Source of the DNA: a virus
Lineage: Duplodnaviria; Heunggongvirae; Uroviricota; Caudoviricetes
DNA length: 19,645 nt
Virus record (IMG/VR): IMGVR_UViG_2579778660_000002
Reading direction: 5' to 3' (one strand)
The notes beneath the pieces are model-generated. The model was not told the origin of the DNA and made no database searches. It saw only the letters and a program-made list of their open reading frames with translations. Positions within the stretch are counted from its first letter, which is position 1; each line of letters opens with the position of its first letter. This document shows positions 1 through 19,645 of the stretch, one piece after another. The translations under genes were made by a program, and so were the position numbers.

Positions 1-1284
1 TTACTTCTTCGCCTCTGCAACCACTTTACTACCCACGCCGCGGTTATTGTATTCCCACATGCGGTTGTAGTTAGTGTCATTCAGATTGCGCTGTATTTCG
101 TCGTTATCATCTACGCTGCCGGTATTACCCGCAAACGGACGATTAGAGATCACCGCATCGGCCCACGGTTTAGCCGTGTTAAAACCTTCGTTGATGGCGC
201 TATCACGGATCACCACCTGACCGTTGGTATTGGCATCAACATCCAGCGAGCGGCCCAGTTGCGCCACACCATCACCGAAAGCATTGAAACGGCTGTTTAC
301 GGCGAGGAAACCGTAGTAAATGTTGGACAGCGTAGCCGGTGCAAACACATACGCTTCTTGCTGAGTACGTGAGTTCACCACGCGGAATTCGGTGTTATCG
401 AACACCACTGCGCCGCGACCAGAAACGATATCCACATCCCCTTCAATGTAGCTGTTGGTCACCAGCGTACGCGGCTGACGATTCGTTTCCAGACGGTTCT
501 GCACACCGCTGTTGGTGACAAAGAAGGTGTTCTGACGACCGAGAATGTTAACGTTGTTAATCTGTACCTGGTCACCATCAGTACGCAGTGCCACCGCCGG
601 ATGGTTACCTGCATCTACGCTATCGCCCAGCGTGTTTTCGATGGTCAGATTTTGCAGTTGCAGGCCATTGTTTTGTGACCAGAAGACCGCAGAGCAGAGA
701 ACACCGATACTGTCGCTGCGTTTGCTCTGGCAGCTATCGTACATATACCACGCTGGTTTACCTGGCATATATTTGCCGCGCGGGTTGACGTCGTGACGCC
801 AGTCGGCAGGGCTCATGCCACCATCAAGGGAAAGCCCAATCTTCACATCAATCGGTTTTTCACCTGTACCGTACAGAGTAATTCCACCCGGAGCGGCAGG
901 GACATATACCGTTCCCTGATACTCACCAGGCATCACGGCAATATACTGGCGCTTGTTGGTACGCTTGATAATTGCCGCATCTACCGCCGCCTGAATCGTG
1001 GTATGCGTTACACCTTGAGTGCCCGCCGGGCCGACAACAAAGTCAGGTTGCGCAGGCAGGGTAATCGGGGAAGGATTCCACGCTGCTGCACCTGGTGTCA
1101 GGGATGCAAAATAGTGTTGAGCATCGAAATTCTGCGCTTCTTTTGCCGACAGAATCGGGCGAGAAGAGGTACCAGGCGCGGTTTGATCAGAAGGACGTTG
1201 ATCGGGCGGGGTTGAGCTACAGGCGGTCAGCGTCACGCCAAAAGCCAATGCCAGCGCCAGACGGGAAACTGAAAATGTGTTCAC
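1..1284 (-). CDS. ybhC: YbhC, pectinesterase-like outer-membrane lipoprotein (host gene flanking attB-lambda); GTG start
   Basis: 427-aa ORF whose translation matches recalled E. coli YbhC (lipoprotein signal LTAC, pectin-lyase-like repeats); stop at 1-3; start codon at 1282-1284 is GTG on the minus strand. Confidence 0.85.
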   Translation of the reverse strand: MNTFSVSRLALALAFGVTLTACSSTPPDQRPSDQTAPGTSSRPILSAKEAQNFDAQHYFASLTPGAAAWNPSPITLPAQPDFVVGPAGTQGVTHTTIQAAVDAAIIKRTNKRQYIAVMPGEYQGTVYVPAAPGGITLYGTGEKPIDVKIGLSLDGGMSPADWRHDVNPRGKYMPGKPAWYMYDSCQSKRSDSIGVLCSAVFWSQNNGLQLQNLTIENTLGDSVDAGNHPAVALRTDGDQVQINNVNILGRQNTFFVTNSGVQNRLETNRQPRTLVTNSYIEGDVDIVSGRGAVVFDNTEFRVVNSRTQQEAYVFAPATLSNIYYGFLAVNSRFNAFGDGVAQLGRSLDVDANTNGQVVIRDSAINEGFNTAKPWADAVISNRPFAGNTGSVDDNDEIQRNLNDTNYNRMWEYNNRGVGSKVVAEAKK

Positions 1285-1330
1285 AGGTTGCTCCGGGCTA
1301 TGAAATAGAAAAATGAATCCGTTGAAGCCT

Positions 1331-1440
1331 GCTTTTTTATACTAAGTTGGCATTATAAAAAAGCATTGCTTATCAATTTGTTGCAACGAACAGGTCACTA
1401 TCAGTCAAAATAAAATCATTATTTGATTTCAATTTTGTCC
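1331..1440. other. attL: lambda att core GCTTTTTTATACTAA (1331-1345) followed by the lambda attP P' arm
   Basis: Exact 15-bp core directly visible; left flank ...GTTGAAGCCT matches the bacterial B arm of attB, right flank GTTGGCATTATAAAAAAGCATTGCTTATCAATTTGTTGCAACGAACAGGTCACTATCAGTCAAAATAAAATCATTATTTGATTTC matches recalled lambda P' arm (Int arm-type and IHF sites). Confidence 0.9.
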
Positions 1441-2489
1441 CACTCCCTGCCTCTGTCATCACGATACTGTGATGCCATGGTGTCCGACTTATGCCCGAGA
1501 AGATGTTGAGCAAACTTATCGCTTATCTGCTTCTCATAGAGTCTTGCAGACAAACTGCGCAACTCGTGAAAGGTAGGCGGATCCCCTTCGAAGGAAAGAC
1601 CTGATGCTTTTCGTGCGCGCATAAAATACCTTGATACTGTGCCGGATGAAAGCGGTTCGCGACGAGTAGATGCAATTATGGTTTCTCCGCCAAGAATCTC
1701 TTTGCATTTATCAAGTGTTTCCTTCATTGATATTCCGAGAGCATCAACATGCAATGCTGTTGGGATGGCAATTTTTACGCCTGTTTTGCTTTGCTCGACA
1801 TAAAGATATCCATCTACGATATCAGACCACTTCATTTCGCATAAATCACCAACTCGCTGCCCGGTAACAACAGCCAGTTCCATTGCAAGTCTAAGCCAAC
1901 ATGGTGATGATTCTGCTGCTTGATAAATTTTCAGGTATTCGTCAGCCGTAAGTCTTGATCTCCTTACCTCTGATTTTGCAGCGCGAGTGGCTGCGACCGG
2001 GTTTGTTGTTATATGGCCTTCAGCTATAGCCTCTCGGAATGCATCGCTCAGTGTTGATCTGATTAACTTGGCTGATGCCGCCTTGCCCTCGTCTATGTAT
2101 CCATTGAGCATTGCCGCAATTTCTTTTGTGGTGATGTCTTCAAGTGGAGCATCAGGCAGACCCCTCCTTATTGCTTTAATTTTGCTCATGTAATTTATGA
2201 GTGTCTTCTGCTTGATTCCTCTGCTGGCCAGGATTTTTTCGTAGCGATCAAGCCATGAATGTAACGTAACGGAATTATCACTGTTGATTCTCGCTGTCAG
2301 AGGCTTGTGTTTGTGTCCTGAAAATAACTCAATGTTGGCCTGTATAGCTTCAGTGATTGCGATTCGCCTGTCTCGGCCTAATCCAAACTCTTTACCCGTC
2401 CTTGGGTCCCTGTAGCAGTAATATCCATTGTTTCTTATATAAAGGTTAGGGGGTAAATCCCGGCGCTCATGACTTCGCCTTCTTCCCAT
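1419..2489 (-). CDS. int: Lambda integrase (tyrosine recombinase)
   Basis: 356-aa translation (MGRRRSHERRDLPPNLYIRNNGYYCYRDPRTGKEF...HLLGHKSDTMASQYRDDRGREWDKIEIK) matches recalled lambda Int almost residue for residue; ATG at 2487-2489; 3' end overlaps P' arm as in lambda. Confidence 0.95.
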   Translation of the reverse strand: MGRRRSHERRDLPPNLYIRNNGYYCYRDPRTGKEFGLGRDRRIAITEAIQANIELFSGHKHKPLTARINSDNSVTLHSWLDRYEKILASRGIKQKTLINYMSKIKAIRRGLPDAPLEDITTKEIAAMLNGYIDEGKAASAKLIRSTLSDAFREAIAEGHITTNPVAATRAAKSEVRRSRLTADEYLKIYQAAESSPCWLRLAMELAVVTGQRVGDLCEMKWSDIVDGYLYVEQSKTGVKIAIPTALHVDALGISMKETLDKCKEILGGETIIASTRREPLSSGTVSRYFMRARKASGLSFEGDPPTFHELRSLSARLYEKQISDKFAQHLLGHKSDTMASQYRDDRGREWDKIEIK

Positions 2490-2685
2490 TTCTGATCCTC
2501 TTCAAAAGGCTACCTGTTACTGGTCGATTTAAGTCAACCTTTACCGCTGATTCGTGGAACAGATACTCTCTTCCATCCTTAACCGGAGGAGGGAATATCC
2601 TGCACTCGCGTACCCATCGACGAACTGTTTCAAGGCTTCTTGGGCGTCGCTGGCGTGCGTTCCACTCCTGAAGTGTCAAGTACAT
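2467..2685 (-). CDS. xis: Lambda excisionase
   Basis: 72-aa translation MYLTLQEWNARQRRPRSLETVRRWVRECRIFPPPVKDGREYLFHESAVKVDLNRP... matches recalled lambda Xis; overlaps int start by 23 nt as in lambda; ATG at 2683-2685. Confidence 0.93.
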   Translation of the reverse strand: MYLTLQEWNARQRRPRSLETVRRWVRECRIFPPPVKDGREYLFHESAVKVDLNRPVTGSLLKRIRNGKKAKS

Positions 2686-2710
2686 CGCAAAGTCTCCGCA
2701 ATTACACGCA

Positions 2711-2733
2711 AGAAAAAACCGCCATCAGGCGGC
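2711..2733 (-). terminator. Intrinsic-terminator-like hairpin with U-tract on the minus strand, upstream of xis (tL3-like position)
   Basis: CCGCC/GGCGG stem with 4-nt loop (2719-2732); read on minus strand it is followed by TTTTTT (plus-strand A6 at 2712-2717). Confidence 0.4.
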
Positions 2734-2892
2734 TTGGTGTTCTTTCAGTTCTTCAATTCGAATATTGGTTACGTCTGCATGTGCTATCTGCGCCCACAGC
2801 ATCCAGTGGTCATAGCAGTCGCTGATGTTCTCGGCTTCGATAACTCTGTTGAATGGTTCTCCATTCCATTCACCTGTAACTCGGAAGTGCAT
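2725..2892 (-). CDS. Possible small ORF (55 aa) between ea8.5-like gene and xis
   Basis: ATG at 2890-2892, open to TGA at 2725-2727 (MHFRVTGEWNGEPFNRVIEAENISDCYDHWMLWAQ...); no convincing Shine-Dalgarno; below ORF-track size cut-off. Confidence 0.25.
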   Translation of the reverse strand: MHFRVTGEWNGEPFNRVIEAENISDCYDHWMLWAQIAHADVTNIRIEELKEHQAA

Positions 2893-2980
2893 TTATCATC
2901 GCCATAAAACAAAACTCGCCGTAGCGAGTTCAGATAAAAGAAATCCCCGCGAGTGCGAGGATAGTTACTTGTTCATATTA

Positions 2981-3262
2981 TTAATCGTCAATGTATTTTG
3001 AGCATTGTGGGCAATCATCGATCCCACAATACGATTCATATGCATCCTTTATTGCGTCGCGGGCTTCAGTAAGAGTATTGAATAAGTTGCAGCTATTATC
3101 TTTTTGATATAGGTAAGTTCCTAATTTATAAGCAGAAGAAGCATCATTTCCGCTGTCTAAAATTACATCGTTATGGATTCTGCACCTTGCAAGAACTCCT
3201 GATCCCATAAGGGTCTGCATAGCCCATTGCTCTTGATCTTCACACAAATCATGAATGCTCAT
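2981..3262 (-). CDS. Ea8.5-like small Cys-rich (zinc-finger-like) phage protein, 93 aa from ATG
   Basis: ORF-track frame starts at a GTG (3280), but an ATG at 3260-3262 preceded by AGAGAGG gives a 93-aa product, the length of lambda Ea8.5; position immediately after xis; Cys pattern including CPQC near the C-terminus. Homology not verified by search. Confidence 0.55.
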   Translation of the reverse strand: MSIHDLCEDQEQWAMQTLMGSGVLARCRIHNDVILDSGNDASSAYKLGTYLYQKDNSCNLFNTLTEARDAIKDAYESYCGIDDCPQCSKYIDD

Positions 3263-3376
3263 TTCAACACCTCTCTTCACGTTTCACACACGTTAAGATT
3301 AACAGTGTTTTTACATGCTTTGGGAGATTTATTTTATAAAAACTCTTTTAATACAAATAGATATAATAGTTCACTA

Positions 3377-4174
3377 TTATAGCTCCTTTAATCGAGGCGG
3401 TTCTGGTAGAGGCATCCAGTGGGTTACACCGCCAATTGGCTCATCGTCGTCGTACTCCAATGCGGCTATATAGAACCCGTCACGACGAGAATAAGAAATC
3501 CCGGACATTACAATGCCATCCGAAACAACAATAATGTCACCCGTTTCTTTCGGCATTCGCTCACTACAGCTTATCCAACCATCCGGAGTCACCGGAAGCG
3601 AGAACGGCAGCACATCTCTGTGAACAAGTTTTTGCTGTGACAGGTTATCCAGAACTTTCTGTACTGCTGCATCACCGAATACACCAAGCGCATCTGCCAT
3701 AACTCCTACAACCTGATAAGCCTCAGCGCATACCGTGGATAAACCATCCGGAATTACCGGAGAGTTGCCGGGTTCTTTAATGTGCAAGCGAGGCTCACCA
3801 TCTTTTGGTTCAGGCCACTGGCGCTCCATGTTGATCTTCAATTTATCTTCCATAGCAGCGGTAATTTCAGCATCGCTGATGCCAGCACGGCGCTGTGCAT
3901 CCCACAACAGGAAATGCATATCAGCCCACTCGCTGAGATCGTCTGGTTCGGCTGCGGCTTCCAGAGCCTCTTTTGAGAGGTGTTTCAGTGGACCAATGGG
4001 GCCAACGCAGCCAAATGTGGAGTCAGACCATTTGGCATGCTCGTGGCGAATCAGTTCGCGTTCCAGTGATGCCAGTGCAATTCGTGCCAGTTCCATTTGT
4101 TCGCCACGAGTAAGCCCGTTTTCAAGCGGATTTTTAATGAACAATTCAATACGTTCTTTGGTAATAGTGGTCAT
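3377..4174 (-). CDS. Phage protein with N-terminal MazG-like (DUF550-type) nucleotide pyrophosphohydrolase domain and C-terminal DUF551-type domain
   Basis: 265-aa ORF, ATG at 4172-4174 with AAGGA upstream; N-terminal all-alpha region with acidic cluster EALEAAAEPDDLSEWAD typical of MazG-like NTP-PPases; C-terminal ...GGVTHWMPLPEPP typical of DUF551 as recalled. Family assignment from memory. Confidence 0.6.
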   Translation of the reverse strand: MTTITKERIELFIKNPLENGLTRGEQMELARIALASLERELIRHEHAKWSDSTFGCVGPIGPLKHLSKEALEAAAEPDDLSEWADMHFLLWDAQRRAGISDAEITAAMEDKLKINMERQWPEPKDGEPRLHIKEPGNSPVIPDGLSTVCAEAYQVVGVMADALGVFGDAAVQKVLDNLSQQKLVHRDVLPFSLPVTPDGWISCSERMPKETGDIIVVSDGIVMSGISYSRRDGFYIAALEYDDDEPIGGVTHWMPLPEPPRLKEL

Positions 4175-4184
4175 TTGTTAGTCC

Positions 4185-4940
4185 TTAAACTGCTAGTTGC
4201 AATTGCATTTCAAAGCGGTCGCGTTGTTCACAATACGCAAGAGAACCAGGGCTATTGTGTGCCTCAATCCGTTCTACCATTAATGCTGCGCGTGTCTCTT
4301 TACTTGCAGGTGCATAAGCCCCAGACCAGGCTTTATCAATACCGATGTTTCGAGCGACGTTCGTACTATCTGCGCTGGCTAAGGGTAATTTTGTGAATAT
4401 CAGCGGATTTAACATGCGCAATCCATGTAGTTTCGTAACCGGCTGACCATGCCCATCAACAATGTGACGAATCAGGTCTTTCATTCTGGCTACCGCAAGA
4501 GTTGGGCGCTTTACGTCATAGTCGCCACAACTACCGATAGCCACTCGCGGAAACTCATTGCACAAATGAATAAATCGCGCGTCACTTTCATTCATGTGCC
4601 ACACTGGAACGCCAGCTAGTTTTCCGTGAGGCCACTCATTCAGAAGCGCATCATTTTCCTCCTCTCCGCCATCAATAATATCCGGGATAATGGCAAAATC
4701 GAATCCTGGGTGATTCTTCCAGCGAGCAACAAACTCGTAGTAATCGCTCCAGTCGATTTTGTTTTTGCCAGCTGCTTTCCAGGCGGTGAATGCACCGTTG
4801 TCCAGCGCGAACGACTGACAGTATTCAGCCGCGAGATTGATCTGGCCTGAATGCGCAAAACTGATAAACGCATGTCGCCCTTTCCATGCTCTCATTGCGC
4901 ACGTATCAGGAGTAATAGGCCCACCGTGGTAGTGAATCAT
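4185..4940 (-). CDS. Hypothetical protein with tRNA-guanine-transglycosylase-like (DpdA-like) motifs, 251 aa from the internal ATG
   Basis: ORF-track start at 4982 overlaps upstream gene by 41 nt; ATG at 4938-4940 is preceded by AAGGAGAG and sits 1 nt after the upstream stop. Ordered motifs LDNGAF, AIGSCGD, LHGLRMLNP, TNVARNIG resemble TGT motifs DSGGF, AVGG, LMGVGKP, PTRNARNG; no C-terminal zinc motif. Confidence 0.55.
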   Translation of the reverse strand: MIHYHGGPITPDTCAMRAWKGRHAFISFAHSGQINLAAEYCQSFALDNGAFTAWKAAGKNKIDWSDYYEFVARWKNHPGFDFAIIPDIIDGGEEENDALLNEWPHGKLAGVPVWHMNESDARFIHLCNEFPRVAIGSCGDYDVKRPTLAVARMKDLIRHIVDGHGQPVTKLHGLRMLNPLIFTKLPLASADSTNVARNIGIDKAWSGAYAPASKETRAALMVERIEAHNSPGSLAYCEQRDRFEMQLQLAV

Positions 4941-4941
4941 C

Positions 4942-5349
4942 TCACTCTCCTTTGATGCGAATGCCAGTAGCGCGGATTGCATCGATGACTTCAGAAACTT
5001 TGTATGCCATTACCGTTTGGTAATCATCGTGAAAATCTGTTCGATGAAGCATGCTGCTACGTTCCGGGAGCAGTATTTCCCGCGCTTCCAGTTCTGCAAT
5101 GCGCTTTTTTGCTGCTTCCAGTTCATCCAGTAATTCCAGCACGGTAGCCGGATTAGCCTTGGCAACAAAATCCCGGACTGGCTTACAATCAATCTCCGCA
5201 ATGGGTTGATTCGATGTGTAGCCATGCTGTCTTGTATAACTACCGTGACGAATAACGAAAAAATCACCATTTATTTTTTTAGCCTGCCACTTATCTTCAC
5301 CGGCTTTCTCTGCCGCTTCACGCAGTGCCTGAGAGTTAATTTCGCTCAC
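4942..5349 (-). CDS. Ead/Ea22-like phage protein (GTG start, coupled to upstream stop)
   Basis: 135-aa ORF; start GTG at 5347-5349 overlapping the TGA of the upstream gene (GTGA), GAGAGG 8 nt upstream; coiled-coil segment NPATVLELLDELEAAKKRIAELEAR as in Ea22-like proteins. Confidence 0.6.
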   Translation of the reverse strand: MSEINSQALREAAEKAGEDKWQAKKINGDFFVIRHGSYTRQHGYTSNQPIAEIDCKPVRDFVAKANPATVLELLDELEAAKKRIAELEAREILLPERSSMLHRTDFHDDYQTVMAYKVSEVIDAIRATGIRIKGE

Positions 5350-5567
5350 TTCGAACCTCTCTGTTTACTGATAAGCTCCAGATCCTCCTGGCAACTTGCA
5401 CAAGTCCGACAACCCTGAACGACCAGGCGTCTTCGTTCATCTATCGGATCGCCACACTCACAACAATGAGTGGCAGATACAGTCTGGTAGTTCAGACGAC
5501 GCATTTTTATTGCTGTGTTGCGCTGTAATTCTTCAATTTCTGATGCTGAATCAATGATGTCTGCCAT
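5346..5567 (-). CDS. TraR/DksA-family C4 zinc-finger protein (lambda Orf73-like)
   Basis: 73-aa ORF with CxxC...CxxC (CCECGDPIDERRRLVVQGCRTCASCQ), the size and motif of TraR-like phage proteins; ATG at 5565-5567. Confidence 0.7.
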   Translation of the reverse strand: MADIIDSASEIEELQRNTAIKMRRLNYQTVSATHCCECGDPIDERRRLVVQGCRTCASCQEDLELISKQRGSK

Positions 5568-5665
5568 CTTCCATTAATCCCTGAATTGTTGGTTAATACG
5601 CTTGAGGGTGAATGCGAATAATAAAAAAGGAGCCTGTAGCTCCCTGATGATTTTGCTTTTCATGT

Positions 5666-5947
5666 TCATCGTTCCTTAAAGACGCCGTTTAACATGCCGA
5701 TTGCCAGGCTTAAATGAGTCGGTGTGAATCCCATCAGCGTTACCGTTTCGCGGTGCTTCTTCAGTACGCTACGGCAAATGTCATCGACGTTTTTATCCGG
5801 AAACTGCTGTCTGGCTTTTTTGATTTCAGAATTAGCCTGACGGGCAATGCTGCGAAGGGCGTTTTCCTGCTGAGGTGTCATTGAACAAGTCCCATGTCGG
5901 CAAGCATAAGCACACAGAATATGAAGCCCGCTGCCAGAAAAATGCAT
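5666..5947 (-). CDS. Hypothetical small protein (93 aa from ATG 5947, or 71 aa from ATG 5881)
   Basis: Open frame with two candidate ATG starts, neither with a strong Shine-Dalgarno; occupies the position of lambda orf60a but no recognisable similarity. Confidence 0.4.
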   Translation of the reverse strand: MHFSGSGLHILCAYACRHGTCSMTPQQENALRSIARQANSEIKKARQQFPDKNVDDICRSVLKKHRETVTLMGFTPTHLSLAIGMLNGVFKER

Positions 5948-5957
5948 TCAGTGGTTG

Positions 5958-6149
5958 TCATACCTGGTCTCTCTCATCTGCTTCTGCTTTCGCCACCATC
6001 ATTTCCAGCTTTTGTGAAAGGGATGCGGCTAACGTGTGAAATTCTTCGTCTGTTTCTACTGGTATTGGCACAAACCTGACTCCAATTTGAGCGAGGCTAT
6101 GTGCCATCTCGATACTCGTTCTTAACTCAACGGGAGATGCTTTGTGCAT
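5958..6149 (-). CDS. Small phage protein, 63 aa (lambda orf63-like by position and length)
   Basis: ATG at 6147-6149 gives 63 aa; overlaps the upstream 63-aa ORF by 28 nt, the same overlap geometry as lambda orf61/orf63; ORF-track start at 6164 would run through the G9 tract. Confidence 0.5.
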   Translation of the reverse strand: MHKASPVELRTSIEMAHSLAQIGVRFVPIPVETDEEFHTLAASLSQKLEMMVAKAEADERDQV

Positions 6150-6313
6150 ACAGCCCCCCCCCATTTATTATTTATCTCCTCAGCCAGCCGCTGTGCTTTC
6201 AGGGGATTTCGGATTACAGAAAGGCCGGGAAATACCCAGCCTCGCTTTGTAACGGAGTAGACGAAAGTGATTGCGCCTACCCGGATATTATCGTGAGGAT
6301 GCGTCATCGCCAT
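6122..6313 (-). CDS. Small phage protein, 63 aa (lambda orf61-like by position), start overlapping exo stop
   Basis: ATG at 6311-6313; overlaps exo 3' end by 10 nt; ends just after the homopolymer tract. Confidence 0.5.
6154..6162. repeat. Homopolymer tract C9 (G9 on the coding strand) in the overlap of two small minus-strand ORFs
   Basis: Nine consecutive C at 6154-6162; lies at the frame switch between ORFs 6122..6313 and 5958..6149/6164. Confidence 0.9.
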
Positions 6314-6984
6314 TGCTCCCCAAATACAAAACCAATTTCAGCCAGTGCCTCGTCCATTTTTTCGATGAACTCCGGCACCATCTCGTCAAAACTCGCCATG
6401 TACTTTTCATTCCGCTCAATCACGACATAATGCAGGCCTTCACGCTTCATGCGCGGGTCATAGTTGGCAAAGTACCAGGCATCTTTTCGCGTCACCCACA
6501 TGCTGTACTGCACCTGGGCCATGTAAGCCGATTTTATTGCCTCGAAACCACCGAGCCGGAATTTCATGAAATCCCGGGAGGTAAACGGGCATTTCAGTTC
6601 AAGGCCGTTGCCGTCACTGCATAAACCATCGGGAGAGCAGGCGGTGCGCATATTTTCGTCGCGATAGATGATCGGGGATTCAGTAATATTCACGCCGGAA
6701 GTGAATTCAAACAGGGTTCTGGCGTCGTTCTCGTACTGTTTTCCCCAGGCCAGCGCCTTAGCATTAACTTCCGGAGCCACACCGGTGCAAACCTCAGCCA
6801 GCAGGGTGTGGAAGTAGGACATTTTCATGTCAGGCCACTTCTTTCCTGAGCGGGGCTTTGCTATCACGTTGTGAACTTCTGAAGCGGTGATGACGCCGAG
6901 CCGTAATTTGTGCCATGCATCATCCCCCTGTTCGACAGCTCTCACGTCGATCCCGGTACGCTGCAGGATAATGTCCGGTGTCAT
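6304..6984 (-). CDS. exo: Lambda exonuclease (Red-alpha)
   Basis: 226-aa translation [65 protein letters not shown]... matches recalled lambda Exo with a few substitutions; ATGA overlap with bet stop. Confidence 0.95.
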
Positions 6985-7184
6985 GCTGCCACCTTCTGCT
7001 CAGTGGCTTTCTGTTTAAGGAATCCAAGAGCTTTCACTGCTTCGGCCTGTGTCAGTTCTGACGATGCGCGAATGTCGCGGCGAAATATCTGGGAACAGAG
7101 CGGCAATAAGTCGTCATCCCATGTTTTATCCAGGGCGATCAGCAGAGTGTTAATCTCCTGCATGGTTTCATCGTTAAGGGGGGT
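6981..7184 (-). pseudogene. bet: bet (Red-beta) 3' fragment: only the C-terminal ~60-68 codons remain
   Basis: Translation [67 protein letters not shown] matches the lambda Bet C-terminus; in-frame stop immediately upstream of the homology; no gam between bet and kil. Confidence 0.85.
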
Positions 7185-7326
7185 AGTGAATGCTTTTGCT
7201 TGATCTCAGTTTCAGTATTAATATCCATTTTTTATAAGCGTCGACGGCCTCACGAAACATCTTTTCATCGCCAATAAAAGTGGCGATAGTGAATTTAGTC
7301 TGGATAGCCATAAGTGTTTGATCCAT
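7174..7326 (-). CDS. kil: Kil (host division inhibitor) homologue, 50 aa; C-terminus probably altered by the bet-gam deletion
   Basis: ATG at 7324-7326 lies inside the 3' end of cIII in the lambda kil/cIII overlap arrangement; MDQTLMAIQTKFTIATFIGDEKMFREAVDAYKKWILILK...; ORF-track frame 7174..7452 is the same frame with a spurious N-terminal extension. Confidence 0.7.
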   Translation of the reverse strand: MDQTLMAIQTKFTIATFIGDEKMFREAVDAYKKWILILKLRSSKSIHYPP

Positions 7327-7459
7327 TTTTTGGGACTCCTGGCTGATTAAGTATGTCGATAAGGCGTTTCCATCCGTCACGTAATTTACGGGTGATTCGT
7401 TCAAGTAAAGATTCGGAAGGGCAGCCAGCAACAGGCCACCCTGCAATGGCATATTGCAT
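7295..7459 (-). CDS. cIII: CIII (FtsH/HflB inhibitor), 54 aa
   Basis: Hand translation of minus strand from ATG 7457-7459: MQYAIAGWPVAGCPSESLLERITRKLRDGWKRLIDILNQPGVPKNGSNTYGYPD*, matching recalled lambda CIII; absent from ORF track because under 60 aa. Confidence 0.85.
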   Translation of the reverse strand: MQYAIAGWPVAGCPSESLLERITRKLRDGWKRLIDILNQPGVPKNGSNTYGYPD

Positions 7460-7531
7460 GGTGTGCTCCTTATTTATACATAACGAAAAACGCCTCGAGT
7501 GAAGCGTTATTGGTATGCGGTAACGCCGCGC

Positions 7532-7900
7532 TCAGGCGGCTTTGATAGTCATATCATCTGGATCAAATATTCCTGATGTATCGATATCGGTAATTCTTAT
7601 TCCTTCGCTACCATCCATTGGAGGCCATCCTTCCTGACCATTTCCATCATTCCAGTCGAACTCACACACAACACCATATGCATTTAAGTCGCTTGAAATT
7701 GCTATAAGCAGAGCATGTTGCGCCAGCATGATTAATACAGCATTTAATACAGAGCCGTGTTTATTGAGTCGGTATTCAGAGTCTGACCAGAAATTATTAA
7801 TCTGGTGAAGTTTTTCCTCTGTCATTACGTCATGATCGATTTCAATTTCTATTGATGCTTTCCAGTCGTAATCAATGATGTATTTTTTGATGTTTGACAT
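7532..7900 (-). CDS. Ea10-like protein, 122 aa (lambda position between cIII and ral)
   Basis: ATG at 7898-7900 with GAGGA 10 nt upstream; gene order cIII-ea10-ral as in lambda; identity inferred from position and length only. Confidence 0.55.
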   Translation of the reverse strand: MSNIKKYIIDYDWKASIEIEIDHDVMTEEKLHQINNFWSDSEYRLNKHGSVLNAVLIMLAQHALLIAISSDLNAYGVVCEFDWNDGNGQEGWPPMDGSEGIRITDIDTSGIFDPDDMTIKAA

Positions 7901-16740: not shown

Positions 16741-17482
16741 GTACATAAACGTACAAAATGTGATGAAAGTAGAGTGGCGTAAGCCACTATATTAAGATAT
16801 GACAATAGCGAAGAAAAGTAAATAACATTTTATGGACGTTTAATTGTTAATTATAAAAACTAGAGTGCCCGATATTGTTTATCTTGCTTTAAAATAATGT
16901 ACTCAAACCAAATTTTTGAGCTAAAAGCTCAAATAATATAAATGCAATGATAATGTTTAATAAGACAATTAGCTTGCTTTGTATTTTCATTTCGGAATAC
17001 TGTTAAGTAACTTTGATGACCCTAACAATAGATCGGAATTTTCTTAGAGTCAATGGTCAATGTTTTTGCTTGCAAAGCAAATGTTTTGGTGGTTATAAGT
17101 TGTCTTAATATAGTCACGCATGCAACTTGTTCCATGCGGAGATTAAAGATTGGAATATAACGCGAAGATGGAATTAAATTACATTTGCAATAACCAATTT
17201 ATTATTACTCAATAATTACCGATATTATTATTGTAAATTAATCATTAGAGTGCAAAAAGAAATGTAACGGCAAAATAAGAGGACGATAGCTGAGAAAAAA
17301 GCGTGCTTTCCCAATCTGGGGCAAATCACGTCTGAATGACACCTGAAAACAGGTGGTAGCCTCAAGAAGGCTTGGAATATTCTTCTTTAATGTTATGTAA
17401 TTCATTGATTTTTCGTGTACGATTTTAAGACATTTATTCCAAGAAAAATTTTTAACTCTTTGATTTTTCGACTCTGTATCAT

Positions 17483-17544
17483 CGGTCTCGAAAACCGGAG
17501 TAGGGGCAACTCTACCGGGGGTTCAAACCCCCCTCTCTCCGCCA
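17483..17544 (+). tRNA. 3' partial tRNA-Ser (serU-like): anticodon arm, long variable arm, T-arm, acceptor 3' strand and CCA; no 5' half
   Basis: CGGTCTCGAAAACCGGAGTAGGGGCAACTCTACCGGGGGTTCAAACCCCCCTCTCTCCGCCA matches the recalled 3' portion of E. coli tRNA-Ser(CGA); upstream sequence does not match the D-arm/acceptor 5' strand. Confidence 0.6.
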
Positions 17545-18128
17545 CTTTATCAATGACTTATCTCCCGACTTCCCGCCTTGCTTTTCCTAAACAGAACAAT
17601 CGTAGAATATTCTTGAAGGGTTAGATCGTCACTGTTTTCTGTTCGATACTGTGACATTCAGCACTTGATTCGCTATGGATCTGACAGGAAGGTTTTGAGC
17701 GAAAATTTGCAGTTATTCAGTTGTTTTCTTATCGGTCACCATTATTCTTTTAGACATTGATCCTACAAAGCTGCCGCAAAGTTGGTGGTGGGAACTGAAG
17801 TTGCGTAGAGAAGGGGTCAATACCCGGAGGCAAACATGGGCTGGCAAAAGTGTAGCGGTATTAGGCGCAGCTATTTAGCCTAGTTATGTTTTATGAAAAC
17901 TTGATATCATATAAGTGTCTTACTTATTGGCTGTAAATAAGTTTTTCCTAAGGAATTGTTTCTTGAGTATCATTTGTAACTGTAACGGAATTTATAATCC
18001 TTTGCTTTATTGTTACGGTATTTTTTATCACACCCTATTTTTTATGTGGTTTTTTATACTGAAGTTTGGCAAAGTGAACTTTATATGCATATACTTCATC
18101 CTGGTTTCAGTTAAGTTGGGTGGATGAT

Positions 18129-18872
18129 ATGGCAACTACATGTTCAGTTATATTGATTTTGGAGTCCTTTGATGTTTATTTCGGAAAAGAGAGTGTGTTT
18201 CTGGAGAGAGGTTCATCTGTACTTGTCGACTCTAGCTCTAGAGATTTTTTCCTGACATATCCTGAAAGAGTGATAGTGGCGGATTTTGGCGCTGAGTTTA
18301 TTAGTCGCTATTTGAAAGCTAATAACTTAAGGGATATTTCTGATTGTAGGGAATATCCATCTTATTTAAAAATAAACTTTGCTGACTTCAGTTTAATTAA
18401 AGGATTAATTAGTTGGGCTAATCACTGTGCTGAATACATAGAAATTTTTGATGAGTCTATTGCTTTTACATGTCTCTCTGCATTTTCTTCTGAAAAACAA
18501 TTTGGAGTATTTCTGTTTGAATGTTTGAAAAGCACAGGGGCTAAAGTTAAAACGATTATTCATACGGATTTATCTGCACCATGGCGTCTTAAGGATATAT
18601 CATCAAGATTATATCTCAGCGAAAGTTTACTAAAGAGGAAATTGAAAGAAGAGGGGGTATCATTCAGTAAGATCATACTTGATGAGAGGATGCAAATGGC
18701 TGAATATTTACTCAGCACTCGTTGTTATCCTATTAGTAAAGTAGCTAAGGTCTGTGGTTATGCCAGTGTTTCATACTTTACTTATGTATTTAGACGTTAT
18801 TTTGGTGTTTCTCCAAGTCAATACTCTCAGAGCAGTTCAGAAAGTAAAATTCTTACTCACCAGGGAATCTGA
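18129..18872 (+). CDS. AraC/XylS-family transcriptional regulator (Rns/AggR/AppY-like)
   Basis: ATG at 18129 with GGGTGGA upstream (ORF-track start 18120 is GTG); C-terminal double HTH ...LYLSESLLKRKLKEEGVSFSKIILDERMQMAEYLLSTRCYPISKVAKVCGYASVSYFTYVFRRYFGVSPSQY; long AT-rich upstream region. Confidence 0.85.
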   Translation: MATTCSVILILESFDVYFGKESVFLERGSSVLVDSSSRDFFLTYPERVIVADFGAEFISRYLKANNLRDISDCREYPSYLKINFADFSLIKGLISWANHCAEYIEIFDESIAFTCLSAFSSEKQFGVFLFECLKSTGAKVKTIIHTDLSAPWRLKDISSRLYLSESLLKRKLKEEGVSFSKIILDERMQMAEYLLSTRCYPISKVAKVCGYASVSYFTYVFRRYFGVSPSQYSQSSSESKILTHQGI

Positions 18873-18888
18873 TCATTGTTCTTGCCCC

Positions 18889-19384
18889 CTTATTTCCAGA
18901 CAGGGGGTGTATCTTAAGTTAACGTTACCCGCTGACGTCGATATTCTCGCGGAGAGCGATAACCCAACGCACTGTGCGGATGGTTTTCATTGTAATGTTC
19001 GATCGCCACTGCAAGATTATGCAATGCCGTTCTTACATTCGGTTTCGGCATGAACGCGATGTAGTCTTCCTTCATCGTTTTCACGAACCTTTCTGCCATT
19101 CCATTACTCTGAGGACTGCTGATTGCCGTTGTGCAGGGCTCCAGATTCAACTCTCTGGCGAACTGCCATGTTTCATGCGCTCTATACGCTGAACCGTTAT
19201 CTGTCAGCCACTGGATGGACTGTTCCGGTACTTTATCGCCAAAGCGTTTTTCTATCGCTCCTAACATGACATCCTGCACTGTCGCTTTATCGTAACCTCC
19301 CGTGCTTGCGGCCCAGTCTATGGCTTCACGATCGCAACAGTCCAGGGCGAACGTAACACGCAGTTTTGAATCGCCACGGGTTTA
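18889..19384 (-). mobile_element. IS3-family (IS2-like) fragment: terminal inverted repeat plus 3' ~155 codons of orfB (DDE transposase), 5' part missing
   Basis: Minus-strand translation ...[42 protein letters not shown]...[19 protein letters not shown] resembles recalled IS2 InsD C-terminal half; 18891-18913 TTGCCCCCTTATTTCCAGACAGG resembles the IS2 terminal repeat; homology stops near 19384. Confidence 0.7.
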
Positions 19385-19429
19385 ACAGACACCTCAGAGT
19401 CATTTAAGATGGCTTAAAGAGAGGTGCCC

Positions 19430-19645
19430 ATGAGCGGTAAGCGTTATCCCGAAGAGTTTAAAACTGAAGCAGTCAAACAGGTTGTTGATCGCGGTTATTC
19501 TGTTGCCAGCGTTGCAACACGTCTCGATATCACCACCCACAGCCTTTATGCCTGGATAAAGAAGTACGGTCCGGATTACTCCACTTTTTCATCAAGCCAA
19601 TCCGCCCACCACTGCATCATTTCTCTGCGCTTATCGAAATACTGA
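19430..19645 (+). CDS. IS3-family transposase OrfA (HTH), apparently truncated or disrupted after about 48 codons
   Basis: ATG at 19430 preceded by AAAGAGAGG; MSGKRYPEEFKTEAVKQVVDRGYSVASVATRLDITTHSLYAWIKKYGPD is a typical IS3-family OrfA N-terminus; the tail DYSTFSSSQSAHHCIISLRLSKY is atypical; opposite orientation to the orfB fragment. Confidence 0.65.
   Translation: MSGKRYPEEFKTEAVKQVVDRGYSVASVATRLDITTHSLYAWIKKYGPDYSTFSSSQSAHHCIISLRLSKY

Follow-up and report, generated by a model that had tools for sequence, protein, structure and literature searches.

Introduction

Phage DpdA on its own inserts preQ0 into DNA (dPreQ0) after replication, by base exchange (PMC6884629, PMC10516641). Supplementary Data 1 of Hutinet et al. 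2019 (PMC6884629) includes BTP1 and SPN3UB, both Salmonella phages, as well as SfI and HK106 in its "DpdA only" class, and phages of this class depend on the host for preQ0 (PMC6884629). PMC12884076 and PMC8342488 report, with reference to Zhou et al. 2021, that a DUF550 enzyme of phage SH-Ab 15497 converts dGTP and dATP to their monophosphates in the 2-aminoadenine (Z-genome) pathway, and it is after this enzyme that the family PF04447, formerly DUF550, is now named dATP/dGTP pyrophosphohydrolase. MazZ of cyanophage S-2L hydrolyzes (d)GTP, and MazG/MazZ enzymes are dimers or tetramers (PMC8342488).

The DUF551 domain is treated as a portable domain of mosaic proteins of the exo-xis region (Ea22 variant V2, YfdS), and its biochemistry is not known (PMC10834534, PMC4776307). 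The phenotypes described for Ea22-V2 and YfdS, a pro-lysogenic effect and H2O2 sensitivity, concern the whole proteins, and recombination at module boundaries has already been described for Ea22 (PMC10834534, PMC4776307). Our literature search found no function for EaA, DUF550, or DUF551 in lambdoid phages and no enzymology of their DUF550 proteins; no published work has established the role of a dGTP/dATP pyrophosphatase in those temperate phages that have no Z-genome pathway.

Here we analyzed a gene that encodes both DUF550 and DUF551 and lies next to a DpdA-like gene in a 19,645-nucleotide stretch of DNA, referred to below as the window. We propose, with a probability of roughly 0.7, that it is an accessory gene of the EaA family, a four-module MazG-like/DUF551 mosaic that stands beside DpdA through a shared, shuffled region and not as half of an obligate pair.

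Genomic context of the DUF550-DUF551 gene

The window comes from an E. coli chromosome in which a lambdoid prophage occupies the lambda attachment site. Position 1284 marks the end of a pectinesterase-like host gene, and beyond the excisionase gene comes a run of leftward "ea" genes, in which the Ea22/EaD-like gene defines the syntenic order eaD-[DpdA]-eaA. The features of this region are as follows.

1419-2489: lambda-type integrase (ORF listing)
2467-2685: excisionase (ORF listing)
2912-2931 and 2943-2962: stronger terminator-like hairpins after the ea8.5-like gene (terminator scan)
2981-3280, minus strand: ea8.5-like gene (PF20735, E=1.1e-15), downstream of the DUF550-DUF551 gene
3377-4174, minus strand: DUF550-DUF551 gene, EaA-type protein of 265 aa (N-terminal module, DUF550, linker, DUF551)
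4182-4186, minus strand: Shine-Dalgarno-like AAGGA read from the sequence, 8 nt 5' of the ATG of the DUF550-DUF551 gene
4185-4940, minus strand: putative DpdA-type (TGT-like) guanine transglycosylase gene, probably 251 aa
4942-5349, minus strand: Ea22/EaD-like gene (PF13935, E=2.9e-17), upstream of the DpdA-like gene
5627-5645: stronger terminator-like hairpin (terminator scan)

In the ORF listing, the DUF550-DUF551 gene starts at ATG 4172-4174 and ends with a stop codon at 3377-3379. The AAGGA preceding it overlaps the stop codon, TAA at 4185-4187, with which the DpdA-like gene ends. Between the DksA-like and ea8.5-like genes, the terminator scan detected no minus-strand terminator-like hairpin with a stem of more than 5 pairs; two weak 5-pair sites are present inside the DUF550-DUF551 gene itself, at 3747-3761 and 3476-3489. 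Many E. coli genomes in RefSeq, APEC O78 (NC_020163.1) among them, contain a 100% identical copy of the stretch comprising the DpdA-like and DUF550-DUF551 genes, and RefSeq labels the DUF550-DUF551 gene there "dATP/dGTP pyrophosphohydrolase domain-containing protein" or "DUF550 domain-containing protein." The gene is an ordinary accessory gene of lambda-like prophages, with domain names already in RefSeq and nothing new in kind.

The neighboring gene is listed as an ORF spanning 4185-4982. Its true start is probably ATG 4938-4940 (M15) rather than 4982, since homologues align from M15 and this ATG is preceded by GGAG and by the TGA of the Ea22-like gene. The original prediction had placed the DUF550-DUF551 gene immediately next to a TGT-like gene, and this was confirmed by the match of the neighbor to phrog_887, "queuine tRNA-ribosyltransferase" (E=6e-102), and by the gap of 10 nt, on the same strand, between its stop and the start of the DUF550-DUF551 gene. 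The neighbor is also 92% identical to proteins of phages BTP1 and SPN3UB (aa 15-265 for BTP1 DpdA). Sequence searches of Pfam and the PDB gave no match for the DpdA-like protein, and a profile of DpdA orthologues retrieved no TGT or DpdA structure from the PDB. We regard the neighbor as a putative DpdA by homology to catalogued phage DpdA proteins, an identity that rests on PHROG and the list of Hutinet et al.

The protein joins a MazG-like domain to DUF551

Two families were the sole returns of a Pfam profile search with the 265-aa protein at E<=0.01: PF04447 (aa 42-137, E=1.1e-41, 141.4 bits for a cut-off of 23) and PF04448, or DUF551 (aa 199-260, E=7.3e-14, 52.8 bits for a cut-off of 22). 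The PF04447 match spans the full model (positions 1-96 of 97) and exceeds the gathering score. Canonical MazG (PF03819) gave no match in the same search, and NCBIfam returned none for either the 265-aa protein or the DpdA-like protein. The fusion of an all-alpha, MazG-like DUF550 domain to DUF551 that had been recognized from the DNA was therefore borne out by both profiles and by a predicted MazZ-like fold; of the three profiles against which it had been proposed to check the protein, those of DUF550 and DUF551 matched, and that of MazG did not. On every measure that can be applied to it, the protein belongs to PF04447 and PF04448, and it falls outside canonical MazG and the Z-genome cluster. 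Its four modules, all encoded on the minus strand, are listed below.

4061-4174, minus strand: N-terminal leader, aa 1-38 (MTTITKER...ELARIALASLE), ending at a recombination junction
3764-4051, minus strand: DUF550/PF04447 MazG-like domain, aa 42-137 (Pfam, Foldseek, hhalign)
3581-3763, minus strand: linker, aa 138-198, low-confidence helices, variable presence
3395-3580, minus strand: DUF551/PF04448 predicted small beta-barrel, aa 199-260, with the frame PDGWIxxSERMP ... THWMPLPxPP

We modeled the 265-aa protein with AlphaFold2, using 72 sequences. Helices were predicted at residues 23-54, 60-75, 80-96, and 101-117, with a block-mean pLDDT of 84 to 94 across aa 31-120, and the DUF550 domain is thereby predicted to adopt the all-alpha MazG/HisE fold with a four-helix core. 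In the leader, the model contains helices 6-14 and 23-54, the latter running on into the first DUF550 helix; since MazG/MazZ enzymes form dimers or tetramers, the leader helix may add to the interface between subunits. The linker fell below a pLDDT of 50 at aa 139-153 and 180-196.

The top PDB match of the model in Foldseek was 7ODY, the structure of S-2L MazZ with dGDP and three Mn2+ (probability 1.00, TM 0.71 normalized to the target, 29% identity). Profile comparison with hhalign agreed, aligning the DUF550 profile with S-2L MazZ over 92 columns (probability 92.4%, E=5e-7). Pairwise BLASTP lacked the sensitivity to relate the DUF550 domain to MazZ, a relation that surfaced through profile comparison and fold search, and single-sequence phmmer searches of the PDB with the 265-aa and DpdA-like proteins gave nothing useful. 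The residue roles established for MazZ (PMC8342488) map onto the protein as follows in the hhalign alignment.

Metal ligands: MazZ E35, E38, E50, and D53 correspond to E69, E72, E82, and D85
Transition-state arginine: MazZ R83 corresponds to R118
Second-chain pocket: MazZ K76, N80, and W85 correspond to K111, N115, and W120
Guanine N2 contact: MazZ D60 corresponds to D92

Across 133 cluster representatives, the mapped active-site residues are 99 to 100% conserved, and E69, E72, E82, D85, and R118 are each 100% conserved. Residue 87 is H in this allele and Q in 98% of the family (Q87H); its MazZ counterpart, L55, is absent from the MazZ ligand-contact list (PMC8342488). Because fold and active site align with MazZ while the MazG Pfam model gives no match, the protein is MazG-like by fold and active site, a PF04447 member and not MazG proper. 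By homology to SH-Ab 15497 DUF550 and S-2L MazZ, the domain would use a three-metal site to split dGTP, and probably dATP as well, into dNMP and pyrophosphate, and in an intact phage the result would be an altered purine dNTP pool. No PurZ or DatZ (adenylosuccinate synthetase, HD phosphohydrolase) was found among the window ORFs scanned, which were of lambdoid accessory, lysis, porin, and tail-fiber types.

The gene is a mosaic of four exchangeable modules

We collected 80 IMG/VR loci and 28 loci from species-representative genomes that carried DpdA-like relatives, and we extracted the next gene downstream of each. This gene took 84 distinct forms. Scanned singly with Pfam, 19 of them carried PF04447 and 30 carried PF04448; a few had unrelated domains (RusA, NinB, MT-A70, GPA), and most had no domain at all. 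At E. coli-type loci, defined by DpdA identity of at least 97%, nearly all downstream genes opened with the leader of the DUF550-DUF551 gene or with a variant 55% identical to it, and the sequence after LARIALASLE varied, with DUF550 present in 21/51. The same leader module precedes many different cassettes downstream of DpdA, and its DNA was located 1610 times across 1220 of the 5426 complete genomes of E. coli.

The other modules behave likewise. The linker, which matches phrog_28884 at aa 145-195, is missing from two loci (L025 and L039) and is 98 to 100% identical in other relatives. DUF551 alleles are exchanged independently, and similarity to the closest phage record, Stx1a_EH2115, ends at window position 3552, just past the SERMP motif. 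Truncated and chimeric derivatives also exist, namely, an 81-aa copy (locus L010) and a Bet::DUF551 chimera (P0194). Together, these observations establish that four exchangeable modules (leader, DUF550, linker, and DUF551 barrel) make up the protein, a mosaic of the P22 EaA type, and that each module boundary is a recombination junction, a role that the conserved LARIALASLE end of the leader plays. The EaA-type gene is a clear case of in-frame module shuffling at short junctions (LARIALASLE, SERMP, THWMPLP), and it carries the warning that adjacency in the exo-xis region is a poor guide to function. A profile search of PDB sequences gave a match to lambda Red-beta (7UJL, E=1.4e-8), which we rejected as an artifact: the alignment included P0194, a deletion chimera of Bet(1-169) and DUF551.

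The core of DUF551 is hypervariable, in length as well as in sequence, and the frame motifs on either side of it are invariant: W200, P208, W253, and P257 are unchanged across 28 to 37 diverse sequences. The most plausible role for DUF551 is in binding or targeting, and it would probably bind something variable. A hypervariable core in an invariant frame is the pattern expected of a domain that tracks a diversifying partner, as would be the case if the gene served in conflict between phage and host or between phages rather than in tuning the nucleotide pool at large, with the MazG-like domain destroying a nucleotide needed by a host defense or a superinfecting phage and DUF551 targeting a fast-evolving partner. 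Such a role would be in keeping with an early accessory region that holds anti-restriction-type functions (DpdA here, ral in relatives) and with the wide occurrence of DUF550 in lytic Klebsiella phages as well as prophages. However, the variation of DUF551 resembles an exchange of cassettes, an outcome that neutral mosaicism yields too. In addition, the PADLOC defense models matched neither the 265-aa protein nor the DpdA-like protein, and our literature search found nothing that ties lambdoid DUF550/DUF551 to defense or counterdefense. We consider a role in conflict unlikely, and we retain the reading of the gene as an EaA-family accessory mosaic.

DUF550 and DpdA are separable

From the position of the gene, the original prediction had raised the idea of a two-gene module for the nucleotide pool or for DNA modification. 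The pyrophosphatase of such a module would support 7-deazaguanine modification by DpdA, either by adjusting the pool derived from dGTP/GTP or by hydrolyzing 7-deazaguanine dNTPs that are recycled when modified DNA is broken down. The arrangement of the genes, 10 nt apart on one strand with the stop of the first overlapping the ribosome-binding site of the second, favors this idea, and so does the predicted action of both proteins on guanine chemistry, the guanine-contacting D60 of MazZ being kept as D92.

We evaluated the association by counting neighbors. Searches of complete E. coli genomes (5426 in all) located the DpdA allele in 201, DUF550 domain DNA in 500, and a contiguous DpdA-leader-DUF550 arrangement in 138. 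DUF550 therefore follows DpdA in 138/201 genomes (69%), and another cassette lies downstream in the remaining 63/201. For comparison, DUF550 is carried by ∼399 of 1409 leader-bearing genes elsewhere (28%), an approximate figure that mixes counts of places and of genomes from separate searches. An exo-anchored IMG/VR sample pointed in the same direction, with DUF550 in 6/14 DpdA-positive versus 3/∼55 DpdA-negative loci. The adjacency also recurs in E. coli and Salmonella phages with several combinations of leader and DUF550 allele, at least five, directly after DpdA (L004, L025, L039, BTP1 [L002], L057, and L063/L066).

These raw counts do not stand for independent events. Of the 21 E. coli-type DpdA-adjacent DUF550 copies in the DpdA-anchored sample, 19 share Q87H, which points to one ancestral haplotype. 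The enrichment in E. coli (69% versus ∼28%, raw counts) is real but largely carried by one allele lineage, as linkage over 10 nt would bring about in any case, and the co-occurrence above chance on which the proposed module depended would probably not hold once relatedness is considered. Q87H itself is not exclusive to DpdA-adjacent copies, as four Q87H copies in a DUF550-anchored sample have no adjacent DpdA. At one of these loci (L217), all 265 residues of the encoded protein are the same as here, and so are the DksA-like and ea8.5-like flanks, with a different Ea22 variant and two small ORFs in place of Ea22 and DpdA.

The pairing weakened as DpdA diverged. Among loci with an 87 to 94%-identical DpdA, DUF550 was paired in 6/30, and at ∼20 full-flank loci from other genera (Pantoea, Erwinia, Yersinia, Proteus, Aeromonas, and others) it was never adjacent to DpdA, two of these loci having it within 6 kb. 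DUF550 was likewise absent from the position next to DpdA in SfI. The reverse comparison gave a similar picture. The DUF550-anchored sample comprised 79 loci anchored on P22 EaA, which were scanned for a DpdA-like match over ∼5 kb upstream and over the available downstream flank: DpdA was adjacent in 15, and 63 had no DpdA-like match. Of the 500 E. coli genomes with DUF550, ∼362 lacked a contiguous DpdA, and phage records with DUF550 numbered 443 (363 of them Klebsiella phages) versus 107 with any DpdA-family match. We discarded Klebsiella phage Opt-79 as an independent case of DpdA/DUF550 co-occurrence, as no DUF550 is annotated there.

The two-gene module thus fails co-conservation in both directions and is not supported: DUF550 occurs in 19 of the 84 downstream forms and is found mostly without DpdA, and the identical protein of L217 occurs without DpdA. 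Moreover, base exchange by DpdA needs no partner at the dNTP level (PMC6884629, PMC10516641), and the main text of PMC6884629 does not mention a MazG-like partner. We regard a cooperating module as quite unlikely. Close physical linkage within a small shuffled region, together with shared descent, explains the association adequately, as our preferred reading of the gene holds, and a weak selective or facultative association of DpdA with DUF550 may exist beside it.

State of the prophage and expression of the gene

The prophage is a decayed remnant. Its exo gene is intact, bet is reduced to the last 60 codons, and only a fragment of Q is left; gam, N, cI, cro, O, and P are absent, and pL/N is lacking. 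The remaining genes (porin, holin, lysozyme, Rz, Bor, DUF1398, a tail-fiber fragment, and an AraC-type gene) resemble those of DLP12. The DUF550-DUF551 gene would belong to the exo-xis region that lambdoid and P22-like phages carry, that is, the early-left region transcribed from pL, and in an intact phage it would be expressed early after infection or induction. In this decayed prophage, its expression is doubtful.

This copy could accordingly be a passenger without current function, intact because the remnant is young. The loss of gam, most of bet, N, cI, cro, O, and P and the fragmentation of Q are in line with this, as are the truncated and chimeric derivatives described above, and the copies in many E. 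coli genomes are 99.9 to 100% identical, indicating recent common descent. On the other hand, the ORF and all catalytic residues are intact, and the same protein is encoded on long viral contigs, possibly complete phages. Even if correct, the explanation would concern this copy only and not the family, and we judge it very unlikely. Also very improbable is a real but facultative partnership with DpdA, reflected in the repeated occurrence of DUF550 cassettes right after DpdA in E. coli and Salmonella phages, in which the enzyme hydrolyzes 7-deazaguanine dNTPs or lowers dGTP and DUF551 tethers it to a variable partner; were it true, 7-deazaguanine would enter DNA only through the site-specific base exchange of DpdA.

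Comparison with known systems

An EaA-family accessory mosaic remains our reading of the gene. The locus itself is of little consequence, as its RefSeq names are right and its neighbor belongs to the catalogued DpdA-only class. This DUF550 allele is nevertheless present in ∼9% of complete E. coli genomes (500/5426), and the domain occurs in hundreds of Klebsiella phages.

The (d)GTP-specific MazZ of S-2L (7ODY) is the best structural match of the DUF550 domain, with metal ligands, arginine, K/N/W pocket, and guanine-N2 aspartate all aligned. It differs in being a stand-alone protein of 105 aa encoded beside purZ and datZ, and identity is ∼30%. Moreover, E34 and N20 of MazZ are replaced by K68 and F54 here, and the substrate range may differ. 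The DUF550 protein of Acinetobacter phage SH-Ab 15497, of the MazZ-2 type, is a member of the same PF04447 family with the same conserved acidic metal ligands. In the accounts given in PMC12884076 and PMC8342488, that protein is encoded in a purZ/datZ Z-genome cluster and fused to DUF5664, whereas here the fusion partners are the leader and DUF551, the phage is a temperate lambdoid, and no PurZ or DatZ occurs among the scanned ORFs. As for DUF551, Ea22 variant V2 of Stx phages and YfdS of CPS-53 carry the same domain at the C terminus of a mosaic exo-xis or prophage protein (PMC10834534, PMC4776307), but their N-terminal parts differ from that of the protein described here, consisting of the Ea22 coiled coil or of none.

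For the EaA proteins of P22 and BTP1, we found no published function. P22 EaA has the same PF04447 domain, with a tblastn match of 79% identity inside the annotated eaA gene. Both EaA proteins occupy the same position as the gene studied here, after the Ea22/EaD-like gene and before xis/int, and open with the same kind of leader (MTTITKE...), but they have 317 to 321 aa, compared with 265 aa here, and the leaders differ. EaA of BTP1-type loci has no DUF551 match, in contrast to the DUF551 present here. In P22, the order is eaD-eaI-eaA, with eaI in place of DpdA and no DpdA annotated in that stretch, whereas BTP1 has an eaD-like gene, DpdA, and eaA, the same order as in the window. Because P22 and BTP1 differ in this way, DpdA appears to be an optional insert at a fixed position, a cassette inserted between the Ea22/EaD-like and EaA-like genes.

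Modules and probable junctions of the EaA-type gene

In alignments of relatives, the DUF551 domain (window positions 3395-3580) has an invariant frame made up of W200, SERMP, THW, and MPLPxPP, and the core inside this frame is hypervariable in both length and sequence. Similarity between phage Stx1a_EH2115 and the window ends at 3552, directly past SERMP. Judging from these sequences, it looks as if the conserved DUF551 motifs served as recombination junctions. At the other end of the gene, the DNA of the leader module (MTTITKER...LARIALASLE, window 4052-4184) has 1610 occurrences, spread over 1220 of the 5426 complete E. coli genomes, and the cassettes behind it are many and differing.

P0194, a public database protein related to window 3377-3649, consists of Bet residues 1-169 joined to aa 176-265 of the window's EaA-type protein, the latter part comprising the linker end and DUF551. 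P0194 is a natural chimera, evidently born of a deletion between bet and the eaA-like gene. Because it carries the Bet residues, we rejected as spurious the PDB match to Red-beta (7UJL) that it had generated.

Two relatives and the neighboring genes

At positions 3525-5798, locus L217 is near-isogenic with the window: it shares the DksA-like and ea8.5-like genes, and its DUF550-DUF551 protein is identical in all 265 residues. Where the window has its Ea22-like and DpdA genes, L217 instead has an Ea22 variant of 229 aa and two small ORFs of 62 and 69 aa. L010, an IMG/VR contig, carries at 6809-7054 a copy of the window's EaA-type gene truncated to 81 aa; the DUF550 coding sequence beyond the shortened ORF is still 99% conserved, and the truncation likely results from a recent frameshift or nonsense mutation.

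Within DUF550, codon 87 (window 3914-3916) encodes His, where 98% of the family has Gln. This H allele is a lineage marker that mostly, though not always, adjoins DpdA. The ORF caller started the DpdA-like gene at 4982, which runs it into the Ea22-like gene. Alignments with homologues begin at M15, and the ATG at 4938-4940 is preceded by GGAG and by the Ea22 TGA (4942-4944); the true length of the protein is probably 251 aa.

The block formed by the DksA-like, Ea22-like, DpdA, EaA-like, and ea8.5-like genes is flanked on both sides by terminator-like hairpins, identified by a terminator scan:

5627-5645, - strand, terminator-like hairpin
2943-2962, - strand, terminator-like hairpin
2912-2931, - strand, terminator-like hairpin

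Across positions 2400-7600, 12 terminator-like sites were observed, versus 5.2 expected from shuffles.

The prophage

Over 6304-19645, the window's prophage has none of gam, N, cI, cro, O, and P. Its exo is intact, and the following features were also recorded:

6981-7163, remainder of bet (last 60 codons only)
8389-8610, Q-like fragment
8799-9881, porin
After the porin, holin, lysozyme, Rz, Bor, and DUF1398
14233-16443, tail-fibre-like ORF carrying an S74 chaperone domain
18120-18872, AraC-type gene

What sits at attB-lambda is a decayed lambdoid remnant that resembles DLP12.

Follow-up and report, generated by a model that had tools for sequence, protein, structure and literature searches.

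A singleton DpdA-like gene of the TGT superfamily in the early-left remnant of a defective lambdoid prophage

Introduction

Can a lone transglycosylase, encoded by a phage that lacks the genes for making preQ0, draw on the queuosine pathway of its host to mark DNA? This question is raised by an open reading frame at positions 4185-4940 (minus strand) of a 19,645-nucleotide stretch of caudoviral DNA (IMG/VR record IMGVR_UViG_2579778660_000002), referred to here as the window, in which a lambdoid prophage occupies the lambda attachment site beside ybhC. An initial annotation had read the 251-aa product as a protein resembling tRNA-guanine transglycosylase (TGT) and phage DpdA, devoid of the zinc subdomain and dependent on host precursors, and the homology, fold and catalytic residues described below support that reading. 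The interpretation favored here, with a probability of about 0.6, is that the gene would encode a singleton phage DpdA, that is, a minimal DNA-guanine transglycosylase with a TGT-type TIM barrel that puts host-derived 7-deazaguanine into DNA.

Phage genes of this kind have already been catalogued. In the survey of Hutinet et al. (2019; PMC6884629), the third and largest group comprises 76 phages that carry DpdA and lack genes for preQ0 or G+ synthesis, and it was proposed that these DpdA-only phages could draw on preQ0 made by the host. Singleton DpdAs cluster apart in Mycobacterium phages and in gamma-proteobacterial phages, and their possible functional divergence was raised as a question by the same authors (PMC6884629). 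The gene described here is not new and is an ordinary member of this large "DpdA only" group. Its product is 92.4% identical to gp54 of Salmonella phage SPN3UB (YP_007011024), 67% identical to the SfI protein and 35% identical to that of Salmonella phage 7-11, and SPN3UB, SfI, HK106, BTP1 and 7-11 all appear in Supplementary Data 1 of the survey (PMC6884629). No functional study of singleton DpdAs from lambdoid phages turned up in literature searches. Among the relatives retrieved, 7-11 is the only one whose DNA has been analyzed, with mass spectrometry detecting a trace of dADG (only 50 per 10^6 nt) and no dPreQ0, and in the DNA of the mycobacteriophage Orion, which also has a singleton DpdA, 7-deazaguanine was absent by the same technique (PMC6884629).

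The Gene and Its Start Site

The product of the gene begins with MIHYHGGP. The ATG at 4940 is the likelier start, as opposed to an in-frame ATG at 4982 that would add 14 residues, because a strong Shine-Dalgarno sequence read from the DNA (AAGGAG, 4947-4952, minus strand) lies 6 nt 5' of it, the stop codon of the preceding Ead/Ea22-like gene (4942-4944) is 1 nt away, and the homologues also begin with MIHYHG.

This is certainly a real gene and not a chance open reading frame. A protein identical to its product is on record in 4753 blocks of a public assembly collection, the protein database yielded more than 7700 scored homologues, and the same allele is carried by 204 of 5426 complete E. coli genomes, of which 188 have an intact reading frame with an identity of at least 99%. 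The RefSeq entry, WP_000582229.1, is named "hypothetical protein" in each row inspected among the 204 carriers.

A Remnant Early-Left Operon in a Defective Prophage

The DpdA-like gene is part of a remnant lambdoid early-left (pL) operon at 1419-8283 on the minus strand, which was delineated from the RefSeq annotation of an identical stretch and from Pfam matches. In the order of transcription, the operon consists of ral, a DUF2528 gene, cIII, kil, a bet fragment, exo, DUF1317 and DUF1382 genes, a DksA-like gene, the Ead/Ea22-like gene, the DpdA-like gene, a pyrophosphohydrolase gene, an ea8.5-like gene, xis and int. The gene directly upstream of the DpdA-like gene (4942-5349, minus strand) matches Pfam PF13935 with an E-value of 2.9e-17, so the earlier statement that the DpdA-like gene replaces lambda ea22 holds only in part, as an Ead/Ea22-like gene remains beside it. 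The placement of the DpdA-like gene alongside ral has to be corrected, since ral (8083-8283) is about 3.1 kb off and not adjacent. On the other hand, tblastn bears out the reported lack of queC, queD, queE and folE, with no homologues of FolE, QueD, QueC, QueE or YhhQ in the window.

Directly downstream lies a dATP/dGTP pyrophosphohydrolase gene (3377-4174, minus strand; PF04447, E 1.1e-41, and PF04448). This reading frame is intact and encodes 265 aa in which the PF04447 domain is fused to DUF551; the RefSeq versions of this protein are shorter (206-234 aa), and some genomes have a pseudogene fragment beside the shorter version. In many genomes of the APEC O78 lineage, an IS2 element is located within the ea8.5-like gene downstream of the DpdA-like gene, for instance in E. 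coli APEC O78 (NC_020163.1, locus L008 666-1894, which corresponds to about 3000-3280 of the window); the element is not present in the window.

The prophage itself is defective. N, pL, cI, cro, O, P and the nin region have been deleted, with N and pL lost upstream of ral, and bet is reduced to a 60-aa fragment. As a result, ral abuts a C-terminal fragment of quuD (Q antiterminator), after which come an OmpC/NmpC-like porin gene (8799-9881) and a lysis cassette of the DLP12 type. The large terminase has been truncated, and an IS1 interrupts lom. The heavy deletion is evident at 6981-16443 of the window, with junctions near 7163-7174, 8284-8390 and 15472. A 736-aa open reading frame (14233-16443) is an apparent in-frame fusion of the truncated large terminase with a tail-tip fragment.

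Terminator-like hairpins are found upstream of the DpdA-like gene on the minus strand at 7948-7927, 7508-7489 and 5645-5627. Because pL and N are gone and transcription would meet these hairpins, the DpdA-like gene in this window is most likely an intact but poorly expressed passenger. A sigma-70 promoter-like site at 8476-8447 (minus strand; GTGACA, an 18-nt spacer and TATAAT) matches at 11 of 12 positions, although such sites are fewer in number than expected by chance. It is located upstream of ral inside the quuD fragment, points into the early-left remnant, and could by chance serve as a promoter from which ral and the genes after it are transcribed.

Assignment to the Phage DpdA Family

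Several comparisons place the protein in the phage DpdA family. Against PHROGs, it matches phrog_887, annotated as "queuine tRNA-ribosyltransferase", with an E-value of 2.6e-101. BLASTP aligns it with the DpdA of Escherichia phage CAjan over 153 residues (E 7e-9), and hhalign raises this to a probability of 98.9% (E 1.3e-17) when a 56-member family alignment is compared with CAjan DpdA, and to 99.1% (E 1e-18) when the family is compared with a 20-member profile built around the CAjan protein. In these alignments the motifs pair in register, namely LDNGAF with LDSGAF, VAIGS with ITIGG, KLHGL with KLHAF, and SADS with SCDS. The comparison with CAjan DpdA is decisive because deletion of dpdA causes dPreQ0 to be lost from CAjan DNA (PMC6884629). 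In the structure model, the protein folds as a (beta/alpha)8 barrel of the TGT type, the fold that the initial annotation had named as the thing to check.

The same annotation had suggested a search with Pfam PF01702, and here hmmscan returned no match at E<=1. However, CAjan DpdA, which is experimentally validated, has no PF01702 match either, and the missing match therefore says nothing against membership. Scans of the window protein against Pfam, NCBIfam and PADLOC gave no matches, and searches of PDB sequences with phmmer and with a family-profile hmmsearch returned only noise, such as GCN4 coiled coils; CAjan DpdA also has no match among PDB sequences. When compared by hhalign with a single E. 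coli TGT sequence, neither the window-family profile nor the CAjan-family profile gave a significant result, with the best local alignment of the latter falling on DSGGF/DSGAF. The link to TGT is instead transitive, running by sequence from the window family to DpdA1, to bacterial DpdA and then to TGT, since CAjan DpdA weakly matches the PADLOC DpdA model (E 0.0013) and E. coli TGT matches the bacterial DpdA structure 7UI4 (E 1.7e-4). Taken together, it is very nearly certain that the protein is a member of the phage DpdA family.

The Predicted Active Site

The four TGT-like motifs occur in the order originally described, with LDNGAF at residue 46, AIGSCGD at 134, LHGLRMLNP at 171 and ADSTNVARNIG at 190. 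The C-terminal zinc subdomain is missing, as had been claimed: there is no CxCxxC...H pattern and no C-terminal extension, and the five cysteines of the protein (14, 41, 127, 138 and 237) are not conserved in the family.

Conservation was assessed in 192 distinct family sequences, which range from approximately 33% to 100% identity to the window protein. D47, H172, S189, D191 and S192 are invariant in all 192, D87 and H115 are each kept in 191, and position 51 is aromatic in 191. D47 and D191, the two aspartates whose conservation had been singled out for checking, align with D63 and D206 of CAjan DpdA. With D87, they provide the three active-site aspartates of the TGT superfamily (acid/base, base recognition and nucleophile). 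The active sites of TIM barrels lie at the C-terminal ends of the strands, and in the structure model the predicted active-site residues are situated at or just past the C-terminal ends of strands 3, 4, 5, 7 and 8.

Bacterial DpdA uses D95 as the acid/base, F99 for stacking on the base, D130 and H181 for base recognition and D256 as the nucleophile, and guanine exchange is abolished by the D95A and D256A substitutions (PMC10164549). In Cap10, the base is read by D73, S74, D122 and K154, and the catalytic pair is H226/D248. The predicted active-site residues of the window protein agree in order and spacing with D95/F99/D130/H181/D256 of bacterial DpdA and also with D73/D122/K154/H226/D248 of Cap10; residue equivalence to TGT, bacterial DpdA and Cap10 rests on this order and spacing and not on superposition. 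By analogy, we infer that D47 would act as the acid/base, F51 would stack on the base, D87 and H115 would read the base, and H172/D191 would form the catalytic pair. Such strict conservation of active-site residues argues for a working enzyme as opposed to a decayed one.

Neighboring Genes in Close and Distant Relatives

The company that the gene keeps differs between close and distant relatives. An Ead/Ea22-like gene precedes the DpdA-like gene in all 10 displayed places of the identical protein, but only 21 of 78 close viral loci have it and the loci with proteins about 50% identical lack it altogether, so that it is a frequent but not obligatory neighbor. Of 67 close loci, 19 have the pyrophosphohydrolase gene as the downstream neighbor, compared with 0 of the 80 loci of about 50% identity; a functional link between it and the DpdA-like gene was considered and rejected, as the pairing is confined to close relatives. 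Among immediate neighbors in close viral loci, Ead/Ea22-like genes account for 21, pyrophosphohydrolase genes for 19, Dam or MT-A70 DNA methylase genes for 14 and RusA for 5. Genes for DNA adenine methylases of the Dam (PF05869) or MT-A70 (PF05063) families directly adjoin the DpdA-like gene in loci L069 and L081 and in 12 others (within L019-L098), and this adjacency suggests that the early region of these phages has a small area devoted to DNA modification. Clustering of the flanking ORFs revealed no fixed partner, DpdB-like or otherwise, the neighbors in close viral loci bear no resemblance to DpdB, Cap9 or a CD-NTase, and, in the 80 viral loci whose proteins share 67% identity or more with that of the window, no homologue of FolE, QueD, QueC, QueE or YhhQ was found within 10 kb. 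The identical protein is also encoded in apparently complete lambdoid prophages, either in the same position or after O/P-like replication genes just before the terminase. Both positions are those of an early gene, as expected of an enzyme acting on replicating DNA.

Distant relatives were sampled as 80 environmental viral loci with proteins 44-56% identical, many of which come from one metagenome series and are not independent. A gene for a transporter of the Vut_1/YhhQ family lies just downstream in 24 of the 80 by tblastn and in 34 of the 80 by clustering, scoring 36 bits against Pfam PF02592 (gathering cut-off 27.2). In 10 of the 80, a QueE-like radical-SAM gene, which matches TIGR04322 at an E-value of 1.4e-52 as well as the PHROG "QueE-like" family, is found at most about 400 nt away and mostly abuts the DpdA-like gene. 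In Caulobacter phage DMCA, a QueD/PTPS-like ORF (L003:5705-6001, 98 aa) ends exactly where the DpdA-like gene starts and scores 22.5 bits against Pfam PTPS, for which the cut-off is 22.4. These associations would be anticipated of a family that works with 7-deazaguanine bases taken up from outside or made in part by the host, and they suggest a tie to 7-deazaguanine metabolism.

Two further observations were made in these relatives. The 12.6-kb stretch around the DMCA ORF has no further annotated que gene, and the ORF would thus be a truncated QueD-like partner on its own. Between the DpdA-like and YhhQ-family genes of environmental viral contigs there is a conserved ORF of 80-94 aa (phrog_37496, a PHROG of unknown function; L177:1982-2263 and about 20 other loci among L099-L178), with C25-P26, E62 and H82 invariant and H61 almost invariant. 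Its best local alignment with E. coli QueF, which is not significant, places the Cys on the catalytic Cys190 and FHE on FHE; an assignment as a QueF-like reductase was considered and stays no more than a lead, with no Pfam or NCBIfam match, an hhalign probability of 2% and a Smith-Waterman z of 1.0 relative to shuffled sequences.

Proposed Mechanism and Alternative Explanations

[quoted passage not shown] This base, preQ0 or preQ1, would come from the FolE-QueD-QueE-QueC(-QueF) pathway of the host, which must supply it because the phage has no preQ0 pathway. The genes tgt, queA and queF were found in E. coli K-12 MG1655, and the remainder of the queuosine pathway is also present in E. coli. 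When a lone phage DpdA2 was expressed in wild-type E. coli, 926-3666 dPreQ0 or dPreQ1 per 10^6 nt, depending on the enzyme, appeared in plasmid DNA, whereas neither was seen in a queD mutant (Cui et al., 2023; PMC10516641). Host precursors can therefore sustain a transglycosylase that stands alone, and the window protein could plausibly use host preQ0 or preQ1 to modify DNA. In an intact lambdoid phage, the enzyme would be made early, from the pL operon or the nin region, and would mark some guanines of replicating phage DNA so that restriction is blunted. It is from such comparisons that we infer the substrate, DNA as the target and the anti-restriction role.

Other explanations for this protein differ widely in how well they fit. 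The idea of a generic TIM-barrel enzyme, such as an aldolase-like metabolic moron, that has no relationship to TGT and resembles it in its motifs by coincidence is effectively refuted by the hhalign probabilities of 98.9% and 99.1% to CAjan DpdA and by the YhhQ-family and QueE-like neighbors of its relatives. A TGT-fold enzyme that is active but has moved away from DNA hypermodification, working on tRNA or another RNA, on protein-linked 7-deazaguanine as Cap10 does, or in guanine excision or exchange, is unlikely, even though the trace of dADG in 7-11 DNA, the lack of 7-deazaguanine in Orion DNA and the question asked by Hutinet et al. (PMC6884629) would be in keeping with it. A tRNA substrate sits poorly with a protein that has neither the zinc subdomain nor the further C-terminal domains of tRNA-modifying TGT/ArcTGT, and a role like that of Cap10 with a locus that has no Cap9 (QueC-like) or CD-NTase gene nearby and a protein with no PADLOC match. 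Moreover, the sole statistically significant sequence homology is to a DNA-modifying phage DpdA, and the neighbors are genes of DNA metabolism and DNA methylation. The tested singletons leave almost no 7-deazaguanine in virion DNA despite a perfectly conserved active site, and the DNA-modifying activity of the group may be weak or diverged. One could imagine, at rather long odds, that the singleton DpdAs of temperate enterobacterial phages are not bulk anti-restriction modifiers at all and that they lay down sparse, motif-specific marks from host preQ0 or preQ1, or act on a non-DNA target (RNA or protein-linked deazaguanine), for example to counter a host defense or to mark the lysogen.

A separate matter is whether the gene does anything in this particular genome. 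The chances are about even that it is functionally inert here, an intact reading frame in a decayed, non-inducible prophage with no current role for host or phage. The truncated bet and terminase, the missing N, cI, cro, O, P and nin region, the IS1 in lom, the upstream hairpins with no N to read through them, and the IS2 in the same operon of related APEC O78 genomes all favor this, and are offset by an intact reading frame with 99% identity or more in 188 of the 204 E. coli carriers and by the strong promoter-like site (11 of 12) upstream of ral. As it concerns expression in this strain, such inertness is compatible with the favored reading of the protein as a host-dependent phage DpdA.

The practical value of these findings is a correction of annotation, in that the "hypothetical" RefSeq protein WP_000582229.1 belongs to the phage DpdA family. 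Beyond this, the lambdoid E. coli version offers an easy system for testing whether a lone transglycosylase draws on the host queuosine pathway to mark DNA. This copy sits in a dead prophage, and the same test opportunity exists with HK106, SfI and SPN3UB.

Comparison With Known Systems

Bacterial Tgt (PF01702) has 375 aa compared with the 251 aa of the window protein, which lacks the zinc subdomain and matches Tgt significantly neither by sequence nor by profile. The bacterial DpdA of the Salmonella Montevideo Dpd system (PDB 7UI4) shares 13% identity with the window protein in a structural alignment, is longer (413-436 aa) and requires the ATPase DpdB (PMC10164549), whereas phage DpdAs function without DpdB (PMC6884629; PMC10516641). 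The neighbors of the Dpd island, dpdB (a ParB-like ATPase) and dpdC, are absent near the window gene, and the NCBIfam and PADLOC models of DpdA do not match its product. Cap10 of type IV CBASS (PDB 9NTN), at 10% identity, binds a CD-NTase bearing an N-terminal 7-amido-7-deazaguanine and needs Cap9. The window protein has no PADLOC match, and genes for the operon partners of Cap10, namely Cap9 (QueC-like), a CD-NTase and an effector, are missing both from the window and from the 10 displayed places of the identical protein.

The phage proteins are much closer. The DpdA1 of CAjan and 9g (Queuovirinae), for which insertion of preQ0 has been shown experimentally, is homologous over about 175 residues that span all predicted active-site residues, and CAjan DpdA1 shares with the window protein the aligned motifs DxGAF, xIGG/S, KxHG/A and SxDS. 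CAjan DpdA differs in overall identity (23-25%), in its length of 306 aa with about 90 extra C-terminal residues, and in its location within a folE-queD-queC-queE-yhhQ cluster, partners that the window protein does not have. The closest likeness is to the DpdA-only proteins of gamma-proteobacterial phages such as SPN3UB, from which the window protein has no substantive difference at the protein level. The locations of the genes differ, with that of SPN3UB coming after the replication genes and that of the window lying in the ea region of the early-left operon, within a defective prophage that occupies the lambda attachment site. Features in common with this group are a protein of about 250 aa, no que genes nearby, a temperate phage of the lambdoid or P22-like kind, and a host with a full queuosine pathway.

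Follow-up and report, generated by a model that had tools for sequence, protein, structure and literature searches.

Host DNA lying next to an attachment site can enter a temperate phage genome by imprecise excision, as in the Campbell model. The classical products of this process are lambda-bio and lambda-gal, and lambda-bio carries bio on the side distal to the tail genes. tRNA genes that serve as integration targets carry another kind of trace. Integrases whose crossover falls in the anticodon loop are reported by Williams (2002, NAR 30:866) to generate an identity block that runs from the anticodon stem to the 3' end of the gene. The K-12 chromosome contains several pseudo-tRNA att relics of cryptic prophages, namely pauD at DLP12, ptwF at CP4-6 and pawZ at CPS-53. 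These are partial 3' tRNA copies that derive from integrase insertion and are without tRNA function, and they mark true prophage/chromosome boundaries at the cognate tRNA. For the tRNA gene of interest here, serU, a role as a prophage site is documented in STEC (PMC7067040, PMC8065619). GenBank record KU052038.1 (SerU-LTIIb) has a 62-nt tRNA-Ser pseudogene annotated between the tail-fibre genes and yodB, at the prophage attR. On the phage side, mEp332 forms plaques, has lambda immunity and is kept as an MG1655 lysogen (PMC3442831). On the side of O157:H7, PatE is the product of Z0321 on OI-8, an AraC-like activator of the acid-resistance genes gadBC, gadE and hdeAB (PMC10877973).

The locus described here lies in a stretch of 19,645 nt, hereafter the window, by which the whole stretch that was analysed is meant. 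At its centre of interest is a tRNA fragment at 17483-17544 (+ strand). Very probably, this fragment is the core of a fossil serU-prophage attR which was captured by a phage together with 278 bp of host flank, became fused to patE and is now found inside a prophage at att-lambda. Like pauD, ptwF and pawZ, it is a partial 3' tRNA copy that goes back to integrase insertion; whereas those relics sit at the boundaries of their elements, it is internal to a prophage of another att specificity. Like lambda-bio and lambda-gal, the window has host DNA contiguous with an att junction, in a phage genome and distal to the tail genes. Unlike them, it would record a natural, fixed and ancient event from which only 278 bp of host DNA survive, and in its lineage the original int/att module would have been replaced by other specificities (lambda, thrW). 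The kind is well known, both as partial tRNA att relics and as host DNA captured next to att, and the association with patE in viable phages adds modestly to it.

The sequence of the fragment (CGGTCTCGAAAACCGGAGTAGGGGCAACTCTACCGGGGGTTCAAACCCCCCTCTCTCCGCCA) gives an ungapped alignment with the 3'-terminal 62 nt of K-12 serU, the tRNA-Ser(CGA) gene b1975, with 61/62 identities, the sole mismatch being a T->C change in the T-loop at 17528. The part that has been kept begins at base two of the anticodon stem's 5' strand and finishes with the CCA. The gene has 90 nt, of which the initial 28, corresponding to the acceptor 5' strand and the D arm, are missing, and the sequence upstream of 17483 is unrelated. 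With 62/90 nt present, there is no complete cloverleaf, as a functional tRNA-Ser gene would have, and no aminoacylatable tRNA can come from the fragment because the acceptor 5' strand is missing. ARAGORN called 0 tRNA or tmRNA genes in the whole window. Rfam gave no tRNA in the window at the gathering threshold and none even at E<=10, where its single sub-threshold match was antisense and to a plastid motif. The similarity to serU is not due to chance, since the homology goes on for 278 bp beyond the CCA end into the serU-yodB spacer, as far as 17822 (10-11 mismatches over 340 bp), and this 340-bp core plus flank is matched at the serU locus in 5405 of 5426 complete E. coli genomes. The fragment is confirmed as a real piece of the serU gene.

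These results uphold a good part of the original prediction, made from the letters of the window, which had proposed an orphan 3' part of a tRNA-Ser gene, from the anticodon arm to the CCA end, that was not part of a full-length tRNA. The AT-rich tract that it had described around the fragment is also real, with a GC content of 0.30-0.41 over about 16600-18400, though it is a composite of five unrelated pieces: a phage arm, the tRNA core, a host spacer, an IS scar and the upstream region of patE. Its further proposal, that an integrase targeting tRNA genes left this segment behind as an att core, is borne out by the 62-nt attL/attR/attB block seen in strain AST240 and by the tRNA-Ser pseudogene annotated in KU052038.1. 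AST240 carries a complete lambdoid prophage at serU, in the order mtfA, intact serU, tyrosine integrase (annotated as frameshifted) ... J, lom, stf, tfa', cargo, arm, serU' and flank, with the integrase adjoining the intact tRNA. When its attL and attR are aligned with the empty attB of K-12 and with the window, the block common to all is exactly these 62 nt. As for the comparison with an intact tRNA-Ser locus that the same prediction had suggested, these 3' 62 nt are found twice at serU in AST240, in attL and in attR.

The sequences on either side of the core fit an attR of this type. On the left, the AT-rich stretch 16624-17482 (+ strand, GC about 0.30) is the P arm of a serU-integrating lambdoid phage: it abuts the core at genuine serU attR junctions in strain H2, in AST240 and in 832 genomes overall. 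At the genuine serU locus of H2, the end of a lambdoid prophage consists of stfR, tfa, the same AT-rich arm and the same core, and is followed by yodB. On the right, the 278 bp at 17545-17822 (+ strand) are the native serU-yodB intergenic spacer (B' arm), colinear with the serU loci of K-12, APEC O78, H2, LT-IIb and MB15. The junction thus reads P-O-B'. An element bounded by such a junction lies to its left, with host DNA to its right, so that the core closes off the tail-fibre end of a phage and not a right-hand island. The attR of SerU-LTIIb (KU052038.1) and those of STEC serU prophages resemble the window in the 62-nt partial tRNA-Ser core and in its orientation, with the tail-fibre end preceding it and the serU-yodB spacer following it. 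By contrast, they sit at serU and run into yodB, with intact serU and a cognate integrase at the other end. The junction in the window belongs to a locus at att-lambda; its flank breaks off at an IS scar after 278 bp, and it is accompanied by neither a serU-type integrase nor an intact serU. UPEC957C, in which arm and core are followed by different DNA, was considered as a case of an island inserted in a phage-borne core at att-lambda; it is a genuine serU locus, at which a prophage and a tcpC island are arranged in tandem.

The surroundings of the fragment place it in a prophage of lambda type. The best matches of the window are APEC O78-like E. coli, and the window is 99.96-100% identical to APEC O78 (NC_020163.1), from which it differs in two respects, an IS2 insertion present in APEC O78 only and an extra 4.0-kb deletion in the window. 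In the annotation of APEC O78, a defective lambda/DLP12-like prophage precedes ybhB-bioA-bioBFCD-uvrB, the context of the classical att-lambda site. The left prophage boundary in the window is a lambda attL core (B-O-P') at 1331-1345 (+ strand), which is exactly GCTTTTTTATACTAA and is followed by the lambda P' arm sequence. Next come a lambda-type tyrosine integrase at 1419-2489 (- strand), with the Pfam domains Phage_integrase and Arm-DNA-bind_1, the latter of lambda type, and xis at 2467-2685 (- strand); both are annotated in APEC O78 and ev099, the second as an excisionase. This integrase is the only one in the window. The window itself ends before the right boundary, and the lambda attR was observed in the near-identical APEC O78 locus. 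There it consists of the lambda P arm, the core ACTTTTTTATACTAA, with one mismatch to the lambda core, and the bacterial arm CTTGAGCG (positions 23271-23285 of the APEC O78 locus, L001). It would correspond to window coordinate 19870 or so, about 225 bp past the window end and some 2.3 kb rightward of the fragment. With attL at 1331-1345 and attR beyond the window in APEC O78, everything from 1346 to the window end falls within one prophage. The fragment therefore does not lie at a live boundary of a serU element: the locus is att-lambda, the window lacks an intact serU, and its integrase is of lambda type only.

The window is a deleted, defective lambda-type prophage at att-lambda, the integrated form of an ev099/mEp332-like phage, with the fragment in its b-region. 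The deletion private to the window lineage is located at 14162/14163 by blastn against L001 (3067-14163 corresponds to L001 2468-13564, and 14162-19645 to L001 17563-23046). It has removed about 4.0 kb relative to APEC O78, comprising a terminase remnant, J', lom and the 5' part of stf. What is left of the side tail fibre gene is a truncated ORF at 14233-16443 (+ strand), identified from the ORF list and the tail fibre annotation of APEC O78, that holds the 3' part of stf and carries the C-terminal intramolecular chaperone domain (Pfam Peptidase_S74). It is followed by tfa', the 3' remnant of a tail fibre assembly gene, at 16492-16623 (+ strand). This remnant, annotated in APEC O78 at L001 19893-20024, is missing the N-terminus; in strain H2, whose tfa is intact, it finds its counterpart in the 3' part of the gene.

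The same stretch occurs inside complete phage genomes. Phages ev099 (NC_049953.1), mEp332 (PV340541.1) and PhiR70_1 (PV340577.1) match window 16480/16498-17900 at 98.7-98.9%. In all three the fragment is internal, between tfa and the AraC gene and about 2 kb upstream of lambda attP and int, so that viable phage genomes contain a piece of host DNA adjoining an att junction. The map of ev099 reads J, lom, stf, tfa, [arm, serU', flank, IS'], AraC (gp29), transposase fragments, an exact lambda attP core, int, xis, exo and bet. This phage is colinear with window 17400-19645, with 13 mismatches over 2246 bp. Past the colinear stretch, ev099 continues with P arm, core and P' arm, where APEC O78 has P arm, core and bacterial arm. 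The three phages share with the window, at about 99%, the arm, serU', the 278-bp flank, the ISEc33 scar, the AraC gene, the IS3 scars, the lambda att and int. They are complete and viable with an intact tfa, whereas the window is integrated and heavily deleted: its head and tail genes are lost, its tfa is truncated, and it bears the extra 4-kb deletion.

To the right of the host flank, the first piece is an IS scar. Positions 17823-17879 (+ strand) are the right-terminal 57 bp of an ISEc33-like element (IS630 family) truncated internally, made up of the last 33 nt of the transposase ORF and the IS terminus. This is a deletion junction, at which the host flank is joined to the interior of ISEc33. 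Insertion of an IS630-family element at a TA in the flank was also considered; it is ruled out by this join to the interior of the IS and by the identity of the 57 bp, which form the right end of ISEc33. The upstream region of patE follows at 17880-18128 (+ strand). It is conserved in ev099 and O157, and its best sigma-70-like promoter match is at 18066-18095. The gene itself, at 18129-18872 (+ strand), encodes an AraC/XylS-family regulator with a C-terminal AraC helix-turn-helix (Pfam HTH_AraC and HTH_18), identical at 245/247 aa to its ortholog ECs_0287 on Sp1 of O157 Sakai. It is a predicted PatE ortholog, an assignment in which ECs_0287 is equated with EDL933 Z0321 by position (OI-8 / CP-933H / Sp1), and it is phage cargo and not part of a neighbouring island. 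Two IS3-family scars lie beyond it, an ISEc48-like integrase-core fragment at about 18914-19366 (- strand), supported by the APEC O78 annotation, by ISEc48 matches and by the Sakai annotation 'ISEc48 partial', and a transposase N-terminal fragment at about 19430-19576 (+ strand), from the APEC O78 annotation. The coordinates of both scars are those of the APEC O78 annotation shifted by 3401.

O157:H7 strains carry this module at another site. From serU' and its 278-bp flank through the scar of ISEc33 to the AraC gene and the scar of ISEc48, it is found at the distal end of the thrW prophage, and in Sakai Sp1 the gene ECs_0287 is at 309101-309844. Sp1 / CP-933H (OI-8) thus has in common with the window the module of core, flank, ISEc33 scar, AraC gene and ISEc48 scar, with the same junction, the same six flank SNPs and a regulator that is 99% identical. 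The differences are that Sp1 is at thrW, that its T-loop carries TT->GG, and that its left arm is the pinE/GIY-YIG arm of an e14-like phage, with pinE and a GIY-YIG gene, next to which the tRNA identity begins 3 nt earlier. This Sp1-type arm is itself a genuine serU attR arm: a chimeric probe found it in 13 genomes joined to native flank past the 278-bp point, and in strain MB15 it is present at a serU attR that adjoins yodB. In strain E2, the module is near the pao genes and an IS1 is inserted in the flank.

Several observations indicate that the phage-borne copies share common descent. First, one and the same flank/ISEc33 junction is found in the window, ev099, O157 and E2. Second, the window shares six SNPs in the flank (17692, 17735, 17759, 17766, 17767 and 17770) with the att-lambda prophage of APEC O78, with ev099 and with the Sp1-type copy of O157, and six genuine serU loci (K-12, both APEC O78 copies, H2, the LT-IIb host and MB15) lack them. 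This phage-type flank allele was found at genuine serU in none of 5426 complete E. coli genomes, where the best full-length match is 98.0%, and at serU in none of the species-representative genomes. It is present in 34 IMG/VR viral contigs, among which only the two left arms occur. Carrier genomes in E. coli number 496. Third, patE starts 644-646 nt after the start of the core in 30/30 of the IMG/VR contigs that extend far enough, a spacing for which common descent accounts. The fragment itself is decaying by mutation. T-loop changes differ from copy to copy, the T->C at 17528 being confined to the window and TT->GG being found in O157, and in one IMG/VR contig the core is truncated to its last 21 nt with patE intact. 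None of the copies sampled has a mutation in the part of the core that forms the anticodon stem-loop.

The identities of core, arm, flank and IS scar, the position inside the lambda att boundaries and the presence in viable phages are the fixed points from which we infer a capture mechanism, an order of events and an exchange of arms. A lambdoid prophage would once have resided in serU, its attR being composed of phage arm, tRNA core and host flank. By illegitimate recombination, the attR junction and 278 bp of the serU-yodB spacer would then have entered a phage genome. This may have happened by imprecise excision of the lambda-bio type from a serU lysogen, or by two crossovers joining a phage to the chromosome of a serU lysogen, one homologous, in the tail genes, and one illegitimate, between the flank and an ISEc33 copy upstream of patE. 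Through the truncated ISEc33 copy, the junction would have been fused to the AraC-family cargo gene patE. Either the capture preceded this fusion, or patE may already have been located downstream of serU in the donor; a search of the 5426 E. coli and the species-representative genomes for a donor chromosome with an ISEc33-patE segment downstream of genuine serU gave none. The lost int region would subsequently have been replaced, and the lineage now has a lambda-type int/attP module (ev099, mEp332, PhiR70_1). The phage collection searched yielded no sequenced free phage in which this arm goes together with an intact attP of serU type (arm, core, P', int).

The presence of two left arms on one module is best explained by a later crossover, within the 340-bp core plus flank, with another serU-resident prophage. 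As a homology patch, these 340 bp are proposed to re-join the patE module to the distal ends of serU prophages, which would account for the tfa-type arm here and the pinE/GIY-YIG arm in Sp1. Two independent captures, from a donor already carrying the flank/IS/patE junction, could have had the same outcome. Today the fragment is most likely inert, being neither a tRNA nor a site used by the resident lambda integrase, and its only likely remaining activity is that of a 340-bp homology patch to serU loci.

Of the competing explanations, the one that fares best, while still improbable, is that the phage-borne core and flank are a live target, maintained as a portable attB or homology handle through which serU integrases, or RecA/Red, move patE, or which receives serU islands. 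It would fit the joining of one module to two different genuine serU attR arms, with a switch point in or right of the core and left of 17692, since all copies are identical there. In UPEC957C, the attR core at serU has indeed been reused by a second element. The unmutated state of the anticodon stem-loop would likewise be in keeping with it, this being reportedly, after Williams in 2002, where integrases of the kind are expected to cut. However, the arm exchange requires homologous recombination only, just two arms recur, and no element is inserted at the phage-borne core among the inspected genomes or the 34 viral contigs. Moreover, the core gathers T-loop mutations and is shortened in one contig. 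If this explanation were true, captured att junctions would be a general vehicle for cargo between phages of different integration specificity.

A rearrangement in situ is markedly less probable. In this scenario, an inversion followed by re-inversion, or an ectopic gene conversion, would have moved a serU attR to att-lambda without any phage particle. Recombination between prophages is common in E. coli (PMC7067040), and at the serU locus of APEC O78, about 1.25 Mb from the att-lambda prophage, this phage end also occurs as a relic. That locus begins with intact serU and about 450 bp of flank, after which come 27 nt of stf and then tfa', arm, serU', flank and yodB. Its arm is 100% identical to that of the window and it has the same stf/tfa' truncation, but its flank is of the chromosomal allele. 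Among the copies sampled, the flank at att-lambda has the six SNPs, which are missing from both serU copies of the same genome and present in ev099 and O157 Sp1, and the identical arrangement, including the flank/IS junction, is found in free phages, in unrelated lineages and at other integration sites. Local exchange may account for the identity of the arm but not for the origin of the core-flank-patE module. The relic at serU of APEC O78 stands outside the capture model proposed above, and hints at more traffic between the two loci than has been reconstructed.

The original prediction had gone beyond the att core itself and taken it for the edge of a second integrative element juxtaposed to the lambda-like prophage. 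In that case the AraC gene would belong to the second element, whose integrase would lie beyond the window. There are reasons for which such an idea suggests itself: the fragment is an integrase att core indeed, serU is a known hot spot for prophages and islands, which occur in tandem in UPEC957C, and the region to the right of the fragment is AT-rich and IS-scarred, as in many islands. This idea is nevertheless very unlikely to be correct. In APEC O78, the DNA to the right of the fragment comprises the AraC gene, the IS scars, the lambda attR (P arm, core, bacterial arm), ybhB and bioA, and in this locus, up to ybhB-bioA, no second serU core was found and the second integrase that was to be looked for past the window proved absent. 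The implied orientation is the reverse of the actual one, because the terminated element, at its tail-fibre end, is on the left and the host serU flank on the right. Finally, the whole stretch is internal to plaque-forming phage genomes. A position between a prophage remnant and an AraC-type regulator, as first described, thus gives way to one in which fragment and regulator are both inside the prophage.

A function as RNA or as a regulatory element, be it a tRNA-derived RNA or an insulator, terminator or leader for patE, is just as hard to credit: the distance from core to patE is constant and a fold of the fragment with anticodon, variable and T hairpins can be drawn, but this fold is no better than that of shuffled sequence (z = -0.76), there is no terminator-like site at or after the core on the + strand, the spacing and the missing acceptor strand are dealt with above, and neither the divergent T-loops nor the half-deleted core that leaves patE intact is what such a function would lead one to expect.

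With the captured attR junction as the preferred reading, the map of this locus is corrected to one prophage, in place of a prophage and an island, in which the regulator, a PatE ortholog, is phage cargo. The locus offers a rare sequence fossil in support of the textbook idea that phages acquired their att-adjacent genes from the host through imprecise excision: an old attR, host flank included, can still be read in viable phage genomes and in Sp1/CP-933H of O157:H7. The annotations inspected, those of Sakai, APEC O78 and ev099, have no feature for it. When prophages and islands are delimited, orphan tRNA fragments should not automatically be taken as element boundaries. The lambda-core-like sequence GGTTTTTTATACTGA at 18048-18062 (2 mismatches) was rejected as an att site, as it is conserved in ev099 and O157 Sp1 with the true att sites elsewhere, and it overlaps the best promoter-like match in the patE upstream region.

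The serU locus of APEC O78 itself carries a relic that can be compared directly with positions 16417-17822 of the window. In the fetched locus L007 (NC_020163.1 2790001-2840000, positions 3950-6164), an intact serU is followed by about 450 bp of native flank and the end of stf. Next come tfa' and the AT-rich arm, which leads into another 62-nt serU core, a second copy of the native flank and, finally, yodB. The stf piece comprises the final 27 nt of the allele present in the window and is joined abruptly to the flank, and the AT-rich arm is 100% identical to that of the window. Both flank copies nevertheless carry the chromosomal allele rather than the allele specific to phage-borne copies. 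Simple integration followed by excision does not explain the duplication of the flank. The relic might instead be the product of an ectopic repair event that used the att-lambda prophage as template.

Other elements occupy serU in UPEC957C and AST240. In UPEC957C (NZ_CM177858.1 790000-833000), the locus is a tandem array in which a lambdoid prophage is followed directly by a tcpC/TIR-domain island with its own integrase, and then by zinT; yodB is absent. This lambdoid prophage terminates in the same AT-rich arm and serU core as the window. The complete serU prophage of AST240 encodes a sensor diguanylate cyclase between tfa' and the attR arm (positions 1564-2895 of locus L013, from NZ_AP043633.1), a further case of cargo in this att-proximal position.

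To the left of the arm, the window harbors a tail fibre ORF ending in a Peptidase_S74 (endosialidase-type intramolecular chaperone) domain, after which tfa is reduced to a 132-nt remnant (14233-16623 for both). Given this self-chaperoning fibre, tfa may have been dispensable before the prophage decayed.

To the right, the region upstream of patE contains GGTTTTTTATACTGA (18048-18062), a string with 2 mismatches to the lambda att core that is followed by AAGTTTGGCA, similar to the start of the P' arm, and that overlaps the -35 element of the best promoter-like match (18066-18095). The string is conserved in the free phage ev099 and in O157 Sp1 and is therefore not an att site of this prophage; it may be a chance occurrence or a much older relic. 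Further mosaic scars between patE and attR are shown by matches to other K-12 cryptic prophages within the final 290 bp ahead of the lambda P arm (19359-19645): one of about 97% to the CP4-6 insX/yagB region, and one of 74 bp, about 93% identical to sequence near intS of CPS-53-like elements.

Elsewhere, the prophage retains an intact Lambda_thermo element, the cIII thermoregulator (7414-7472, minus strand; Rfam, 88.5 bits), and an ompC/nmpC-like porin gene (8799-9881, minus strand) that adjoins a truncated gene for the Q antiterminator. A DLP12-like lysis cassette comes next and comprises essD, rrrD, rzpD and bor, as annotated in APEC O78. Compared with APEC O78, the window lacks the IS2 copy near xis (site at 3067-3073) and has an extra 4.0-kb deletion (14162-14163) that took out what remained of the terminase, along with J', lom and the 5' part of stf. 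The source strain is therefore close to APEC O78 but distinct from it. ACN002 matches positions 17800-19645 at 100%.

Follow-up and report, generated by a model that had tools for sequence, protein, structure and literature searches.

The window analyzed here, a stretch of DNA of 19,645 nucleotides, starts inside ybhC and contains an uninterrupted plus-strand open reading frame (ORF) running from an ATG at position 18129, or an alternative GTG at 18120, to a stop at 18872. The ATG form encodes 247 amino acids and is the form called by RefSeq (WP_000246057.1, AraC-family regulator) in identical DNA of APEC O78. The C-terminal 100 residues of the product match the Pfam domains HTH_AraC (60.7 bits; cutoff, 26.6) and HTH_18 (57.8 bits; cutoff, 33.6) over residues 161 to 237, giving it the C-terminal double helix-turn-helix of about 100 residues that marks the AraC/XylS family. 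The protein also matches phrog_1450 (4e-94). The features of the locus and its surroundings are as follows.

1331 to 1345, plus strand: attL, a lambda att core adjoining ybhC that marks the left end of the patE-carrying prophage and is identical to GCTTTTTTATACTAA (chance expectation, 0).
14233 to 16443, plus strand: side tail-fiber gene, truncated at its 5' end so that the last 736 codons remain, and including a Peptidase_S74 chaperone domain (PF13884 at 5e-12).
16492 to 16623, plus strand: tail-fiber-assembly (tfa) remnant, corresponding to an APEC O78 RefSeq pseudogene (L001, 20093 to 20224; offset, 3601).
16624 to 17287, no strand: AT-rich spacer after tfa, 29.8% GC.
17288 to 17482, plus strand: phage arm (P) of the fossil attR left by a lambdoid prophage once integrated at serU, matching an ST131 serU prophage and the right end of phage SerU-LTIIb.
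17483 to 17545, plus strand: the 3' ~62 nucleotides of the serU tRNA-Ser gene (att core), truncated and non-functional, aligning to K-12 serU.
17546 to 17822, plus strand: native chromosomal DNA from downstream of serU, 277 bp, 40.8% GC; B' arm of the fossil attR.
17823 to 17877, no strand: IS630-family transposase gene fragment, 55 bp, 52.7% GC, 92.9% identical to an annotated IS630-family transposase.
17878 to 18128, plus strand: AT-rich region directly upstream of the ORF, 251 bp, 29.9% GC.
18129 to 18872, plus strand: the ORF, assigned below to patE, encoding an intact AraC/XylS-family regulator of 247 amino acids (supported by the ORF itself, Pfam, RefSeq, and a match in strain Sakai).
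18875 to 19366, minus strand: partial IS3-family (ISEc48-like) element containing an integrase-core pseudogene, at the position homologous to the Sakai "ISEc48 Family: IS3 partial" element; the pseudogene is annotated by RefSeq in APEC O78.
19430 to 19576, plus strand: second IS3-family transposase (orfA) fragment, a RefSeq pseudogene.

The product of the ORF is identical to Sakai ECs_0287 at 245 of 247 residues, without gaps and at equal length; the two substitutions are E131G and S235R in the EHEC protein. The similarity extends to the surrounding DNA, with window positions 17482 to 19350 matching the Sakai sequence around ECs_0287, through the partial ISEc48 element, at 99.2% identity over 1,869 bp. 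The two genes thus share both a near-identical full-length product and a common surrounding module, as is expected of orthologues. ECs_0287 is the sole AraC-type gene in the Sakai prophage Sp1 at thrW, which is the counterpart of EDL933 CP-933H (O-island 8, OI-8). PatE has been assigned to z0321 on OI-8 (PMC10877973) and described as CP-933H encoded (PMC11879457), and the tail-fiber genes of CP-933H are Z0314 and Z0316 (PMC4048457). The latter two fit the gene order from ECs_0280 to ECs_0287 with a constant offset of 34. ECs_0287 is thus EDL933 Z0321, and hence PatE, on the basis of published locus numbers and the equivalence of the two prophages rather than of direct sequence comparison. Taken together, the 245/247 match, the shared DNA, the equivalence of Sp1 and CP-933H, and the z0321 assignment identify the ORF at 18129 to 18872 as patE, an already named and characterized prophage-encoded AraC-type activator.

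According to one review (PMC10877973, citing Bender 2012), PatE activates gadB, gadC, gadE, and hdeAB, with a target in the region from -132 to -45 of the hdeA promoter; its expression in EHEC is higher in stationary phase, and six LEE genes are down-regulated by it. It also reports that acid-resistance genes are down-regulated in an EHEC patE-null mutant (PMC10877973). Further, a preprint describes E. coli Nissle overexpressing a "patE" homolog, so named by its authors and of uncompared sequence, with increased survival at pH 2.5 and induction of AR2-5 genes. The gene had been attributed beforehand to a group controlling stress or virulence regulons, which agrees with that review, where PatE activates acid resistance and represses LEE genes; what the preliminary description missed is that the regulator is a named, characterized gene. 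In this respect the finding is already known: PatE has a name and published targets, and RefSeq annotates the window copy as an AraC-family regulator.

The carrier is a lambda-like prophage that occupies the lambda attachment site and has undergone heavy deletion. A lambda-type integrase is encoded at 1419 to 2489 on the minus strand, and in APEC O78 the ybhB junction, with a matching attR core, lies ~230 bp past the position of the window end. The prophage is without immunity, replication, and most structural genes; bet is a remnant, and ral runs directly into a Q remnant. At a deletion junction at 14162/14163, 3,998 bp present in APEC O78 are gone, and a nohD-like packaging gene is fused to the middle of the tail-fiber gene; a search of 5,426 complete E. 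coli genomes recovered this junction in none of them. The IS2 copy near xis in APEC O78 is also missing from the window. A 5.3-kb segment of DLP12-like late-region DNA (96% identity) runs from an nmpC/ompC-like porin gene through the lysis genes to nohD. This OmpC/NmpC-type gene, flanked by the Q remnant on one side and the lysis genes on the other (8799 to 9881, minus strand), is intact at 360 amino acids; its counterpart in K-12 DLP12 is disrupted by IS5. The sole Rfam match at the gathering threshold is a lambda cIII thermoregulator RNA element (RF01804, 88.5 bits) at 7414 to 7472 on the minus strand, upstream of the cIII gene.

Searches of phage records with tblastn recovered PatE at 98 to 99% identity in the lambdoid phages ev099, mEp332, and PhiR70_1, and window positions 16498 to 19645 are colinear with these three records at 99.1 to 99.3% identity. 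In each of them patE and the IS remnants, including both IS3-family fragments, lie between the tail-fiber genes or tfa and attP/int; the order in ev099 is J, lom, tail fiber, tfa, spacer, patE, two IS3-family fragments, attP with the lambda core, int, and xis. Since the same patE/IS arrangement occurs between the tail fiber and attP in phage genomes, patE is a genuine moron of the phage, located in the b region of the prophage and not at its edge. The b region, from the tail-fiber genes to attP, is non-essential. As is typical of morons, the gene lies between modules of a phage genome, is rare among phages (a copy at 95% identity or above in only 4 of 50,697 phage records), and differs in composition from its surroundings, with 34.9% GC versus 44.1% for the whole window. 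The preliminary description had already recognized an AraC-family moron placed after a tail-fiber remnant, and both points are borne out by the Pfam domains, by the identical placement in the three phages, and by the truncated tail-fiber gene and tfa remnant that precede patE. Its location of the gene at a prophage/IS boundary, in contrast, does not stand, as the IS remnants belong to the phage genome and the attR core lies beyond the window end. Past the patE stop, no terminator-like site was detected.

The patE module also occurs at the tail-fiber end of unrelated degraded prophages, as at thrW in O157; in ETEC6333 it adjoins a prophage with yfdP/yfdQ, which are CPS-53 genes in K-12. The copy on CP-933H/Sp1 of O157:H7 resembles the window copy in having the serU fragment, the 277-bp flank, and the IS630 fragment upstream and the ISEc48 remnant downstream, and differs in its carrier. 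Here patE lies in a prophage with a lambda-type int at the lambda att site and follows a lambdoid tail fiber, whereas in O157 the carrier is the prophage Sp1 at thrW, with a pinE/GIY-YIG segment before it and the P4-like Sp2 after it.

The DNA upstream of patE is a mosaic. From 16624 to 17186 the AT-rich spacer is 97% identical to DNA found downstream of tfa/tfaQ genes in many genomes. This part of the locus also contains a strong minus-strand hairpin resembling a terminator (11-bp stem followed by a T run) at 16716 to 16740, a sub-threshold Rfam IS009 match (83 bits, 16400 to 16583, plus strand) that falls in the tfa remnant and is truncated where the scanned stretch starts at its 5' end, and, at the position of 17238 to 17405, a small minus-strand ORF annotated in ev099. 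Positions 17288 to 17822 match, as one block at 96.8%, the right end of a serU lambdoid prophage in an ST131 strain. The 277-bp segment at its end is found in 5,405 of 5,426 complete E. coli genomes at 91 to 99% identity (mostly about 96%), and in C600 it comes immediately after serU. On these alignments, 17288 to 17822 is a complete fossil attR (P arm, core, and B' arm) inside phages whose present integration site is the lambda att site. Of serU only a 3' fragment is left, and ARAGORN found no tRNA in the window; a plastid match in a permissive Rfam scan of 16400 to 18200 was rejected as spurious, corresponding to this tRNA-Ser fragment. Chromosomal homology ends at 17822 after TA, and the IS630 fragment starts directly (TCAATA/CCCGG). 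TA is the usual target of IS630, and the breakpoint is consistent with real insertion of an IS at a point 277 bp downstream of serU, followed by its reduction to 55 bp.

This structure bears on the ~580-bp AT-rich leader that had been proposed for the regulator. The 583 bp upstream of the ATG (17546 to 18128) have 37% GC overall and consist of segments of 277, 55, and 251 bp, of which only the last, at 29.9% GC, is AT rich as described; the remainder is serU flank (40.8%) and IS630 fragment (52.7%). The top sigma-70-like site in this region, TTGGCA-18-TATACT at 18066 to 18095, matches the consensus at 10 of 12 positions and ends 34 bp before the ATG. It is a consensus match only, and the number of such promoter-like sites is not above shuffled expectation. 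We consider it a candidate proximal promoter and see no evidence for a long transcribed leader. Neither an EvgA box nor a GAD box is present anywhere in the window, so the sequence gives no support for those inputs to patE.

To place PatE within its family, we compared it with curated models and characterized regulators. The best NCBIfam model is YdeO (NF007407), which aligns residues 4 to 237 of the protein to positions 1 to 232 of 253 with 148.7 bits, below the cutoff of 348; the GadX model (NF007432) aligns over the C-terminal part only, with 109.2 bits against a cutoff of 500. With both scores under the curated cutoffs, and identity to YdeO at 35%, PatE is not a YdeO or GadX equivalog. Full-length alignments are obtained with the K-12 proteins YdeO (35% identity), GadW (33%), and AppY (29% over 233 residues, E value of 6e-34), and PsrA (ECs_1087) aligns over 232 residues at 37%; GadX (35%), EnvY (39%), and YbcM (37%) align over the C-terminal part. 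An N-terminal M..CSVI motif is common to PatE, YdeO, GadW, and AppY. Among solved structures, the top sequence match is the GadX DNA-binding domain (2e-23). An AlphaFold model built from a 15-sequence alignment has a mean pLDDT of 68, with residues 71 to 129 below 50, and its C-terminal domain superimposes on the GadX DNA-binding domain with a target-normalized TM score of 0.89 and a root mean square deviation of 1.7 Å. By sequence comparison, PatE thus belongs to a broad Rns/ToxT/GadX-like set and, within it, to the YdeO/GadW/AppY acid-resistance branch.

The likeness to the Rns/AggR/AppY group that had been noted earlier is good for AppY and distant for Rns and AggR; YdeO, GadW, and GadX are the closest characterized relatives. 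The parallel drawn with appY on DLP12 extends from sequence to position and published function: AppY is homologous over its full length, its gene follows tfa remnants at the right-hand end of the lambdoid prophage, and published work has the protein activating gadE and the AR2 pathway directly. An identity of 29% is too low for an orthologue, making AppY a homologue of the same branch, or a paralogue, and the DNA upstream of appY is unlike that of patE. The signals of appY, namely anaerobiosis, phosphate starvation, ArcA, and DpiAB, are not known to extend to patE. YdeO and GadW/GadX, the nearest characterized K-12 relatives, share the regulon gadE and hdeAB with PatE according to the literature and differ in being core-genome regulators, whereas patE is phage borne. 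The EHEC proteins PsrA and PsrB are likewise prophage morons of the same AraC branch and work via gadE/yhiF, with PsrB also acting on hdeA (PMC10877973). They occupy another moron slot, downstream of Q and beside tRNA genes, and their identity to PatE is far lower. Another PatE-like family (243 amino acids, ~52% identity), apparently uncharacterized, was seen in L008 to L011 (gene at 6001 to 6732), phages Lambda_ev203 and 1H12, and others, in a moron slot between the Q antiterminator and holin genes beside lipocalin and DUF1722-type genes.

The patE ORF is present and 97 to 100% conserved in 542 of 5,426 complete E. coli genomes (~10%), with the best matches in APEC O78-type strains. Among GTDB species representatives, a scan that uses exact peptide words returned only three distant Paenibacillus AraC proteins and no close relative outside E. 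coli. Alleles in some other genomes are damaged: P0001, P0006, P0009, and P0010 are frameshifted or truncated, indicating that the gene is decaying in some lineages and that selection on it is not universal. The changes seen across alleles P0001, P0002, P0004, P0006, P0009, and P0010 are frameshifts near the C terminus, truncations, or fusion of the N terminus to the AT-rich ORF that lies upstream. The possibility that the regulator is a pseudogene, raised in the preliminary description, does not apply to the window copy, which is intact, unlike P0001, P0006, P0009, and P0010.

An intact ORF may nonetheless be silent cargo, for example, through H-NS acting on an AT-rich promoter and ORF, and make no contribution to the host under normal conditions. 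Such silence would be in keeping with the 30 to 35% GC of the ORF and the 251 bp before it, the loss of immunity, replication, and most structural genes from the carrier, the four damaged alleles elsewhere, and the H-NS regulation of the related appY. We regard it as unlikely, as the ORF is intact and conserved in the 542 genomes and in phage records, and as the review describes, for EHEC, lowered acid-resistance gene expression in the null mutant and a rise of patE expression in stationary phase (PMC10877973). Further, matches to the H-NS consensus TCGATAAATT are not enriched across the window (25 versus 29 expected), and none falls between 17554 and 19229. H-NS silencing, suggested in the preliminary description from the AT-rich upstream DNA, is a reasonable conjecture. 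A role in the service of the phage itself, in lysogeny, tail-fiber expression, or exclusion, might be suggested by the retention of patE beside tail-fiber genes in three lambdoid phage records, and is the least probable of the readings considered here: the gene belongs to the dispensable b region, where its neighbors are IS remnants and captured chromosomal DNA; it survives in prophages stripped of nearly all phage functions and has host promoters as its known targets (PMC10877973).

It is also very improbable, if slightly less so, that PatE is an Rns/AggR/ToxT-type virulence activator of fimbrial or adhesin operons in an avian-pathogenic-like lineage. Rns and CsvR do lead the full-length fold search (E value of about 3e-10), but with a TM score of only ~0.41 on a model with a pLDDT of 68. 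Similarly, PDB sequence matches to CsvR and Rns (~1e-15 to 1e-16) and ToxT (~4e-14) cover only the C-terminal half, and sequence similarity to Rns is restricted to residues 105 to 232 (E value of 1e-15) at an identity of ~20%, whereas YdeO, GadW, and AppY align over their full length with far better E values. PatE shares an overall two-domain architecture with Rns, CsvR, and ToxT and is distant from them in sequence. No fimbrial or adhesin operon adjoins patE, and the targets of the 99%-identical EHEC protein given in the review are acid-resistance genes (PMC10877973).

Our preferred account, that the gene is patE and functions by analogy with the EHEC protein, is one that we hold with high confidence; for expression in its own defective prophage, our confidence is lower. 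In this account PatE is an AraC/XylS-family activator of the YdeO/GadW/AppY branch, a moron of ev099-like lambdoid phages that persists in a heavily deleted ev099-type prophage at the lambda attachment site. Judging from its 99%-identical EHEC counterpart, its C-terminal double helix-turn-helix would recognize AT-rich sites in the promoters of gadE and hdeA and activate both, leading to activation of the chaperone genes and to more glutamate-dependent (AR2) acid resistance, chiefly in stationary phase. Where the LEE island is present, type III secretion would be lowered indirectly. For the source strain, expression and the same targets are what the literature on the EHEC protein would lead one to expect.

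The presence of a fossil serU attR inside lambda-att phages suggests that host DNA was captured by aberrant excision. We propose tentatively, as one quite possible history, that patE entered the b region by a natural capture of the lambda-bio type, in which a lambdoid prophage at serU excised aberrantly with host DNA. That host DNA would already have held the IS630-family insertion and the patE cassette before excision, and the att/int module would have been swapped afterwards. The rival route of entry for patE is a later IS-mediated insertion. A chimeric query (mtfA-serU joined to flank-patE) representing patE contiguous with an intact serU matched 0 of 5,426 genomes, an outcome to be read with the caveat that an intervening prophage would hide such an arrangement. 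If the capture proposal is true, ev099-like phages should raise the acid resistance of any E. coli that they lysogenize.

The identification allows patE to be annotated in non-EHEC lineages, across the roughly one-tenth of complete E. coli genomes that carry it, and the three lambdoid phage records with patE make acid-resistance conversion by lysogeny directly testable. The fossil serU attR in lambda-att phages, a modest evolutionary footnote, is the sole point that we have not seen described. In its serU junction, the sequence preserves a clear trace of how phage genomes can acquire a gene that regulates the host.
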